This document shows, piece after piece, positions 1 to 64,000 of a DNA stretch of 64,000 nucleotides. Position numbers and translations under genes: made by a program. The notes under the pieces are model-generated. The model was given only the letters and a program-made list of their open reading frames with translations. It did no database searches and had not been told where the DNA came from. This stretch comes from Acidimicrobiia bacterium (GTDB taxonomy: Bacteria > Actinomycetota > Acidimicrobiia > Spongiisociales > ZC4RG35), in contig OZ244034.1 in assembly GCA_965215185.1 (NCBI GenBank), positions 1,568,001 through 1,632,000 on the forward strand, given 5' to 3'. How positions within the stretch are numbered: the stretch's first letter is position 1; every line of letters begins with the position of its first letter.

Positions 1-1
1 G

Positions 2-466
2 GAGCTCATCAATGCCGGCAAACAGCAGGTCACTACCCTACCGGGAGCCTCCTACTTCCACCAGGCCGACAGCTTCGCCATGATCCGAGGCGGTCACCTC
101 GATCTCTGCGTGCTGGGCGCCTTGGAGGTGGCCGCCAACGGTGATCTCGCCAACTGGTCGACGGGCCAGCATGCCATCCCGGCAGTCGGCGGGGCGATGG
201 ACCTTGTGTCTGGGGTAAAGGCCGTGTATGTGATGACAAGACACTGCACTCGGGATGGGACGCCGAAACTCGTCGAGCGCTGCTCGTACCCGCTGACCGG
301 AGCCGGGATAGTTAACCGGGTCTACACCGATCTGGCCGTCATCGACATAACCGCCAACGGGTTCGAGGTCATCGAAGTGTCTGCGGGGATTTCCCTCGAC
401 GATGTCGCGGCCCGAACGGCGGCGCCACTCCTGGACGCCCGGCCGCAGGTACTCCCCCTAGCCTGA
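2..466 (+). CDS. 3-oxoacid CoA-transferase subunit B (5' end outside window)
   Basis: Frame open from position 2: ELINAGKQ...SFAMIRGGHLD...GGAMDLV...CSYPLTG...VYTDLAVIDI, ScoB/PcaJ family motifs. Confidence 0.9.
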   Translation, partial: ELINAGKQQVTTLPGASYFHQADSFAMIRGGHLDLCVLGALEVAANGDLANWSTGQHAIPAVGGAMDLVSGVKAVYVMTRHCTRDGTPKLVERCSYPLTGAGIVNRVYTDLAVIDITANGFEVIEVSAGISLDDVAARTAAPLLDARPQVLPLA

Positions 467-1489
467 AACCGGGTTACACAAGTCAGGTTCTTCGTCACAG
501 CAGAGGATGTCACACCGGTGGGTAGGCGTTGCTACGTTGCGCGAGACTTCGGCGTTTAGCAGTCGAGCCGGGAGGTCCGGGTCATCGATGGTTACCACAA
601 ACACCTTGCCATCATGCAGATCGACACGGATGCCAGGACCCGCACGCAGCACCACGGCAGCACGTTTCAAAAGAGTCAGGCTGCCCCGGTATCCCCAGCC
701 ACCCCAATCGGCCGGACGAACGTCTATGGCATGAACTGTGGCGATGCGATGTATGGGCACCGATGTACGAGGCCACCCCAAGAACCCGTAACGCACCTGC
801 AGTCCCGACTGGTCGGCGGTTACGCGTATACGACCGAAGGCGGACAAAACAATCGCTATGAACAGCAACACCAACACAACCCACAGCTCCGTGAGTTGTG
901 GGACAACCAGCGCGACAAGCAAAACAGCCAGGCTGGAAAACAGAGGCCACCTGGCGGACAGAGTGGAACTCCAGAACACCCGCTCCCCTACAGTGAGATT
1001 CATCACCGGCGGCGGGGCGTCGGTGCCGGTCTCGGAATCGAAAGGAAGCGACGAGGCGATCCGCGCCGCCACGCTGCCGGCGCCCAGGCTGCCGCCGATC
1101 CAGACGATCAGCGCCCAAGGGGAAAGGGTTGCATCCTGCCATCGCTCCAACCCTCGTTGGTCAATGGCCGTGGTGGCGAGCATCCCGGCACAGAGCGCCC
1201 CAATGAACGCGCCGACAAACGCCACGCTCGGTGCGACCATCGGCTGAAGCTTGCGCCGAGTGAGGGCGATTGCCAGGCACCCCCCCAGGCCAAGCACCAT
1301 CAGCGCCCCGATGACAATGAAAAACTGTTCCGGTGTCATCGAGCCATCCGCTTTGCCAGAGATGCCATAGTGACTTGCTACCCGGTTGGGAAGGTCGGAG
1401 CGATAGGCCTGGAATGGAATGAGGCCCATGGACACCACCGCCACAGGGATGCCGGCGCCCAGGGCCGTGCGTCGTATCCACTCGTTCAT
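458..1489 (-). CDS. DUF1648-like integral membrane protein with C-terminal PH-like domain
   Basis: LPNRVASHYGISGKADG motif, several TM segments, WGGWGYR C-terminal motif; start overlaps the GntR stop. Confidence 0.75.
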   Translation of the reverse strand: MNEWIRRTALGAGIPVAVVSMGLIPFQAYRSDLPNRVASHYGISGKADGSMTPEQFFIVIGALMVLGLGGCLAIALTRRKLQPMVAPSVAFVGAFIGALCAGMLATTAIDQRGLERWQDATLSPWALIVWIGGSLGAGSVAARIASSLPFDSETGTDAPPPVMNLTVGERVFWSSTLSARWPLFSSLAVLLVALVVPQLTELWVVLVLLFIAIVLSAFGRIRVTADQSGLQVRYGFLGWPRTSVPIHRIATVHAIDVRPADWGGWGYRGSLTLLKRAAVVLRAGPGIRVDLHDGKVFVVTIDDPDLPARLLNAEVSRNVATPTHRCDILCCDEEPDLCNPVSG

Positions 1490-1833
1490 AGCTGCACCTC
1501 CACAAGTCGCAGGATTTCGCGATTCCCAAACCCGGCGCGACGGGCTTCGCTGACCAGCTGCCGGGCGAGTTCGACATGTCGCATGACCGACTTGGCACCC
1601 GCTGCCACAGACGTACCTCGTCCTCTGCGGATTTCCAGCAAGCCCTCATCACGCAACGTCTGAAACGCCCGCAGGACCGTGTGCACATTCACCCCTAGGC
1701 CCTTGGCGACTTCGCGGGCCGGAGGTAATTTCGCGCCATCTTCAAGGTCCTGCGTGGCAATGCCACGACGCAGCTGACCGGCTAACTGTTCGTGTAGAGG
1801 TTGCGGGGATTGTGCATCAATCTTCCAAAGCAT
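1486..1833 (-). CDS. GntR (YtrA subfamily) transcriptional regulator
   Basis: PLHEQL...KLPPAREVAKGLGVNVHTVLRAFQTLRDEGLLEIRRGRGT; short 115-aa form; start reassigned to ATG at 1833. Confidence 0.9.
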   Translation of the reverse strand: MLWKIDAQSPQPLHEQLAGQLRRGIATQDLEDGAKLPPAREVAKGLGVNVHTVLRAFQTLRDEGLLEIRRGRGTSVAAGAKSVMRHVELARQLVSEARRAGFGNREILRLVEVQL

Positions 1834-1835
1834 AA

Positions 1836-1852
1836 TTCTATTATCACTAGAA
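1836..1852. promoter_or_regulatory. Putative YtrA-type operator
   Basis: TTCTA-ttatcac-TAGAA inverted repeat in an AT-rich patch immediately upstream of the GntR ATG. Confidence 0.5.
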
Positions 1853-2144
1853 CTATATGTATTACCAAATGACATTACACCCAAGACCCAGAGAACTCCC
1901 TCGAACGAGACTCGGCGACACCCGACAGCTTGGACGGGCTTTTTTGGGATCCAAGCATCGGGTCTGGAAGGTCTTGATGACAAAGATCGTTAGCACCGCT
2001 ATCACGTCCGAATACCTGCGGGCCGCACCTCATAGAGATGTTCATCGCGCCAACTCCATTGGGTGCTGTCCTAGAGTGGCGGTCTTGCATGCCCGCAGGC
2101 ACCAACAGCAGCGCCCTCATCCCCCAACACCGGCGAGCGGGTGG

Positions 2145-3260
2145 TCAGTTGAGGGTGTGTAGTGGTTCGGTGTAGGGGAATCCCAGGGCGTCGGCGACTG
2201 CCGGCTGGGTGATCTGGCCCCGCCGCACATTCAGGCCGTCCTGCAGACCCCGGTCGGATCGGATCGCTTCGACTGTCCCCAGGTCGGCCAGCTTAAGCAC
2301 GTAAGGGAGTGTGGCGTCGTTGAGCGCCTGTGTGGAGGTGCGGGGCACGGCGCCAGGCATGTTGGCCACGCAATAGTGCACTACGTCGTCGACTATGTAG
2401 GTGGGATCAGCGTGGGTGGTGGGCCGCGAGGTCTCAGCGCAACCGCCCTGGTCGATGGCCACGTCCACGATCACCGAGCCAGGCCGCATCTGCCTGACCA
2501 TATGGGCCGTGATCAGGCGGGGCGCCCGGGCCCCAGGCAACAGGACTGCCCCTATCACCAGGTCGGCGGCCATCACGGCATGCTCCAAGGTGACAGGGCT
2601 GGAGTAGAGGGTGTGCACGGTCGGCCCGAACCGGGCGGCCAGCGATTCGAGCACGCCTGCGTCGCGGTCCAACACGGTCACATCAGCGCCGAGGCCGAGC
2701 GCCATCTTCACCGCGTTTCGGCCAACGACGCCTCCGCCAATCACAACGACCGGCGCCGCGGCCGCGCCGGGAATGCCACCTAGTAGCACACCGCGGCCGC
2801 CCACGGAGGCTTCGAGGCATCGAGCCCCGGCCTGCACAGACATCCTTCCCGCCACCTGCGACATAGGCGCCAGCAGCGGCAGCCGGCCCGCGCGGTCCGT
2901 CACCGACTCATATGCGATGGCAGTGACCCCGCTGTCGAGCAAATTGTGGGCCTGTTCGGGGTCGGGCGCGAGATGCAGGTAAGTGAACAGGGTGTGGTGG
3001 CTCCGTAGCCGGGCTCGCTCGACGCCGAGCGGCTCCTTGACCTTCACAACCAACTCAGCTGCCTCGAAGACTTCCTCCGCGGTGTCGAGCAGCCGCGCGC
3101 CTCGGGTCGCGTACTCCTCGTCGCTGAATCCCGCCCCCGTGCCAGCGTGGCGTTCCACGAACACCTCGTGGCCCCGGTTGGCTGCCTGTGCGGCACTCTC
3201 GGGCGTGAGCCCGACGCGGCGCTCCTCGGTCTTGATCTCCTTGGGCACACCTATTCGCAT
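2145..3260 (-). CDS. ald: Alanine dehydrogenase
   Basis: MRIGVPKEIK, VKVKEP, LFTYLHLA, GGGVVG, DVAIDQGG, HYCVANMPGAVP. Confidence 0.95.
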   Translation of the reverse strand: MRIGVPKEIKTEERRVGLTPESAAQAANRGHEVFVERHAGTGAGFSDEEYATRGARLLDTAEEVFEAAELVVKVKEPLGVERARLRSHHTLFTYLHLAPDPEQAHNLLDSGVTAIAYESVTDRAGRLPLLAPMSQVAGRMSVQAGARCLEASVGGRGVLLGGIPGAAAAPVVVIGGGVVGRNAVKMALGLGADVTVLDRDAGVLESLAARFGPTVHTLYSSPVTLEHAVMAADLVIGAVLLPGARAPRLITAHMVRQMRPGSVIVDVAIDQGGCAETSRPTTHADPTYIVDDVVHYCVANMPGAVPRTSTQALNDATLPYVLKLADLGTVEAIRSDRGLQDGLNVRRGQITQPAVADALGFPYTEPLHTLN

Positions 3261-3383
3261 AGACCTCTCCTCACCTGGAAGGCGGTCGTGTCAGACACCC
3301 GCGTAACACCCACTACTTTAGCGGTTTTTGCTTATCACATCACCAGAGAATGCGAGAAATTCGCGTCACTCCGTCGGTATTTG

Positions 3384-4382
3384 CTAATTGAGGCCAAGTA
3401 GTTTCTCGGGATTGCTCTTGACCAATTTGCGAACATCATCAGCCGGCATGCCCAGATCCAGAAGAGACGCAATAAACTCACGCAATCCTTCGACGGGATC
3501 TGGCAGCGTATACACGCCGAAATCTGTGGCAATAATGCAATGGTCGACTCCCACCTCTTGGATCTGTTCGGCAGCTTTCCTGATGCTGCCCCTCACCTCA
3601 CCGGTCGTTTCCTCATCAATGGCTGCATATTCTCGCTCGACGTAGTAGTGGGTCTTGGGAATCGTCGTGGTATGTGTGAACGCACCCAAGGTGTATTCGA
3701 TGAACGCACCCTTTCCAGCCATATAGTGGAGTTGGTCGGTCGATGCCACCTGAGTGACCGCGGTGGCGACGAGCACGTTGTTGATCCCGTAATGGTGGGC
3801 AAGGTCAACCAGGCGGATGGCTTCATCGGCCGAGACGTGGCCGGTGTTCAAAAAGACATCGGGATTGTCCGAGATCAGTCCCAGAATTTCATCTAGCTCA
3901 TGCCCGATTGGCCCTTCTACTGGGATGCTGACGGCTCGCTCCACTTCCTCTCTTTTGAACTCCGGATACAAAGCAGCTAGTGATCTGAATTCTCCGTCCA
4001 CTATTCGACCCTCCCTGGAAGCTTGGAAATAGGTGGAATGAGCGCCGAAGCTAACGAATTTGGCGCCATCACCGTACCGGAGGGCCGTTTTAACAGCCCG
4101 AGGGTTCAACCCACCATTCACGGTATTGAGGATCAGACCACCGTAAACCATGAAGTCAGGAACGGCTCTGTTCACAATCCAGGCCACTCCGTTGCTCATC
4201 TGAAAAACATCCATAAGCACTATTGCTCGCATGCCGGCATCCCGCGCCTGCATGGCGGCCTGAATCGAGTCAAGTCTTCTGGGACTGCTCGGCAGGTGTG
4301 GTGTGGCATGTACGTGGATGTCTATGGCGCCTTGCAGAAGCTCTTGAGAAAGTTCAAAGGAACGACCTTCGGGCAATAGCAT
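3384..4382 (-). CDS. DUF6282-like metal-dependent TIM-barrel hydrolase
   Basis: GAIDIHVH, GGLILN..GGLNP, LNTGH, ATDFG, NPEKLL; GAGGAGG RBS before ATG 4382. Confidence 0.7.
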   Translation of the reverse strand: MLLPEGRSFELSQELLQGAIDIHVHATPHLPSSPRRLDSIQAAMQARDAGMRAIVLMDVFQMSNGVAWIVNRAVPDFMVYGGLILNTVNGGLNPRAVKTALRYGDGAKFVSFGAHSTYFQASREGRIVDGEFRSLAALYPEFKREEVERAVSIPVEGPIGHELDEILGLISDNPDVFLNTGHVSADEAIRLVDLAHHYGINNVLVATAVTQVASTDQLHYMAGKGAFIEYTLGAFTHTTTIPKTHYYVEREYAAIDEETTGEVRGSIRKAAEQIQEVGVDHCIIATDFGVYTLPDPVEGLREFIASLLDLGMPADDVRKLVKSNPEKLLGLN

Positions 4383-4604
4383 GCAACTCCTCCTCACCGA
4401 AATGCATAAGACGAGTCATGATGAGTCGCCGCCATCGATATTACCTTTCCCAGCTTTTAGAAAACAGGTAACCTGGCGCGAGTCGCTTTAGGCGACCAGC
4501 AAGGGGATCGAAAACTCTTCGGGCGGTGCCGCCAAGGATGCCCAACCATGTGCACTGACCCGGCAAGGGCTCCCCATCCTCGCTTGCGACTTAGGTCGCT
4601 TCTA

Positions 4605-5726
4605 TCAACTGCAGGCTTCTCCGTCTTTGTCTCCGTCGAGCCGGTCAAAGTCTTGACCCGTCACTGTTAAGGGCTTGTATTTCCGAGGAATGTCGCCACA
4701 GTTGGCATCATCGCTGGTGTTGCCCAGAGCGGGAACCTCAGAGCACGGATTCCCGGAGGATGACGTGTACGGACAACTGCCGTTACCTGCCGACGCGGCG
4801 GGGGCATTGGTGGTGGCCGTTGCCGGAGCAACCCTGTTGGTGACTGGGACGGTGGTAAGGGTCACCGTGGATTCGCAGGTGTTCAGCATCTCCTTCAACT
4901 CCCGTACCTCGGTTTGGTCTGCCGTTAGGTCCCACACGGTTTTGACCTTTATCCAGTCGGTGGCGTACTCGCACCACACAGACCGATCCGACGGTTTCCA
5001 CTCGGCGGGATCCCGCGACCCTTTTGACCGGTTGGAAGAAGCACTGACCGCGGTAAGCGCCTGTGGGTGAATCAAATCATTGGCGTACTGCCTCTTTTGG
5101 GAAGAGTTCCACTGCCACCCTCCCGAAGAGTGAGCCTCGGCTAAAGGAACCATGTGGTCAATGTCCAAATCGGACGGATCGGCAACCACTTTCCCGTCGT
5201 ACCAAGAAAGCCAGGTGCTGTCTGAGCGTTTTTCTTCTTCCAAGACGGAGCAGCGTGTGTTGCATCCCGACCTGACCTGAGTCCACGACCCGTACAGATC
5301 ACGGTCGTAAGCCACTCCCCCGTCGCTTTCATCCGCTAGTCGCAGTTTCAGAACCACACCTTCCGATTTCGGAGAAACGTCGGCCAGGGTGGTGCTCGGT
5401 GCCGTCGTAGTCGGTACCCCCGTCGTAGTCGGCGCCTCTGTGGAAGTCGGTACCGCCGTGGTAGTCGGCGCCGCCGTATCGGTAAGCACGGCGGTCGTGC
5501 TCGGCAACGCCTTGGTGATGGTTGGAGTGGCGGTCGTAGTACTGGGGGCGACCGTAGTAGCGGTGACCGGAGCAGCCGTGGTGGTGTAAGAGGAATCACC
5601 CGCGATCTCGCCACAGGCCGTCTGGGTGAACACCAAGACGGCCAACACCAAGACCAGGAGGTTGCGCCGTCCTGCCCCGTGGCGAGGAGAAGAACCGGTG
5701 AAATGGAAAGGGACACCGGAAGACAT
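4605..5726 (-). CDS. Secreted/lipoprotein HNH (DUF1524-like) nuclease with Thr-rich linker and C-terminal excalibur-like Ca-binding motif
   Basis: Hydrophobic leader ending TAC, Thr/Pro-rich linker, DIDHMVPL and NRSKG motifs, RLDGDKDGEAC terminus. Confidence 0.8.
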   Translation of the reverse strand: MSSGVPFHFTGSSPRHGAGRRNLLVLVLAVLVFTQTACGEIAGDSSYTTTAAPVTATTVAPSTTTATPTITKALPSTTAVLTDTAAPTTTAVPTSTEAPTTTGVPTTTAPSTTLADVSPKSEGVVLKLRLADESDGGVAYDRDLYGSWTQVRSGCNTRCSVLEEEKRSDSTWLSWYDGKVVADPSDLDIDHMVPLAEAHSSGGWQWNSSQKRQYANDLIHPQALTAVSASSNRSKGSRDPAEWKPSDRSVWCEYATDWIKVKTVWDLTADQTEVRELKEMLNTCESTVTLTTVPVTNRVAPATATTNAPAASAGNGSCPYTSSSGNPCSEVPALGNTSDDANCGDIPRKYKPLTVTGQDFDRLDGDKDGEACS

Positions 5727-5906
5727 AGCAACACAACGGTAAAAGATTCACCCACGGCAACGAAACCCTTTGGGGAATGGGCTCTTGCCGGTGGCCGCCG
5801 CTGGTGCGGGGACATCATGGACTACGCCCCTAAGACGTCAACCGCCCCAGGCCCATCGTGCGGACTTGCCAAACTAAGGAATGTCACGATCAGACTGGAG
5901 GCACTC

Positions 5907-7139
5907 TTGGGACCCCTCGACGTTGAATATGCCCGTAGCCAGTTCCCCGCTTTTTCCGATGCCCGGGTCGCCGACTGGGCTCACTTCGAGAACGCGGGCG
6001 GCTCCTATGTGTGTCGTCAAGTTATCGATCGGCTGACCGCTTTCTACCGCAACACCAAGGTACAGCCCGGTTACGCCTTCCCCATCTCGGTCCAGGCCGC
6101 CGCGGCCATGGAACGCTCCTACCAGCGGCTGGCGGAGTGGATGGGCGTCGGAGCGGATGAGATACATTTCGGACCCTCCACCTCGCAGAACACCTACGTC
6201 TTGACCCGGGCATTCCGGTCCACATGGCGGGAGGGGGACGAGATTGTTGCATCCACTCAGGATCATGAAGCCAATGCCGGGGTGTGGAGGCGGTTGGCGT
6301 CCACGGGTATCAAGGTCAGGGAATGGCGGGTCGATCCCGAGAAAGGAACCCTGGATGTTGCCGATCTCGACGAGTTGCTGACCGAACGCACCCGACTGGT
6401 GGCCTTTCCCCACGCCTCCAACGTGGTGGCCGCCATCAACCCTGTCCCCGAAGTCGTCGCCCGCGCCAGGGCGGTGGGCGCGAGGGTGTTGGTGGATGGG
6501 GTGTCGTACGCCCCCCACGGCCTCCCCGACATAGGAGCGTTGGGAGTCGATGTGTACCTGTTCTCCGCCTACAAGACGTGGGGTCCGCACCAGGGGGTGA
6601 TGTTCGTCCGCCGCGACCTGACCGACCGCCTCGGGAACGAGAGCCACTACTTCGTGGCCAACAAGCCACGTCTCAAGCTGATTCCGGCCGGGCTCGACCA
6701 TGCTCAAGTGGCGGCATGCGCGGGGATCGTCGATTACCTGGACGATCTATACACGCACCATGGAGGGAGGGAAGCCTCCCCGGTGAAGCGGGGCCGGGAT
6801 GTCCACGACTGGTTCCGGGCCCACGAGACGGACCTACTGAGCCAGCTGCTGCACTACCTGGCCGACCGTGATGACGTAAGGGTGGTGGGCCCCTCCGATG
6901 CCATCCGGCGGGCCCCCACTGTCTCTATCGTTCCGTTGAAGCGGCCCATCGCCGCGGTGGCGGAGTCCCTGATCAGCAGCCAGATGATGGTGGGGACCGG
7001 GGATTTCTACGCGCCCCGCCTACTCAAGGAGATGGGAATCGCCCCGGACCCGGGTGTGCTGAGGATCTCCTTCATCCATTACACCACCGCAGACGAGATC
7101 AACCGCCTCATCGAAGCCCTCGACCGCGCCCTGGGGTGA
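5907..7139 (+). CDS. Class-V PLP aminotransferase (cysteine desulfurase-like)
   Basis: ARSQFPA, HFENAGGS, DHEAN, VDGV.YAPH, FSAYKTWGPH; TTG start after GGAGG (ORF track starts at 5679). Confidence 0.85.
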   Translation: MGPLDVEYARSQFPAFSDARVADWAHFENAGGSYVCRQVIDRLTAFYRNTKVQPGYAFPISVQAAAAMERSYQRLAEWMGVGADEIHFGPSTSQNTYVLTRAFRSTWREGDEIVASTQDHEANAGVWRRLASTGIKVREWRVDPEKGTLDVADLDELLTERTRLVAFPHASNVVAAINPVPEVVARARAVGARVLVDGVSYAPHGLPDIGALGVDVYLFSAYKTWGPHQGVMFVRRDLTDRLGNESHYFVANKPRLKLIPAGLDHAQVAACAGIVDYLDDLYTHHGGREASPVKRGRDVHDWFRAHETDLLSQLLHYLADRDDVRVVGPSDAIRRAPTVSIVPLKRPIAAVAESLISSQMMVGTGDFYAPRLLKEMGIAPDPGVLRISFIHYTTADEINRLIEALDRALG

Positions 7140-7406
7140 GGACACTTCCTGGCAGCCCGAACCCGCGAGGGCGATGCCCGATCCTTGGGCAGCGGCTCAT
7201 ATTGTTCAAGGTGCGACCGAGCACTCGGGTCGCTTTGAACGCATCGGTGCCGACTGTCCGTGGTGGGAATAGACACCTGTGCCTTCGATCTCCAAGGATG
7301 TGGGGCGTACCTTTACCCTCCGGTAACACCTCTTTTCGGACTTCTCCTGACAGATCCCGAAGGCCGCGAATAGACTCAAGACTCATGCTGACTTGAGGGA
7401 GGCGCG

Positions 7407-7870
7407 GTGCGCAAAGTCGACCTGGCTCAACCGAAGACACTTCTGTTAGCGGTCATTGTGTTGGTGACGACCTGCTCGGAACCGGTGCCGCGGCCGGGCA
7501 GGAATCGGGTTCCGACACCTTCGGTGATGTCCCTGCCGGACATTGGGCAGACCAGGCCATCGGGTGGGCGGTCGCCAACGACATCACCAGGGGCGTAGCC
7601 GCGGGCCGCTTCGATCCTAACGGAACCGTTACCCGAGCCCAGATCGTCACCTTCCTTTACCGAGCCTTCCATTTCAGCCAGGGCACTCCTGTTACCTCCG
7701 GCGCCACGAAACGATCGGTTGGGCAGCCACCTACGGCATCACTTCAGGAGTGGGCCCGAATCAATTCGGCCCCGATGGAACGGTAACCCGCGCACAAATC
7801 GTCACCTTCCTCCATCGCATGGTGAATCTTGCGCAAAGCACCCGACCACCCTCCTGATTCCAACCCATGC
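7407..7870 (+). pseudogene. SLH-domain surface protein remnant (two SLH repeats, frameshifted)
   Basis: Hand translation gives DTFGDVPAGHWADQAIGWAVANDITRG..FDPNGTVTRAQIVTFLYR, then in another frame IGWAATYGITSG..FGPDGTVTRAQIVTFLHR. Confidence 0.75.
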
Positions 7871-7939
7871 CGGACCTGGGAGATGTGGTGGTGCATCCTG
7901 TTGCTCCGGTCGCCGGAATGGGGAATCTAGGTGTCCGGT

Positions 7940-8262
7940 GTCGGATGTCAACTCAGCGCTGATTGTGTACACGCCGGTACGGTCGCCGCTGCCTGACCCC
8001 ACGGAGATGTAGTAGAGACCGGTGCTGTCCGGCTGGAAGACGATGCTGACGTTCTTCCCGCTGGCAGAGCTGGTCGTGCCGTTGTTCATCGTTTCGTTCC
8101 TGTCGTGGATTCCGAGGATTTTGAGGTCGGTCGCCTGGTGTTCTTCTGGTATTTCGGCTCTCGTCCAGAGTCTCACCGTATAAATGTGGCCTTGGGTGAG
8201 TTCGATTCCCCACCAGTCCTCGTCGGGTTCGCCATCCCAGTTGTCCCCAAGAAATTCGCCGG
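7940..8262 (-). pseudogene. Extracellular beta-sandwich (PPC-like) domain fragment
   Basis: DEDWWGIELTQGHIYTVRL...LKILGIHD...VFQPDSTGLYYISVGS...TGVYTIS with no credible start. Confidence 0.5.
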
Positions 8263-8280
8263 TCGAGTACGCGGGAAAGG

Positions 8281-9201
8281 CTGGTTGCTCACAACATCAG
8301 CTTCGACGTAAGGATGTTAAGGCAGGAAGTGGACCGCCTAGACCGAGGCGGTTTCGACCCGGGAAAAGGGCTATGCACGTACCGGCTCACTGGGCAGAAG
8401 CTGAGCCTGGCCGCAGCAAAGGCTAGCCTACCTGCACCCAACCACACTGCCCTTGCCGACGCCCGCACGTCGGCAGCGCTGGTTGAGTTTCACGCTCCGC
8501 CCTCCGCACTACGGCGCCTTGTAGAGGCGGCCTGGACACCGGAGGTGACAGGCGGCACCGCAGTAACAGTGCGACATCCCTGGTCACCACCCCGTCGTGG
8601 ATCACTGCATCAGGCCGCTGCCCAAACCCCTTGGCCCGGTACTCCTACAGCAGGGACGGCGTTCTACCTTGACACGTTAGGCCGCTGCTTAGACGACGGA
8701 TTCCTTGACCTCTCTGAACAAACCTGGCTCGACCGCACAGCCGAAGTGCTCGGACTCAGCCACCAGGACAGAACTCAATTACACAACCAGTATTACGAGT
8801 TATTGAAAAAACAGATCCTCGCTGACGGGATCGTGACAGAGGGGGAGCGGCGGCTAGCCGAAAAGATAGCAGCGGCCCTCTCTCTCGGGCCCGCACATCT
8901 TCGAGCCACGCGGACCACAGCAGACCGCGTGACGCTCCAACCGGGCATGGCCGTGTGCTTCACCGGAACAGCAATCGTCAACGGCACACCTGCTAATCGA
9001 GAGTTGCTAGAGAAAATCGCCACGCAGGCCGGAATGCGGCCCCTCCAGTCGGTAACGAAAAGATGTGATCTGCTGGTAGCCGCCGACCCGCTATCTCAAT
9101 CCGGCAAGTCCCGCACGGCCAGAGCAAGGGGCATACCCATCATCAATACGGAGGACTTCCTAAACCAGGTCTGTCTACTCGATGCCGAGTGCTCTAGCTA
9201 A
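8281..9201 (+). pseudogene. 5'-truncated DEDDh exonuclease / BRCT-domain protein
   Basis: LVAHNISFD (ExoII) and HTALADA (ExoIII) present, ExoI absent; C-terminal BRCT VCFTG...SVTKRCDLLVAAD..SGKS..AR..GIPII. Confidence 0.7.
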
Positions 9202-11652
9202 GAGTGTTGCCATCTGGCCTCGGGTCACTGGTTGGGTGGGGCAGTAGCGCAGGGGCCCCGTGCTGCAGCCAATGGTGATTCCGGCTGCGGCGAGGGCGTC
9301 GATATGAGCCTCGTGGGTGTTGCCCGCAGTGTCGCTGAACCCTGCTGATGCGGCCGGGTGGAGGTCGAAGGAACGTACTAGGAACGACGCCATCTGGGCT
9401 CGGGTTACCGAATCGTCAGGGCAGTACCTCCGCGGCTGGGTCGCGCATCCCTTGGTGATTTGCAGTGCCGCAAGCCGCTCCACGTAGGGCATCCACCACG
9501 CCTGGGTCTCTACGTCATGGAAGGACGTCTGGTTGACCGCGGGCGGGTCTTGGCTGTCGAGTGCCCGTACCAGCCATACCGCCACAGTCCACCGTTTGAT
9601 TGCAGCGTTGGGACAGATGCTAGAAACGGCGCATTCAGTGTCATCCAGGACGCCTCTCTCAGCCAGGGCCTCCAGCGCCGCCGCATGAGTGTTCCCCAGG
9701 GTGTCGACGAACAATGGACAGATCCCTACACCCGCGATCGGCAAGTTATCAAAGGGTGACCCCGAAGACCCCGGCGCCCGGGGCACGCACAAGCCGGTGC
9801 CGGAAACCTGCAGTTCGGTGAGGTTTGTCAAGTCGGAGATCCCGTACGGAAGGCCACCGCTCAGGTCGTTACCGGAGAGGTCAAGCCGGATGAGTTCGGT
9901 CAGTTGACCAATCTCTTCGGGTACCGATCCCATCAAGCCGTTGCCGAACGGGCCGCTGAGGTCGATCTCGGTTACCCGTCCGGCGGAGTCTGTAGATAAA
10001 CCGTGCCATTGACTCAGCAGCGCGTCGGTCTTCCAGCCCCAGGTATTGAACCAGGTGTCTCCGCCCGTGCTGTCGAACAATGCCACGAGTGCCGCCCGGT
10101 CGCCCACATGAGCAGGAGCACCCGATGGGGCGGGACCGTAGGTGTAGTTGGCGGCGGCGCTTAGAACCGTCCTACGTAGACGGTTGCAAGTCCCAAGAAC
10201 GATGATGCCGGGTTTGTTTGCGATCATTGCGAACGTGAGTGTCTCGCCATTGGGTGCCACAGTCGTCCCGGCCAGAGCGGTCGCGTCGTCGAGTTGGCCC
10301 GTCTTTGCTCTCACAGTGTTGAGCTGCTTTTCGCTTCCCCGAGACCGAACCGGTCCGCAGCTTCTCAGCGTTCCTCTCTCGCCTGACACGGACAGACCCT
10401 CGACCAGTGGTGAACCTGGACCTGCCAGCACCAGCAATTCTGCGACAGCCGCACAGGTGAGGCGGTTGGAGTAAGACAGGCCCGAGCCATCAGCGATTAC
10501 AAGTCCGTCCGCCAGGGGTCCCAGCTTTTGACGCAGAAGTGTTTGAACGCTGGCCGCTGCAGTGGCGCGATCCGAGCCTCCGGTTCGGCGGCCGATCTCC
10601 TTCAGGAGCATTTCTGCAATGGTGTTGTCTGAGTAGCTCAGCATGCGGGTGAGGATCTCGGACAAAGGCGGTGACTCGATGGCGCCGAGCATCGTCCGCT
10701 TGCTCAGAGCCGGAGCCACGCCGGCCAAAGGCCTCTGCGTGATCACCATTCCCCGCGCCTCAAGGAGGTTGTCGAAGACCGAAGCGGCATGCTGGGCAGG
10801 GTTCCCCGCTCGCACACTCCGGCGTCGGCCCTCGCTCGTTAACGTCGGCGAGTAGGACGAGAATCCGCCGTTGAGAAGCAGGGCAGACAGCGGGCCGGCA
10901 TTGTTAGAGGTCACGAAGGAGCGTTTCCACACAGGGTCAGCGCCCTCGGACAGAAACTCTCCGGTATAGTCCCGTTGCTTTTCAGGGAACCAGGACTCGT
11001 CTCCCACCAACCCGCCCTCGATTCTTCTGACGCCACGGGCGGCGAGAGTTGCGAACACCCGGTCAGCGAGCTTGGTGATGTCGGTGTGGGCAACAGGAAC
11101 TCCATAGCGATTGGCATAGCCGGACGTGGACAGCACCGGATCGCCCTGCCCGATGAGGTACAAGTCGCCTCTCAGCACCCCGCCGGTGATCGACTCCATA
11201 GCATCGGCCCGGGCAAACACTTCCGTGGAATAGACCTCGTCGGGGCGAATGACCTCGAGGGCGGTGGTGGCGGTAACCACCTTCATGAGAGACGCGGGGA
11301 GGAGGGCTGCTCTGGACTGAGACTCGAAGATCGACTCGTCGTTGAGGACGACTGACAGGCACATCGAATCGGAGGCCTCCCGTAGCGACAGCACAGCCGA
11401 GAACTCCCCTGCCAGACGATCACGTGTCTCTTGGTCCAGCGGCGCCGATTCATTCGCAGACGATCCGAATGCCGTCAGAGGAAACAGCAACGACGCCAGG
11501 AACGCCACCAGGGAGAGGGCGATGAAACGTCTAGCCCGGCGACGCGCGGCCGTCCCTATCCCCCGCAGCCGAACCGTCGGCCTGCCATCCCGCAGGCGCC
11601 GGACACTGTCGCTGCGTCGTCCTTCCAAAGAGGGTCGCATCAAAGGAGCCAT
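9175..11652 (-). CDS. dacB: D-Ala-D-Ala carboxypeptidase/endopeptidase (peptidase S13) fused to LRR and three SLH domains
   Basis: PASLMK (SxxK), SDN, DGSGLS..N, AKTG; DRAALVALF..W..GRVTEIDL LRR cap and repeats; SLH motifs VTRAQMA/VTRGQMA. Confidence 0.85.
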   Translation of the reverse strand: MAPLMRPSLEGRRSDSVRRLRDGRPTVRLRGIGTAARRRARRFIALSLVAFLASLLFPLTAFGSSANESAPLDQETRDRLAGEFSAVLSLREASDSMCLSVVLNDESIFESQSRAALLPASLMKVVTATTALEVIRPDEVYSTEVFARADAMESITGGVLRGDLYLIGQGDPVLSTSGYANRYGVPVAHTDITKLADRVFATLAARGVRRIEGGLVGDESWFPEKQRDYTGEFLSEGADPVWKRSFVTSNNAGPLSALLLNGGFSSYSPTLTSEGRRRSVRAGNPAQHAASVFDNLLEARGMVITQRPLAGVAPALSKRTMLGAIESPPLSEILTRMLSYSDNTIAEMLLKEIGRRTGGSDRATAAASVQTLLRQKLGPLADGLVIADGSGLSYSNRLTCAAVAELLVLAGPGSPLVEGLSVSGERGTLRSCGPVRSRGSEKQLNTVRAKTGQLDDATALAGTTVAPNGETLTFAMIANKPGIIVLGTCNRLRRTVLSAAANYTYGPAPSGAPAHVGDRAALVALFDSTGGDTWFNTWGWKTDALLSQWHGLSTDSAGRVTEIDLSGPFGNGLMGSVPEEIGQLTELIRLDLSGNDLSGGLPYGISDLTNLTELQVSGTGLCVPRAPGSSGSPFDNLPIAGVGICPLFVDTLGNTHAAALEALAERGVLDDTECAVSSICPNAAIKRWTVAVWLVRALDSQDPPAVNQTSFHDVETQAWWMPYVERLAALQITKGCATQPRRYCPDDSVTRAQMASFLVRSFDLHPAASAGFSDTAGNTHEAHIDALAAAGITIGCSTGPLRYCPTQPVTRGQMATLLARALGIE

Positions 11653-11729
11653 TCTATGGGACTGGGCGAAGAATCATAGAGCCTTAGAAATTGCTGGCCC
11701 TGCTGTCGTGAAGGGCTCAGTTCGTCCTG

Positions 11730-11977
11730 CGGTGTACTTTCCGGACGGGCGCTTCGGAGGGGCGTCGCGGTTCGTGCCGCTGTTTCGTCTAAGGAGATCA
11801 AGGGAGATACCTCGATGACCTCGAACCCGTTGACGGTGATGTCGATGACGGCCGGACAGTGTAAACCCGGTCAACCACCCGGGCGCCGGTCAGAGGATAT
11901 GAGCACCGCTCGACGAGGTTGGGTGTCCCCTCCCGGTCGCAACGCATCGTTAACACCTGCACGATCTTAACCCCGGA
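11730..11977 (-). pseudogene. Degenerate inverted copy of the CoA-transferase beta 3' half
   Basis: GVKIVQVLT..CDREGTPNLVERCSYPLTG..VYT, 1-bp deletion, then AVIDITVNGFEVIEVS; colinear with 211-455. Confidence 0.8.
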
Positions 11978-12188
11978 TGGCATGGTCTGGGTCGTGGCCA
12001 AAGGGAATTATCGGGAGCGCCGGGAGGTCGAAGGGCTACTCAAGGGCGGGCGGAGCCTGGGGTGGTTCCGAAACGTCTACTCATGTTTCAGGACATCCCA
12101 TAAACCAGATCCACAGCCTATTCGTAACATACCCTACGCTCCGATCTACTCTGAAGGTAGAGGCAACTGATGACAAGGAGTTCGCCGA

Positions 12189-13172
12189 ATGAACCATATG
12201 AGAACCGGATCCGGAGACCCCCCCATACCCCCACCTTCAGTCCGAGATGTGCAAGAGGCCGCCCGACGGATAAGCGGAGTGGCGATACGCACGCCGCTGC
12301 TGAGGTACAAACCTTCTGAGCCCGGAGAACCCATCTGGCTTAAGGCAGAGTGCCTCCAGCCTGTCGGATCGTTCAAGCTACGAGGGGTGTTCAACTGGGC
12401 ACGATCGCTGTCCGACGCTGAGCTTGCAAGGGGAGTGACCACGCAGAGCGCGGGCAACACCGCGCAGGCCCTCGGGTACGCGGCCCGGCTGCTGGGGGTT
12501 CCGGCCCGAAGTCTCTTGCCCGACAGCGCCCCGAAAGTGAAGGTCGATGGGGTCCGCGCTTACGGCGTCACGCCGGTACCGGTGCCATTCTCGGCACTGA
12601 TGGACTACGTATTTGACAAGGGATGGGAGAAAGAGCCTTACAGCTACCTCAACCCTTGGGGGGATCCCTCGATGCTGGCGGGCTCCGGAACGATTGCGAT
12701 CGAGATCTTGGATGAGCTTCCCGAGGTGACGGCAATCTATATACCCGTAGGTGGCGGCGGATTGGTGGCTGGTATAGGCAGTGTGATCAAAGAACTCCGA
12801 CCGGCCGTAGAGATCATAGGAGTTCAAAGCATGGCCTGTCCCTCTCTCCGAGCAGCCCTGGACGCCGGTGAACCGAGATGGGTCGAAACAGGAGAAACGA
12901 TATGTGACGGCACGATGGTGCCGGTGGTGGTCGATGAGATGTACCCATTGGTGAGTTCTGTGGTCGACAGGGTCGTCCTGGTTTCGGAAGCCGATGTCCG
13001 CAGGGCCATCGCTCATCTGGTATTGAGGAACAAGCTGGTGGTTGAGGGGTCCGGCGCCATGTCGCTGGCGGCCGCCCTCAGGGAGGAGCGGGATGGTCCG
13101 GTTGCTTGCATTCTGAGCGGCGGGAGCATCGGCGCGGACCGGTTGGCGGACATCCTGACTGCGGAAGCCTAG
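12189..13172 (+). CDS. PLP-dependent threonine/serine dehydratase family enzyme
   Basis: LKAECLQPVGSFKLRG, SAGN, PVGGGGL, VVEGSGA, LSGG. Confidence 0.85.
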   Translation: MNHMRTGSGDPPIPPPSVRDVQEAARRISGVAIRTPLLRYKPSEPGEPIWLKAECLQPVGSFKLRGVFNWARSLSDAELARGVTTQSAGNTAQALGYAARLLGVPARSLLPDSAPKVKVDGVRAYGVTPVPVPFSALMDYVFDKGWEKEPYSYLNPWGDPSMLAGSGTIAIEILDELPEVTAIYIPVGGGGLVAGIGSVIKELRPAVEIIGVQSMACPSLRAALDAGEPRWVETGETICDGTMVPVVVDEMYPLVSSVVDRVVLVSEADVRRAIAHLVLRNKLVVEGSGAMSLAAALREERDGPVACILSGGSIGADRLADILTAEA

Positions 13173-13335
13173 CGAAGGTCACACGTTCGGGTCTCATCGG
13201 TATCCAAGCGATGTCCAGCTCGTGAGTAGTGAATGGAGCGTGCTGACCAGCGACGAGTCTTTGTCTGCGGTGGTGTCGATCGCGACTGGCTGATGCCTAC
13301 CAGGCAGGTTTCGACAACGCCATCAACCACTGACC

Positions 13336-14862
13336 TCAGCTGAGAGGGCCCGTCACCATCTCGACTGCCCTCACCAGCGTCTCTTCTTCGAGCAGCTGCT
13401 CAGCCGCTAGAAGCTCGGGCGCCAGGGGACGGTCGGGACCAGGTCCGGGAACCCGGGTCCGCAACAAGTCTACGGCCGCTGCGGTGGCATCAGCCGGCAG
13501 TAGGGGGGCGCGCAGTTCCACGGCCCGAGCCGCAGTGACCCACTCGATGGCCAGGATGCGACGCAGGTTGTCGACCACGCGGCGAAGTTTGCGGGCCGCG
13601 CTCCAGCCCATCGAGACATGATCCTCCTGCATGGCCGAGGTGGGGATCGAATCGACTACTGCGGGGGCGGCCAGACGGCGGTTCTCGGCGCACATCGCAG
13701 CCGCGGTGTACTGGGCGATCATCAAGCCGCTGTCGACACCGGGGTCGGCGGCCAGGAAAGGAGGTAGACCGTGGGAGCGGTTGGAGTCGAGCAACCGGTC
13801 GAGACGACGCTCGGCGATAGCGCCGACCTCAGCCAGGGCGATCGCCAGGTAATCGGCCGCCATTGCCACCGGCTCCCCATGAAAGTTGCCACACGACTCG
13901 ATCCGGCCGTCGGGAAGCACCATCGGATTGTCGATGGCCGACGCCAGCTCCCGGTCCGCCACACCCGTCACGAACCCCAGGGTGTCGCGCGCCGCGCCAT
14001 GAACCTGGGGGGTGCACCGGATCGAGTAAGCGTCCTGCACCCGAACATCGCCGGTGCGGTGGCTGGCGACGATCGGCGATCCCGCCAGCACGACGCGGAG
14101 GTTGGCGGCGCTCAACGCCTGACCTGGATGCGGCCTGAGCGCCTGGAGGTCGGCAGCGTATGCCCGGTCGGTACCCATGAGACCCTCGACGCTGAGGGCC
14201 GCCACGATGTCGGCGACGGTGAGGAGCACAGAAGCGTCATGAACCGCAAGACAGAGCATGCCCAGGATCCCGTCGGTCCCGTTGATGAGCGCCAAGCCCT
14301 CCTTCTCTACCAGCTCCACCGGCTCGATGCCCGCCTGAGCCATCGCCGCCCGGCCTTCGCCTACGCCCACGTCGGTAAGGACCTCGCCCTCACCGATGAG
14401 GACCAACGCCGCGTGGGCCAGAGGCGCCAGGTCGCCACTGGCACCGAGGGAGCCATGCTCGGGGACGACGGGAACGACACCCGCGTTAATCATCCGCACC
14501 AGCGTCTCGGCGACCAGCGGTCGCGCCCCCGAGAAGCCGAGGGCCAGGGTCCGCGTCCGCAGAAACATCATAGCCCGAACGACTTCGATCTCTACAGCCG
14601 ACCCCATCCCTGCTGCGTGGGAGCGGATCAGGGAACGCTGGAGTGCAGCCCGTCGATCGGTGGGAATCGTCGTGGAGGCCAGGGCGCCGAAGCCGGTGGA
14701 GACACCGTAGGTAGGGTCGCCCTCCGCCAGGTGTTCGACGATCCGGCGAGTAACGGACATCCGCTCGATAGCGAAATCGCTGAGATGAACCTGCTCCCCG
14801 CGGCGCGCAACCGCAACAACATCGGAGATTGTTACGCCGGGACCTTCGAGCTCCACACTCAT
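13336..14862 (-). CDS. hutH: Histidine ammonia-lyase
   Basis: YGVSTGFG, GSLGASGDLAPL (MIO ASG), KEGLALING, QDAYSIRC, GNFHG, QEDHVSMG. Confidence 0.95.
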   Translation of the reverse strand: MSVELEGPGVTISDVVAVARRGEQVHLSDFAIERMSVTRRIVEHLAEGDPTYGVSTGFGALASTTIPTDRRAALQRSLIRSHAAGMGSAVEIEVVRAMMFLRTRTLALGFSGARPLVAETLVRMINAGVVPVVPEHGSLGASGDLAPLAHAALVLIGEGEVLTDVGVGEGRAAMAQAGIEPVELVEKEGLALINGTDGILGMLCLAVHDASVLLTVADIVAALSVEGLMGTDRAYAADLQALRPHPGQALSAANLRVVLAGSPIVASHRTGDVRVQDAYSIRCTPQVHGAARDTLGFVTGVADRELASAIDNPMVLPDGRIESCGNFHGEPVAMAADYLAIALAEVGAIAERRLDRLLDSNRSHGLPPFLAADPGVDSGLMIAQYTAAAMCAENRRLAAPAVVDSIPTSAMQEDHVSMGWSAARKLRRVVDNLRRILAIEWVTAARAVELRAPLLPADATAAAVDLLRTRVPGPGPDRPLAPELLAAEQLLEEETLVRAVEMVTGPLS

Positions 14863-15581
14863 GGACGTACTGACTTAGCCCTGCAAAGAGAGCTCGACGT
14901 AGCCTCAGCGGCATCTACCACGGCCGCGGTTGCAATCTCCAAGCGCTCCCCGACAAGCCGCTCGGCAGGACCCAGGACCGAGAAGGCCCCGATCACACCT
15001 GCCGACTCGTGGATGGGCGCCACCACGGCGGTGACATCGGGCTCGATTGCGCCGGTGTTGAGCACCGACTTCGACCGAACGCCGAGCACCGGCGCTTCGC
15101 TGAGCAGAGCCTCACCTACCGCGGTGCCCTCAAGTGGCACCGACTTGCCTACCCAGCCGACGTGACGGATGGCCCGCCGGCTCTCGACCGTGGCAATGTA
15201 GACCGCCTCGCTTCCATCCCGCACGGCCAGATACGCAGACTCTTCAGTGACCTCGGCCAAACGCTCGAGGCCCGGTTGGGCCACCGCCATGAGTCGGGCG
15301 TAGGGACCCGACTGGAAAGAGGCCACAGCGATACGCACGAACGCGGGTCCGACCGAGTACAGACCCCGATCGTCCCGTACCAGATAGCCCCGGTTCGTCA
15401 GAAGCCGTAGATGCCGCAAGGCGGTGCTGGTTGGTATATCAGCCTCGGCGGCCGCGTCCGTGAGGGTGACCGCCCCGTTGGTGATGACAGTGTCCAGTAA
15501 GGCGAGCACCCGCTCCGCCGAACGTGACTTGTGCAGGGTCGATGGGGACTCGCCATTGGATGCAGGCCTATCGGAAGCCAT
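14859..15581 (-). CDS. IclR-family regulator of hut genes
   Basis: SAERVLALL HTH plus IclR effector domain (VTEESAYL, TAVGEALL, FSVLGP..RL); start uncertain (15581 or 15611). Confidence 0.85.
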   Translation of the reverse strand: MASDRPASNGESPSTLHKSRSAERVLALLDTVITNGAVTLTDAAAEADIPTSTALRHLRLLTNRGYLVRDDRGLYSVGPAFVRIAVASFQSGPYARLMAVAQPGLERLAEVTEESAYLAVRDGSEAVYIATVESRRAIRHVGWVGKSVPLEGTAVGEALLSEAPVLGVRSKSVLNTGAIEPDVTAVVAPIHESAGVIGAFSVLGPAERLVGERLEIATAAVVDAAEATSSSLCRAKSVRP

Positions 15582-15605
15582 GCGATCGGGTCTGAGGTTG
15601 ACTGA

Positions 15606-15620
15606 TTTCATTGAATGAAA
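15606..15620. promoter_or_regulatory. Putative IclR operator
   Basis: Perfect palindrome TTTCAT-TGA-ATGAAA between divergent iclR and hutU; a second CCAT-N7-ATGG at 15652-15666 overlaps TATAAT. Confidence 0.6.
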
Positions 15621-15720
15621 AGCGTTGCTAGTAATCGACAGCATAGATGCACCATCGGTATAATGGCAACAAGCAGCCCGGACTTGTAAACGACCCACCG
15701 TGCAAATGTTGTGAGCCACC

Positions 15721-17412
15721 ATGACCGCCATCGGACAACATAGCTCAAGCGCACCACAGGGGGGCGTCCGCTCCCCGAGGGGCAAATCGTTGACCTGCCG
15801 CGGCTGGCCGCAAGAGGCCGCCTTCCGGATGCTTCAGAACAACCTCGACCCCGACGTCGCCGAGCGACCTGACGACTTGGTCGTCTATGGGGGTACGGGC
15901 CGGGCAGCCAGGTCATGGGACGCCTACCACGCAATGATCCGGTCGCTCACCACCCTCGACCACGACGAGACCATGCTCGTGCAGTCCGGCAAACCGGTGG
16001 GCATCCTCCGCACCCATGAGTGGGCGCCCAGGGTCCTCATCGCCAACTCCAACCTGGTCCCCGAATGGGGAACGTGGGACGAGTTCCGACGGCTCGAGCA
16101 CCTTGGCCTCACCATGTACGGGCAGATGACGGCCGGCTCGTGGATCTACATCGGCACCCAGGGCATCTTGCAGGGAACCTACGAATGCTTCGCCGCCATC
16201 GCCCGAAAGCGCTTCGCTGGATCACTGGCCGGCACCCTCACCATCACCGCCGGACTGGGCGGTATGGGTGGCGCCCAGCCGCTGGCCATCACCATGAACG
16301 ACGGCGTAGCCCTTTGCATCGAGGTTGATCCCGAACGAGCGGCTCGCCGTGTCGAGACCCGTTACCTGGACGTGGTCGCCGACAACTACGCCGATGCCCT
16401 CCGTCGCTGCCAAGAGGCGGTTGCGGCCCGAAGGCCCCTATCGGTGGGGTTGGTCGGTAACGCCGCTGACCTGTTGCCTCGCCTGCTGGCCGACGAGGTT
16501 GCGGCCGACATAGTCACCGACCAGACCTCGGCCCACGATCCCCTCACCTATGTCCCCAACGATCTCTCGCTTGAAGAGGCCACAGAGCTACGTAGAAGGA
16601 AGCCCGACGAGTACATCCAGCGGTCGCGCTTGGCCATGGCTACCCACGTCGAGGCCATGGTCGGTTTCCTCGATGCCGGTGCGGAGGTATTCGACTACGG
16701 CAACAGCCTCCGAGCCGAAGCCGCGCTCGGCGGCTACGACCGCGCCTTCGACTATCCCGGATTCCTGCCTGCATACATCCGCCCGCTGTTCTGCGAAGGC
16801 AAGGGGCCGTTTCGTTGGGTGGCCTTGTCTGGCGACCCGGCAGACATCGCCGCCACCGATCGGGCGGTACTCGACGAGTTCCCAGACAACGAAGCTCTTG
16901 CCCGATGGATAGCACTGGCGGGCGAGAGAGTCGCCTTCCAGGGTCTCCCGGCTCGGATCTGCTGGCTGGGTTATGGGGAGCGCCATCGACTAGGGCTACG
17001 GTTCAACGAGATGGTCCGATCGGGAGATCTGGCCGCCCCTATCGTCATCGGCCGCGACCATCTCGACTCCGGCTCGGTAGCTTCGCCATACCGCGAGACC
17101 GAGGACATGGCAGATGGAAGCGATGCCATCGCCGACTGGCCCCTTCTCAACGCCCTGGTCAATACGTCGTCGGGAGCGTCGTGGGTAAGCATCCACCACG
17201 GTGGCGGCGTCGGAATCGGCCGGTCGATCCATGCCGGCCAGGTGTGCGTCGCCGATGGCACCGATCTGGCAGCGGCGAAGCTGGAGCGGGTCCTACTCAA
17301 CGACCCGGCCACCGGGGTCATGCGACACGTCGACGCCGGCTACGACGAGGCCATCCGGGTCGCCGCCGACCGCGGAGTGCGCATACCCATGTCGGAGAAG
17401 ACCCGGCGATAG
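15721..17412 (+). CDS. hutU: Urocanate hydratase
   Basis: [48 protein letters not shown]. Confidence 0.97.
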
Positions 17413-17648
17413 TGGCCGACAGCCGTTGTCAGGGTGGGCGCCGACCGGATGTCGAAGCTCGCGGCTCAACCCTTCCCCAGCGGCCGTTCCGCCACCCGCA
17501 ACTGTCCTGCCAACCGGTGTCGGTTATCTCGGAGAGCCAACTTGAAGCTATCCACGGAGCCTCACTGGAAGTTCTGCGAGATGGAGGCATCGACATGTTA
17601 CATCCTAAAGCCCGGTCCCCCCTCGACCACGCGCCGTTAACACAATGA
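17412..17648 (+). pseudogene. N-terminal remnant of a trimethylamine methyltransferase (MttB superfamily) gene
   Basis: GTG overlaps the hutU stop; PVSVISESQLEAIHGASLEVLRDGGIDMLHPKAR resembles the MttB N-terminus; stops after 78 codons. Confidence 0.6.
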
Positions 17649-18214
17649 CTGTCCGCCGAATTCTCTCTATCGGCCACCCCATATTGCGGACAAAGACGAC
17701 GCCGGTCCCGCGTGCGGACATCTCCAGCTCGCGTATCCAGGGCCTCATCGACGACCTCATCGACACCATGCGCCACGCCAACGGGGCAGGCATAGCGGCC
17801 AACCAGATAGGAGAAACCGTCCGGATCCTCACCATCGAGGTCAACGACAACCCTCGCTACCCCTACAAGCCCTCTGTGCCCTTGACAGTGGCCATCAATC
17901 CGCAGCTCGAGATCCTGGATGACGAGAAAGTGATCATCAACGAGGGATGTCTGTCGGTGCCGTTGAGAGGCGAGCTTGTCCGCTCGGTCAACCTGCGGGT
18001 CCGCTACACCGATCGAGCGGGCATCGACCACGACCGGGTCGTGCGAGGGCTCACCGCCGGCACCTGGCAGCACGAGTGCGACCACCTCGACGGCATCCTG
18101 GTGGTCGATCGGATCGACCCCACAACGCTCAGTACATGGGAGCAGTTCAAGGTACACCACCACGACGCCTTCGTCGAGCGCATCACTCGCTTCGTCGCCG
18201 AGATCGGATCGTGA
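17645..18214 (+). CDS. def: Peptide deformylase
   Basis: GAGIAANQIG, EGCLSV and QHECDHLDG motifs all intact. Confidence 0.93.
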   Translation: MTVRRILSIGHPILRTKTTPVPRADISSSRIQGLIDDLIDTMRHANGAGIAANQIGETVRILTIEVNDNPRYPYKPSVPLTVAINPQLEILDDEKVIINEGCLSVPLRGELVRSVNLRVRYTDRAGIDHDRVVRGLTAGTWQHECDHLDGILVVDRIDPTTLSTWEQFKVHHHDAFVERITRFVAEIGS

Positions 18215-19575
18215 CCAGATACTGGTGTGAGCTGGCCTGGCTGGGTGGTCCCAGAACCACACAGGGAGTCGTGATCGAAGTCAAGAACGGTCGCATCAGC
18301 GCTATCACATCCGACCAAGTTGCTCCTCCTGCGGGAGCTACACCGCTGCGAGGGTTGACGCTACCGGCGCTGGCCAACGCACACAGCCATGCGTTTCACC
18401 GGGTTCTACGGGGCCGCACTCAGGGTGAGCGGGGCACATTCTGGACCTGGCGCGACCTTATGTACAGGGTCGCGGCTGGCCTCGATCCCGACAACTATTA
18501 CCGACTTGCCCGGGCAACCTTCGCCGAGATGGCTATGGCGGGCATCGGTGTGGTGGGCGAGTTCCACTATGTCCACCACCGTCCCGGCGGGGGTGCCTAC
18601 GACGATCCCAACGCGATGGGGGTCTCTCTGGCGGCAGCAGCCAAGGAGGCCGGTATCCGCCTGACCCTCCTCGACACCTTGTACCTCCACGGTGGTTTCG
18701 CCTCCGACGCGGCATCCGGCTACGCACCGCTGCGACCGGAACAAGCCCGCTTCTCTGATGGCTCTTCCGAGGAATGGGCGGATCGGATGGACGACTTGGC
18801 CGCCACGATCTGCGGTCCGAATACCGCGGTAGGCGCGGCGGTGCACTCGGTGCGCGCTGTGGATCCGACGTCGATTGGGATCGCGGCGCGTTGGGCTGCC
18901 GAAAACCACGCGCCCCTCCACGTCCACGTCTCCGAGCAGCCGGCCGAGAACCGGCGGTGCCTCGAGGCTCATGGCCGAACCCCGATCGCGGTGATAGCCG
19001 GCACGGGGGGTCTCGGTCCCGACACCACGCTGGTCCACGCAACGCACGCCTCCAAAGAAGACGTCTCCCTCGTCGGCGAGGTTGGAGCCAACTGCTGTCT
19101 CTGCCCAACAACCGAGCGCGACCTGGCCGACGGCATCGGCCCCAGCGAAGCGCTCGCTGCTGCCGGCGCCCGCCTCTGCGTGGGCTCGGACTCCCACGCC
19201 ATCATCGACCTCTTCGAGGAGACTCGGACCGTCGAGTTGGGCCAGCGAGTGACCAAACTCGAACGGGGGGTGCACTCCACCGAAACCCTGGCCTTGATGG
19301 CCACCGCCAACGGCTACCGGTCGCTGGGGTGGAGGGAGGGAGGCGCTCTCACACCGGGCTCGCTGGCCGACTTCACCACCATAAGTCTCGACTCGACGCG
19401 CCTCGCCGGCACCGACGCCGCCAATGCACTCGCTGCGGCGATCTTCGCTGCCTCAAGCGCGGATGTACATCATCTGGTGGTCGGCGGAAGGCCCATTGTC
19501 GTCGGCGGGACCCATGTCTCGATCGATGTCGGATCCGAACTCGACTCCATCATCCCCAAGGTGGTGACCTCATGA
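18211..19575 (+). CDS. hutF: Formimidoylglutamate deiminase
   Basis: [55 protein letters not shown]; GTGA overlap with def. Confidence 0.93.
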
Positions 19576-20750
19576 CCCTCGTCATCGACAACATCGCCGA
19601 GTTGATCACCAACGTCCCCGACCTGGGAGAGGGACCGCTTGGGATCATCGAGAACGCATCCGCAGTGGTCGACGGCGGCAAAGTGGTCGCCATCGGCCCA
19701 GCCGGCGCCTTAGCCGACGAACGCCTTGACGCGGGCGGTCGGTGTGTGCTGCCGGGATTCGTGGACTCCCACACCCACCTGGTCTTCGCGGGTGACCGGG
19801 CTGAGGAGTTCACCCGGCGCATGGCCGGTGAGCCCTACGACGGAGGCGGGATCCGGATCACCACCGAAGCCACCCGCGCGGCGGACCGCCAGTCCCTGAG
19901 GGCGTCGCTCCATGGGCGGCTCGCCGAGGTGCACCAGGCGGGCACCACAACAGTGGAGATCAAGTCGGGCTACGGGCTATCGGTCGAATCCGAAGCCCTG
20001 TCCACCTCCCTTGCAGCCGAGGTGACTACCGAGACCACTTTCCTGGGAGCCCATGTGGTACCGAGCGAGTACCGGGGACGGGCCGACGACTACACCGAGT
20101 TGGTCTGCGGACCTATGCTCGATGCCGTTCGGTCTCATGTGCGCTGGATGGATGTGTTCTGCGAGACCGGCGCTTTCGACGTCGATCAATCGAGGGCGGT
20201 GCTCGAGGCCGGGCGGAGCGCAGGGCTGGGTCTGCGTCTCCATGCCAACCAACTGGACTATGGACCCGGGGTCCGGCTCGGCGTGGAGATGGACTGTGCC
20301 TCCGTCGACCATTGCACCTACCTGTCTGACGGCGATCTCGAGATGCTCGCCGCCAGCGACACCGTTGCCACCTTCCTCCCGGCGGCGGACTTCTCCACCC
20401 GCCAGCCCTACCCCGACGCCCGGCGCGCCATCGACGCCGGAGTTCAGGTGGCGATCGCCTCGAACTGCAATCCGGGCTCGAGCTATACGACCTCGATCTC
20501 GTTCTGCATCGCGCTGGCGGTGCGCGACATGGGCATGACGATCGACGAAGCTATCGCCGCGGTCACCACCGGCGGCGCCGCCGCGCTACGCCGAAGCGAC
20601 GTCGGCAGGCTTGCGCCGGGGGGTCCGGCGCATCTGACTATTCTCGATGCGCCAAGCCGCCATCACCTTGCTTACCGGCCTGGTGTTCCGCTGATATGGC
20701 GGACGCTCGGTTCCGACTACCGACCCCCGTCCACTGACAACAAGTGGTGA
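19572..20750 (+). CDS. hutI: Imidazolonepropionase
   Basis: [46 protein letters not shown]; ATGA overlap with hutF. Confidence 0.93.
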
Positions 20751-21099
20751 GTTCAGTCAGCCCAGGCATCCCGAAGACGTTGCTTCACCGCATGCGCCTA
20801 ACAGGTCGGCAGGTACGAAAGAGCACGACTTCATCCCAAACCTCCATCCTGGCCGATCTCTACGGCGAGGCTTGCCGAAGGTCCGCAATCGGGACCAGCA
20901 AGGCGATCACCGTCACGGAGATCGATATCGGCGCGGCCAAGAGAGACCAAGGTCGGCGCGAACTGAACGCCCCTAGGGCGGATCGTCGGACGGACACCGG
21001 CCAAGCCCCCAGCTCGGAACGGGGATCGCATCGGGGATGGCCAATGACGACAACCAGCACAGCAGCGGAAACGGTTCAACGCCAAATGGATTGCCGCGA

Positions 21100-21885
21100 T
21101 CAGATATGTTGCCAAGCGGGTTTGTCGCGATGCGTCTCCCGGTAGTAGTTGGCATGTTTCAGTTGCCCACCGGCAGCTTCGTCAACGATGACAGTGGTGT
21201 GGGGGTGTAGCTGGAGAGCGGATGCTGGCACCATCGCAGTCACCGGTCCTTCCACAGCCCTGGCGATCGGCCCGTTCTTGGCCTCACCGGTGGCAATCAA
21301 CACAATATGGCGAGCCTCAAGAATGGTGCCGATGCCCTGGGTGATCCCATATCGGGGCACCATGTCCGGGTCGTCACCGAAGAAGCGGGCATTGTCTTTG
21401 CGGGTTGCCGCGGCAAGTGTTTTCAGGCGTGTTCTTGACGCAAGCGAGGACGGCGGCTCGTTGAATCCAATGTGACCGTTGCCGCCGATGCCGAGCACCT
21501 GCAAATCGATACCACCGGCGTCTGCAATGCGCCGCTCGTAGGTTTCTCCCGCCGTGGCGAGATCCGCCGAGGCGCAGTCCAGAGCGACCAGAGCGCCCGC
21601 TGGAACGTCCACATGGTCGATGAGCTCAAGTTGGATGAAGCTTCGGCATGACTGTGGATGTTCGGGGTCAAGACCCACGTACTCATCGAGCAGGAACAAC
21701 TGCGTGCGAGCGAAACTTATCCTCCGATTGCGGTAACGCTCGATGAGCTCGCGGTAGGTGGGAAGTGGGGAGCTGCCCGTGGCCAAGCCGATAACGGGAC
21801 GATCTGTGCCGGACAGGAGACGCTCGAAAGCGTCGGCGGCGACGACCGCAGCCTCTCGGGCCGAACCAGTGATGACGATCTCCAT
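21100..21885 (-). CDS. nagB: Glucosamine-6-phosphate deaminase
   Basis: GLATGSSP, LDEYVGL, LGIG.NGHIGFNEP, PASALQLH. Confidence 0.95.
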   Translation of the reverse strand: MEIVITGSAREAAVVAADAFERLLSGTDRPVIGLATGSSPLPTYRELIERYRNRRISFARTQLFLLDEYVGLDPEHPQSCRSFIQLELIDHVDVPAGALVALDCASADLATAGETYERRIADAGGIDLQVLGIGGNGHIGFNEPPSSLASRTRLKTLAAATRKDNARFFGDDPDMVPRYGITQGIGTILEARHIVLIATGEAKNGPIARAVEGPVTAMVPASALQLHPHTTVIVDEAAGGQLKHANYYRETHRDKPAWQHI

Positions 21886-21906
21886 TGCGGCTATGAGCCC
21901 TTCACG

Positions 21907-22281
21907 TCAAACTGACCGGGAACTGCTTTTAGTCACCGCCCAACGCACCATCTCATGTTCGTCGTCTTTCAACAGCGCCAGCACTGCCGGTGGGGTGTTC
22001 AAGTTACCAGCAACGTCCCACTGCACATCCAAATCGGGGTCTTTCGCTAACCATGTCAGGGTGTCCGGTGGGGTGTTCAGGTTCCTACCGACCGCCCATC
22101 GCACATCCCAGTCGTCATCTTCGGCCAATACTTTCAGGGTGTCCGGTGGGGTGTTCATATTTTCGGCGACCACGGCCCGCACACGGCAATTGCCGTGCTT
22201 GGCCAGTTCGACAAGAACGTCCGGTGCAGTGGTCAGGTTCTCCGCCAACCGAAGGCATTCCTCTACATTACGGTAAGCCAT
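21907..22281 (-). CDS. Small LRV/HEAT-repeat protein
   Basis: Four ~24-aa repeats of the type VR..VA.N.NTPPD.L..LA.D. Confidence 0.75.
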   Translation of the reverse strand: MAYRNVEECLRLAENLTTAPDVLVELAKHGNCRVRAVVAENMNTPPDTLKVLAEDDDWDVRWAVGRNLNTPPDTLTWLAKDPDLDVQWDVAGNLNTPPAVLALLKDDEHEMVRWAVTKSSSRSV

Positions 22282-22619
22282 GATCGTTCCCTTCCCGCCA
22301 CACGCCCCACAAGGCGTGCGCCTCCGGTTCCCCATACTGGGAATCATCAACCTGGACTTCCTCCACCCCCACAACCAACAATCTCCACCGAGCCATCAAC
22401 GCCCACTCACCCGACCCATAGAAACCTTCACACCTTCCACAATAAACACCACACCCAGCCGACACACCCCAAAGACGACCACAAACCTAAGAAGGCGGAC
22501 TTATCACCCCGACAAACAACACAAACCGGGTACGATTCACCCCCGCCGAAAACCCAAGAACACACAACTGATATTCGCTGAGTAACAGTTATAGCGGGGA
22601 AAGGGAGGCTGTTCTAGTT

Positions 22620-22708
22620 GAGTGGGGTGTCGGCCACCACCCCCGACCTGACTTTAGTGAGCGTTTCGGAGGGGGCTCCACATTCAAACGCAGGGGGGCT
22701 CCACATTT
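22620..22708 (+). repeat. GGCTCCACAT-repeat element end, copy 1
   Basis: GCCACCACCCCCGACCTG...GGGGCTCCACATTCAAAC..GGGGCTCCACATTT, shared with six other loci. Confidence 0.75.
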
Positions 22709-22935
22709 TCGGTCGGACATCCCTTCGGCAAAGATCTTCGAGTAGCGAGAGCATCATGCTACCTCCTTCTACCGCCGCCAAGCAGTGGGGCGATCTGGCC
22801 GCTACCACACGAGCATCCTTCGTCGGTGCTTGTTCACTACAGAATCGGGTCCAGATTCGGCGCTGAACCTCTCCAACAGTTTGTGCAAACCTTGGACACA
22901 CTCGCTCATCCCGAACCCGCCTTCATGCGAGCGGG

Positions 22936-23763
22936 TCAGCCGTCTGGGCCGCTCAGGAGGGCGAGTTCCTCCGGGGTGAGACAACCGAGCATCGCTGCGA
23001 CCATCTCTTGTTCCGCTTGCTCGTCGATGTCGGCTCCCTGAGGGAGGGTCTCGTTGATGGCATCGACTTGTGCCGCCACACACGCGGCGCTCTCGGGCGA
23101 GACCCCTGCCGCTACCAGCTGCGCTGCGGTCAGCCTCCCAGCTGAGCTGGTTGGCTGGTCGGCGTCGTCTAGGCCCGGGACCTTAGTTTCGACGCCAGGC
23201 ACGCAATCCGGTGGAATCAGCAGGTTGTAGACGGCGATGAGATCCCCGCCGAACAACGCTATGTCTGCTGTGAGCCTGTCCGTGTCGATGTCGGTGGTCG
23301 CTGCCTGTGCACATTCCAGCACACCCGGTGGAACGTCGCCGGCGCCCAGCATCGAGTTCAAGACGATCTGGGACCACGGCAGGCACTCGACCACACCGTC
23401 AAGGATCCGGTCTCGTTCAAGGTCTGATACCAGACCGACGGGGAAGATTGAATCCGACGGTCCGTTGAGGGCCGCGAGTACCGGATCGAGCCGGTCCTGG
23501 TCGAGAGCCGCTGCTGACGCTTCGGCCACACAGGCGATCTGGTCGTCGGTGACGCCTTCGGGTCTGTCCACCGACAGGAGCGCCGCTACGCCGCTCTCGA
23601 CTTCAGAGCGCAGCTCCAGTCCGGCAGTGGTGGCTGGGGCGGCAGTGGTGGCTGGGGCGACCTGCTCTGGCTCAGCAGCGCTCGGTTGCGGGTCTGCGGC
23701 GGTGCCACAAGCGGAGACCGTCAGAACTAAAACGGCGGCAATGGCGGGGAAAATCCGATACAT
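22936..23763 (-). CDS. Hypothetical lipoprotein with paired cysteines
   Basis: Signal peptide and lipobox VSAC; repeated helix-Cys motifs (QIACV, VECL, AACV, LGCL). Confidence 0.7.
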   Translation of the reverse strand: MYRIFPAIAAVLVLTVSACGTAADPQPSAAEPEQVAPATTAAPATTAGLELRSEVESGVAALLSVDRPEGVTDDQIACVAEASAAALDQDRLDPVLAALNGPSDSIFPVGLVSDLERDRILDGVVECLPWSQIVLNSMLGAGDVPPGVLECAQAATTDIDTDRLTADIALFGGDLIAVYNLLIPPDCVPGVETKVPGLDDADQPTSSAGRLTAAQLVAAGVSPESAACVAAQVDAINETLPQGADIDEQAEQEMVAAMLGCLTPEELALLSGPDG

Positions 23764-24040
23764 GTAGAAGACCCTACCTCAGGTTGTTTGGTGGACATTC
23801 TAATGGTGGCCGGGATGCTTCTATGATTTGCAAATCGCTTTTCGGGCTTGGGGGGCGGACTGGTACACCAAACGTGCCCTGTGGCGGTGGAAACCCAACC
23901 AAAACTTCAATAACGGCCGCATTCAATTTCTCTGCCCGCAATGCGCCGGAACGGTTGACACAGCCGCCAAACCACTCAACAACAGCATTATTTGAGCTAA
24001 ATGGCCTACTTACCAGGCGAATATTCGCCAGGAGCCCTTA

Positions 24041-24105
24041 GTGGTGTGTCGGCCACCACCCCTGACCTGGAGCTTAGTCGGGGTTTCCGAGGGGGCTCCA
24101 CATTT
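24041..24105 (+). repeat. GGCTCCACAT-repeat element end, copy 2
   Basis: GGCCACCACCCCTGACCTGG...GGGGGCTCCACATTT directly before the integrase remnant. Confidence 0.7.
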
Positions 24106-24134
24106 GCGAACCCCTTGGAAAACGTGGGTTTAGA

Positions 24135-24815
24135 GTGGGCACCCGCCTCCTCTGCAAGCGAATCAGGGCAGTGATGAGATGGGCGATAGCTCACGGATAC
24201 ATCGAACGGGAACCGACCGAAAGGATCCGGGACGGACTTGGACCGAACCCCGTCAGAACCGTGCACATGCCAGCCCAGCATCACAGCCTGATCGGGGAAG
24301 TTCTGAAGATCATCGAAGGGTCCAGGGCGCATTGGGCGACCAAGGCAGCCGTCCGATTCCTGGCCTTGACGGCCAACAAAGGCCATGCAGTCCGACAAGC
24401 GAGATGCGACGAAATCGATCTTGCCAAAGCCCCTTGGACCATACCGGCCAATCGCGCCAAGAACCGGGAGGACTTCAAAGTGCCCCTCAGCCACCAAGCC
24501 CTATCGGTTCTTCACAAGGCCCGAGAACACACGGGCGGTGTGGGACTGGTGTTTCCCTCACGCCGGAGACTGGCGATTTCCAAGTCGACAATGAGCAAGC
24601 TCTTCCGAGAGAACCGAATTGGCTTCGTCCCGCACGGTATTCGCAGCACCTTCAGGGAATGGTGCGCGGAAATAGGGGTGCTCCACCAGGTTGCGGAGGC
24701 CTGTTTGGAACACACCTTCGATAAAGTCAGGCCTGCTTTGGCCCCTGTGGAAGACAGGCGTCAGGTGATGGAGGCCTGGGGGCATTATCTATTCCCAATT
24801 CTTCAACCCCGATGA
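24135..24815 (+). pseudogene. P4-like tyrosine integrase, C-terminal remnant
   Basis: WTIPA.RAK...VPLS, VPHGIRSTFREW, EACLEH, RRQVMEAWG; first catalytic Arg and the Tyr region degenerate, N-terminus missing. Confidence 0.8.
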
Positions 24816-25429
24816 GATGTCACTCAATTGCCCGCTTGCATCCGATGAAAACACAAAACCGAGCAGAGCCAAGCATCAACCCTTCGGCCATTCCGGAGGC
24901 TACCGGACTAAAATCCCCGCCTCTACCCCTGAGAAAGCGCTCATGGCAAATCAAACCCACCAACCTTTTGACCACACCCCTCCGGCTCCGGGCGACCTTA
25001 CACAGCACCCTTGAACCCTCATTTGGCCCCTCTCCAACCACCACCCGAACAAGAACTTTTGGTTTTGTTTACCCCTTTACTGATCGGGCGGTGGCCGACT
25101 ACGGGTTCCGTCTGGCCGTAATGTGGGACACCGACGATGTTGCGGCGGGATCCGACCTCACTCCCTCAGGAAGCTCAGGACCTCCGCGAGTTGGTCGTGC
25201 CGGAACTCAAGAAGCTCCCCAACCCGGTCAAGCCCGCCCACCATGCCACGGTCCAAGAGCGTCTGGCCAAGCTGATGTCCTGAGTTTTCGGCCTTCTTTC
25301 CAACCGCAGTGCTTCCACGCTGCACTTACGAAGAGTTCGGAAACCAAAACGGCCGCGCTGCGTCTTGTATGGATATGACTGAACCCTCCCGCCGAGGTCG
25401 GTGAGTGGAGATGAAAACGAAAACCGCTG

Positions 25430-26584
25430 TTGCCCATGGTGGGTTTATTGGTTGCGCTCCTGACTGCCGCGGCCTGCCAGAGGGAGGCCGGGCCGCCCAA
25501 GGAGACGTTGGAGTTGCCCTCAGGCCGCCAACCCGATGCGTCGGTACGCGGTACGGTTACCTACAGGGAGCGGCTGGCACTCACTCCCGATGCGACCCTC
25601 GTGGTAGAACTCAGGGATGTGTCCTATGCCGACGGCGCCGCACCGCTCATCGCGCGCCAAACCATTTCAGGTCCGGGTCAGATCCCGATTGAGTTCGAGG
25701 TCCATTACAGCAGCGAGGACATCCGCCCTAGGAACAGGTACTCGATCAGCGCAGACATCGTAGAGTCCGATGGGCGGCTTGCCTTTACCAACGATACGGT
25801 GCACGAGGTGATCACCCAGGGCGATCCAGACAGGGTGGATATGGTCCTGGTCTTAGTGCAGCCCCCACCCGATCTGGTCGAGGATCTTGATTCCGGGTCC
25901 GATGGGCGGACCTGGGTAGAAACCCCCGTCCGCGTGGTTTGGGCGAACCTGATTCCGAACGAACAGGAACATTTCCTAAGAATTGTCTATAACCAGTCCA
26001 CCGTGGAGGGCTGTGCCCGCCCCGGTAGCCAAGGGTTGGAGGTTGACGGATTTGACATCATCGCCCGAGTAACACTCATGCAGCCGCCGCCTACCCCCTG
26101 GGCCATCCCGTGCCACGAACAAGTTGTGGAACTCGATACCGTAGAGCCGATTGGCACATTCCTCGAACCCGCTCAGACCTACCGGATAATTGTCAACGAC
26201 CGGGAAACCACCACATTCACACTGCCGGACCCGGACCTCGGATACACATACATCGCCGAATCACCCATTGAAAGCATGCAGGTCGTGTCTTTGGACGACG
26301 CACAGCCCCGACATCAACTGCAAGTTGTCTCCGGAATGCCGAAGGGCAGTGAGTGCTCTCAGTTCAACGGCTACTAAATCCGGTGGCCAGCAGCGAACCT
26401 AATAGAGGTGACCATCACTCATCACGAGGTCGCCGACCCGCTTGTTGCCTGCACAGAGGACTATCCGGTGTTAGAAACCATCGTTCCCTTAGGTTCCAAT
26501 TTCGAGCCGGATGAGAGATACACCGTTAGCGTGAATGGGGAAGCTGCCGTGTCGTTCCGCCCGCTAGTACCCGGTAGCCCCTAG
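25430..26584 (+). pseudogene. YbaY-domain lipoprotein with two repeated beta domains, interrupted by an in-frame TAA
   Basis: Lipobox AAAC; VRGTVTYRERLAL.PDA.L.V.L.DVS (YbaY); frame continues after TAA 26375-26377 with a homologous second domain to TAG 26584. Confidence 0.7.
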
Positions 26585-26773
26585 TCGCCGCGGATTCAAG
26601 ACAGGCTCTTCTGGTTGCTTCACAATACCTGCACTCTCGCATTCGTCTCCCGAGCGTCGGTACGCCATCAACCGCCATGGAAAAGACGCTGGATCCGCAT
26701 CCCGCGTCAATGTGAAGCGTCACTCACTATCCAAATTGGGACTTTCTTCCATGCTATAAGTGGAGCGGAGGCT

Positions 26774-26841
26774 GAGTGGGCTGTTGGACACCACCTCTCA
26801 CCTGCGGCTTAGCAAGGGTGTTCCGAGGGGGCTCCACAATT
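26774..26841 (+). repeat. GGCTCCACAT-repeat element end, copy 3 (diverged)
   Basis: CACCACCTCTCACCTGCGG...TTCCGAGGGGGCTCCACAATT. Confidence 0.6.
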
Positions 26842-26927
26842 CGAGGATGGGTGGGACTTCACGCTTAATCGGACACCCCATCGGCAAGAACCTTCGAGTA
26901 GCGAGGCCATCACTCTACCAATGCCAC

Positions 26928-27296
26928 ATGGTCTTGAGGTGGAACGGCGGAGTATCGGCTACTCAGCCGCAGGCTGGACTTGATGAAGCCATCAGGGAGG
27001 CGCAGGAAGGCCTTGACCAGTTCTATCCCGCCGATTGGGACTACTACGAGGATGTGGTAGCTAAAAACCCACCCAACGGCAAGGTGACCGTACCGCACAA
27101 AATCACAGGAGATCTTGTGCGGGTCGATTTGCTCACCCTTACACCCGACGAGATCATCGAGCAGTGCGGAATCCCCGATCACATGCGGGAAGAATCCCTA
27201 CTAGCCTATCGCTTGTTTCTGAAAGCGCGATTGCCCTTTTGGGACCGGCGTCTTCTTCCCAATTCCGTCCCGCTTTTGGATAAGGGTACCCGCTAG
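26928..27296 (+). CDS. Hypothetical protein
   Basis: Protein-like composition (LDEAIREAQEGLDQFYP...); no family recognised; start uncertain. Confidence 0.45.
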   Translation: MVLRWNGGVSATQPQAGLDEAIREAQEGLDQFYPADWDYYEDVVAKNPPNGKVTVPHKITGDLVRVDLLTLTPDEIIEQCGIPDHMREESLLAYRLFLKARLPFWDRRLLPNSVPLLDKGTR

Positions 27297-27399
27297 GTAT
27301 CAATAGGCTTCTCTGGTCTGCGAACCCATTCCTGGGGTGCCCTGCAGCGACGACTCTATGTGATCCAACAATCGCAGGACCAATTGTTCGTCTACTCCT

Positions 27400-27567
27400 G
27401 GGTACCATTACTCCTGGGTACCATCTGTGGAAATCATCGAGGGTGTTATTGGTCTGGAGGATGGAAAACAGCGTGGAAACAGGCATTCTCGTTCCGCTAA
27501 TAACCCAAGTGCCGCTCACCTTACCCGGTGTTCGTTCTATAGCGTCGCAACCTTCCCAAAAACCCAT
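27400..27567 (-). pseudogene. DUF433 antitoxin-like fragment
   Basis: WEGCDAIERTPGKVSGTWVISGTRMPVSTLF...DDFHRWYPGV, after which similarity is lost. Confidence 0.65.
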
Positions 27568-27940
27568 GAGAAAACCCTTTCTCTCGGCGGGGCCACCTCC
27601 AATGATATGGACTTGGATTCCACATATCCACCAAGACGACTGACGACATCTCCGATCTGCGGTTTTGCCTCAAGCCAATAGCAGCACCAGGTCGACGTTG
27701 CCGCTTAGCCGATGCCTCGAACCTGCGCGCCGCGTCTGCTACCTCGTCATGTGCGCTGTTCCCTCCAACCATCCACGGATGGCCTCAAACCCTATCCAAC
27801 GACCCCTTCCCTACCCGAATCCCAACATATAGCGAAGCCTCGAAAAATAGCGCCTGCCCGCCCTCATTTTGGGGTCTCCTGTTAGGTGTCTTCGTTATAC
27901 TGACAGATCATGCGATCCTCATCCGCAAGCCAGTCAGACA

Positions 27941-28132
27941 GTGGATATAGACCAACTGGTGGCCAATATGATCCGCAACGGAGTTGATAGTACCCCTCGC
28001 CCCGAAGGCATGGAGGAAGGATCACCGCGTTTTGGGGGGGGAAATCTATGATCGATCTCATGGAATGTGGCGATTATCAGGGTGCTGATGATTACGTTAC
28101 CTATGTGTGCGATTTCGTTCCGATTTAACTAA
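27941..28132 (+). pseudogene. Degenerate homolog of the Xre/MbcA-like antitoxin at 56175
   Basis: VDIDQLVANMIRNG..., frameshift in a G-run, then SMIDLMECGDYQGADDY; compare VDLDGLVADML...ALMALIKNGDYQAADDY. Confidence 0.6.
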
Positions 28133-28391
28133 CCGACTGTCTGTCGAAAAGGTAGAGGGCGCACCACTTCTCTAATACAGCCGCTTGCTCGTGTCTGTTG
28201 GTAATGTGACCGGCGGTTTCGGCGCGTCACTACGATGGCCCCTTGATGAACGACGCTGAGACCCAATTCTTCCTTGCGTGGCGGCACATTACAGTGCCAC
28301 CGGCCAACCAACCTAGTAAAAGGTCGTCTCTGCTGCCGTCGCTAATCTGACGCACACCAGCGCCGTCGGGAGAATACGCGGTTCAAACTAC

Positions 28392-28470
28392 GGGGAGATG
28401 GAGCAGCCTGGTCAGCTCGTCGGGCTCATAACCCCCAAAGTCGTAGGTTCAAATCCTACTACCGCTACCA
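28392..28470 (+). tRNA. tRNA-Met(CAT), initiator-like, probably a pseudogene
   Basis: TGGAGCAGCCTGGTCAGCTC D-arm, GGG-CTCATAA-CCC anticodon arm, GTAGG-TTCAAAT-CCTAC T-arm, 3' ACCA; acceptor stem has 3 mismatches and anticodon stem 2. Confidence 0.75.
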
Positions 28471-28557
28471 TCGCGACGACCCAGACACAGGCCGGGTTTT
28501 CGCTTCTTCGACGTTGTGTCTCGGTGGTGACGTTCGGTGGCTGTAGCATAGTGCCCG

Positions 28558-29130
28558 GTGACCGAAAGCGTACCCGATACGAGTAGCAGCTCGGCAGAAA
28601 CCGTGTTCGAAGCTATGCGTCTTCGCCGGATGCACCGCGTCTTCACTTCCGAACCTCCGGACGCTGATGTCCTCGATCGAATTGTCTACGCGGCCAGCCG
28701 AGCTCAGGTAGCCCGCCCGGGTATCCGGCATCTCATCGTCGTCACCGACCCGCGGCTGGTACGGACGGTGCGGCATGCGTGTCCAGGTTTCGTGAACAAC
28801 GCACCCGCTGTCATCGTTATCTGCAGCGACCTCGAAAAGGCTGCGGAAGTCATGGGGCCCCGAGGAGTTGAGGTCGTCACACGGCTCGACGCCGGCGCCG
28901 CGGCCGGTTACATTACTATTGCCGCTCCCACACTCGGGATCGGTGTATGCAAAGTCACGAGTTGGACAGAGGAGGTGGTCCAAGCCATCTTTGGCCTTCC
29001 GGACCACATAAGGCCCGAAGTCCTGATGGCGATCGGGATTCCCGTAGCGAATCACCCCAAGCCCGTCAAGGGTTTCCACCCCACTGTCCACCACGACCTC
29101 TACGGGCAGGATTGGAGCGACAAACGGTGA
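28558..29130 (+). CDS. Nitroreductase family protein
   Basis: VFEAMRLRRMHRVF, NAPAVIVIC, DAGAAA..I.IAA..LGIGVC, AIGIP. Confidence 0.8.
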   Translation: MTESVPDTSSSSAETVFEAMRLRRMHRVFTSEPPDADVLDRIVYAASRAQVARPGIRHLIVVTDPRLVRTVRHACPGFVNNAPAVIVICSDLEKAAEVMGPRGVEVVTRLDAGAAAGYITIAAPTLGIGVCKVTSWTEEVVQAIFGLPDHIRPEVLMAIGIPVANHPKPVKGFHPTVHHDLYGQDWSDKR

Positions 29131-29438
29131 GCGAAGCCAAGCACAACGATCCTCTCTTCGACTTCATCCTCTACCTGGTCACCTCCGCCCGTGTCAGCCT
29201 CGATGAGAGGGCGATATACGGTTCGTTCCGGCTTATCGAAGGCGCCAGCCGGCTCATCGAAGCAGCCGAGGAGATACCGGGGTTGAAGGTGGACGACTTC
29301 CTTCGGGCCAAGCGGAACTCCATCGACCAGAACAAGGCGCGGATGATGCTAGAAAAGGATGGCTACCGGACGTGGCTTACGGACCTGGCAACTGGGTTGG
29401 CGTCCGAATCCGTGAAGCGAAGTATGGGAGAAAGCTGA
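29127..29438 (+). CDS. DUF6092-like small helical protein
   Basis: LFDFILYLVTSAR..LDE..IYGSFRLIEGASRLI; GTGA overlap with the nitroreductase. Confidence 0.6.
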   Translation: MSEAKHNDPLFDFILYLVTSARVSLDERAIYGSFRLIEGASRLIEAAEEIPGLKVDDFLRAKRNSIDQNKARMMLEKDGYRTWLTDLATGLASESVKRSMGES

Positions 29439-30073
29439 CAACGGGTGGTAGTTGACCGTCCCCAGGGCGGTGCCCTACGTCTTGGGTTAACGACCAGGTT
29501 GTGGGTCTGATGTGGTCGAGTGGGGAGGTTGGTCTAGCCGAGGGAGTGCGGATCCACCTCTAAAGGGTCCGGTAGCCGGATACTTGGTGAGTCCTGATGT
29601 CTGCTGTGATGCCGATGAAAAAGATTCGGTGTTTCAGACCGCTGTGAGGAGGGGTTCCAGTCGAGTATTCTCCGACACCGTTCCTAGGCGCAGGTGAGCT
29701 AACAGGCACATCCTGTAACGGAGGAGGAAGAGCGGGATCCGAGGCAGAAGTCGGCCGCAGGGGCTTTTCGAATCGGCATTTAGAACGCAACATCATGGGG
29801 CAGATTCCAAACGCCCTGGACACAGGGATAGGCTGCGTTGACGCCGAGAAGCGTTTACCGATCCCAAGGTGACTACCCCTTATTTGAACATGGGCTGCTT
29901 CCCCTCAAAGGCGCACTGCGTCGTTTGGCAGGAGATCCTCGACTCGGTCAAATGCGAGACCTACGATTGATCTCATGAATGTGACGTACGGCTCGATCTA
30001 CTTCTTGAAAGCATGGGTCAGGTGGCAATGGGCTCTGCTCCGGTACGCCGGTCCTGACGCATCTATCACCAGT

Positions 30074-30551
30074 TAGCGTACAAACCCTACCGACCAGCCC
30101 TCTACGCCCTCAAGTTCACCTTTCTGACCGTAGCCCGAAGCGGTGAAGTCAGAAAAGCCACATGGGACGAAATCTACGAAAACATCTGGACCAAACCGGG
30201 CCACCACGTCAAAAGCGGACAACAGCATCGGGTACCCCTCAGCAAACAGGCGATGCGGGAACTCGAAAAAGCCGCCGAACACAGAGACCGCACAGGACTG
30301 ATATTCCCCTCACCCAGAGGAAAGATCATGAATTCCAGCAGCCTCTCGGACCTACTCCGCAACAACGGAATCGACGCCACGGTCCACGGAATACGAACAA
30401 CCTTCACCAACTGGGCCACAGAGCAAGGAAAAGACTACTTCGAAATAGAAATGTCCCTAGCCCACACCATCAGAAACCCATGCCTCCACACCGACCTCTT
30501 CAAAGGCAGAACCGACCTCATGCAAAATGGGCCGACTACCTAGGAATCTGA
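30074..30551 (+). pseudogene. Second P4-like tyrosine integrase C-terminal remnant
   Basis: ALKFTFLTVARSGEVRKATWDEI, HRVPLS, TVHGIRTTF.NWA.E, EMSLAH, WADYL across frameshifts. Confidence 0.8.
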
Positions 30552-30859
30552 TGTCCAACGGCCCAGTCGACCGCCTCCAGCACTTGGCTGAACGCACCGC
30601 CGCCCGATACGTACACGCTGAACGCCTGCGACAATGGTTTGATGCGAGAGAACCCCATCCCGAACTCGCCGACGGATGAGAGCGGAGCGCTACAGCTCAG
30701 ACCGCCCTCTTTACAAAGAACCGCCCAAGGGGTTCATGGGAGGACTATCCATGGATAAACAGCACGACCGACCCGGGGGAATCCAAGACCCCCCACTGTA
30801 CTTCCAACCCTCTATAGGTGACCAGCACTCGCCGCTACACCTAAGTCTCTACTAAACGC

Positions 30860-31250
30860 GGCGCGATTCAGTTGTGGTGGCGGGACATGTCAACAAACCT
30901 ACCGCCCCGGCGGGTACCCTTCCGGCATCATCAGGAAAGCCGTAGCCGCCATCCCTCTCCTCGTCGTTTTCGTAGTGATTGCAGCAAATTTCGGCTGGTT
31001 CTTCGGTTCCCCGTTGCACATGGTGCTGTTCTGGGTTCTTGCGGCGGCTGCCTGGTGGGCTTTCTTACGGTTGAAGTAGCTAGCGGCTTGCGGCTTGCTG
31101 CCCTGAGATTCCGCTGCTGGTGAGTGGGTAATAGAGTTCAACCATCCCTACCCGACCCGCGACGGCGCCAAAACCGACGCGCTGGACGCTCGACGAGCCG
31201 CCCGCCAGGCGCTGGGACGCTCCCGGCCTTCGGTCCCCCGCGCTCGGGGA
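30860..31250 (+). mobile_element. IS110-family remnant
   Basis: GEWVIEFNHP...GAKTDALDARRAARQALG (K.D..DA motif of the DEDD domain). Confidence 0.55.
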
Positions 31251-31261
31251 GCTGTATTGCC

Positions 31262-31482
31262 CAGGTTCAAGGGGTCGTCGCAACACTGCCTTGTTTGAGA
31301 GAGTGTAGGTGTTCGTCGAGGGTCTCGGCGGGGGTCTTCCAGCCGAGGGTTTTGCGTTGTGAGATGGCCATGTCCAAGGCGTCGGTGACCAAAGGGGTGG
31401 TGAGGTCTGATCGCATGGACCATCCCACGACTTTCCGTGACCACAGGTCGATCACCACTGCCAGGTACAGATATCCGGCCTG
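31262..31482 (-). mobile_element. Chimeric IS3/IS30 remnant
   Basis: [16 protein letters not shown]...AISQRK (near-identical to 45930-46060) fused to an IS30-type tail [10 protein letters not shown]...VATTP. Confidence 0.7.
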
Positions 31483-31553
31483 AGCCCCCGAAGCTTGCAT
31501 GTTCGAAGTTCTTAGCCAAAGGAGCTCTTAACGCTCGGGGCCACGGTACTACA

Positions 31554-31772
31554 ATGCGAATTATGAAACCAGCGAGAGACGCGACCATCCCATTGGACGT
31601 CGAAGGCGTTTCCTACGAAGAGTGGGGAATAAGGGTACAGCACCCCAATGGGGCGGTAAGCCACTTGCCCCCAGGGACAGAGTTGAACGAAGATCATTTG
31701 CAGGCTCTTCACGAATCAGCCGATTTGGCAGTGCGGGCACACCAGCGCTACTCGGGCGACAGCCCTGTCTAA
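31554..31772 (+). CDS. Small hypothetical protein
   Basis: 72-aa ORF with protein-like composition; no family recognised. Confidence 0.4.
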   Translation: MRIMKPARDATIPLDVEGVSYEEWGIRVQHPNGAVSHLPPGTELNEDHLQALHESADLAVRAHQRYSGDSPV

Positions 31773-31902
31773 TGAACCTGTGATCTAGTTGAATGTGGAC
31801 AGTGCGCCACCCGATCCTTTGACAAGCCCGCCTCTCTCCACATGTAGCGTTGATTGAGCGCATTGTACATCAGGCTCCCCTAAAACGCCCCACCCCCAAC
31901 CT

Positions 31903-32613
31903 TCACCGCTTTCCGCTGGGTTCCTTCCGCTTCCGCAAGGAAGACCGAGGTAGCCACAAGGCATGAAACACGAGACATTGAGATCGCCATTGTTGAAGCT
32001 GCCTGCACTTCTCCTTCCACTCATCGCTGAGGTTTTGCCTCAACGCTATTTCAATTCCACCACCACTTTTGGGCACCAAGGCAGACGCGTAGGTGGCCAC
32101 CGTCTTATAAATCCCATCTAAATCCGAATTCGGTTTGTTTTCCCTGATGGCGTACAAGTCTTTCAGCTCGTGTTCCATCACCCACTTGATCTGGTTTTCA
32201 GTGACACCCCGGTCCAGGGCTTCGGGAAGAAAGAGCACCTCCACGTAGAGAGGGTGGGGCCAAAAAAGGCCCTTATAGTGCGTGATGGGATAAGGATCGT
32301 CATAGCAAGGCACTTCGGCAAAGTGTAAATCGACCCGTGGCACCAGATGCAACTTCTTGCTGGGATCAATGCGGACCAGTGTTTTCTCTAGGCACTCAAC
32401 GAAATCACTGACGACACCTTCCGGTAAAGCATCTGCAAACCGAGAGACATACTTCGCTCCACTGCCTGCCACCAGGTTGTGAAACGGGGTGGCCTCAACA
32501 TAGTATCGGATCCGGTAATCGTTCGATAGCCATACCGACATCCCCGTACGGATATGCCTCGTTTCCGGGTAGCGGTTCACTTTGAGAGGTAGCGCCGCAG
32601 GCCAGAGAGTCAA
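31903..32613 (-). CDS. Hypothetical protein, zincin-like HE motif
   Basis: Lower-GC 236-aa ORF; IKWVMEHELKDLY has HE but lacks the second His; start uncertain. Confidence 0.5.
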   Translation of the reverse strand: MTLWPAALPLKVNRYPETRHIRTGMSVWLSNDYRIRYYVEATPFHNLVAGSGAKYVSRFADALPEGVVSDFVECLEKTLVRIDPSKKLHLVPRVDLHFAEVPCYDDPYPITHYKGLFWPHPLYVEVLFLPEALDRGVTENQIKWVMEHELKDLYAIRENKPNSDLDGIYKTVATYASALVPKSGGGIEIALRQNLSDEWKEKCRQLQQWRSQCLVFHALWLPRSSLRKRKEPSGKR

Positions 32614-32879
32614 ACTGAACCACTACCCAAATTTGGGGGCGGGCAGACTCGGGGTGGTGTGCTCGGCGCCAAGAACCCAACCTTCGATGCCGCCAGGCCC
32701 GCAAGTCTACGCCGACAGCCCAATTGGCAACCGTTTCCCAACAGTGACGGTGCGCCGCGAGTAGGGATGTACCCAGATCAACCACATACGCGTATCAGAC
32801 AGTCGCAACCGATCTTTCCTCTTCTCCAGAGAATGCTACGATGCGGGGAGATGATGCGGTAAAGAGGACGGTGGTGGTT

Positions 32880-33119
32880 ATGCGCCAGCCCGTGGATCAT
32901 AGGGATTACATCACTATCGATCCCAACAAGCGATTCGGGAAGCCTTGCATCCGAAACATGCGAATCACCGTATTTGATGTCATCAGGTATCTGGCGTCAG
33001 GCATGACGCACGAAGAATTCTTGGACGACTTCCCCGAACTGACCCGTGAGGACATTTTAGCCTGCTACAGCTATCTGGCTGACGAAACCATGGTGCCTCA
33101 GAGGCCGCCCAGCCCGTGA
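32880..33119 (+). CDS. DUF433 antitoxin (no adjacent toxin recognised)
   Basis: ITIDPNKRFGKPCIRNMRITVFDV..YLASGMT.EE.L.DFPELTREDILAC. Confidence 0.9.
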   Translation: MRQPVDHRDYITIDPNKRFGKPCIRNMRITVFDVIRYLASGMTHEEFLDDFPELTREDILACYSYLADETMVPQRPPSP

Positions 33120-33283
33120 GGCTTCTCCTTGACCAGATGCCCTCCTACAAACTACCTCGCCTATTGGAGGATGTCTATCCACACACCAGGTTCCCTCGGT
33201 GTTGTCTGTCACAAGAGAGCCGCGGCTAACTAGGACCCTAAGCTGCTTGCCTATGTCATTTCCCTCTGTTACCATCATGGATC

Positions 33284-33478
33284 ATGCGATCAGAGGCAGC
33301 AAGGGATCCTGATTTGGTGTGCTCAAACGGGAGAACACCGGAAGAGGAGTGGCAATACAGGGCAGATCAGCGCCTTCCGTTGCGCAGCACTCCTCCTACT
33401 CCTGACGAATACCGCCAGTGTACCCGTGAAATCCTAGAGGAAGACAGCAGGCTCCTACAGAGACTTGCTGATGCCTAG
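33284..33478 (+). CDS. Putative antitoxin of a Doc-type module
   Basis: C-terminal REILEEDSRLLQRLA resembles Doc-associated antitoxins; sits upstream of a Doc-like fragment. Confidence 0.45.
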   Translation: MRSEAARDPDLVCSNGRTPEEEWQYRADQRLPLRSTPPTPDEYRQCTREILEEDSRLLQRLADA

Positions 33479-33490
33479 CGGCCAAGAGAC

Positions 33491-33569
33491 TTGAGCGATG
33501 CTTGGGAGGGTGGGGAACCAAACTGGGTTCCTATGCGTGTCATTGTGGAACTCCACGACCTGGCTATGT
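33491..33569 (+). pseudogene. Doc/Fic toxin N-terminal fragment
   Basis: EPNWVPMRVIVELHD resembles the Doc N-terminus; cut by the repeat at 33570. Confidence 0.45.
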
Positions 33570-33645
33570 GCCACCACCCCTGACCTGGGGCTCCGCAGGG
33601 GCTCCACATAGGACTCCACATTCAAACCGGGAGGGCTCCACATTT
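33570..33645 (+). repeat. GGCTCCACAT-repeat element end, copy 4
   Basis: GCCACCACCCCTGACCTGGGG..GGGGCTCCACATAGGACTCCACATTCAAACCGGGAGGGCTCCACATTT. Confidence 0.85.
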
Positions 33646-33871
33646 GCTGGCCGAACATCTGATCCATGGATGCTTCCCATTGGTAGTCCGCATCGCCATC
33701 GGCAGGCCAGACGAGCAAAAGGTCAACGTCGCTGTCTTTGTTGGCCTCCCGACGGGCCAGCGAACCGAACAGCAGCGCCTTGATCGCACCTTTGGCGTTG
33801 GATCTGACAACCTCGGCAACCTTAGAGAACAAGGAGTCGTAATCCACCACCACGGGGAGAGTCTGGCTCAT
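33646..33871 (-). pseudogene. Minimal nucleotidyltransferase (MNT antitoxin), truncated
   Basis: LLFGSLARREANKDSDVDLLLV (GS-X10-DXD); 3' end runs into the repeat. Confidence 0.75.
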
Positions 33872-33884
33872 GTTCCTATCATAC

Positions 33885-34410
33885 CTGACCGGGTGCGACG
33901 ACGGACAAGTTGCAGGATGGTGCCGCTCCTTCGGTCTCGCCGCTCACACCATCGGCGTGTTGGCCCTAGCCATCGCCCACAACCTCAAACAAACCCTCAC
34001 GGTCGAAAGAACCCAAACAGACAAGCCCGCCCCTCCGGCCAGGCCCAAAAGTCACCAGCCGACCCGCAGGAACATCCTCGCCGACAGCCTCTTCGCACGG
34101 ATACCGCCCGACTAGCACACTTGCCGCACCCCCGACAGTAGCCCCCACTGCTGTCGGCTTTGCCGCGCCCGGACAACCCAAACCGGTACCCCGAAGCCTC
34201 CCAGCCCACCCCAGAACCCCCCACAGCACCCCAACAGGCAGCAGAACACCCCGAGAACAGGCAAAAACAGGAAAAAGGACCTAACTGGTCCACTTATTTG
34301 AGATAACTGGACCAGAGGTCTGGGTGGCCTGTGGGCGACCACCTCTGACCTGGGACTCCGCAGGGGCTCCACATTAGTCTCCACATTCAAACCGGGAGGG
34401 CTCCACATTT
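33885..34410 (+). mobile_element. YREK-type transposase 3' remnant plus non-coding end (repeat copy 5)
   Basis: GWCRSFGLAAHTIGVLALAIAHNL...PPD stop at 34115, then ~300 bp conserved tail ending GGCTCCACATTT. Confidence 0.8.
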
Positions 34411-34501
34411 GGGTTCGGCGGTGCCCGATCAACCCATTTGGGGAAGCACCAAGGGTTGATCGGGACATCCACTCCCACCAGCATCCAATAGAATAGAGTC
34501 C

Positions 34502-34730
34502 ATGCCTGATAGCCATATTGACTATTGGAACCACATAGCACTTGATCCCGAGGTGAGATTCGGCAAACCCTGTATCGCCGGAACCAGGATCACGGTCAGC
34601 GACATCCTCGAGAAAATGTCCTTCGGCATGACCGAGGAAGACATTCTTTCCGAGTGGGACTATCCTGTCTGGCGTACGCGTCCAACGGCCACCTAGCCAG
34701 AGCGTAGCCGTTCCCAACCATCCTGCATGA
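34502..34730 (+). pseudogene. DUF433 antitoxin (frameshifted near 3' end)
   Basis: IALDPEVRFGKPCIAGTRITVSDILE..S.GMTEEDIL. Confidence 0.8.
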
Positions 34731-35053
34731 AGCTGCTCTTTGACGAGAACCTCTCTCCGCGGTTGCCTCGCCTCCTATCGGATCTCTACCCCGATTCTGC
34801 ACATGTCGTTGCCTTAGGCATTGACCGGACCGGGGATTCGGGGATTTGGAATTATGCAAAGGATTTCGATTTCATCATCACTACCAAGGACTCGGACTAC
34901 CTCGAGTTGAGCGAGAGTAGGGGGCACCCGCCGAAGCTCGTGCTGGTTGAATCCGGCAATCAGCCTACATGGGTTGTCGAGGCAGATCTCCGCAACAACT
35001 ATGACCGGATGCGGCGTTTCAGTGGTAACGATGAGCCGGTATTGAGAATCTGA
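34727..35053 (+). CDS. DUF5615 PIN-like toxin (VapC45-like)
   Basis: MKLLFDENLSP, D..IW.YA, IITTKDSDY, GHPPKLV..GN. Confidence 0.9.
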   Translation: MKLLFDENLSPRLPRLLSDLYPDSAHVVALGIDRTGDSGIWNYAKDFDFIITTKDSDYLELSESRGHPPKLVLVESGNQPTWVVEADLRNNYDRMRRFSGNDEPVLRI

Positions 35054-35094
35054 GCCCGGCCAAGAGGAATTCGACAAGCCGTAGGGGTTCATTT

Positions 35095-35802
35095 CCGCCC
35101 CGTTCTTCGGCTACGACGCTCACATCGCCGTCGCCGAGGCAGTCTGGCCAGGCAACCCCAAGTTCATCAAGGTCGGAACAAAAGGCCAACGACTCCTCAA
35201 CTCGACAGGAACCCTCCTTCCGCCGGGACTGCCCGAATACATGCAGATCCCGTCCGAAGATGCAAAACCCGAAGACCTGACCGAGTGATACGTCAACCGT
35301 GCCCTGTGGCGGTGGACACGAAACCGGAAACTCGACAACGGCGGCGGACAGTTCGGCTGTTCACAGTGCGCCGGGAGGGTCACCACCAAAGCCCAAACCC
35401 GCAACCCTGACGCTATTCCCAACAAAGCCGCTCCGTTCCTGCCCATCGAAGACGAACGATGCTGTCATCATCCCAGCCGACCTGCTCGATGCCTACCAAG
35501 ACATCCCCTACGGGACTCCCGCACACGACAAAAGCTACGGACGTCGCAACCCCGTCGAGAAAACCTTTTCCATGATCAAGGACAAAGGCGGCCTGCAAGC
35601 CGGATGGTGCCGCTCCTTCGGTCTCGCCGCCCACACCATCGGCGTGTTGGCCCTAGCCATCGCCCACAACCTCAAACAAACCCTCACGGTCGAAAGTACC
35701 CAAACCGAAAAACCCGCCCCTCCGGCCAGGCCCAAAAGTCACCAGCCGACCCGCAGGAACATCCTCGCCGACAGCCTCACCCCACGGGCACCGCCCGACT
35801 AG
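35095..35802 (+). mobile_element. YREK-type transposase remnant (internal deletion, nonsense codon)
   Basis: FFGYDAHIAVA..W.GNP joined to KFIKVG; CSQCAGRV; YGRRNPVEKTFSMIK; PPD stop. Confidence 0.8.
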
Positions 35803-37529
35803 GAGGCTGCTGAGTATTGGGGTTGGTGGTGGGGTGTTGGTGTGCTGAGGTGAGGCGTTTGGTTTTTGGTATGGGTTCTGTTTCTGGCAAAGAGAGCCTG
35901 TGGGGGACCTTCAGGGTGGGTGTCGGTTGGTTAGGTGGGGTTGATGGCCCAGCCGGTGGGGGTGTGGTGGAGGCCGAGGTTGATGAGCCGTCGTAGATTG
36001 ATAGCGGCGATTCGGGTGTGGAGTTGTTGTCGGTTCGGTTTTATGCCCCGGTATCGGAGTTTTCGGTTTCCGTTGGCTACCACCCAGGCGATGATCCGAT
36101 CCACTGATGGCCGGTGACGGTTGTAACGTGTTTTGGTTTCGGGTTGTTTCCATTGCTGTCGGGCTTCGGTGAGCAGCCGATCGTGGGGGTGGATCGTCAG
36201 GTAGCGTCCTCTTTTGCTGGTGGTGCATCGGCGCCGGTGGGGACATTCGGTACAGACGACACCGAATCTGACCTGTCCTTTGGTGCCGATGGTGGCGGTG
36301 TTACCGGCCGGGCAGGTGACCCTGTTTTGGTCGTGGTCGATAACAAAGTCGTCGCGGGTGAACTGGTCAGGACCCAGCCGAGGGTTACGACGCTGCCCGA
36401 TGGGTTTGATGATGGCCCGGTGACCAGCCGCCCTCAGTTTGGCGCGGACCTCTCCCGACCCGTAAGCGGAATCGGCGATGACCTCGGTATCCGACGGTTC
36501 GCCGTCCAGCAGTTCCACACCCGCCGGACCGTCGGCTGTGGTGGCCCCTGTTATCTCACAGGCAGTGACGATTCCCGTGTCAGGTTCTGCGGCTATGTGC
36601 GCTTTGTAACCGTCCCGACGCTGCGAAGAAGTTTTGCGACCGTGACGAGCCCTCGGATCGACCACCGAAATCGTCCGATCCGAAGCCACCCGTCGGGCGA
36701 TCCGCCACTTTCCCTCCCGCTGGGGATCGGGTTCCACATCTTGGCCGACCACCACCCCCAACAAACCCACTGCCTCTGACTGCCGCTTGTCCAAGTCGGT
36801 GTCGGCGACTGCATCCAACACTGCCAACCCGTCGGACACCAGACTGTGGATCAACCCCGAACGGCTGTCAGAATCCGCCCAATCACAGGAAGGCTTGCCC
36901 CCTTGGTCGTAATCATGGGACAACACCACCCCACGCGCTTGGGAAATCAGACGGCGACACCGACGAATCTGGGCGGTGATCATCGTCACCGTGTCCTGGC
37001 CAGCCACCGCATCATCCAACACCGTAGAGTCCAACACCCGCCTGACACGACCAGACAACACCCCCGACTGGTCCACCACCTTTCTAACCGCGTCGAAGAT
37101 CCGCTCCGGCGCCTCACTGCGGCGTAGCCTCGCCCGCCACAAAGTCAACACCGTAGGATGAAACCCTCGATCAGTCAATCCCAGACCCGCCGCGGCCTTC
37201 CACGCGATATCACGCCGTAACCGTCCGATCGCTTCACGATCAGACAAACCCTCCAACGCCTGCAACACCATCACCGTGGCCACCACCGACCCCGGTATCG
37301 ATGGGCGACCCCGACCACCATACAAATCCTCGAACAACCCATCAGGGAACACCCGACCACGATGCTCCGCCAAAAACCGGTAAACCGACCCTTCGGGAAC
37401 CAGATCACCACACACCGCCATAGTGTCCAACAACTGCCGATCTAAACGTTCACTACCCAACATACCCACAAATTATCCCACAAACCACCCCCCACAACCA
37501 AGCATCACCCCGAATAAATCAGCAGCCTC
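35803..37529 (-). mobile_element. IS1182-family insertion sequence, apparently intact
   Basis: Terminal IRs GAGGCTGCTGA / TCAGCAGCCTC, CTAG target duplication, 512-aa transposase. Confidence 0.9.
35931..37469 (-). CDS. IS1182-family transposase
   Basis: GRPSIP, LQALEGLSDREA, VLDST, DGYKAH, ADSAYG, TCPAG..C..CP...C, Y..RPSVDR (canonical E appears as D). Confidence 0.88.
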   Translation of the reverse strand: MGMLGSERLDRQLLDTMAVCGDLVPEGSVYRFLAEHRGRVFPDGLFEDLYGGRGRPSIPGSVVATVMVLQALEGLSDREAIGRLRRDIAWKAAAGLGLTDRGFHPTVLTLWRARLRRSEAPERIFDAVRKVVDQSGVLSGRVRRVLDSTVLDDAVAGQDTVTMITAQIRRCRRLISQARGVVLSHDYDQGGKPSCDWADSDSRSGLIHSLVSDGLAVLDAVADTDLDKRQSEAVGLLGVVVGQDVEPDPQREGKWRIARRVASDRTISVVDPRARHGRKTSSQRRDGYKAHIAAEPDTGIVTACEITGATTADGPAGVELLDGEPSDTEVIADSAYGSGEVRAKLRAAGHRAIIKPIGQRRNPRLGPDQFTRDDFVIDHDQNRVTCPAGNTATIGTKGQVRFGVVCTECPHRRRCTTSKRGRYLTIHPHDRLLTEARQQWKQPETKTRYNRHRPSVDRIIAWVVANGNRKLRYRGIKPNRQQLHTRIAAINLRRLINLGLHHTPTGWAINPT

Positions 37530-37833
37530 CTAGGCACACAGCCCGTACCCGGCGCCGACAGTAACCCTTACTGTCGGCTTTAGCGCGCCCGGAAAGACCC
37601 AAACCGGCGCACCCAAACCTCCCAGCCCACCCAAAACCTCCCTACAGCAGCCCGATAGGCAACAGAAAACCCCCAAGAACGGGCAAAAACAGGAAAAAAC
37701 GGCCTAACTGGCCCACTTATTTGAGATAAATGGACCAGAGGTCTGGGTGGCCTGTGGGCCACCAGCCTTGACCTGCGGCGCAGTAGGGGCTCCACATAGG
37801 ACTCCACATTCAAACCGGGAGGGCTCCACATTT
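37530..37833 (+). repeat. Non-coding tail of the YREK element (repeat copy 6), displaced by IS1182
   Basis: Colinear with 34112-34410 and 63809-64000. Confidence 0.85.
37554..37581 (+). terminator. Hairpin downstream of the YREK transposase
   Basis: GCCGACAGTAA-CCC-TTACTGTCGGC followed by TTT; also at 63833-63857, variant at 34132-34157. Confidence 0.55.
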
Positions 37834-38171
37834 CAGCGGAGTAGGCAGAGGATCGAGTTCTCCCAACAAGCGTGGACCGAATAGGGGTTGTATCTGTTCC
37901 AACGAAATTCCCAAACGCTCCTGGCCCTGCTCGAGGATACTCAGCCGGTCGGCAGGGTCGAGCTCCTGGTCCGATTCAACAAAGAACGCGGCTATGTTGG
38001 CGGTGATGAAGGACACCACCCCGATCCCGGCCAGCAGTCCGGCGATCTTTCACGACCCCAAAGAGTTCTGGCAGCAACTCAGGGTATCAAACCTAGACAA
38101 GTGACGTTTTCTGATTACGGTTCGAGTGCAGTCGAATACCAGCACCGAAGAAATCCTGTCCCTCAGCGTTC

Positions 38172-39365
38172 TCAGGGAACCGTGTTGGGTGGTTGATCGT
38201 CGCCCGGTGTTGGTGTGGAGTTCGGAGTGGTTCCCCCTCCGGTGTTGCCGGGTGGGCCGGGGGGTTCTTCCTCGCCGGGTGCCGGTGGAGGCAGTGCTGG
38301 CGCGTCGGTCTCATAAGACACACCCACGCTCGGATCCTCGTAGTAGGTGCGCAGGTCGTTAGCGTCGGTGACCAACATAGGCAGATCCGACGCCTTCCCG
38401 ATAGGCCCCCCAGTGAATGCGATGCGGTTCGCTGACGCCGCTCTTACTTGCCGCTCCAACTCAGCCAGCGGCATGTCTAACTGAGCCCGTTCCTCAGAAG
38501 TGAACGCCAACTCTATGTTCTGGTAGACAGCCCTAGGCGGGTTATCATCAGTCCGCTGAACAAACCACACAGCCAACCCCAACTCCGTACCCCATGCTTC
38601 TAAGGTAATAGTGGGGATTCGGAGAAACAATACGAGTTCCTTCCCTTCATAAACCGATGCGGTTCTCTGAGCCGGGAATTCCAAGACCTTGTCCACCCAC
38701 TCCTCTTCGCCACCATATTTCAAAATGAATTCTTCCCGAAACCCGTCCACCCTGGGAAAAAACAACGATTCTCTATGGAGTGACACCGTCAGTTCAGGAG
38801 GTCCTTCACCCACTAAATACTCGTTCACCCTCAAATCAGCGAAGCAATGCACATGAACGTATACCTCAGAAATCCGTTTGAGTCTTTCGTTGGTGAAATC
38901 GGGGGGTCTGACTTCGTAGTCATCACATAGGAAACTATCCGGCCGCACCGTTCCCCGGATAACTATATGTGGTACTAATGAAGGATACATTGGTTGATCT
39001 GGGTTCAACCTTCCCAATAATAAGTCGGTTATAGTTGTGAGGGGCTCTGGGAGACCCCGTGAGGCACTCTGTAATACTTGTCCAACCTGGGTTGGCATTC
39101 CAGGTTCGCAGGGATCTATAGCGCTCCTGTCAATTGGGACGCAAGGGGCGACAGTCCCCTCCAGATAGGCTGGACAGTGGGCGCAAGGGGCGACAGTCCC
39201 CTCCAGATAGGCTGGGCCAGCCAAATCCAATGTAGAGTCGGTAGTAGTGACAGATTCCTCGCTGACCGGATCATTATTGGTTGATACCGACTGGCAACCT
39301 GGCACCATAACCAGTAGCACTAACAACGCTAACAGTTTCGGTTGCTTTGCCATTGTTTCCCTCAT
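38172..39365 (-). CDS. Hypothetical lipoprotein with Pro-rich C-terminus
   Basis: KQPKLLALLVLLVMVPGC lipobox; duplicated PAYLEGTVAPC; lower GC. Confidence 0.75.
   Translation of the reverse strand: MRETMAKQPKLLALLVLLVMVPGCQSVSTNNDPVSEESVTTTDSTLDLAGPAYLEGTVAPCAHCPAYLEGTVAPCVPIDRSAIDPCEPGMPTQVGQVLQSASRGLPEPLTTITDLLLGRLNPDQPMYPSLVPHIVIRGTVRPDSFLCDDYEVRPPDFTNERLKRISEVYVHVHCFADLRVNEYLVGEGPPELTVSLHRESLFFPRVDGFREEFILKYGGEEEWVDKVLEFPAQRTASVYEGKELVLFLRIPTITLEAWGTELGLAVWFVQRTDDNPPRAVYQNIELAFTSEERAQLDMPLAELERQVRAASANRIAFTGGPIGKASDLPMLVTDANDLRTYYEDPSVGVSYETDAPALPPPAPGEEEPPGPPGNTGGGTTPNSTPTPGDDQPPNTVP
39140..39215. repeat. 34-bp direct repeat with 42-bp period, in frame
   Basis: CGCAAGGGGCGACAGTCCCCTCCAGATAGGCTGG at 39140 and 39182. 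Confidence 0.9.
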
Positions 39366-39388
39366 GACAGTGTCCTTTCTCAGTGGTT

Positions 39389-40300
39389 TCAAGGTCGGGA
39401 TTGATATATTGCGTTGATAGCCGCTATGTCGTATTTGGTAGGAGAACACGTAACATAGCCTTGGTCTATAGAAGACTCAGCTCCACTATCCGTTGGCGGA
39501 TCCGCAAGACCAAAGGCGTGACCTGCCTCATGTATTACAAGGCGATAAAAATTCGAACAAGAACGCCCTCGTGGTATTACGTTGCTCTGATCTTGTCTGA
39601 TCATTAACTTGGCATATCTAATCTCACCATAAGTCGAAATTGTAGCATCATTGTCAAAACGGTATAGAGCGCATCCGAGCAAATCCCCACAACGGCTCAT
39701 CATGTCTTGAACGGTTACGCGTTCGACAGTGCTGGTTGTCCGATCATTGCGTAGCGGTTGGCATTCGTACTGGTGGGTTACTTCATTGACCTTGATGGCA
39801 GTTAGCATGCTAGAGGCAAGTGGCCAGCTAGCTATGCCTTCTACTATTGCATCGATCGAGGGTTGTCTTTCGTTTATGTCATCTGTTGATTGGAGATCTG
39901 CCGGTAGTCCGTTCAGGCAGAGTGTATAACTGTAGGTACGGGATGGGATGTAGCCCAAAATATGAACGGGTCCTATCTTGCCTCCTCTGCGGGCTGATGG
40001 CGGCGTGGTGTAGGCAAGAACGGTTTCTGCCCAGCCTGACAGGCCACCTGAGTTGACAGCTTGTACCCGGATTTCAAATAGACGTTCGCGTGCAAGACTT
40101 GTTTATGGTGAGATTAGTGTTAGTGGGAGTGAGCGTGGAAGACCATCCGTTATCGTGATTTGGGCATGTGGTGCCCGGGCAGGGCCGGTGTTCTACTTCG
40201 TAGGCGGTTGCACCAGGAACGGCGTTCCACCGTACTGTGATTTGCCCAACCAACACGGTCAAGCCCGGAATGCCTGGGGCGTTGCGGCTCGGCACCTACT
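39389..40300 (-). pseudogene. FN3 plus zinc metalloprotease (matrixin-like), 5'-truncated and frameshifted
   Basis: ITVRWNAVPGATAYEV, frameshift, FEIRVQAVNSGGLSGW (FN3); LVIHEAGHAFGL; PTKYDIAAINAIY. Confidence 0.7.
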
Positions 40301-40325
40301 GTGCTGAAGAAAAGGGGGTAAGGAC

Positions 40326-42737
40326 ATGGAGAGCGCGGATGAGCTCCGTAAAGAGAACCAGGCCCTACGGGAACGTCTGTCCCGGCTGTCCCAAGCCAGC
40401 CGGCGTATCAACGAGAGCCTTGACCTTGACGCGGTCCTGCAAAGAGTTCTGGACAACGCCCGAGAGTTGACCGACGCCCGCTACGCGTTGATAACCACGG
40501 TCGACAGTTCGGGCCAGGTGGAAGATTTCCTAGTCTCGGGCCTCACCACCCAAGAATCCGAACAACTGCTCGAAGTACCGGAAGGTCTGGACTTCTTCTC
40601 CTACCTCACTGCCCTTCCCGGACCGCTCAGGGTCGGTGACTTGGGCAGCCACACCAGATCGGTCGGTCTTACCGAGTTCCGCCCACCCGCACCGGTCAGC
40701 GCCTTCCTCGCCGCGCCCCTACACCACCGCGGAGAGAGCGTAGGCAACATCTACGTGGCGAAAAGCCAGCCCGGTGCGGGGTTCAGCCGTGAAGACGAAG
40801 AGACCCTCGTAATGTTCGCCTCCCAGGCCGCCCTGGTGATCGTCAACGCTGGCAAACACCGGGACGAACAACGCGCCAGGGCAGACCTCGAAGCTCTGGT
40901 GGACACCTCACCAGTGGGGGTGGTCGTCCTGGACGCCACGGCGGGGACGCTGGTTTCGTTCAACCAGGAAGTGGCTCGGATCTTTGGCGATCTGCAACCG
41001 CCGGACTGTCCCGTTGAGCAACTCTGGGAGGTGCTGACTGTCGTACGGGCCGATGGCACAGAACTCTCCCTCCGAGATATAACGCCCGCCCAGGCGATCA
41101 GCGCCGGGGAAGTGATACGCGCCGAGGAAGTCGTCTTCAAGGTACCGGACGGTCGCAGCGTCACCGCCATGATGAATGCCACACCAATTCGCTCGGAAGG
41201 CGGCCACGTCGAGTGTTTCGTGATCACCCTCCAAGACATGACACCATTCGAGGAACTCGAGCGGCTACGAGCCGAGTTCCTCGCGATGGTGAGCCACGAA
41301 CTGCGGGCCCCGCTCACATCCATCAAAGGCGCCGCGGCCACCCTGATCGGGTCCGGCCCCTCGCTGGACCCCGCCGAGATGGTCCTCTTCTTTCGGATCA
41401 TCGACCAGCAGGCCGACCACCTGAGCAGCCTGATCACCGACCTGTTGGACATGGCCCGTCTCGAGACCGGCGCCCTGTCGGTGTCCCCCGCGCCCTCGGA
41501 AGCAGCCGTCCTGATCGACGAAGCAAGGAACATGTTCCTCGTGGGAGCAAGCGGACACAGCATCCACATCGACCTGGAACCGGACCTGCCCCGAGTCATG
41601 GCAGACAGACGGCGCATAATCCAAGTGCTCGCCAACCTGCTGTCCAACGCCGCGAGGCACTCCCCCGAACCTTCAGCCATCCAAGTCGTTGCCACACAAA
41701 GCGGAACCCACATCGCCTTTTCTGTCAGGGACCAAGGCAAAGGCCTGTCCCCCGACCTTCTTCCCTACCTGTTCAGGAAGTTCTCCCGAATCGAAGGAAA
41801 CCACCACCAAAGCGGACTAGCCCGGACCGGTCTTGGACTTGCCATCTGCAAAGGGATAGTAGAAGCCCACGGAGGCCGGATCTGGGCCGAAAGCGACGGA
41901 CCAGACCGCGGCGCTCGATTCACCTTCACGCTTCCCGTGGTCAGCGAACTCGCACCCATCGCCCCGACCGGACCGGTCCGCACGGCACCGCAATGGGGAG
42001 GCAGCAAACGGATCCGGATCCTCGCAGTAGACGACGACCCCCAAACACTCAGGTACCTCCGCGACACGCTCACCGACGCCGGCTACGCACCCACCGTTAC
42101 AGGCGACCCCCAACAACTAAACCGTCTAATACAGCAACACAAACCCCACCTCGTGCTGCTCGACCTCATGCTGCCCGGCACCGACGGAATCGAACTGATG
42201 AGAGAAAAACCCGAACTAGCCGGTCTACCAGTCATATTCCTGTCAGCCTACGGCAGAGACCACACAGTGGCACGCGCTCTCGAAGCCGGCGCGGTCGACT
42301 ACATCGTCAAACCCTTCTCACCCACAGAACTAACAGCAAGAATAAAAACAGCACTACGACAACGAACCACCCCAAGATCAGAAGAACCGTCCGAGCCCTA
42401 CCGGCTAAAAGAACTCACCATCGACTACGACCAACGCACAGCATTCCTAGCAGGCCGACCACTGAAACTAACCGGCATCGAGTACCGACTCCTCTACGAA
42501 CTCTCCGCCAACGCCGGTCAGTTAGTAACCCACCAAGGCTTACTACAACAAGTCTGGGGGGTCGGACACCCCGGCCACTCGGGACCGATCCGTACCACCA
42601 TCAAAACCCTACGACGCAAACTCGGCGACGACGCAAACAACCCCACCTACATCTTCAACGAACCACGCCTCGGCTACCGCATGCCCGAAAAACAAAAAAC
42701 AAACCCGACCAAACCCCAAACCACCATCCTCGACTGA
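40326..42737 (+). CDS. Hybrid sensor kinase / response regulator: GAF-PAS-HisKA-HATPase-REC-OmpR winged helix
   Basis: SLDLDAVL..LHHRGESVGNIY (GAF), VSHELRAPL, NLLSNA, GLGLAICK, VDDD..LLDLMLP..YIVKPF, LRRKL..I.NEPRLGY. Confidence 0.9.
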   Translation: MESADELRKENQALRERLSRLSQASRRINESLDLDAVLQRVLDNARELTDARYALITTVDSSGQVEDFLVSGLTTQESEQLLEVPEGLDFFSYLTALPGPLRVGDLGSHTRSVGLTEFRPPAPVSAFLAAPLHHRGESVGNIYVAKSQPGAGFSREDEETLVMFASQAALVIVNAGKHRDEQRARADLEALVDTSPVGVVVLDATAGTLVSFNQEVARIFGDLQPPDCPVEQLWEVLTVVRADGTELSLRDITPAQAISAGEVIRAEEVVFKVPDGRSVTAMMNATPIRSEGGHVECFVITLQDMTPFEELERLRAEFLAMVSHELRAPLTSIKGAAATLIGSGPSLDPAEMVLFFRIIDQQADHLSSLITDLLDMARLETGALSVSPAPSEAAVLIDEARNMFLVGASGHSIHIDLEPDLPRVMADRRRIIQVLANLLSNAARHSPEPSAIQVVATQSGTHIAFSVRDQGKGLSPDLLPYLFRKFSRIEGNHHQSGLARTGLGLAICKGIVEAHGGRIWAESDGPDRGARFTFTLPVVSELAPIAPTGPVRTAPQWGGSKRIRILAVDDDPQTLRYLRDTLTDAGYAPTVTGDPQQLNRLIQQHKPHLVLLDLMLPGTDGIELMREKPELAGLPVIFLSAYGRDHTVARALEAGAVDYIVKPFSPTELTARIKTALRQRTTPRSEEPSEPYRLKELTIDYDQRTAFLAGRPLKLTGIEYRLLYELSANAGQLVTHQGLLQQVWGVGHPGHSGPIRTTIKTLRRKLGDDANNPTYIFNEPRLGYRMPEKQKTNPTKPQTTILD

Positions 42738-42765
42738 ACCGCCCCGACTTTAGGGGGAGAGTGTT

Positions 42766-44682
42766 TTGATGCCTATTGAACATGATGTGACGGAGGCGGC
42801 TGTGGTGGCTGCTGGGGTGGTGTCTGATGAGGTGGTGGAGGCGGTGGTTTCGGACGCTGCTGCTGGTGGTGTGGACCTTCTGGGTCCTGATGGGGTGTTG
42901 GCCGAGTTGACCAAGCGGATTCTGGAACGTGCTTTGGCTGAGGAGATGACCGATCATCTGGGCTATGAGTCCGGTGATCCGATGGGTCATGGTACGGGTA
43001 ACAACCGTAACGGGTCCTCTCCCAAACAGGTGCTGACTAAAGATCGGCGCGGTGGATTTGGACATTCCACGGGACCGTAACGCTACGTTCGAACCGAGGA
43101 TCGTTCCCAAGGGCGCCCGGCGCCTGGAACGCTTCAACTCCAACATCGTGGCGTTGTACGCCCGTGGCCTGTCCACTCGTGATATCCGCTTGGAACTAAA
43201 AACGCATGTACGGCGTGTGAGGTTCCCCCGGTTTGGCGGACTGTTTTGGTTGGTGTTCATGCCACCAGTTGTTGTTGGTGGCGGTAGTTTACGGGGCTTT
43301 GTTGGTTGTTGTAGGAGTGTCTCCTTTCGGGGTTGTACCAGCCTTCGATGTACTCGAAGATTGCCAGGCCCAGCTGGTGGCGGGTCTCCCATTTCTGGCG
43401 GTCCAGCAGTTCTGTTTGGAGGGTGGCGAAGAACGATTCCACGACGGCGTTGTCGTAGGCGTCACCGACGGTTCCCATGGATTTGAGGATCCCGGCGTCT
43501 CGAAGTGTCTTCCCAAAACGCCAGGATGTGTATTGGGTTGCGTTCCGTGGTCGGAATGGTGCACCAGTCCCGAGTTGGGTCTGGGGCGCCGTTTCCACCT
43601 CGCCATTTCGAACGCGTCACAGACGATCTCTGCTTTCAGGTGGTTGGCTATGGACCAGCCGATCACTTCCCGGTTCCAGGCGTCCATCACCACTGCCAGA
43701 TACACGATGCCGCCACGGGTGGGATGCTCGGTTATATCCGCCAGCCACAGCTGGTCTGCTCTGGTCGGCGAGAACCGTCGTTCTACCAGGTCAGCCGCGA
43801 CCTGACCCTTTGACGTCTTGCGCCGGTAGGTGGCCTTTCGGCGGGTGATACCTGCTAGGCGGGCGAGGCGCATCAGCCGCTCCACCCGTTTGCGTCCCAC
43901 CCGGATACCCAGACCGTGGCGTAGCTCGGCCCATACCCGCGGTGACCCCTAGGTGCCTCGCGAACGCTCATAAATCGTTCCGATGGTCTCAGTGAGCCTG
44001 GCGTTGTCGACCCAACGCTGTGAGGGGTTGGTCCGACGTTTTCACCCGGTCGTAGAACCCCGAGGTGGACACTCCCAACTGTTTGGCCATGAACCTGATC
44101 GGAAAACCCGCCTTCTCCGCCACCCGTGAACTCATAGATCATTTCGGGAGTACGTTCTCCTGGGCGAAGAAGGCCGCGGCTCGAGAGAGCAGATCACGCT
44201 CCATTCGCAACACCCGGTTCTCCCGCCGCAGACGGGTCAACTCTTTCTTTTCTTCGGTGGACACCCCAACAGACCGGCCTTCGTCGATCTCGGCCTGGGC
44301 CACCCACCTTCGCAAACCGGAAACCGAAATCCCCAGCCGGCGAGAAATCGCCGCAACCGACTCGTCACTTTCGCGGACCAGATCCACGGCCCTACGCCGG
44401 AACTCCTCCGGATAAGGAGCAGGCATACAAATACCTCCTATTCCGAGAGACCAAACAGCCTCTCATACGATCACAGAATACGTGTCCGCAAAAACGGGGG
44501 AACTCCAGTGGACGTGTCGCCGGCGTTGGTGTCCAAGGTCACCGACGGGATTGTTGAGGAGCTCACAGACTGGGTAGAACCGGCCGCTTGACGGGTGTTA
44601 TCCCCTCTTGTACATAGATGCCATGATCGTCAAGGTCCGTACCAACGGAACTGTCATCAACCGCCCAGCGTACGTGGTGTGA
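42766..44682 (+). mobile_element. IS256-family transposase pseudogene interrupted by IS3
   Basis: RNG..PK, IPRDRNATFEP, LYARGLSTRDI, then after the insert DVSPALVSKVTD..YIDAMIVKVR. Confidence 0.85.
43218..44507 (-). mobile_element. IS3-family element (orfA 44139-44426, orfB frameshifted)
   Basis: IRs TGAGGTTCCCCCGGTTTGGCGGAC / TGGAGTTCCCCCGTTTTTGCGGAC; GTG target duplication; W.ADIT, HHSD.G, DNAVVESFF. Confidence 0.9.
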
Positions 44683-44691
44683 CGCTCCTAT

Positions 44692-45045
44692 GATGCTCCT
44701 ATTTTTGTCAAATCGTTTGTTGGGTGAGCCATTGTTGGTATTGGGTGGCGAGGTGGAGGTTGTGGTATAGGCCTCGTTCGAGTTGGGAGATGCGGTTGGG
44801 GTGGGTTTGGAGGGCGGTGGCGGCGTGGGTGAGGGTGATCTGTGTGTGGTGGCGTTGGGTGCGTAGGAGGGCGCCGTTGGGTGTTGGTGGTGGGTTGGTG
44901 AGCAGGTGGTAGATCTCTCGGGCGATGTGGCGTTTTAGGCAGCGGATGATCTCCCGGCGGGTTTTGCTCTCGGTTTGGCGGCGGTGGGTGTATTCGATGG
45001 TGGGTTGATGGCAGCGCATCCGGGTGGTGGCGATACGCCATAAGG
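44692..45045 (-). mobile_element. IS110-family 3' remnant with C-terminal HTH and element end
   Basis: LWRIATTRMRC...KTRREIIRCLKRHIAREIY; end TGACAAAAATAGGAGCATC. Confidence 0.8.
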
Positions 45046-45145
45046 ATGCTTCTATGATCTCCAAATCGGGGATTTTGGGGTGGGGGTCTTGTTTGGCGGG
45101 TTTAGGGGGTTTGGGGTGTTGGTGGTGGGTTTTCGAGTAGTCGGT

Positions 45146-46415
45146 TGAAGTTGTCCCGGTTTGGTGGACCATCACTCTGAGATTTGGGATTCTTATCCCG
45201 GAAGGAGTGTTTCATGTCGAAATCGAGAGCACCGTATGCGGTGGAGTACCGGGCGGAGATGGTTCGCCTGGTCAGAGCCGGTCGTAGTATCGAGGAACTG
45301 AGCCGGGAGTTCGAACCTTCCCATCAAACCATTCGCAACTGGGTCCGCCAGGCCGACATTGACGATGGCCAAAGGAATGGTTTGACCACCGCCGAACGGG
45401 AAGAGCTGGGTGGGCTGCGTCGGGAGAACCGGATTCTGCGTGAGGAAAAGGAGATCCTGGCAAAAGCAGCGGCCTGGTTCGCAGAGGAGACCGGATCGAC
45501 CCCGCGGAGGCGTTTGGGTTCGTGAAAGCAAACCAGGCTGTCTATTCGGTGCGGCGCATGTGCCAGTTGTTGGGTGTCACTCTCCCAGCGGCTACTACGC
45601 GTCGCTTTCCCGTCCCACCTCTGATCGGGTGAAGACCGACCGGACGCTGAGAGACCGGATAGTGGAGATCCATCACCGGTCACGGGGCACCTATGGCGCG
45701 CCTCGGGTACACGCCGAACTCGCCGCTGAGGATGTGCGGGTGGGTCGCAAAAGAGTGGCCCGTCTCATGCGTAAGGCCAATATCGAGAGTGTTCACCGCC
45801 GCCGGCGGATATCCACTACTCGCCGCGACCCGGCCAAACGGGCGGCGCCGGACCTAGCGAAGCGCCGGTTCCGCACCCAGGGACCTGACCGAATCTGGGC
45901 CGCCGACATCACCTATGTTCCCACCCAGGCCGGGTTCTTGTATCTGGCAGTGGTGATAGATCTATGGTCACGGAAAGTGGTGGGATGGTCCATGCGATCA
46001 GACCTCACCACCCCTTTGGTCACCGACGCGTTGGACATGGCTATCTCACAACGCAAAACCCAACGGAGTGCTTCTCCACTCGGACAGGGGCAGCCAATAT
46101 AGCTCAACCGCGTTCGGGAACCGATGCCAAGAAACCGGAATCGTACCCTCCATGGGACGCCGAGGAGACGCGTATGACAATGCCGTCGCCGAGTCGTTCT
46201 TCGCCACCCTCGAAACAGAACTCCTCGACCGCAACACCTACCACACCCGCACACAAGCACGCACCGCCGTCTTCGACTTCATAGAAGGCTTCTACAACCC
46301 CACCCGACGGCACTCCACCCTCGGGTACCAATCACCCACCAACTACGAAAGGAACCCCCCAAACACCCACTGAACCCTCAAACCGAAAACCGTCCACAAA
46401 AACGGGGCAACTCCA
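45146..46415 (+). mobile_element. IS3-family element (orfA 45214-45525, orfB frameshifted)
   Basis: IRs TGAAGTTGTCCCGGTTTGGTGGAC / TGGAGTTGCCCCGTTTTTGTGGAC; YGAPRV, WAADITY, HSDRGSQY, DNAVAESFF; no TSD seen. Confidence 0.88.
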
Positions 46416-46549
46416 AACAATGAAGCTACGGTCCTCCAGAGAAGGTAGATTCAAACTGGCTGATGCCGCTTGGTGCCGGTCACCTGTGAGTCTCGACTGG
46501 GCGTGGTTAGAGGCTTCGTGATGGGCGCGCCCGCCGATCTCCGACAAAG

Positions 46550-47230
46550 CTAACGCGGTACCGCCAGAGCGACCACGAGTGCGGCCACCGTCAGTAGACC
46601 GGGCACCAACACGAGCCTCGCTGGACGGAGTTCTGTGCGCCTCTTGTGTATACGCTCTATCACCCGGTCGGTGCGCTTGTCGGAGCGGAGCGCTGGCAGG
46701 CCGGCCAGCACCCCGAGAGTGACTCCTAGACCGTAGAGGAGTCCGTGGATTGGGTCGCCGTGTCCTGTCGCCACCAGGATCACGCCCAGCGCCGGTAGGG
46801 GTGTGGTCCTGACAGTCGACATGGGTAGGCCGGTGTCGAGGCCCCAGGCGAGTACGCCCAGTGGGCCCTTTAGGCGCCAGTCGTATGGGGTTTGCCGTAG
46901 TGGACCGAGGGAGGTAGACCGACCGGCCCAGAGACGTACAGAGTCGACTCCTAACAGCACCGTCGCTAACACCAGGGCAGCCAAGGTGGAGGAGTGTTCG
47001 CCAACCGTTCGCCTGACCCACACTCCGCCCGCGTGTACCGCCAGAAGGGAGAGCATTGATGAGGACAGCACGCCGAACGCATACACTCCGCTGTCGGTGA
47101 CTCTTCTAATGCCGCGGTTCGCCACGAAGGTCGGGCCGAACTGGCCCACGAAGGATATGCCTCATGGGCTGTAGCGCTGGAACCACCCACCTGCGCCTAA
47201 TACCGCCGCCGACAGCACCGACTCCAGCAA
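46550..47230 (-). CDS. MauF/CcdA-like membrane protein, probable selenoprotein (TGA at 47162-47164)
   Basis: Frame reads LLESVLSAAVLGAGGWFQRYSP*GISFVGQF, then TM helices, RQTP.DW and WGLDTG..MST; SECIS-like hairpin after TGA; exact start (47230 or 47218) uncertain. Confidence 0.65.
47126..47164 (-). promoter_or_regulatory. Putative bacterial SECIS element
   Basis: TGA-GGCATATCCTTCGT-GGGCC-AGTTC-GGCCC-GA-CCTTC: 5-bp GC stem, loop with G at position 2, loop 19 nt after UGA. Confidence 0.55.
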
Positions 47231-48232
47231 TCCTCAGCCCAACTTCGCCGCTCGAAGCCCGATGGTCGTCGAGGATGGCTTGCTCCACTCCAACGGCTCT
47301 CGGCCTGATACTGCCCGGTCTCCTGTCTCATTAAGCGTCACGTGGATGGCCTGAATTCCTTCACTATCGGCGGGCCGACGCCCTGCGCGTTGACGGCGCT
47401 GACCCGAACGAAGTGTTGAGTCCGGTAACAAAGTCGGATAGTGAAGACGCAGGAGATGTCCATTTCGAGGTCGAGGCCGGTGGTGAACTCGGGCTTGCTG
47501 TAGTCGCTTTCGTAGCCGCGACGCACACTGAGCCAATATCGGATGATTGGCGACGCTCCTTGGTCGGTGGGTGCCGACCATTCGAACTCTAAACTAGTAA
47601 GGTTGAAAACCGCATGGGCGAAGGGGATGCTAAGGTTGGCGGGCGGACCTGGAGCGTCGCCCGGTTCGCCGGTGGTTTCGGCGATTTCGCTGGAACCGTT
47701 GGCGTTGAGGGCGATTACTCGCACGGTGTATTTGGCGCCGTTGGTGAGCCCGGTGATTTCGTGGCTTCTGGATGTAGCGGTGGCCGTCGCTTGGCGGTCG
47801 GTTTCGCTGTATTCTTGGCCTGTGCCTTTCCACTGGATGCGGTATTCGGTTATTGGGGAGCCGCCGTTCCAGGGTGTGTCCCAGGCGAGGTGCAGGCCGC
47901 CGTCTATGGAAAAGACTCCGAAACCTAGGGGACGGCCAGGAATCGCAGCGGGTGTGCCTGATGTGTCAGCGGGGCTGCCCGACCCCCTGGCGTTGACAGC
48001 GATGATCCGCAGGTCGTAGGAGTCACCGTTGCGGAGAGGGCCGATGTACGCGAGCAGTTTTCCGCTCGCGGAAACTGTCACCCGCCGATGCGAGCACGCA
48101 GAGTCGTCGTAGTCTTCGCCCGCGCCTTTCCACAGCACCCGGTACTCCGATATTGGTGTGGAGCCTTCGTTGCTGGGCGACTGCCACCTGACCGCTAGAT
48201 TTTGGTTGCGGGCTGTGACGACCGGCGAGATC

Positions 48233-49369
48233 GGAGCGCCCGGACTCTCGGCTAGGAGCAGCGACCCGGTCACTGCAGGGCCGGTGCCGGTTGCGTTGAT
48301 CGCTGCGACGCTTACCGTGTACTCGTTGCCGATGGTAAGTCCGGTAATTTGGTGGCGCGGGTTGGTGACGGTGGCTCGGCGTTGGGTGTCGCTGAATTCT
48401 TCGCCGGTGTCTTTCCATTGCACTAGGTATCCGATCACGGGCGAGCCGTCGTCGGCGGGTTCGCCCCATGACACCAGCAGGTTTCCCATAGTGGAACGAA
48501 GGGTGAGGCTTGTGGGCGGTCCAGGAACTGTAAGGGGCACTCCCGTTTCTGAGGCCGGCGGTCCCGTGCCGGTGAGGTTCACGGCCCTTACTTGGACTGT
48601 GTAGGTGCTGCCGTTGTCCAGACTAGGGATCTGGTGGCGCGGGTTGGTGACGGTGGCTCGGCGTTGGGTGTCGCTGAATTCTTCGCCGGTGTCTTTCCAT
48701 TGCACTAGGTATCCGGTCACGGGCGAGCCGCCGTCGTCGGCGGGTGGCTGCCAGGTTACGGTGAGTTGCTGGTTGCCCGGTTCGATCATCATTTCGCGGG
48801 GAGCGCCCGGACTCTCGGCTAGGAGCAGCGACCCGGTCACTGCAGGGCCGGTGCCGGTTGCGTTGATCGCTGCGACGCTTACCGTGTACTCGTTGCCGAT
48901 GGTAAGTCCGGTAATTTGGTGGCGCGGGTTGGTGACGGTGGCTCGGCGTTGGGTGTCGCTGAATTCTTCGCCGGTGTCTTTCCATTGCACTAGGTATCCG
49001 ATCACGGGCGAGCCGTCGGCGGCGGGTTCGCCCCATGACACCAGCAGGTTTCCCATAGTGGAACGAAGGGTGAGGCTTGTGGGCGGTCCAGGAACTGTAA
49101 GGGGCACTCCCGTTTCTGAGGCCGGCGGTCCCGTGCCGGTGAGGTTCACGGCCCTTACTTGGACTGTGTAGGTGCTGCCGTTGTCCAGACTAGGGATCTG
49201 GTGGCGCGGGTTGGTGACGGTGGCTCGGCGTTGGGTGTCGCTGAATTCTTCGCTGGTGTCTTTCCATTGCACTAGGTATCCGATCACGGGCGAGCCGCCG
49301 TCGTCGGCGGGTGGCTGCCAGGTTACGGTGAGTTGCTGGTTGCCCGGTTCGATCATCATTTCGCGGGGA
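48233..49369. repeat. Near-perfect 567-bp tandem duplication (two FN3 domains)
   Basis: GGAGCGCCCGGACTCTCGG at 48233 and 48800; TCGCGGGG at 48794 and 49361; only a few substitutions. Confidence 0.92.
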
Positions 49370-49705
49370 ACGCCCGGTGCCGCCGCGGGTGTGGCTGATG
49401 CGGGTGGAGTTGACCATGGCCCCTCGCCCACATCGTTGATTGCCCTAACACGTACATAGTATTCCGTGCCGTTGTCAAGACTCCCGATCCGACGGTTGAG
49501 AACCTCACCGGCGACTGTCACGCTCGGGTCTGATTCCGAAAGCTGGTTATCGCCGGAACGCCATTGGAGCCGGTAGTCGGTTATTGGCCGTCTCCCGTCG
49601 TCGCCTGGTGCTTTCCACGACACTTGCAGGGCCCTGTCATGTACCAGCAGTTTGAGGTCGGTAGGAGCGCCGGGTTCGGTCGGTGTCCTAACCCGTGTCC
49701 TATTG

Positions 49706-49818
49706 CCACCACCACCCGAGCCACCACCACCCGAGCCACCACCACCCGAGCCACCACCACCCGAGCCACCACCACCCAGCCACCACCACCCGAGCCACCA
49801 CCACCCGAGCCACCACCC
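49706..49818. repeat. 15-bp tandem repeat (CCACCACCACCCGAG)x7 encoding GGGGS
   Basis: Seven units plus a partial; the fifth unit (49766-49779) lacks one G. Confidence 0.95.
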
Positions 49819-50637
49819 GCTCCCGCTCCGGTGCTTTGGTCGGCGCTGTTGTCCTCGGTCGGACATACCCCTCCGAAAGAGACGAAAGCTCGTTGCAGGA
49901 AGCTAGCCATCTGCGCACGCGTCACCGGTTCCTCGGGACAGAACCTCGCCGGGTTCACCGCACAACCCCGGGTGAGGCCCGTTTCAGCCAACGCCTGAAT
50001 GGCGTCGGTATGCACACTCTGGCCCACATCAACAAAAAACAAGGCCGACCCCGAAGCGACCAACCTGAACGCTCGTTGCAGGAAGCTAGCCATCTGCGCA
50101 CGCGTCACCGGTTCCTCGGGACAATACCTCGCCGGGTTCACCGCACAACCCCGGGTGATCCCCAAGTCTGCTATGCGCTCCACATACGGCAACCACCAAA
50201 CCCCATCCTCCACATCAACGAATCGCGACTGCGTTACCCCCAACTGGCCGTCGCCGGGCACGCCATCCCGAGGTTCGATGCTGTCGAGCACGCGCACCGT
50301 CCAAACGGCCATAGTCCAGCGCAGCACCGGTTCACTCGGACAGAAAAGGCCCTCGCCGCACTCGGTGCCGTCAAACACCCCCAACCGCGCCAGCTTCATC
50401 ACCGCCTCCGAATGCACCCCAGCATCGTCCTCAAAGTCCGCCTGAACAGTCTCAGGACCAATCGCCACTGCCGTAGCTAGCAGGGCCAACACGACCACAA
50501 CCCTCAAGGTCGCCACCCCATCCCGTACCCGAGGCCGAGTTGGGCGCTAGCCGCATCGCCTTGGAGGTCCGAGTGTTCCATCCGAAGTCTGGAAAGCCAC
50601 CGGTTCAGACGGCGACCGCACCGGGATGCCGTAGCTA

Positions 50638-50949
50638 TCAGGAGCAGCATCCGACCTGGTAGGAACACATCGTTATATTGGAAAAGCAGTCATCCCCTGT
50701 AGAGCACTCGCAGCACATGCAACGGCCGTTATTGCAGGCCCAGCACCTGATGTTCTGGTTCTGCTCGGCACATAGAAGCGGGCACCAAGGATTGTTTTCG
50801 GACTGCAGGAGGCAGCAACTGGAGCTCTGGGCCAACGCAGGCGAAGCTCCCAACAACGCCTGAGTTCCCGTCGCCACAACGGCCAGAGCCGCTCCAGTCA
50901 CCGTACGCAAGAACCACCTGCGGCTTCGCGGCGCCATCCCAATCGTCAT
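50638..50949 (-). CDS. Tat-exported cysteine-rich mini-protein (14 Cys in ~63-aa mature part)
   Basis: SRRWFLR twin-arginine motif, ALA cleavage site, CC..C..C..C..C..C.CC.C..C..C..CC pattern; ATGA overlap with the upstream gene. Confidence 0.85.
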   Translation of the reverse strand: MTIGMAPRSRRWFLRTVTGAALAVVATGTQALLGASPALAQSSSCCLLQSENNPWCPLLCAEQNQNIRCWACNNGRCMCCECSTGDDCFSNITMCSYQVGCCS

Positions 50950-51341
50950 GCCTGCTGAGACCTCGCTGCAGGTTCCGGCCCGTGAGGCAGCGGACGGGTG
51001 TCAATACGCATCTGTGTCAGGAAGCGAAACTCTCCACTCCACCGGTTCCTTGTCCACCACTCGACGCGGCGCTGCAGCCGGATGGTGTGAACCACCGACG
51101 GGACCGTTCGCCACTCACCATTCACCAACTCGATCCCAGTCTCGTCTCCTGGCTGGAACTGGAATCCCTCCGGGTAGCCCTGGTATCTGGCCCGGACGGT
51201 CCCGCCAGTGCGGTCGCTCTCCACCCACACGGCACCCGCGCCGGCATCGGACTTGTAGGTACCCAACTCAACTCCATCCTCCGGAGGTTCATAAACGTGG
51301 GCGGGGTCGGAATCGGGTGTTTGGGGAAGGTGGTCGCTCAT
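50946..51341 (-). CDS. Hypothetical protein in the mau-like cluster
   Basis: GAGGAG upstream; stop overlaps the peptide start; no family recognised. Confidence 0.65.
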   Translation of the reverse strand: MSDHLPQTPDSDPAHVYEPPEDGVELGTYKSDAGAGAVWVESDRTGGTVRARYQGYPEGFQFQPGDETGIELVNGEWRTVPSVVHTIRLQRRVEWWTRNRWSGEFRFLTQMRIDTRPLPHGPEPAARSQQA

Positions 51342-51355
51342 CCGGTTTCATCTCC

Positions 51356-51991
51356 TCACTGCTCTAGGTCCACCCCGGATGACCCCAGACGTTGTCCCTG
51401 GGCTATAGGGGTTGTCGGGTCCGCGGTCGCATCCATTTTCGGCTTACGGAAGGGCCCTGGTGCCATCTCAAAGGCCGCAAGGCGCCCGGTCAGTAGATCA
51501 TTAAGCGCACGCCGACCCCCGATACCAGCACCGAATGCGATCCGGCCCCCTAAGACACCCACCGCGGACGGGCTTGACGAAACGCCCAGTCCCTTGACGA
51601 TCGACATGTCATCGTCGAACACCAACTCTTCCAGGGGGAGCCCCTGAGCTACCGCCCACTTACGCATCCGCACCGGGTCGGCAGCGGTCACCACGATAGA
51701 TACACCGTCCGGTATCAAGCCATCGAAGGAACGAACCAGCCGCTCGCAGGCACTGCAGACGGGGGAGATCACCAACACCACATGCACCGAAACCCCGTCG
51801 ATGTGCTCAGGCAACCCATTAGAACTGGCCAGAGAGCCGACCGCATCGGGCGCCAGGTCGAACTCCTCGAACAAATCCTCGGCCGGGTTCCTCGACCCCG
51901 CCCGCTCAGCCAACAACTCCATCACCGCCAACGCGACCAGCCCACACAGAACTAGTGCCACGACGGCAATTACCAACGCAGCGACTACCAC
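51356..51991 (-). CDS. MauD-like membrane-anchored thioredoxin-fold protein
   Basis: N-terminal TM helix, ISPVCSAC (CxxC), LGVSSSPSAV cis-Pro loop; GTG start overlaps the MauE-like stop. Confidence 0.8.
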   Translation of the reverse strand: MVVAALVIAVVALVLCGLVALAVMELLAERAGSRNPAEDLFEEFDLAPDAVGSLASSNGLPEHIDGVSVHVVLVISPVCSACERLVRSFDGLIPDGVSIVVTAADPVRMRKWAVAQGLPLEELVFDDDMSIVKGLGVSSSPSAVGVLGGRIAFGAGIGGRRALNDLLTGRLAAFEMAPGPFRKPKMDATADPTTPIAQGQRLGSSGVDLEQ

Positions 51992-52578
51992 ACAGACGCC
52001 TCTGGATCCGAAGCCCGAGCCGCGAACGGGTGGGCGAAAACAGTGCGTCGGTGAAAAGCGATCGTGTGCACCCTTCGCCAGAGCCGCGTAACCACCAACG
52101 TAGTGGACAGCACGGCGCAACATGCGAGCATGAACAACCCCACCTCCGGCCGGGTCCCCTCGCCGAACAACGATTGGTCTTGTGCCACACCCCACGCAGC
52201 TGCCACCCACAACGGCAACTGGAGAATCTGCGGCCACCCAAGAGCTCGGTCCGACCGACCGAAACAGGCGCAAGACACCTTGCTGGTGCTGGCAATCCCG
52301 ACAACGCCCACGACAGCCAGACCAACCGCGAACAACAACAAAGCAAGGGCCGCCGCCGCGGACCGCTCAATCACGATCACCCAAGCCAGAACGACCTCGA
52401 ACACACCAAGTAGCCGCCCGCTGAACTGCCACCCAGACCCGCGAGGCCGCCAGCCAATGGCCTGCCACAGCTCGGCCAACGTCTCCGCAACCGGCGCGGG
52501 CTGAACTATCTTGGCCGAACCCGCCACCAATAAAACCGTCGCCGCTCCCATCACCATCAGATCGGCCGCACCTGTCAT
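51985..52578 (-). CDS. MauE/DoxX-family membrane protein
   Basis: LLVAGSAKI, LGVFEVVL, SCACFG (CxCFG); GGAGGAGG RBS before ATG 52578. Confidence 0.85.
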   Translation of the reverse strand: MTGAADLMVMGAATVLLVAGSAKIVQPAPVAETLAELWQAIGWRPRGSGWQFSGRLLGVFEVVLAWVIVIERSAAAALALLLFAVGLAVVGVVGIASTSKVSCACFGRSDRALGWPQILQLPLWVAAAWGVAQDQSLFGEGTRPEVGLFMLACCAVLSTTLVVTRLWRRVHTIAFHRRTVFAHPFAARASDPEASVW

Positions 52579-53751
52579 CAGCGCCTCCTCCCGCAATGCC
52601 CCTCAGGTTCGAACACAACGGCAATACGTGCCGGAGCGGTAGCCGTTTTCACCACCACCAACCCAACTTCCCCAGCACCGAGGTGGCCCGGCTACAATCC
52701 ACGGCAGTCTGCAACAACCCCACAGCCACCACGGAGAATCAACCCCTAACGTTGTGCGTTTGTCCCGCTGCCAACCGGCGGTTGTGCGTTGATTCGAACA
52801 GTCCTTCACTCCCTTTGCAGTGCTTTGACAGTGTAAGGACCTTTTCTGGCACAATAGATGTGTAGAAACGTGTCGCCTGTAAGGTTATGCGTGTCATGAG
52901 TGTGGTTAGGCAGAAAATCAGCACCATCAACCAAAAAACCCACCAAACAACCTGACCGATCCTCCACGATCTGCCGAGAACCTCCCCCACCCAACAGCAG
53001 AAAGAAGGCCAGACCCCAACTGCCATGGAGAACCAACAAAGAGCGCGACTAGCAATCGAGCAGGACACGGTCGAAAACCCAAGAGCCGTGTTGCTTGAGT
53101 CAGGCCCAGTGATTTCCGGTAGGTGGCCATAATCCCCGCAGAGAAAGAGCCATTGCGCGTTGATTTGAACGAGGGTGGTTGTGGGCAACGCGGGCGGGGG
53201 TCGGATTGGATGCGTAACGGCGAATGCGCTAGGCGCTATCGGCCGAGGCGGGCTGGCTAGCTCGGTCGGGTTACCGTAGCGCATAGGTAGGCACCGGCCT
53301 CTGATGTCCTTGTTGCCAACTCAAGGTATCTCTTTGAATTCGGGAATGTTCGGATCGAGACCGTGGGCCCGCAAGGATGAAATCTCGAAGAGTTGTCGTT
53401 GCAAGATATGGAAACGAGACCGTCGCTGGTTTCGATTAGTAGTGAGGAGGCGGTTTCCCAGGCCGTTACCGGCTTGCCCTCGTAACGGACTAGATCATGA
53501 ACTTTCTTCGCGATTCGGCGACCGCCAACGTTTCGATGCAAACGTGCAGCCACGATCCGACCCCCTAGAAGGGCGATCAGACGCTGCCGAGAGAACAGGA
53601 CGTAGTCGGGACTTTCCTTGAGGAAGGGTGAGCCCGAACCGTCGTTCGATGCGCTCACCTCAGTTGGCTCGACGTCGACAAGAACCTTGTTCGGAGCGCC
53701 GCTGACCGAAGAATTGGTGTCTTCCCGTTGGCCTTCTAGGTGAGCTCCTAT

Positions 53752-53990
53752 GATGCTTCTATGATCTCCAAATCGAGTCTTTTGGTGGGGGGTGGTGTGT
53801 TGTCGGGGGTTGATTTCGCAGGGGTTTAGGGGGCGGTTCCACGGTTGGGTGGGTTTTCGAGGATGCGGTAGAGGTGGCGGGCGATGTACCGATGCTCCTA
53901 TTTTTGTCAAATTGGGTTTTGTTGTGGGGCGGGTGCGGTTAGCCATTGTTGGTATTGGGTGGCGAGTTGATGGTTGTGAACCGCCGACTT
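53752..53990 (-). mobile_element. Two stacked IS110-type 3' ends
   Basis: GATGCTTCTATGATCTCCAAATCG (as at 45046) and GATGCTCCTATTTTTGTCAAAT (as at 44692), with QYQQWLT tail. Confidence 0.7.
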
Positions 53991-53999
53991 GTATGTGGG

Positions 54000-54225
54000 T
54001 TACTGGTCGCTGTGGCTGTGAAGGTCGTAGCGTCTGGTAGGCCGTTGGCTGGGTTGGCTCGTGAACCGTCTGCCACTTCTTTGGGTTGGCTCTCCCGGGG
54101 TGTGCCACCCAGTTGACGGCTGGCTGCGGTCTGGCTCAACAGAGGCGTGATTTCCCCCAGTGGGTCTCGAAGTCGGCATGCCGACCGCGGTGTCCCCGTT
54201 TCTCGGAGAGCAAAGGACCAAGAAC
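54000..54225 (+). ncRNA. Candidate IS110 non-coding leader (bridge/seek RNA region)
   Basis: ~220 bp without a convincing ORF directly upstream of the IS110 ATG; positional inference, structure not computed. Confidence 0.35.
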
Positions 54226-54482
54226 ATGATCATCGGAGTTGATCCACACAAGAGCAGCCACACCGCTACGGCAGTGGACGCGGTTAGAAACACGGCGGTG
54301 GGTTCGTTGCAGGTCGATGCCACCCTGGCGGGCTATTGGCACCTGTTGCGGTGGGCACGTCAGTTCAAGGATCGACGGTGGGCGGTTGACAACGCCCGAG
54401 GCTTGGGGTGTCATCTCGCTTTAGTGGCTTGTTGCCAAGGACGAGATAGTGTTCGACGCGTCGACCTCAGCTACCGCCCGTG
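54226..54482 (+). mobile_element. IS110 transposase 5' remnant
   Basis: MIIGVDPHKSSHTATAVD...WAVDNARGLG; cut by IS3. Confidence 0.85.
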
Positions 54483-54741
54483 TGGAGTTCCCCCGTTTTT
54501 GCGGACACGTATTCTGTGATCGTATGAGAGGCTGTTTGGTCTCTCGGAATAGGAGGTATTTGTATGCCTGCTCCTTATCCGGAGGAGTTCCGGCGTAGGG
54601 CCGTGGATCTGGTCCGCGAAAGTGACGAGTCGGTTGTGGCGATTTCTCGCCGGCTGGGGATTTCGGTTTCCGGTTTGCGAAGGTGGGTGGCCCAGGCCGA
54701 GATCGACGAAGGCCGGTCTGTTGGGGTGTCCACCGAAGAAA
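54483..54741 (+). mobile_element. Left part of a second copy of the 43218-44507 IS3
   Basis: Near-identical IR and MPAPYPEEFRRRAV orfA, truncated. Confidence 0.88.
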
Positions 54742-54769
54742 TGAATCGCACCGGCTTTAATAGAGACTT

Positions 54770-56040
54770 TGGTGGTACCCGACTTTGGTGGAGTCGGGTT
54801 ATTTGAATTGGTGGTGTGACTGACCCGAAAGGAGTCTTCATGCCTTATCGATATCCACCCGAGTTCCGTCGCAGGGTGCTGGATCTGCTGGCAGTTGGCA
54901 GGTCGGTGGCGTCGTTGTCAGCGGATCTTGGGGTGTCTGATCAGACGATCTACAACTGGCGGCGCCAGGACCGAATCGACCGCGGTCTACAACCGGGTGC
55001 CACTTCGGAGGAACAGGCCGAACTGTGGGCCGCTCGCTGTCGGATCGTCGAGCTGGAAACCGAACTGGCCGTGACCAAGCGGGCTATTGAACTGCTGGGA
55101 GACCAGGTGGTGTCCCTCAAAGACGCTACCAGGCGATCCGGACCATGAGAACCGAAGGGCTTCCCAGGTGGCGTGTCGAGCGCTCGAGGTGTCACAGTCC
55201 GGGTTCTACGCCAGGGTGGTCCCGGCCGCCGTCAGCCCGCTTGCATCCGCCACGCCTGGCTGACCGACGTCATCTGTCACATCCATGAACAGTCACGCGG
55301 CACCTATGGGGCGCGGCGGGTGCACGCCGAACTGCGGTTGGGTCATGGAATAACCGTCGGACACAACGCAGTAGCGATGCTGATGAAAAGAGCCGGTCTA
55401 GCTGGTCTTAGTAGGTGACCGAAGTCCCAGACGGCGGACCCGCCCGGTGGACACGCCCGGTGGACCTGGTCGACCGTAACTTCGCCCGTTTCGAACCGGA
55501 CCAACTGTGGGTGACCGATATCACAGAGCATCCCACCCGGCAAGCGCAAGGTGTACTGCGCGGTGGTGCTGGACGTGTACGGGCCGCCGGGTCGTCGGCT
55601 GGTCGATCGACAACACGGCCACCTCCAGACTGGTCACCTCCGCGTTAGGTATGGCAATCGGGAACCGCCAACCCGACCCCGGCACGGTCATACATTCGGA
55701 CCAGGGCACCCAATTCACCTCCTGGGCGTTCACCCAACGGGCCCTCGAATCCGGTCTGGTTCCGTCCATGGGAACCGTCGGGGACTGTTTCGATAACGCC
55801 ACCATGGAATCGTTTTGGGCTCGTATGCAGGTCGAGCTGTTGGACCGCAGGAGGTGGAGGACCCGTATCGAACTCGCCAACGCTATCTTCGAATACCTAG
55901 AGATCTTCCACAACCGCCACCGGCACCACACCGCACTGGAAATGCGCACCCCCATCGAATACGAAAGAAACCACAACAACAACCTAACCATCGCACCACT
56001 GATCCAAGTGAGCTGACTCCACAAAACCGGGGGACCATCA
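54770..56040 (+). mobile_element. Third IS3-family element (degenerate orfB)
   Basis: IRs TGGTGGTACCCGACTTTGGTGGAGTC / TGATGGTCCCCGGTTTTGTGGAGTC; YPPEFRRRVL, WVTDITE, HSDQGTQF, DNATMESFW. Confidence 0.85.
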
Positions 56041-56174
56041 GACTCGGGTGGTGTGCTCAGCGCCGAGAACCCAACCTCTGCAGGCCAGCGGATACCTCCA
56101 CCCATCAAGGCCAGCGGCGTTGTCAATTCGTTGCTTTCTTCCCAATTTAAGTAGCGAGGCTGGGCTCCAAGACC

Positions 56175-56468
56175 ATGACAATCTCCCACGATACGAAAGT
56201 CGACTTGGATGGCCTCGTCGCTGACATGCTCGAAGGGGAACCCGACGAGGTTTCGTGCCCTTCCCGCCTGCCTCAATACGACTTCGAGTGCATTCGGGAC
56301 ATCATTCGGAAAGTGATCAGAATGTATCACCCCGTGGAACGCAATGTGCCCTGGCAACCGGGACCCCGGTCCATGGGCGGAGTCGCCTTGATGGCGCTTA
56401 TCAAGAACGGCGACTACCAGGCCGCCGACGACTATCTTGTCGTTGAGGGTAGCTTCCTCCCCGCCTAA
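56175..56468 (+). CDS. Xre/MbcA/ParS-like antitoxin
   Basis: W.P.P..MGG....LI..G....YL C-terminal pattern; directly upstream of a RES gene. Confidence 0.6.
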   Translation: MTISHDTKVDLDGLVADMLEGEPDEVSCPSRLPQYDFECIRDIIRKVIRMYHPVERNVPWQPGPRSMGGVALMALIKNGDYQAADDYLVVEGSFLPA

Positions 56469-56480
56469 CCACCCGAAGTC

Positions 56481-56880
56481 ATGACATGGCCCTCCGTCGC
56501 CTTCAAGGGCGAAACGTGGAGGCATTGCAATCCCGACTACGACCCTCTCAGCGGTGAAGGCGCTCGAAGGCAAGGGGGACGGTTCAATCCTCCCGGGATA
56601 CCCACGCTTTACCTTTGCACGACCATAGAATGCGCTCAAGCCGAATACAGCAAACAGGGCACCTATAAGTCACTACCCACTAGCAATCTCTACAGAATCT
56701 CAGCGACCCTGCCTCTCGTGCTGGATTTGACACGAGAAGAAACCCGATCCAGTGCCGGTGTAATGCTGGACGACTTGGTTTCAGATCAAGATGTAGGCAA
56801 GAGGGCATACGAAGAGGGACTTCAGGCTGTTCTTTCATGGTCATCCAACGGCCACGACAAGATAATGGCGGTTTTCACAG
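56481..56880 (+). CDS. RES-domain toxin (3' end fused to a transposase fragment)
   Basis: WRH...LSGEGA...GGRFNP...LYL....A.AEY...VLDL...S. Confidence 0.8.
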
Positions 56881-57119
56881 TTCCTCGGTTACGACGCTCA
56901 CATCGCCATCGCCGTCGCCGTGGCAGTGTGGTCGGGCAACCCCAACCATGTCGCCATCAGACCATCCCCACCGGGATACATTCTCGCTCTCCACGTCGCT
57001 CCGGGAGCCACCAATCCCGGACCCATCGGACTGCAACTCGCCCTCCAATCTCACGAGATTGCACCAGGCCTCAGCGACGTTGTCGCCTATTGATGGGCAG
57101 TTTGCCACCACCCCTGACC
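56878..57119 (+). mobile_element. YREK transposase internal fragment plus partial end repeat
   Basis: GYDAHIAIAVA..WSGNP..PGYILALHVAPGATNPG matches 63082-63250; GCCACCACCCCTGACCT at 57104. Confidence 0.75.
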
Positions 57120-57202
57120 TTATCGGCGGTCAGGTGCTGACCTGGGTCGACACCAAGCCGACCCAGGAGGGCGTCTTGCCGCGCAGGTATCCTCCTAGGC
57201 TG

Positions 57203-57817
57203 ATGAGTGTCGGATCGTGCGAATGCGCCCCCCTGGAAGAGGTATCGGCCCCCGACGGCTACGACATCCCACCCGGTGGGCCCCTCAACTCTCGGCCCGC
57301 GTGCCTTGGCCTCGCCCTGGCAACACTAAGGGCGTACCCCCAGGGTGTAGAGGCCGCCTACATCAGCCGAACGGCGGGGTTGGGTTCGGACATCGTGGCG
57401 CTGGCACTAGAGTCGTTGCGTTCCGAGGGATTGGCATTCTCGACCGCGGAGACCATCCCGTGGTACCGGGAGTCGAGGGAAGTGCTCCTGTGGAGAGAGG
57501 TGCCTCACAGGTCGCTATTGCAGCAATCTCTCCCCCGCTACCGGGAGCCCCCACTCCCGCCGCCCGAGCGGATACCCCCGGAGTTCTGGTGGCTGTTCTG
57601 GTCGGATATGGACCCTGCGGACATCCGGCTTCCCAAGGATGCCTGGTATGTGGCATCGAGGATGCTTCGCCCAGAGGGTTCCTGGAGGTATGTGCCCGCA
57701 GAGACGTGGGCCTTGAAGTGCCTGCCCGCCTGTGCGCTCCGGATGTTATTGGACTCCCGGGGATATAGGGACACGGCGGTGGGTGCCCGTATCGAACTGA
57801 GGGTCGGTAGATGCTGA
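57203..57817 (+). CDS. Putative antitoxin, winged helix plus DUF6922-like domain
   Basis: ISRTAGL...AL..L...GL HTH; IPPEFWWLFWSD.DP..I.L......VA.R.L. Confidence 0.55.
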   Translation: MSVGSCECAPLEEVSAPDGYDIPPGGPLNSRPACLGLALATLRAYPQGVEAAYISRTAGLGSDIVALALESLRSEGLAFSTAETIPWYRESREVLLWREVPHRSLLQQSLPRYREPPLPPPERIPPEFWWLFWSDMDPADIRLPKDAWYVASRMLRPEGSWRYVPAETWALKCLPACALRMLLDSRGYRDTAVGARIELRVGRC

Positions 57818-58473
57818 CCTGGGTTGACATCAAGCCCGCTCTCGAGGGGGCATTGCCCTTCGTGGCCGCGGCCACCGCCGACCTGGGCGGTGTGCTGGTG
57901 GGAGGCTCAGCTCTCGCTTGGCAGTTGGAGCACCGGGCGTCCTTCGATCTGGATGTACAGATGCCCGCAGAATTCGACGAGGCCGCCGTGGCGGAATGTC
58001 TCGGCGCCCAGGGCCGACCGTTCGAGATATTGAGTTCCCGCCCGAGCGTGCTGGTCGGCAGGCTGGACGGAGTGAAGGTGGAGGTATGGAGGAGTTCGGT
58101 GCCGCAGGAACAGATAGAGGAAGGCCCGGTCGTCCTGGGAATGCCCCTGGCATCTCTGGCGGACCTCTTTGCTCTGAAGCTCCAGACCGTGCGTAGCCGA
58201 GCGCAACTGCGCTACTATATTGATATAGCGGCACTTACTCAGGTGATGGGCATGGAGAATGGCATCCGCGCCTACGCCATGCGTTACGGGCATTTCCTGA
58301 TCTACGAAGACCTCTACGATGTTTTCTCCTTCCTCACCCCGCCTCCCCGCGACCTGCCCCCCGATCCGTCATTCGAAGAGATCAGGGACAGCGTTCTTCG
58401 GGCCGTCCACTTGGCGGCCGAGGCGACGCTTCTTTGGCTGACGGAGCGCAACGGTATCGCCCGCTCGCCCTAG
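57811..58473 (+). CDS. AbiEii/AbiGii nucleotidyltransferase toxin
   Basis: LVGGSALA..L.HR.SFDLD; L.ALKL..V.SR....YYID. Confidence 0.8.
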   Translation: MLTWVDIKPALEGALPFVAAATADLGGVLVGGSALAWQLEHRASFDLDVQMPAEFDEAAVAECLGAQGRPFEILSSRPSVLVGRLDGVKVEVWRSSVPQEQIEEGPVVLGMPLASLADLFALKLQTVRSRAQLRYYIDIAALTQVMGMENGIRAYAMRYGHFLIYEDLYDVFSFLTPPPRDLPPDPSFEEIRDSVLRAVHLAAEATLLWLTERNGIARSP

Positions 58474-58555
58474 GGTCACACGGATCCCTGTTGCTTCTGC
58501 AATACCGAAAAACCGCGCCTTGGTAAGCGACAGCGTGCTTGGGGGACACAGGCCT

Positions 58556-58848
58556 CTAAGCCAAAGAGGGATAGCCGCATACCAAGAGGAGGTTCCTAGC
58601 CGCCTCATAGTCGCGGTTTTCTATATGATCCATCAGCGTGAACTTGCTTGACGGGTAAGGATTCGGCTGCCAAGGCACCGACCGTTCGATAGGGTGGTAC
58701 ATCTCTATCACATCATCGATGATTGCTTGGAGTTCCCTGTATTCACTGAGCGGCATTCCAGACGGGCAGGGCACTGCACTGGGGCCTTTGTCAAGCATTT
58801 TGGACACGAGTTCGTCCATCTCGTATTCGACGTTCCGCGCTAGGGCCA
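58556..58848 (-). CDS. Orphan homolog of the 56175 antitoxin
   Basis: EMDELVSKML..GP..VPCPS...VIEMYHPIERSVPWQP...LMDHIENRDY. Confidence 0.7.
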
Positions 58849-58879
58849 TGAACAGAAGTGTATCCGAGGCTTTCCGCGA

Positions 58880-59297
58880 CTGCAGCGAGGATCGCTCATC
58901 GCGTATCTGACCTTGTGGCCCTGGTTTGGACACGAAACCGCAAACTCGACAACGGCGGCGGACAGTACTCGTGTTCACAGTGCGCCGGGAGGGTCACCAC
59001 CAACGCCAAAACCCGCAACGCCAGCGTCGTGCCAGCTGACACCGCTCCGTTCCTGCGCATCGAAGCAGAGCAGTGCTGCCATAGCAAGGTCAGCATCCCA
59101 GCCGACCTGCTCGACGCCTCCCAGGACATCCCCTTCGGCACTCCCGCTCACGACAAAAGCTACGGACGCCGTAACCCCAGCGAGAAAACCATCTCCATGA
59201 TCAAGGACAAAGGCGGCCTCAAAGCCGGATGGTGCCGCTCCTTCGGTCTCGCCGCACACACCATCGGCGCCCTAGCCCTGGCCATCGCTCACAACCC
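58880..59297 (+). mobile_element. YREK transposase fragment
   Basis: WTRNRKLDNGGGQYSCSQCAGRV...YGRRNPSEKTISMIK...AIAHN. Confidence 0.8.
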
Positions 59298-59435
59298 AGA
59301 CTGTCCTGTGCTCCACACGGACCATATCGCAAAAGCAACTAAGGAAAGCGAGAGGAAGCCCTTAGGAATGTGATCGTACCGCGGTATCCAACCGTGTGTG
59401 CCCATTCCGGTGTAAGGGAGTGTAGGCCTGTGGGT

Positions 59436-59565
59436 CTATTGGAGGGCTCTGATGATGAACGACGCCATTTGCGCTCGGGTTGCCGGCTGGTCCGGGCAGT
59501 ACAACAATGGTGTGGTGAAGCATCCACGGGTCACTCCGGCTTGGTAGATGCCTTCCACTACCGGC
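59436..59565 (-). pseudogene. SLH gene 3' fragment, copy A
   Basis: VEGIYQAGVTRGC..LLYCPDQP..RAQMASFIIRALQ. Confidence 0.7.
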
Positions 59566-59753
59566 CAATACTCCCGGCCCACCATGCGGGGGCGGCTGAC
59601 GGGTTTCCGGGGGCGTTGAAGTCGGTCGCTATTCCTGCTCTCTTTGGTTCATGGCCAAAGGAATGGGTCTCGTTATTTGACGCCATGAGGTCGAAGTGGT
59701 CGGGTGCTTCATCCAGCCGCAATCCAGACGACAGGTGGCCGTGTTCCCTTTTT

Positions 59754-60014
59754 CTATCTCTTTTCGAGATGCTCCAAGACCTGTCGGAAACCACGATCGA
59801 GCTTTTGGTCTGTATGCTCCAAGATCTGTCGGAAGCCCCGATCGAGTTTCTCGTCTGTGGCCCGGTGCTGTACGTCTATTTTGACGTCGAGGCGATGAAC
59901 GTCGTGCTTCAAGTCGACAACGTCGCCCCTCAAGTCGGCTATGTCCTCTCCGATGCGTCTCTCCATGTTGTTGAGCGCATCAGCGGTCATCTGAGCAACA
60001 TCCTTAGCGTCCAC
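59754..60014 (-). CDS. Small coiled-coil protein with a duplicated 15-aa unit
   Basis: Heptads; TD(E/Q)KLDRGFRQ(I/V)LEH twice. Confidence 0.6.
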   Translation of the reverse strand: MDAKDVAQMTADALNNMERRIGEDIADLRGDVVDLKHDVHRLDVKIDVQHRATDEKLDRGFRQILEHTDQKLDRGFRQVLEHLEKR

Positions 60015-60069
60015 ATTGTTCGAGTCTACCCTGCGTTCCGACCGTTCTCAAGGACAAACAAACACGGGT

Positions 60070-60705
60070 TTAGGGGAGGGCTCTGATGATGAACGACGCC
60101 ATTTGCGCCCGGGTGACCGGCGCGTCGGGGCAGTACAGCAAGGGCGGGATCGAGCATCCCCGGGTCACGCCCGTTTGGTAGAGGCCCTCCACTACACCCC
60201 AGTGTTCCCTGGCCACGTCAGAGAACAGTCCCTCTGTGGTGGTGACGGGGTTGATGTGGTCGAACATGCGGGTCAGCCATTCGGCCATTTCCAACCGGGT
60301 GAGCGGGTCGTTGGGACGCCACGCACCGTCACTGCCGGTGTCGACGCCTAGCTGGGCGAACCTCAGTACATAGTTGGTGTACCACACGCCCTCGGCCACA
60401 TCGGCGAAGGTGTTAGAGACTGTGGATTGGGGGTCGGGTTCGCCCACGGCCCGTAGGAGAAACGCGGCCATTTCTGCTCGGGTCACGTGCCCTTCCGGAC
60501 AGTATTTAGGTTGGGGCGTGGTGGCGCATCCCACGGTGATGCCCAGTTGGGCGATCCGGTTGATGTCCGCCTCGTGGGTGTTCCCATCATCGTCGATGAA
60601 CCAGTCCGCAAAGAGCGTTCCGTCAGTGATTTCAACTTCGTAGGCGTCGCTGATGCGGCGCAACACTCGGATGGTGACGTCGTTCCAGGCGAACGAGTCG
60701 CCCTC
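60070..60705 (-). pseudogene. SLH x3 gene 3' part, copy B
   Basis: F.DDDGNTHEADI..LGIT.GC, VTRAEMA, LTRLEMA, VTRAQMASFIIRALP; 5' end replaced by the end repeat. Confidence 0.8.
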
Positions 60706-60792
60706 GTGGCCTGTGGGCCACCACCTCTGACCTGGGACTCGGCAGGGGCTCCACATAGGACTCCACATTCAAACCGGGAGGGCTCCACATTT
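60706..60792 (+). repeat. GGCTCCACAT-repeat element end, copy 7
   Basis: Near-identical to 34324-34410 and 37747-37833. Confidence 0.88.
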
Positions 60793-60868
60793 CAGAGGAG
60801 TTGTCAAAGGAGCGGACTCCCTCGCAACAGGTGTGGCTCGTGTTTGGGTTCTGTGGGTTTGTGTCCGG

Positions 60869-61066
60869 CTACGCCGAACCGGTGCCACCCATCGATGAAG
60901 AACCATACCCAAACACCACTTGCTGTCCCTCAATCATCTTGAGGGTGTTGCGCGCCGCTTGACGAGCTATCTCCAGTTGATGCTGAGCATCGTGAACGGG
61001 GGCCAACTCCCCGTTCTCGAACGCTTCAAGGATTTCCTTATCCTCGGGACTTAATTCATCGCTCAC
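60869..61066 (-). pseudogene. BrnA/CopG-like antitoxin, truncated
   Basis: LSPEDKEILEAFENGEL...AARNTLK; C-terminal RHH part not seen. Confidence 0.6.
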
Positions 61067-61070
61067 GGGA

Positions 61071-61335
61071 CTACCTCCTCCCCTTGCGGCTAGGGATTAT
61101 GGTCTTGAGAAAAATTGTACCGTCAGGTTCTGTCACAAACGGCACGAGATACAGGTAATCGTCAATGTCCACGACATAGATCCATTTGGCCTGGGTAACT
61201 CTCCTGGTTCGGGTAGTTGACCGTATCAACCAAATCGCCCCGGTCTAGGGCGGCGGTCACGTCTTCGAAGGAGATTTCTCGTTGCCTCATGAGTTGTCGG
61301 TTCTTGCTTTCGTTCCAGCTGAGGTAAGTTTCCAT
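61071..61335 (-). pseudogene. BrnT-like toxin, frameshifted
   Basis: WNESKN..L...REISFE...PNQESYPGQ, then IYVVDIDDYLYLVPFV...FLKTIIPSRK. Confidence 0.75.
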
Positions 61336-61409
61336 CGAACTGTCCACTCTCAAGTTTGGTGCTTCGGCAACGCTGACCAGCGGAACTTGGCTGCCTGGTG
61401 GACATAGTA

Positions 61410-61600
61410 GGCCAAGCCGATAGCAGTCCGCCCCAGGACATCCCCTTCGGCACCCCCGCCTGGAAACAGAGCTATGGCCGTCGAAACCCCAGCGAGAAAA
61501 CCATCTCCATGATCAAGAATCAAAGGCGGCCTGACAGCCGGATGGTGCCGATCCTTTGGGCTCGCCGCTCACACCATCGGCGTGCTGGCACTAGCCCATC
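61410..61600 (+). mobile_element. YREK transposase fragment
   Basis: PQDIPFGTPAWKQSYGRRNPSEKTISMIK. Confidence 0.75.
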
Positions 61601-61774
61601 GCGAAAGCCAGAGAGGTGTCCAGCCGAACTTGCCTGTGATCGCCGCAGATCACCCTGCCCCCGACCCCCAGTGTCTGCACAGAAGTCGCCAACCCCGACG
61701 CCACCCGACCCTCGCCTCGGGCCAGCGCTCAATTGCTCTGCGAGACAGCACCGATACAGCGGTACACTCGAAGC

Positions 61775-62188
61775 ATGGGTGTCACAGCAGCCCCGCCGCA
61801 ACTCCTAGCATTTATAGAAGATCGTCTGCCTCAAATCCAAGAAGCGTGCAGGCGATACCACGTTAAGCACCTGTACCTATATGGATCCGCTGTGACAGGT
61901 GAATACCATCGGGATTCCGACTTTGACTTCATGGTAGATTTCCTGCCCGAAGCCAGACATCGATTCGACGGCCACCCGCGACACTACCTTTTCGGCAAAT
62001 CCAATGGGTCGCCGTACCCGGCGAACTACCGGGCCTTGACCTCTGCCCTTGAGGAACTACTCACCGAGAACCCCGACCGCCCAGGCCATCGACCCCTTGT
62101 TGACATCGGCACCTACAACTGCATTGACAACCCGTATTTCAAGGAAGCAGTCGACTCTCAGAAGATAGCGCTTTATGTCCGACCATGA
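61775..62188 (+). CDS. MNT (MntA-like) antitoxin
   Basis: CRRYHVKHLYLYGSAVTGEYHRDSDFDF; NPYFKE.V. Confidence 0.85.
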   Translation: MGVTAAPPQLLAFIEDRLPQIQEACRRYHVKHLYLYGSAVTGEYHRDSDFDFMVDFLPEARHRFDGHPRHYLFGKSNGSPYPANYRALTSALEELLTENPDRPGHRPLVDIGTYNCIDNPYFKEAVDSQKIALYVRP

Positions 62189-62537
62189 CACCCTAGCGCT
62201 CCTGGCAGTGATCAAAACCAGAACGCAACGCGCGTTGAGCATCGTTCAACAAATGAACCTAGGCGACTTCCTAGCTGATTCCGACGCGCAGGATGTCGCC
62301 TTCGCGTGTGTCAGCGACATAGGTGAAGCCCTAAATCACATGAAAAGAACGCACCCGTTCCACGCTGAACAGATATCGGACTTGCAGGACATCATAAATT
62401 CGCGCAATGAAATGTCCCACGGGCTGTTCAGCAGAGACTACGAACGCTTCTGGTACGACCTGGTAGACGGTTTGCCTCTTCTACACAAAGAAGCGCAGGA
62501 CCTGCTTGATAGCATCACCGCCAATCGTCAGATGTAA
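62175..62537 (+). CDS. HEPN (DUF86, HepT-like) toxin
   Basis: IGEAL, RNEMSH (RX4H), W......LP.L. Confidence 0.85.
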   Translation: MSDHDTLALLAVIKTRTQRALSIVQQMNLGDFLADSDAQDVAFACVSDIGEALNHMKRTHPFHAEQISDLQDIINSRNEMSHGLFSRDYERFWYDLVDGLPLLHKEAQDLLDSITANRQM

Positions 62538-62615
62538 GAGAGTTCAACACTAATCGTCCAGGGTGTGCAACAGACAGATGGGCGCGGGAACGCCCATCCA
62601 GCCAGCAAGGGCCTC

Positions 62616-63069
62616 CTAGTTGAGGGCTCGGATGATGAACGACGCTATTTGCGCTCGGGTGACCGCCTCGTCCGGGCAGTACAGGAGCGGTGTGGTGCTG
62701 CATCCCCGGGTCACGCCCGTCTGATATAGGCCTTCCACCACCCTCCAGTCATCCTCGTTCACGTCAGAGAACAGTCCCTCCGGGGCGGTGACGGGGGGTG
62801 ATGTGGTCGAACATGCGGGTCAGCCATTCGGCCATTTCCAACCGGGTGAGCGGGTCGTCCGGGCGCCACGCACCACCAGCGCCGGTGTCTACGCATAGTT
62901 GGGCGAACTGCATCACATAGTTGGTGTACCACACGCCCTCCGCAACGTCCGTGGAGGTGTTAGAGACGTTGGGTTGGGGTGTGGTGGCGCATCCCCGGGT
63001 GATGCCCAAAGTGGCGATGCGGTCAATGTCCGCCTCGTGGCTGTACCCGTCGTCGGTGAAGTGGTCCAC
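62616..63069 (-). pseudogene. SLH x3 gene 3' part, copy C (internal deletion)
   Basis: Colinear with 60070-60600; HEADIDRIA.LGITRGC, LTRLEMAEWL, RAQIASFIIRALN. Confidence 0.8.
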
Positions 63070-63081
63070 GGCGGGGGTCCC

Positions 63082-64000
63082 GGTCGCCGAGGCCGTGTGT
63101 GTGGTCGGGCAACCCCAACCAGGTCGCCATCAAACCGGCCCCACCGGGATACATTCTCGCTCTCCATGTCGCTCCGGGAGCAACCAATCCCGGACCCATC
63201 GGACTGGAACTCGCCCTCCAATCTCTCGAGATCGCACCAAACATCGGCGATTATGTCCTAGACCGTGCCTACAGCAACAAACGACAGTCGTTCGTCAGGC
63301 CCCTCCACCAAATGGGAAAGAACGTGACCATGGACTACACGATTACCGAGATCAACAACCCCAAGTTCATCAAGGTCGGAACAAACGGCCAACGACTCCT
63401 CAACTCGACAGGAACCCTCCTGCCGCCGGGACTGCCCGAATACAGGCAAATCCCACCCGAAAACGCCAAACCCGAAAAGACGAGCAAGTGGCACGTCAAC
63501 CGTGCGCCGTGGCGGTGGACACGAAACCGCAAACTCGACAACGGCGGCGGACGTCGCAACCCCGTCGAGAAAACCTTTTCCATGATCAAGGACAAAGGCG
63601 GCCTGAAAGCCGGATGGTGCCGCTCCTTCGGTCTCGCCGCACACACCATGGGCGTGTTGGCGCTAGCCATCGCCCACAACCTCAAAGAAACCATCGGGAT
63701 CGAAAGAACCCAAACCCAAAAGTCCGCGCCTCCGGCCAGGCCCAAGAGTCACCAGCCGACTCGCAGGAACATCAGCACCGACAGTCTCACCCCGAGGGCG
63801 CCGCCCGACTAGGCACACAGCCCGCACCCGGCGCCGACAGTAACCCTTACTGTCGGCTTTAGCGCGCCCGGACAACCCAAACCGGCACCCCAAACCTCCC
63901 AACGCACACAGAACCCCTCACAGCACGCCGACAGGCACAAGAAATGCCCGAAAACAGGCACAAATTGGAGAAAAACGACCTAACTGGCCCACTTATTTTG
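63082..64000 (+). mobile_element. YREK-type transposase remnant plus non-coding tail running off the window
   Basis: YVLDRAY, RRNPVEKTFSMIK, GWCRSFGL, PPD stop 63812; tail colinear with 37530-37720. Confidence 0.85.

Follow-up and report, generated by a model that had tools for sequence, protein, structure and literature searches.

Does the in-frame TGA at the 5' end of a membrane protein gene of an Acidimicrobiia bacterium end translation, or is it read as an amino acid? The gene lies on the minus strand of the window, by which we mean the whole analyzed stretch of 64,000 nucleotides, and gene calling with translation table 11 yields an ORF at 46550-47149 with a GTG start. An initial annotation made from the letters alone had pointed out that this ORF extends upstream in frame through a TGA (MLESVLSAAVLGAGGWFQRYSP-TGA-GISFVGQ...), which adds a hydrophobic helix, and that this TGA takes the cysteine position of an S-P-C-G motif. 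The sequence is as described, with the TGA in an SP-TGA-G motif and, as had also been stated, without any cysteine in the translated frame. As judged from the comparative sequence evidence, this TGA almost certainly encodes selenocysteine (Sec), giving a predicted full-length membrane redox protein related to MauF, a little-understood membrane protein that assists the maturation of methylamine dehydrogenase. The features of the locus are listed in Table 1.

Table 1. Features of the predicted selenoprotein gene and of its neighbors, in window positions
Feature	Position	Strand	Remarks
Full-length selenoprotein gene	46550-47230	minus	226 codons, Sec at codon 23
Start codon of selenoprotein gene	TTG 47230-47228, possibly GTG 47218	minus
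TAG stop of selenoprotein gene	46552-46550	minus
In-frame TGA stop, two codons 5' of the TTG start	47236-47234	minus	N-terminal bound
22 N-terminal codons (hydrophobic helix 1)	47165-47230	minus	lost in table-11 gene calling
In-frame UGA, predicted Sec23, motif YSP-U-GISF	47164-47162	minus	TGA column in 20/20 readable loci; aligns with MauF Cys79
SECIS-like hairpin GUGGGCC/AGUUC/GGCCC(G)AC	47130-47149	minus	core stem 47133-47147 (GGGCC 47147-47143, GGCCC 47137-47133); loop AGUUC 47138-47142
7xFN3 ORF, just upstream of selenoprotein gene	47338-49866	minus	PF00041, 322 bits
SLH-domain ORF	49581-50516	minus	PF00395, 50.6 bits
Tat-signal (SRRWFLR) Cys-rich 103-aa protein, presumed client	50638-50949	minus	13 invariant Cys; no Pfam match
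Conserved 131-aa protein, no assigned family	50946-51341	minus	orthologs in 9/13 other loci, without Pfam match
MauD-like membrane-anchored thioredoxin-like CxxC protein (SPVCSAC)	51356-51958, start approximate	minus	tblastn
MauE-like membrane protein, CxC motif SCACF, first gene of cluster	51985-52596	minus	PF07291, 41.9 bits (cut-off 27)

When the TGA is read through, residue 23 stands in the context YSP-U-GISFVGQFGPTFVANR. The second in-frame TGA, which bounds the gene on its N-terminal side, shows that TGA normally terminates at this locus, and the FN3 gene upstream also stops at a TGA (47340-47338). The length and frame of the selenoprotein gene are equal in 13 genome loci. The AF2 model of the full-length protein (pLDDT 94.1, pTM 0.90) has a helix from residue 2 to 20, a break at residue 21 and a second helix from 22 to 37, with the N-terminal helix packed at a pLDDT of 95. 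A transposase lies directly downstream of the gene, and one neighboring SLH/FN3 gene appears frameshifted.

In all 20 related loci that were readable (the window, L024-L037, and L057-L061), TGA was found in the identical column (..SP-TGA-G..), which reaches to about 40% identity and into a second subfamily, the motif of the distant subfamily being WSP-U-G; the nearest relatives with cysteine at this column are the MauF proteins, in which it is the single invariant one. L056 (G236), whose N-terminus is unreadable, was excluded from this count, and L038 ends before the TGA site. The frame continues unbroken across the TGA in 20/20 loci, without indels. The same TGA was present in the independent DNA contigs X5 and X6 from two other studies, and a metagenome scan with a 10-row alignment gave 2 loci; in alignment A4, three rows end in a spurious C, which is the true TGA stop read as C. 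A start codon 20-23 codons 5' of the TGA was present in 12/12 loci checked, being ATG in 8 of them, and the pooled pN/pS was 0.51 upstream of the TGA versus 0.58 in the rest of the gene. By these comparisons, the upstream frame is conserved, the part upstream of the TGA evolves as coding sequence does, and purifying selection acts on both sides of the TGA. The residues invariant across the wider family are R112, Q113, W129, G130, D132, G134, T139, R141, and Y166, and the histidines of TGH....HG are conserved within the close subfamily but not across the wider family. Several matching MAG records bear sponge-associated taxon names. In the metatranscriptome, two RNA contigs cover 46416-46706 only, outside the TGA region.

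The genome contains the whole selA/selB/selC/selD set: selA (405 bits) and selB (310 bits) lie side by side, selD encodes a selenoprotein of its own (GAG-U-GCK), and tRNA-Sec is present (78 bits; ARAGORN anticodon tca). Above-cut-off selA was also present in 9/9 other carrier genomes tested. As selA is common in the class (142/201), its co-occurrence with the selenoprotein gene says little.

A hairpin GGGCC-AGTTC-GGCCC with its loop 19 nt after the TGA had been proposed as a selenocysteine insertion element, and this hairpin is present as described. In the bSECISearch model, the apical loop lies 16-37 nt from the UGA and has a G among its first two bases; with the loop AGUUC starting 19 nt after the UGA, the hairpin geometry fits criteria of this type. 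The hairpin alone does not exceed chance: the single-sequence fold has an MFE of -13.5 kcal/mol (z = 0.14), 105 of 200 shuffles fold equally well or better, and no Rfam family matches the hairpin. It is kept in 13/13 close relatives, with each of its 7 pairs present in 11-13 of the 13 sequences; compensatory changes were not found among these relatives, only one-sided ones. The hairpin sequence also codes for the highly conserved FVGQFGP. Synonymous sites in the stem are constrained: codon entropy is 0.77 and 1.04 at its two Gly codons, against a median of about 1.7 over 19 other conserved Gly codons. The third base of the Pro codon, which is bulged, is free to vary, and a hairpin at SECIS distance is found in both subfamilies despite their differing sequences. 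In this sense, it is the comparative signal and not the stability of the hairpin that exceeds chance. A further pairing of GAGG with CCUU, also suggested at the outset, is part of the MFE fold of the window sequence, but CCUU occurs in only 8/13 aligned relatives and the pairing is not predicted by RNAalifold. Most likely, the hairpin inside the coding sequence is the element that directs the predicted Sec insertion.

As a TGA within a frame could have other causes, we weighed three alternatives to Sec. The idea of a pseudogene, nonsense mutation or assembly error, which the downstream transposase and the apparent frameshift in the neighboring gene might suggest, is refuted by the recurrence of the same TGA across species and assemblies, at 20 loci in all, and in the contigs of two other studies; with purifying selection on either side of the TGA in addition, its probability is practically negligible. 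A TGA that is a true stop, separating a 22-codon mini-ORF from a 199-codon gene with its own GTG start at 47149, is exactly what table-11 gene calling yields and the form after the TGA is what every database entry has, and most members do possess a GTG or ATG 2-5 codons after the TGA. We nevertheless consider this extremely improbable, as both parts share one frame in every readable locus, the G-I/V-S-F codons that separate the TGA from the supposed start are conserved at the protein level, the N-terminal helix is packed in the AF2 model, and the corresponding region of MauF is uninterrupted, with a Cys in place of the TGA. Moreover, L032 has GTC where the window has the table-11 start, so that no start codon follows for 33 codons after its TGA. 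Read-through of the UGA without Sec, by near-cognate insertion of Trp, Cys or Arg or otherwise programmed, would accommodate a statistically undistinctive hairpin. It is very improbable in a genome that has a complete Sec system with a selenoprotein SelD, given also selA in the other carrier genomes, the SECIS-distance hairpins of both subfamilies, and the invariant Cys of the MauF counterpart, which makes a classic Sec/Cys pair. The initial prediction of a Sec-containing membrane protein thus gains support from the TGA in 20/20 loci, the Sec machinery, and the conserved upstream frame. As a whole, the observations are very probably best explained by a 226-residue polytopic membrane selenoprotein that is related to MauF, with UGA as Sec23 and a putative function as thiol/selenol relay.

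It had been anticipated that gene callers would truncate such a protein. Indeed, 18/18 inspected database homologs begin 2-5 residues after the TGA and 0/79 cluster representatives align to residues 1-25, so that the family is truncated throughout; with every inspected entry shortened in this way, annotation pipelines lose the active-site helix. No Cys form within the family was found among these 18 homologs and 79 representatives, none of the latter reaching residues 1-25. A second homolog search with an alignment gave no named or Cys-containing relatives, and tblastn against plasmids gave no match for the selenoprotein or the MauE-like protein. A survey published in 2026 tabulates 119 prokaryotic selenoprotein families (Table 1, PMC13188914), and this table contains no MauF/CcdA-type or SPUG-motif family, although the supplements of selenoproteome surveys may list the present family as 'hypothetical protein'. 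Literature searches on MauE/MauF and selenocysteine, selenoprotein and CcdA, and Acidimicrobiia and selenocysteine yielded nothing about the family. The predicted protein would thus add a membrane selenoprotein family that is absent from the published 119-family inventory, and would document selenium dependence for uncultured Acidimicrobiia.

The full-length protein matched 0 Pfam and NCBIfam families at E <= 1, and the relationship to MauF emerged from a profile-profile comparison. With hhalign, the family matched an alignment of 18 MauF proteins over 143 columns (Prob 91.2%, E 1e-6) and a single MauF with Prob 74.8%, whereas HMMER and BLAST did not find this homology; as one profile-profile match, the link to MauF deserves moderate confidence. 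MauF (methylamine utilization protein F) is encoded in the mauFBEDA... cluster, for example on plasmid 1 of Paracoccus denitrificans PD1222 (WP_011750949.1). Sec23 aligns with Cys79, the only invariant Cys of MauF (WSPCG).

The label 'CcdA/DsbD-type' that had been given to the protein did not stand in direct comparisons and stood indirectly via MauF. The Pfam scan of 56 members gave scattered chance matches only, with 0/56 for the DsbD models (PF02683, PF13386), PF13386 had no match in the genome, and the direct hhalign comparison of the family with CcdA was not significant (Prob 0.9%). MauF in turn matched CcdA with Prob 85.7% and E 5.5e-6 over 202 columns, with the TM1 SPC in register. Some databases name MauF homologs CcdA, and PF13386 was assigned to 1 among the 120 matches listed. 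The column of the second CcdA cysteine (WTPC, TM4) holds Leu in both the selenoprotein family and MauF, and as this cysteine is missing, the selenoprotein is not a canonical two-Cys CcdA. No structure search rose above background, as none reached Z 6 or E 0.1: in Foldseek, CcdA (5VKV) was at rank 4 for the AF2 model of the selenoprotein (E 0.4) and at rank 1 for the MauF model, neither being significant, and in VIA-align all rows were below Z 6 (NarK, Z 5.7; NqrE, Z 5.6; RnfA, Z 5.4). No PDB entry matched the sequence profile at E <= 10, and for the table-11 ORF without recoding, the only matches in Protein Atlas were clusters without a name, together with a weak lead to DsbD_2 (0.80-0.94). 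With moderate confidence, we take the family to be distantly homologous to MauF; via MauF, it may belong to the CcdA/DsbD superfamily.

The selenoprotein gene is the last of an operon with the MauE-like, MauD-like, Cys-rich Tat, and SLH/FN3 genes. Genes for the MauE (PF07291), CxxC thioredoxin-like, and Cys-rich Tat proteins share an operon both in the window and in the majority of the other loci, and linkage to FN3 proteins was seen in 11/14 loci. The CxCF motif of the MauE-like protein also occurs in P. denitrificans MauE, and by its RefSeq name MauE is a member of the MauE/DoxX family. The CxxC protein is weakly MauD-like, as in the hhalign comparison with P. denitrificans MauD (Prob 16%, E 0.0016) the CxxC was in register; its L037 ortholog has a weak Thioredoxin_2 match (E 0.035). 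The SLH and FN3 ORFs (47338-50516) are wall-associated proteins. The candidate assignment of the Cys-rich Tat protein as a MauA homolog was rejected (hhalign Prob 0.2%). The heavy and light chains of methylamine dehydrogenase (PF06433, PF02975) were not found in the 95%-complete genome, and the same models did detect them in P. denitrificans, which served as control.

From this context, a possible mechanism can be outlined. The UGA would be decoded as Sec23 by the SelA/SelB/SelD/tRNA-Sec of the genome, and Sec would take the place of the single invariant TM1 cysteine of the SPC motif. The membrane-embedded selenol may then exchange with cysteines of the MauD-like CxxC thioredoxin, of the MauE-like CxC protein, or of both, reducing equivalents could be passed across the membrane, and the Tat-exported client might thereby have its 13-plus cysteines paired or re-shuffled correctly. 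As there is a single redox residue, an intramolecular disulfide cycle of the CcdA type is impossible, and the relay mechanism is therefore conjecture. Only tentatively do we suggest that the family forms an obligate-Sec, single-redox-residue branch of the CcdA superfamily and serves as the membrane-embedded nucleophile in a relay of MauF-like Sec, MauE-like CxC, and MauD-like CxxC that folds an SLH/FN3-tied Tat client. If true, this reading would reveal the role of MauF, MauE, and MauD in methylamine dehydrogenase maturation as intramembrane, intermolecular Se-S/S-S exchange.

The direction of electron flow could also be the opposite one. The selenoprotein would then work on the oxidizing side together with the DoxX/MauE-like protein, passing electrons from the CxxC protein to quinone in the manner of DsbB or VKOR. 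The 13 invariant Cys of the client must be oxidized, MauE carries its DoxX family name and relatives of DoxX are quinone-linked, and the protein has one redox residue only, unlike CcdA. CcdA is a reductant importer, and CcdA and DsbD keep MauD/TlpA-type proteins reduced. Since CcdA is where the only detectable homology points, since the CxxC partner is similar to proteins of the MauD/TlpA type, and since neither Foldseek nor VIA-align found a quinone-site similarity, we regard an oxidizing role as unlikely. It is improbable that Sec23 instead binds a soft metal such as Cu or Hg as a ligand within the membrane, in an operon that handles a metal-binding Cys-rich protein. Among the published membrane selenoproteins there are indeed a MerT-like protein and a transporter for Cu/Zn efflux (PMC13188914), and the conserved histidines of the close subfamily could be read in the same way, but these histidines are outside the invariant set of the wider family, the Pfam and NCBIfam scans gave no metal-transporter family, and the thioredoxin-like CxxC and MauE partners indicate thiol-disulfide chemistry.

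Published membrane selenoprotein families comprise NqrE-type proteins (PF02508), MerT-like proteins (PF02411), the TsoB rhodanese/DsbD fusion (NF045694), and the SO_0444 transporter (NF033936) (PMC13188914). None of the models of published families matches the selenoprotein described here. The families are alike in that a UGA is recoded in a SelABCD-positive bacterium, in that database entries are truncated, and in that Sec stands where homologs have a redox-active or metal-binding Cys. With CcdA/DsbD, the selenoprotein shares an SP-C/U motif in the first transmembrane helix and a thioredoxin-like CxxC partner that is encoded nearby; CcdA has conserved Cys in TM1 and TM4, whereas the selenoprotein has the TM1 position only, as Sec.

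The likeness to MauF goes further. Both share the motif GG(L/W)xxx(W/Y)SP[C/U]G(Y/I)S(S/F), both AF2 models have a helix-break-helix at SP[C/U] with the break at residue 77 in MauF and at residue 21 here, both genes adjoin mauE-like and mauD-like genes, and neither protein has a Pfam or NCBIfam model. They differ in that MauF has Cys where Sec is predicted here, in an N-terminal extension of about 55 residues with an extra helix (29-51) that only MauF possesses, in their identity of only about 25%, and in that MauF is part of the methylamine dehydrogenase mauA/mauB cluster, to which the selenoprotein gene does not belong. Since the 1990s, MauF has been known to be required genetically, yet to our knowledge its mechanism has not been explained. 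The predicted Sec at the aligned position would mark the invariant cysteine of MauF as its functional, redox-active residue, and the Sec form would be a natural high-reactivity variant for trapping MauF partners. The MauE/MauD/MauF helper set also appears to be a portable module that serves clients beyond methylamine dehydrogenase.

The UGA at codon 23 (motif YSP-U-GISF) is almost certainly recoded, within a genuine selenoprotein gene lacking annotation. As the initial annotation had proposed, the frame of the ORF called with table 11 runs upstream through an in-frame TGA, gaining 22 codons that encode MLESVLSAAVLGAGGWFQRYSP, followed by the TGA and then GISFVGQFGPT (translation of the minus strand); the full reading contains no cysteine, as had also been stated. 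Elsewhere, TGA is a stop: the FN3 gene 100 nt upstream terminates in TGA, and the N-terminus of the selenoprotein gene itself is bounded by an in-frame TGA, so that this codon otherwise terminates in the window's genome.

Features of the selenoprotein gene, its recoding site and the genes upstream
Feature	Position	Strand	Remarks
MauE-like protein	51985-52596	minus	PF07291, 41.9 bits; motif SCACF; first in order
CxxC thioredoxin-like protein, membrane-anchored	about 51356-51958	minus	weakly MauD-like (Prob 16%), CxxC in register
Conserved 131-aa protein	50946-51341	minus	no known family
Tat-signal 103-aa protein	50638-50949	minus	13 invariant cysteines
SLH ORF and 7xFN3 ORF	47338-50516	minus	directly before the selenoprotein gene
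In-frame stop upstream of TTG	47236-47234	minus	bounds the N-terminus of the selenoprotein gene
TTG start of extended frame	47230-47228	minus	upstream end of frame
In-frame TGA within extended frame	47164-47162	minus	continues the frame of ORF 46550-47149 upstream
Table-11 ORF	46550-47149	minus	GTG start, 199 aa
Extended hairpin GUGGGCC/AGUUC/GGCCC(G)AC	47149-47130	minus	extension of core stem
Hairpin core GGGCC/AGUUC/GGCCC	47147-47133	minus	loop begins 19 nt after TGA

Among 16 congeneric genomes, three contain the gene (identities 99%, 74%, and 62%), with one TGA inside each match. Scanning a single genome for each species gave 13 loci, 12 in Acidimicrobiia MAGs, several of which bear sponge-associated taxon names, and one in an Acidobacteriota genome (40% identity). 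The TGA occupies the identical column in all 13, reading ..Q(R/L)(Y/H/F)SP-TGA-G(I/V/L/T)(S/A)F(V/L)GQ.., and a metagenome locus has it at the same column. A more distant subfamily, five members of which came from a sample of 401 genomes from the class, reads ..(S/H)WSP-TGA-GESML... The WSP-TGA-G motif of this second subfamily (L057-L061, in genomes G308, G019, G331, G089, and G319) is even nearer to the WSPCG of MauF, a membrane helper of methylamine dehydrogenase maturation. The TGA is kept in 20/20 loci with a readable site, a count that excludes one locus with an unreadable N-terminus (L056) and one ending short of the site (L038).

If the TGA were a true stop between two separate genes, the second would be expected to begin at the table-11 start; however, one relative (L032) has GTC there and its next start 33 codons further on, which argues against two genes. 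The upstream part also behaves as coding sequence. A start codon lies 20-23 codons ahead of the TGA in all 12 loci checked (ATG in eight), with a stop at most four codons upstream of that start in five loci. Taken together, 78 pairs give a pN/pS of 0.51 before the TGA and 0.58 in the bulk of the gene, and conserved upstream residues use as many as five synonymous codons. Homologues sharing the TGA column and a conserved upstream frame, for which the initial annotation had called, therefore exist. DNA contigs from two other studies cross the site with the TGA unchanged and with three and five differences elsewhere. Two more contigs, from other organisms in an independent sequencing run (X5), match only window positions 47127-47179 (53 bases containing the TGA and hairpin) at ≥90% identity, which would fit a recoding site that relatives conserve at the nucleotide level.

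The suspected truncation by gene callers was evident in the databases. We inspected 18 of the 34 clusters obtained at 90% identity; 16 start with MGQFGP and two with MSF(V/L)GQFGP, and all 18 begin 2-5 residues past the TGA. When 1.84 billion representatives were searched exhaustively with HMMER, 79 proteins matched (18 inspected), none of which reached query residues 1-25. No Cys-containing full-length family member was found among these clusters, as far as inspected, or the 79 matches. One database entry (P0035, 272 aa) begins as the selenoprotein gene and shifts to a different frame of that DNA beyond residue 61; it stems from a near-identical contig in which the gene was called with a frameshift.

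The window's genome, a single 3.12 Mb contig with a completeness of 95%, contains the Sec machinery: selA (405 bits), adjoining selB (310 bits), selD, and tRNA-Sec (78 bits; ARAGORN anticodon tca). selA also exceeded the cut-off in 9/9 other carrier genomes tested, which adds little because it is present in 142 of 201 genomes of class Acidimicrobiia. The selD gene (G000:C1:1864217-1865137) itself contains a single TGA, located at the classical GAG-U-GCK site, making SelD a selenoprotein; its UGA is followed by two hairpins that resemble the hairpin described here in layout. With the conserved TGA, this machinery, and the coding upstream part, the selenocysteine that had been considered probable is supported by sequence evidence.

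The hairpin past the UGA lies where it had initially been placed and would likely serve as a SECIS element. Its single-sequence fold is ordinary (MFE -13.5 kcal/mol, z = 0.14; equalled or bettered by 105 of 200 shuffles), and it has no match in Rfam. For 13 aligned close relatives, RNAalifold predicts a 7-pair stem with one bulge and an AGUUC loop, each pair being present in 11-13 of the sequences; the changes seen are three G-U replacements and a few mismatches, and no pair has changed on both sides in a compensatory way. For the additional GAGG:CCUU pairing that had been suggested, CCUU is kept in just eight of the 13 relatives, and the pairing is absent from the consensus fold. As the stem also encodes the conserved FVGQFGP, its nucleotide conservation by itself is ambiguous. 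Synonymous sites help somewhat and appear to favor constraint on the hairpin: the two stem Gly codons have codon entropies of 0.77 and 1.04, compared with 0.47-1.96 (median near 1.7) for 19 conserved Gly codons elsewhere, and the bulge-forming Pro codon is free to vary at its third base (entropy 1.58). Hairpins of the distant subfamily differ and lie at a comparable distance (GAUGCU-N4-AGCAUC; CCCGCUC-GGN-GAGCGGG, the latter with its loop 34 nt past the UGA).

The genes on the minus strand follow the order MauE-like, CxxC, 131-aa, Cys-rich Tat, SLH/7xFN3, and selenoprotein. When ORFs of at least 90 aa were clustered in the fetched flanks of 14 loci, the CxxC protein was present in 12, FN3 proteins in 11, the Cys-rich and 131-aa proteins in nine each, and the MauE-like protein in at least six; the window's own copies lie beyond the flank clustered and were located in a separate search. 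MauE of Paracoccus denitrificans has the same CxCF motif as the MauE-like protein, and its MauD has a CPVC motif. Neither methylamine dehydrogenase subunit was found in the window's genome, with both found in the Paracoccus control, indicating that the helper set serves another client here. The Cys-rich Tat protein was rejected as a MauA homologue (Prob 0.2%) and has no Pfam family; its alignment contains CC, CxC, and CCEC groups and a conserved Trp in an RCW(T/S/A)C motif. The SLH (49581-50516) and FN3 (47338-49866) ORFs overlap at 49581-49866 in different frames, one of which encodes (GGGGS)n and the others WWLG/VVAR repeats. Together they look like a single SLH-linker-FN3 wall protein, split where a short tandem repeat carries a frameshift that stems from an assembly error or from real slippage. 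Directly downstream of the selenoprotein gene, two overlapping plus-strand ORFs (45184-45525 and about 45410-46373) are transposase-like, judged from translation alone. Contigs from three other runs all part from the window at 46416, so that this insertion (45184-46416) seems specific to the window's genome.

Pfam and NCBIfam scans gave no match for the selenoprotein or 56 family members. The table-11 ORF, which lacks the N-terminal part, led in Protein Atlas to actinobacterial clusters without names and, weakly, to DsbD_2. AlphaFold2 with a 56-row alignment confidently predicted an all-helical membrane protein (pLDDT 94.1, pTM 0.90) in which a break at residue 21 separates helices 2-20 and 22-37, so that Sec23 would stand near the beginning of the second of these segments. 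Foldseek with this model returned nothing at E ≤ 0.001 (CcdA 5VKV at rank 4, E 0.4), and the top VIA-align rows (NqrE, Z 5.6; RnfA, Z 5.4; NarK, Z 5.7) were all within background. We used the MauE model to find the mau cluster on P. denitrificans plasmid 1 and inspected its annotation. For MauF, there is no Pfam or NCBIfam model. In hhalign, the family alignment matched this MauF (Prob 74.8%, E 2.6e-5) and an 18-protein MauF alignment (Prob 91.2%, E 1e-6, 143 columns). GGWFQRYSP-U-GISF aligns with MauF's invariant GGLLSTWSPCGYSS, RQTPYDWR with RAQVPHDAR, and TVRTTPLP with TYVQTPLLY. The MauF model (pLDDT 82.5) has the same helix-break-helix at SPC and an extra N-terminal helix. In the Acidobacteriota relative (L036:2956-6552), a fusion joins the Sec membrane domain (TGA at 3016) to a stretch of 960 residues or more that contains seven CarboxypepD_reg repeats (303 bits), and the frame continues beyond the locus end.

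Taken as a whole, the gene is very probably a genuine selenoprotein gene of a MauF-related family. No MauF-, CcdA-, or SPUG-type family appears among the 119 prokaryotic selenoprotein families tabulated in a review of May 2026 (PMC13188914, Table 1). Term searches of that review's text, the deep-Sep paper, and the 2022 preprint 'Eight unexpected selenoprotein families', supplementary tables aside, found no mention of such a family, and a wider literature search gave nothing relevant on this family. The MauF-related family is a new selenoprotein family, for which we infer a function.

Judged from the homology with CcdA, residue 23 would be a membrane-embedded site of thiol-disulfide exchange, placed where a proline breaks the helix. 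As there is one redox residue only, the oxidized form would have to be an intermolecular Se-S bond, for which the CxxC and CxC proteins of the same operon are candidate partners. Reductant could then pass out to the MauD-like thioredoxin and be used to correct disulfides of the Cys-rich client; we consider this the most likely role, if at little better than an even chance. The same residue might instead act in oxidation together with the MauE-like protein, which we consider unlikely, or bind a metal as a ligand, which appears quite improbable.

In the CcdA family, the redox residue that carries out thiol-disulfide exchange sits inside the membrane, where a proline breaks the helix. The CcdA/DsbD-type domain initially proposed holds by way of MauF, but not directly: the family compared with CcdA itself is not significant (Prob 0.9%), with the SP-U and SPC motifs nonetheless in register. 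With a single redox residue, the family is not a canonical CcdA/DsbD. The best Foldseek row for the MauF model was CcdA 5VKV, not significant at E 0.14, and hhalign of MauF with five CcdA proteins (same order) gave Prob 85.7% and E 5.5e-6 over 202 columns. Cys79, the sole invariant cysteine of the MauF alignment, falls on the TM1 SPC of CcdA, whereas the second CcdA cysteine (WTPC) is replaced by Leu in MauF. By these alignments, we assign the selenoprotein family to the CcdA superfamily, as a MauF-like offshoot with a single redox residue.

Follow-up and report, generated by a model that had tools for sequence, protein, structure and literature searches.

A conserved Acidimicrobiia gene cluster encoding a MauE-family protein, a 14-cysteine twin-arginine peptide and a probable membrane selenoprotein

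In the mau clusters of Paracoccus and Methylobacterium (mauFBEDACJGLMN), MauA, the disulfide-rich small subunit of methylamine dehydrogenase (MADH), is a Tat substrate and needs both MauE and MauD. The abstract and early Results of a bioRxiv preprint (Gonzalez et al., 10.64898/2026.03.05.709764) present MauE as a general DsbB-like oxidase found far beyond mau clusters, with two MauE proteins complementing E. coli dsbB in a manner that needs the CXC motif; no selenoprotein partner is mentioned in those parts. In Streptomyces, the relevant passages of the decRiPPter study (Kloosterman et al. 2020, PMC7794033) describe candidate RiPP families with mauE (three) or mauD (one), whose precursors have at least eight Cys and which contain no other mau genes. 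Prokaryotic selenoproteins are catalogued in a 2026 review (PMC13188914, Table 1) as 119 families, with NqrE (PF02508), MerT-like (PF02411), YeeE/YedE (PF04143), SaoP and TsoB (a rhodanese/DsbD fusion) as membrane entries.

The locus described here lies in a window of 64,000 nucleotides (contig OZ244034.1 of GCA_965215185.1, positions 1,568,001 to 1,632,000), the numbering of which is used throughout. Its six genes, spanning 46550-52596, are all co-directional on the minus strand. The features are as follows.

51985..52596, minus strand: MauE-family membrane protein with CACFG motif (PF07291; start TTG 52596 or ATG 52578)
51356..51991, minus strand: membrane-anchored thioredoxin-like CxxC protein, SPVCSAC, by sequence (GTG start at 51991)
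50946..51341, minus strand: 131-aa OB-fold-like protein (AF2 and structural matches)
50638..50949, minus strand: twin-arginine 14-Cys peptide, 103-aa precursor, by sequence (SRRWFLR motif)
47338..50516, minus strand: SLH-G4S-FN3(x7) wall protein (Pfam SLH PF00395, fn3 PF00041)
49581-50516 and 47338-49866, minus strand: the wall-protein pieces in two frames, SLH plus FN3 (PF00395, PF00041 x7)
46550..47230, minus strand: 226-aa polytopic membrane protein, S-P-U-G (ORF 46550-47149 extended through TGA; start near 47230)
47162..47164, minus strand: in-frame TGA of the membrane gene, candidate Sec codon, conserved in relatives
47130..47149, minus strand: SECIS-like hairpin GGGCC-AGUUC-GGCCC plus flanking extension, 13-15 nt 3' of the UGA, with GU in the loop
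45184..46373, plus strand: IS3-family transposase orfA/orfB, frame-broken (Pfam HTH_Tnp_1, HTH_21, rve, rve_3), adjoining the 3' end of the cluster
44139-44426, minus strand: IS3 fragment (Pfam)
54564-55418, plus strand: IS3 fragment (Pfam)

Layout and conservation of the gene set

The first-pass annotation of this DNA had listed a MauE-like gene with CxCFG, a MauD-like CxxC gene, a Tat 14-Cys peptide and an SLH-G4S-FN3 surface protein between IS remnants, and all of these were recovered. IS3-family transposase fragments are found on both sides, and a close relative, L002, lacks the block on the left (42.75-46.48 kb). The GTG start of the CxxC gene overlaps the MauE stop, and the stop of the OB-fold gene overlaps the peptide ATG by 4 nt. 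The MauE gene is the sole match to its family in the genome (PF07291, E 1.5e-10, 41.9 bits against a cut-off of 27), and C-A-C-F-G is retained in 6/6 related loci. The CxxC protein, which carries SPVCSAC behind an N-terminal hydrophobic helix, is MauD-like by position and architecture. It has no Pfam, NCBIfam or PDB sequence match, and no thioredoxin model matches it directly; hhalign against the MauD-like neighbours of other clades aligns the CxxC (prob 68.9%, E 4.5e-5), and the nearest language-model clusters are Trx/TlpA/AhpC-like (0.92-0.95).

The peptide precursor consists of a signal, SRRWFLR...ALAQ, and a mature part of ~62 residues with 14 Cys, all of them invariant in 5/5 homologues. 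The signal reaches 12.8 bits on TAT_signal_seq, under the cut-off of 16.7; TatC is encoded in the genome. The peptide family comprises 87 representative clusters at E<=1e-3, and 10 Cys, W70 and E81 are invariant across 26 aligned members. The OB-fold protein, predicted to be cytoplasmic and without a signal peptide, is modelled by AF2 (pLDDT 80) as an OB-fold-like beta barrel at residues 24-112. Its structural matches are generic (Foldseek best E 3e-3, VIA best Z 7.9), and none of its 11 homologues has a Pfam domain. The wall protein, in which SLH and seven fn3 domains are confirmed in two frames, is one gene that is frame-broken in the window by a 1-nt deletion, one 15-nt G4S repeat unit being short one base near 49777. 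In L003, L004, L056, L057 and L058 the SLH/anchor-FN3 gene forms one ORF, and it accompanies the cluster in these five loci as well as in L002 and the window.

The gene set is real and conserved. It recurs, with the order shuffled, in six other Acidimicrobiia genomes and in one degraded copy, which bears out its earlier treatment as a unit, and because of this recurrence the cluster is more than a chance arrangement. All six genes occur together in the window, L002, L003, L004, L056 (G494) and L057 (G577); the set is kept in L058 (G492), with the OB-fold gene not detected there, and L059 (G489) is the degraded copy. The cluster loci show three gene orders. The distribution is patchy, with the window-type cluster in about 5/401 genomes of the order and the peptide family in 5/401 genomes of a phylum (Actinomycetota) sample. 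The tightest pair is formed by the peptide and the S-P-U-G protein, whose genes are directly adjacent in G444 and adjacent in three of the four other peptide-positive genomes of the phylum sample (G899, G855 and G826). A CxxC Trx-like gene lies upstream in G855, and a CGCFG MauE-like ORF is present at the G826 locus. In other Actinomycetota, MauE (PF07291, 1.2e-12), a MauD-like protein (TIGR02661, 1e-5 to 6e-5) and the S-P-U-G protein stand beside secreted Cys-rich proteins (roughly 30 Cys in some 200 aa), a part of which are fused to LGFP wall-binding repeats or adjoin a CWB2 protein. The same module may serve other Cys-rich clients in Actinomycetota.

The in-frame TGA and the membrane protein family

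The TGA of the membrane gene is very probably read as selenocysteine. The ORF at 46550-47149 runs on in frame through the TGA to the start near 47230. The TGA is common to L002, L003 and L004, with protein conservation on either side; the four codons that separate it from a downstream GTG differ mainly by synonymous substitutions. At the SP-x-G column, TGA is found in 11 and TGC or TGT in 22 of 33 motif-bearing loci, with TAA or TAG in none; a further 11 loci have TGA (nine) or TGC (two). Exactly one TGA is present in 69/85 match rows from the 401-genome Actinomycetota sample. The 25 aligned database homologues all lack sequence 5' of the TGA, as would be expected if gene callers truncated these proteins systematically.

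In the SML-S-I clade, a perfect 5-bp ATGCT-N4-AGCAT hairpin directly follows the TGA in 11/12 Sec forms and occurs in 0/24 Cys forms, where other Ser/Thr codons are used. The clade of the window has a conserved hairpin of its own, with a consensus stem of 7 pairs (8 sequences) that shows four one-sided changes and no compensatory ones; compensatory changes are seen at 0/11 predicted pairs. Single-codon synonymous sites in this clade number 3/6 inside the hairpin versus 2/18 outside. Contigs of four runs from four studies bridge the TGA site, with no change listed there. The genome encodes selA, selB and selD, the last with a TGA of its own, and a tRNA-Sec (match of 78 bits); tRNA-Sec was also detected in 5/5 other TGA-form genomes tested. 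The Sec-type TGA proposed in the first-pass annotation is thus strongly supported by the column, the clade hairpins and the Sec machinery. It is extremely improbable that the TGA is a true stop separating a 23-codon upstream ORF from a 199-aa protein: gene callers annotate the 199-aa form, a GTG start lies four codons past the TGA and no Cys-form homologue was found in the closest clade, but the Cys codons at the same column, the exclusive use of TGA as the stop there, the conservation of frame and amino acids through it, the hairpins specific to TGA forms and the Sec machinery all argue against such a split.

The Sec is the sole redox residue of the window protein (AF2 model pLDDT 86.6), which has no other Cys. 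The family, with Sec and Cys forms, is widespread in Actinomycetota, being seen in 81/401 genomes, mostly without the 14-Cys peptide. No Pfam or NCBIfam model matches the family above cut-off, and the window protein has no Pfam match even at E 10 and none to the Pfam/NCBIfam models named in PMC13188914. The family is missing from the 119 families in Table 1 of that review, no entry of which shares its motif or architecture; judged by sequence and set against that list, the protein is a member of an uncatalogued selenoprotein family.

The protein had also been called CcdA-like. Sub-threshold matches of relatives speak for this label, whereas the window protein itself matches no DsbD model, and the family resembles DsbD/CcdA only weakly. 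At E<=0.01, DsbD_2 (PF13386) matches 3/32 and DsbD_TM (PF02683) 2/32 family members, and the best DsbD-type match of a relative scores 26.8 bits (cut-off 27.1). Foldseek ranks CcdA third (prob 0.57, TM 0.33), and hhalign against the genome's own CcdA gives a prob of 3%. A large Cys-form clade of the family stands without MauE or Trx neighbours, so the core job of the family may not be peptide folding.

A putative disulfide system and its alternatives

We propose, at somewhat better than even odds, that the cluster encodes a dedicated extracytoplasmic system that forms and shuffles disulfides in a Tat-exported, Cys-rich peptide family. The 103-aa precursor would be exported via Tat and its signal cleaved after ALAQ. 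MauE would act as a DsbB-like, quinone-linked CXC oxidase that re-oxidises the membrane-anchored thioredoxin-like protein, and the latter would introduce the disulfides of the 14-Cys peptide. The Sec protein, distantly CcdA-like, could form the opposing arm, its selenol reducing or shuffling wrong disulfides via selenenylsulfide intermediates, with either the peptide itself or the thioredoxin-like protein as its immediate partner. The OB-fold protein may be a cytoplasmic helper, and retention or display of the product at the cell wall is the probable role of the SLH-FN3 protein. Tat export followed by oxidation of the peptide outside the cell is unusual. It should be mentioned that the single redox residue of the Sec protein and its weak DsbD/CcdA link, the thioredoxin-like protein without a model match, the hairpin without compensatory changes, the Tat motif below NCBIfam cut-offs and the stand-alone Cys-form clade weigh on the other side.

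Metal or metalloid handling is an unlikely explanation. The S-P-U-G protein would then be a LysE/DsbD_2-type transporter whose Sec coordinates soft metals (Cu, Hg, Cd, As, Se), the peptide, with 14 Cys in 62 mature residues, a metallothionein-like extracellular or wall binder, and MauE and the Trx-like protein would only set its redox state. The presence of just one Sec/Cys is easier to reconcile with a ligand role than with a dithiol relay, and Tat substrates are usually folded and cofactor-loaded. The best Pfam matches of membrane-family relatives include DsbD_2, a family that also includes metal permeases, and the structural neighbours of the OB-fold protein include CusF and HypC, weakly. 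However, the loci examined showed no P-type ATPase, metal regulator or metal-binding domain, the MauE disulfide oxidase and the CxxC protein are consistently present, and the even count and fixed spacing of the invariant Cys fit a disulfide scaffold.

An antimicrobial or signalling role is quite unlikely; here a secreted, bacteriocin- or RiPP-like peptide would be folded by MauE and the Trx-like protein, with the Sec protein mainly an immunity or export partner and not a folding catalyst. The Streptomyces candidate RiPP families with mauE/mauD and Cys-rich precursors in the passages of PMC7794033 cited above, the adjacent peptide and membrane genes in four genomes and the patchy occurrence of the cluster are consistent with it. 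Against this, the membrane family is far more frequent than the peptide (81/401 and 5/401 Actinomycetota genomes), the invariance of the Sec/Cys suggests a chemical role, in redox reactions or ligand binding, instead of passive immunity, and the cluster has no protease, ABC exporter or modifying enzyme.

A TTQ/CTQ-like cross-linked cofactor peptide, that is, a minimal quinoprotein small subunit with modified Trp/Glu and the OB-fold or wall protein as partner, is very improbable: W70 and E81 are invariant beside the 10 Cys and MauA is likewise Tat-exported, disulfide-rich and MauE/MauD-dependent, but the peptide has no match to Me-amine-dh_L even at E 10 or to solved MADH/AADH light chains and only one invariant Trp, the whole 3.1-Mb genome has 0 matches each for the MauA, MauB and MauG/CCP families (PF02975, PF06433, PF03150), and no radical-SAM or flavoprotein gene is in the cluster.

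The cluster has nothing to do with methylamine metabolism. The set is a conserved unit, no mauB or mauG was found in the genome and the peptide is unlike MauA, and the first-pass view of a mau-like cluster without its MADH partners therefore survives on these three points. Its notion of repurposed machinery probably has the direction wrong, given the general DsbB-like role of MauE in the preprint parts cited above (10.64898/2026.03.05.709764) and the other Cys-rich secreted neighbours.

Comparison with known systems

Returning to the proposed disulfide system, the locus shares with the mau cluster a CXC MauE-family membrane protein, a membrane-anchored thioredoxin-like protein with CxxC where MauD would stand, one more polytopic membrane protein and a small product with a Tat signal that is predicted to be disulfide-rich. 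In contrast, the third membrane protein here is a probable selenoprotein, and the peptide has about half the size of MauA and one invariant Trp versus two.

As in the reducing or isomerising CcdA-ResA/TlpA and DsbD-DsbC pathways, a polytopic membrane protein adjoins a membrane-anchored thioredoxin-like protein, and the W-S-P-C/U motif of the family resembles S-P-C motifs in the genome's own CcdA. However, CcdA and DsbD require two Cys, whereas the membrane family has one redox residue, Sec or Cys, which is Sec in most members. With catalogued selenoproteins it has in common that one Sec occupies a redox-type site, that orthologues with Cys exist, that a SECIS hairpin follows the UGA and that database entries are truncated; in structure it resembles NqrE and RnfA weakly (Z 6.0).

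The MauE-centred pathway, as presented in the early parts of the preprint, DsbB-DsbA and VKOR-Trx likewise have a four-helix membrane oxidase with a redox CXC, presumed to restore a thioredoxin-fold partner to its oxidised state so that this can oxidise exported clients; here, MauE stands in an operon with a specific ultra-Cys-rich client and a Sec membrane protein. The Streptomyces decRiPPter clusters, as described in the passages of PMC7794033, are similarly actinobacterial; they carry mauE, alone or together with mauD, lack the remaining mau genes and encode a small predicted precursor rich in Cys. For those clusters these passages mention no selenoprotein, whereas the window cluster has a probable one; its peptide, moreover, bears a Tat signal, and OB-fold and SLH-FN3 wall proteins are encoded alongside.

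Organization and conservation of the six-gene cluster

The genome to which the window belongs (single contig, 3.12 Mb, 95% complete) carries all six genes that the first-pass annotation had described as a mau-like cluster, every one of them on the minus strand:

46550-52596, minus strand: cluster genes, coding for MauE, a CxxC thioredoxin-like protein, a 131-aa OB-fold-like protein, a 14-Cys peptide, an SLH-G4S-FN3 wall protein and an S-P-U-G membrane protein
46550-47230, minus strand: the membrane protein (226 aa), with an in-frame TGA at 47162-47164
49705-49817, minus strand: G4S-coding tandem repeat (15-nt unit, 7.6 copies), one unit of which is 1 base short near 49777, splitting the SLH-FN3 gene

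When the window proteins were used as tblastn queries, the complete set was found at the related loci L002, L003, L004, L056 (genome G494) and L057 (G577). L058 (G492) has the same set with the 131-aa gene undetected by tblastn, L059 (G489) is a degraded copy of the cluster, and at L060 (G444) a 9-Cys relative of the peptide lies directly upstream of the membrane gene. The order of the genes differs among the cluster loci, with three arrangements. The set, for which a lack of conservation had been considered, is conserved as a unit in that it recurs in other genomes. This type of cluster is rare, close matches to the membrane protein being present in about 5 of the 401 genomes sampled from the order. 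The evidence for the window-type cluster is independent of genomes flagged as unpublished.

As the first-pass annotation had noted, the block is flanked by IS remnants: IS3-family transposase fragments, some of them frame-broken, lie on both sides of it (window 42750-46480 and 53000-56000). The left block (42.75-46.48 kb) is missing from L002, a relative of 93-99% identity, and therefore represents a strain-specific insertion and not part of a mobile unit. On this ground, and with no second full-length copy of the IS element at 45150-46400 in the genome, a composite transposon was rejected.

The surface protein has the expected SLH part, G4S repeat and seven FN3 domains, with the SLH and FN3 parts in two frames in the window. 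In L003, L004, L056, L057 and L058 the corresponding SLH/anchor-FN3 protein is encoded by one uninterrupted ORF, and L002 stays in frame across the repeat; the comparison argues that the two parts are one gene. The 1-nt deletion may be genuine, a frameshift arising in a slippery repeat, or may stem from misassembly; the short-read contigs of four public runs do not bridge the repeat. It is noted that the cluster-adjacent FN3-array protein of L004 (L004:5001-9503) has no SLH match and that its N-terminus resembles, by eye, another wall-binding repeat; the type of anchor therefore varies while the FN3 array is kept.

The stop codon of the 131-aa gene overlaps the ATG of the peptide gene. Its product has 11 homologues and a confident OB-fold-like barrel in the predicted structure, for which fold searches returned generic small-barrel matches only and the Protein Atlas no usable match. 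A complex prediction pairing it with the precursor of the peptide was uninformative (score 0.10, mark 0.32).

The in-frame TGA of the membrane protein

The ORF of the membrane protein runs upstream in frame through the TGA at 47162-47164. In L002, L003 and L004 the stop at the same site is also TGA, the identity to the window is 57-99% on either side of it, and the four codons that separate the TGA from the next GTG differ mainly by synonymous substitutions. The protein database holds 34 homologues, nearly all of 199 aa, and none of the 25 that were aligned extends upstream past the TGA, as expected if gene callers truncate the gene systematically. With the loci read through their stops, an S-P-x-G motif was found in 33 of 34; its variable column holds TGA in 11 of the 33, TGC or TGT in 22, and TAA or TAG in none (TGA 11 and Cys 19 after removal of the unpublished-flagged loci L032, L040 and L051). 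A further 11 loci gave TGA in nine cases and TGC in two (TGA in 8 of 10 after removal of L074, likewise flagged).

Downstream of the codon, at a distance of 9 nt, a perfect 5-bp hairpin, ATGCT-N4-AGCAT, is found in 11 of 12 Sec forms of the clade with the motif S-M-L-x-S-I. It is missing from all 24 Cys forms of this clade, because these use other codons for the same Ser/Thr; without all four unpublished-flagged loci, the counts are 10/11 and 0/21. The clade of the window has its own SECIS-like hairpin, GGGCC-AGUUC-GGCCC, of 5-7 bp and 13-15 nt after the UGA. RNAalifold on eight sequences of this clade predicts a stem of seven pairs with four one-sided (G-U) changes and 0 compensatory ones, and synonymous sites show slightly stronger conservation within the hairpin, single-codon sites numbering 3 of 6 inside it vs 2 of 18 outside.

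The genome encodes the machinery for selenocysteine: tRNA-Sec (78.2 bits; C1:1541240-1541330, about 27 kb before the start of the window), selB (309.8), selA (405.3) and selD (387.7). The selD gene, outside the window at G000:C1:1864217-1865137, has an in-frame TGA of its own, so that SelD itself is a selenoprotein here. A tRNA-Sec was found in 5/5 other genomes with the TGA form and in 3/5 with the Cys form. A sequencing error at the TGA was rejected, as contigs of four runs from four studies bridge the site with no difference there among the best-supported rows.

The conserved TGA, the Cys-form homologues, the downstream hairpin and the Sec machinery of the genome all agree with the Sec-type TGA proposed in the first-pass annotation, and on this comparative evidence we regard the membrane protein as very probably a selenoprotein. 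That the TGA is a true stop, the reading closest to the 199-aa database entries, is scarcely credible beside the absence of TAA and TAG from the column and the upstream conservation. The profile of the membrane family has matches in 95 of 401 genomes of the order and 81 of 401 of the phylum Actinomycetota, both samples including genomes flagged as unpublished. Exactly one TGA is present in 69 of the 85 phylum match rows by manual count of the table, or in 59 of 75 after removal of 10 rows from unpublished-flagged genomes. The predicted selenoprotein family, mostly in Sec forms, appears widespread yet uncatalogued; as gene callers cut its genes at the UGA, protein databases do not show it.

A large Cys-form clade with the motif W-S-P-C-G-V-S-M-L (within L032-L053, e.g. 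L033 and L043) has unrelated neighbours, which by eye are housekeeping genes, among them FtsK-like and pyruvate dehydrogenase E1-like ones. That this clade stands alone next to housekeeping genes suggests a general role of the membrane family apart from the peptide clusters.

The cysteine-rich peptide and its proposed redox partners

The peptide is encoded as a 103-aa precursor that has S-R-R-W-F-L-R, a hydrophobic segment and A-L-A-Q, in this order, and a predicted mature part of about 62 aa containing 14 Cys, for which there are 135,135 possible pairings. The signal scores below the cut-off of TIGR01409 (12.8 vs 16.7 bits) and matches TIGR02811 at E 0.011; the genome has a TatC (198 bits), and at least 90% of the 26 family members aligned retain the RR pair. 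No Pfam family matched the peptide even at E 10. A word-indexed search returned five proteins only; among 1.84 billion representatives, a profile search identified 87 clusters with E<=1e-3, of which 31 reach E<=1e-10 and 3 reach E<=1e-30, the members being nearly all of 75-180 aa. One protein, P0081 (1141 aa), contains five copies of the domain and is a tandem-repeat form of the family. In an alignment of the window peptide with 25 of the 87 clusters (26 members), ten Cys, W70 and E81 are invariant, giving the pattern CC...C...C...W.C...C.EC...C...CS; conservation of W55 is confined to the closest clade. By this alignment, small peptides with a putative Tat signal, ten invariant Cys, one invariant Trp and one invariant Glu make up a family, whose members might find practical use as stable, disulfide-rich scaffolds.

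Within a sample of 401 Actinomycetota genomes, the peptide family occurs in five, that of the window included. Three of the four others (G899, G855 and G826) have a membrane-family gene with a TGA no more than 100 nt from the peptide gene. Upstream in G855 there is, in addition, a gene for a thioredoxin-like CxxC protein, and G826 shows a MauE-like ORF with CGCFG; in the fourth, G779, the peptide lies on a short contig piece on which no membrane-family gene was seen.

MauE of the cluster is assigned by PF07291 (41.9 bits vs a cut-off of 27, E 1.5e-10, residues 14-138) and is the sole match in the genome. The CXC active site, which the accessible part of a 2026 preprint (bioRxiv 10.64898/2026.03.05.709764) gives as conserved between the third and fourth helices of MauE, takes the form C-A-C-F-G in the window and in 6/6 related loci. 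The neighbouring CxxC protein, which starts with a GTG at 51991 that overlaps the stop codon of MauE, shows SPVCSAC and an N-terminal hydrophobic anchor as read in its sequence. It has no match to the MauD model TIGR02661 even at E 10, and the MauD-like neighbours of other clades score no higher than 22-25 bits, where the cut-off is 188.6. Its family aligns with these neighbours in hhalign with the CxxC in register (prob 68.9%, E 4.5e-5), its nearest language-model neighbours are Trx/TlpA/AhpC-like, and its matches in the PDB are of thioredoxin type and non-significant (E 0.38-1.6). It should be mentioned that contigs of three of the four public runs are without 2 bases present in the window at 51404, a difference that would alter the C-terminal tail of this protein; L002 also shifts frame nearby.

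Elsewhere in the Actinomycetota, genes for MauE (PF07291, 1.2e-12), a MauD-like protein and the Sec protein adjoin those of secreted proteins that have about 30 Cys in some 200 aa, and one locus has a Tat-signal CWB2 protein. The Cys-rich proteins, all encoded directly beside MauD-like and S-P-U-G genes, are the following:

L068:199-849, L072:174-788 and L073:166-774: secreted, about 200 aa long, about 30 invariant Cys
L069:2-1471 and L071:1-1218: the same Cys-rich domain, followed by LGFP wall-binding repeats

The ~200-aa proteins have no Pfam, NCBIfam or significant PDB match. A suspected likeness to MADH light chains was dropped, being unsupported by Pfam and PDB, and hhalign matches them with the peptide family over a 14-column CCxLxxxxNxxCP stretch only (prob 4.5%). 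Because MauE, the MauD-like protein and the Sec protein recur beside other Cys-rich, wall-linked proteins, the three-part membrane module is in our view a general one, with predicted clients that are extremely Cys-rich and wall-associated.

We favour, at slightly better than even odds, a reading of the whole cluster as a disulfide-folding system, in which MauE and the CxxC protein oxidise the peptide, the Sec protein reduces or isomerises, and the wall protein holds the product. Since two MauE proteins can stand in for DsbB in E. coli and depend on the CXC to do so, according to the accessible part of the preprint (10.64898/2026.03.05.709764), MauE of the cluster may re-oxidise the anchored CxxC protein, which in turn would oxidise the exported peptide. 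By analogy with the LGFP-fused clients, retention of the product may fall to the wall protein. Reduction or isomerisation of disulfides could be supplied by the Sec protein; selenols are good catalysts of disulfide exchange.

The cluster might serve metal handling instead, a role that we consider unlikely beside its CXC and CxxC proteins. Rather improbable as well is an antimicrobial or signalling function of the peptide in which the Sec protein acts as immunity or export partner, a reading compatible with the close spacing of the two genes in G899, G855 and G826. The accessible part of Kloosterman et al. 2020 (PMC7794033) describes candidate RiPP families of Streptomyces whose precursors have at least 8 Cys and whose clusters include mauE or mauD. 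A cross-linked cofactor peptide is very improbable: the tryptophan tryptophylquinone of methylamine dehydrogenase calls for two conserved Trp, and W70 alone is invariant in the 26 members.

A methylamine dehydrogenase system was rejected altogether. The light chain (PF02975), heavy chain (PF06433) and MauG/CCP (PF03150) models gave 0 matches each in the whole genome, positive controls covering the PF03150 search only; this agrees with the earlier remark that neither mauB nor mauG is recognisable. A profile of five peptides against all PDB sequences gave eight weak matches, with no MADH or AADH light chain among them; with no match to the Me-amine-dh_L model and one invariant Trp, the peptide appears distinct from MauA/AauA. 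A tblastn search of plasmids with MauE for a genuine mau cluster found nothing, and a metagenome scan to the same end yielded one 1951-bp locus. Annotations as 'mau' outside methylotrophs should not be taken as methylamine metabolism.

A possible role of selenium in envelope protein folding and relation to known systems

More tentatively than the folding reading itself, we suggest that the S-P-U-G protein could be the first selenoenzyme of extracytoplasmic protein folding. In this view it is a CcdA-like membrane protein whose one selenol would reduce or isomerise disulfides via selenenylsulfides. Together with MauE as the oxidase and a MauD-like thioredoxin, it would fold Tat peptides of 10-14 Cys, as well as the wall proteins of about 30 Cys in other Actinomycetota, and SLH, LGFP or CWB2 anchors would retain the products at the wall. 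If so, selenium use in many Actinomycetota would be a matter of cell-envelope protein folding. Selenium would then be tied to disulfide chemistry at the outward-facing side of the membrane, where a 2026 review of 119 prokaryotic selenoprotein families (PMC13188914) places no selenoenzyme. The newly proposed MauE folding pathway would also gain a genetically linked natural client and two candidate partners, and would therefore become testable with a defined substrate.

None of the families in Table 1 of the review fits, and none of its named models matches the membrane protein. According to the accessible part of a preprint on Actinomarina, another order of the Acidimicrobiia has numerous uncharacterised selenoproteins, and none of those named there is like the S-P-U-G protein. 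No description of this selenoprotein family or cluster type was found in the literature searched, from which bioRxiv supplements and S2 Table of PMC7794033 were outside scope.

The first-pass annotation had called the membrane protein MauF/CcdA-like. No NCBIfam model matched it as MauF, and the window protein has no Pfam or NCBIfam match even at E 10. Its relative L070 comes just below the cut-offs of DsbD_TM (26.8 vs 27.1 bits) and DsbD_2 (23.5 vs 24.9), and among 32 family members at E<=0.01, DsbD_2 appears in three and DsbD_TM in two, with no recurring rival family. The AF2 model (pLDDT 86.6) has no Foldseek match at E<=1e-3; CcdA (5vkv) ranks third, a weak match (E 0.33, prob 0.57, TM 0.33). 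In VIA-align, NqrE and RnfA come out best (rmsd 4.6-4.9 over 135-141 residues), at a Z of 6.0 that counts as weak when the proteins are helical. The profile of the family against the PDB gave spurious GAPDH rows only, and hhalign with the genome's own CcdA aligned the W-S-P-C motif alone (prob 3%).

Sub-threshold DsbD-type matches of relatives favour the CcdA-like label; the window protein matches no model and lacks the second Cys. Given these matches, the weak fold match and the one redox residue, the family is best called distantly DsbD/CcdA-like and not a member. Proteins of the DsbD/CcdA family (PF02683, PF13386) have two catalytic Cys, one in each half of an inverted repeat, and the genome's own CcdA accordingly has two SPC motifs. 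In contrast, the membrane family has a single invariant Sec/Cys column, and the window protein carries one Sec and no other Cys.
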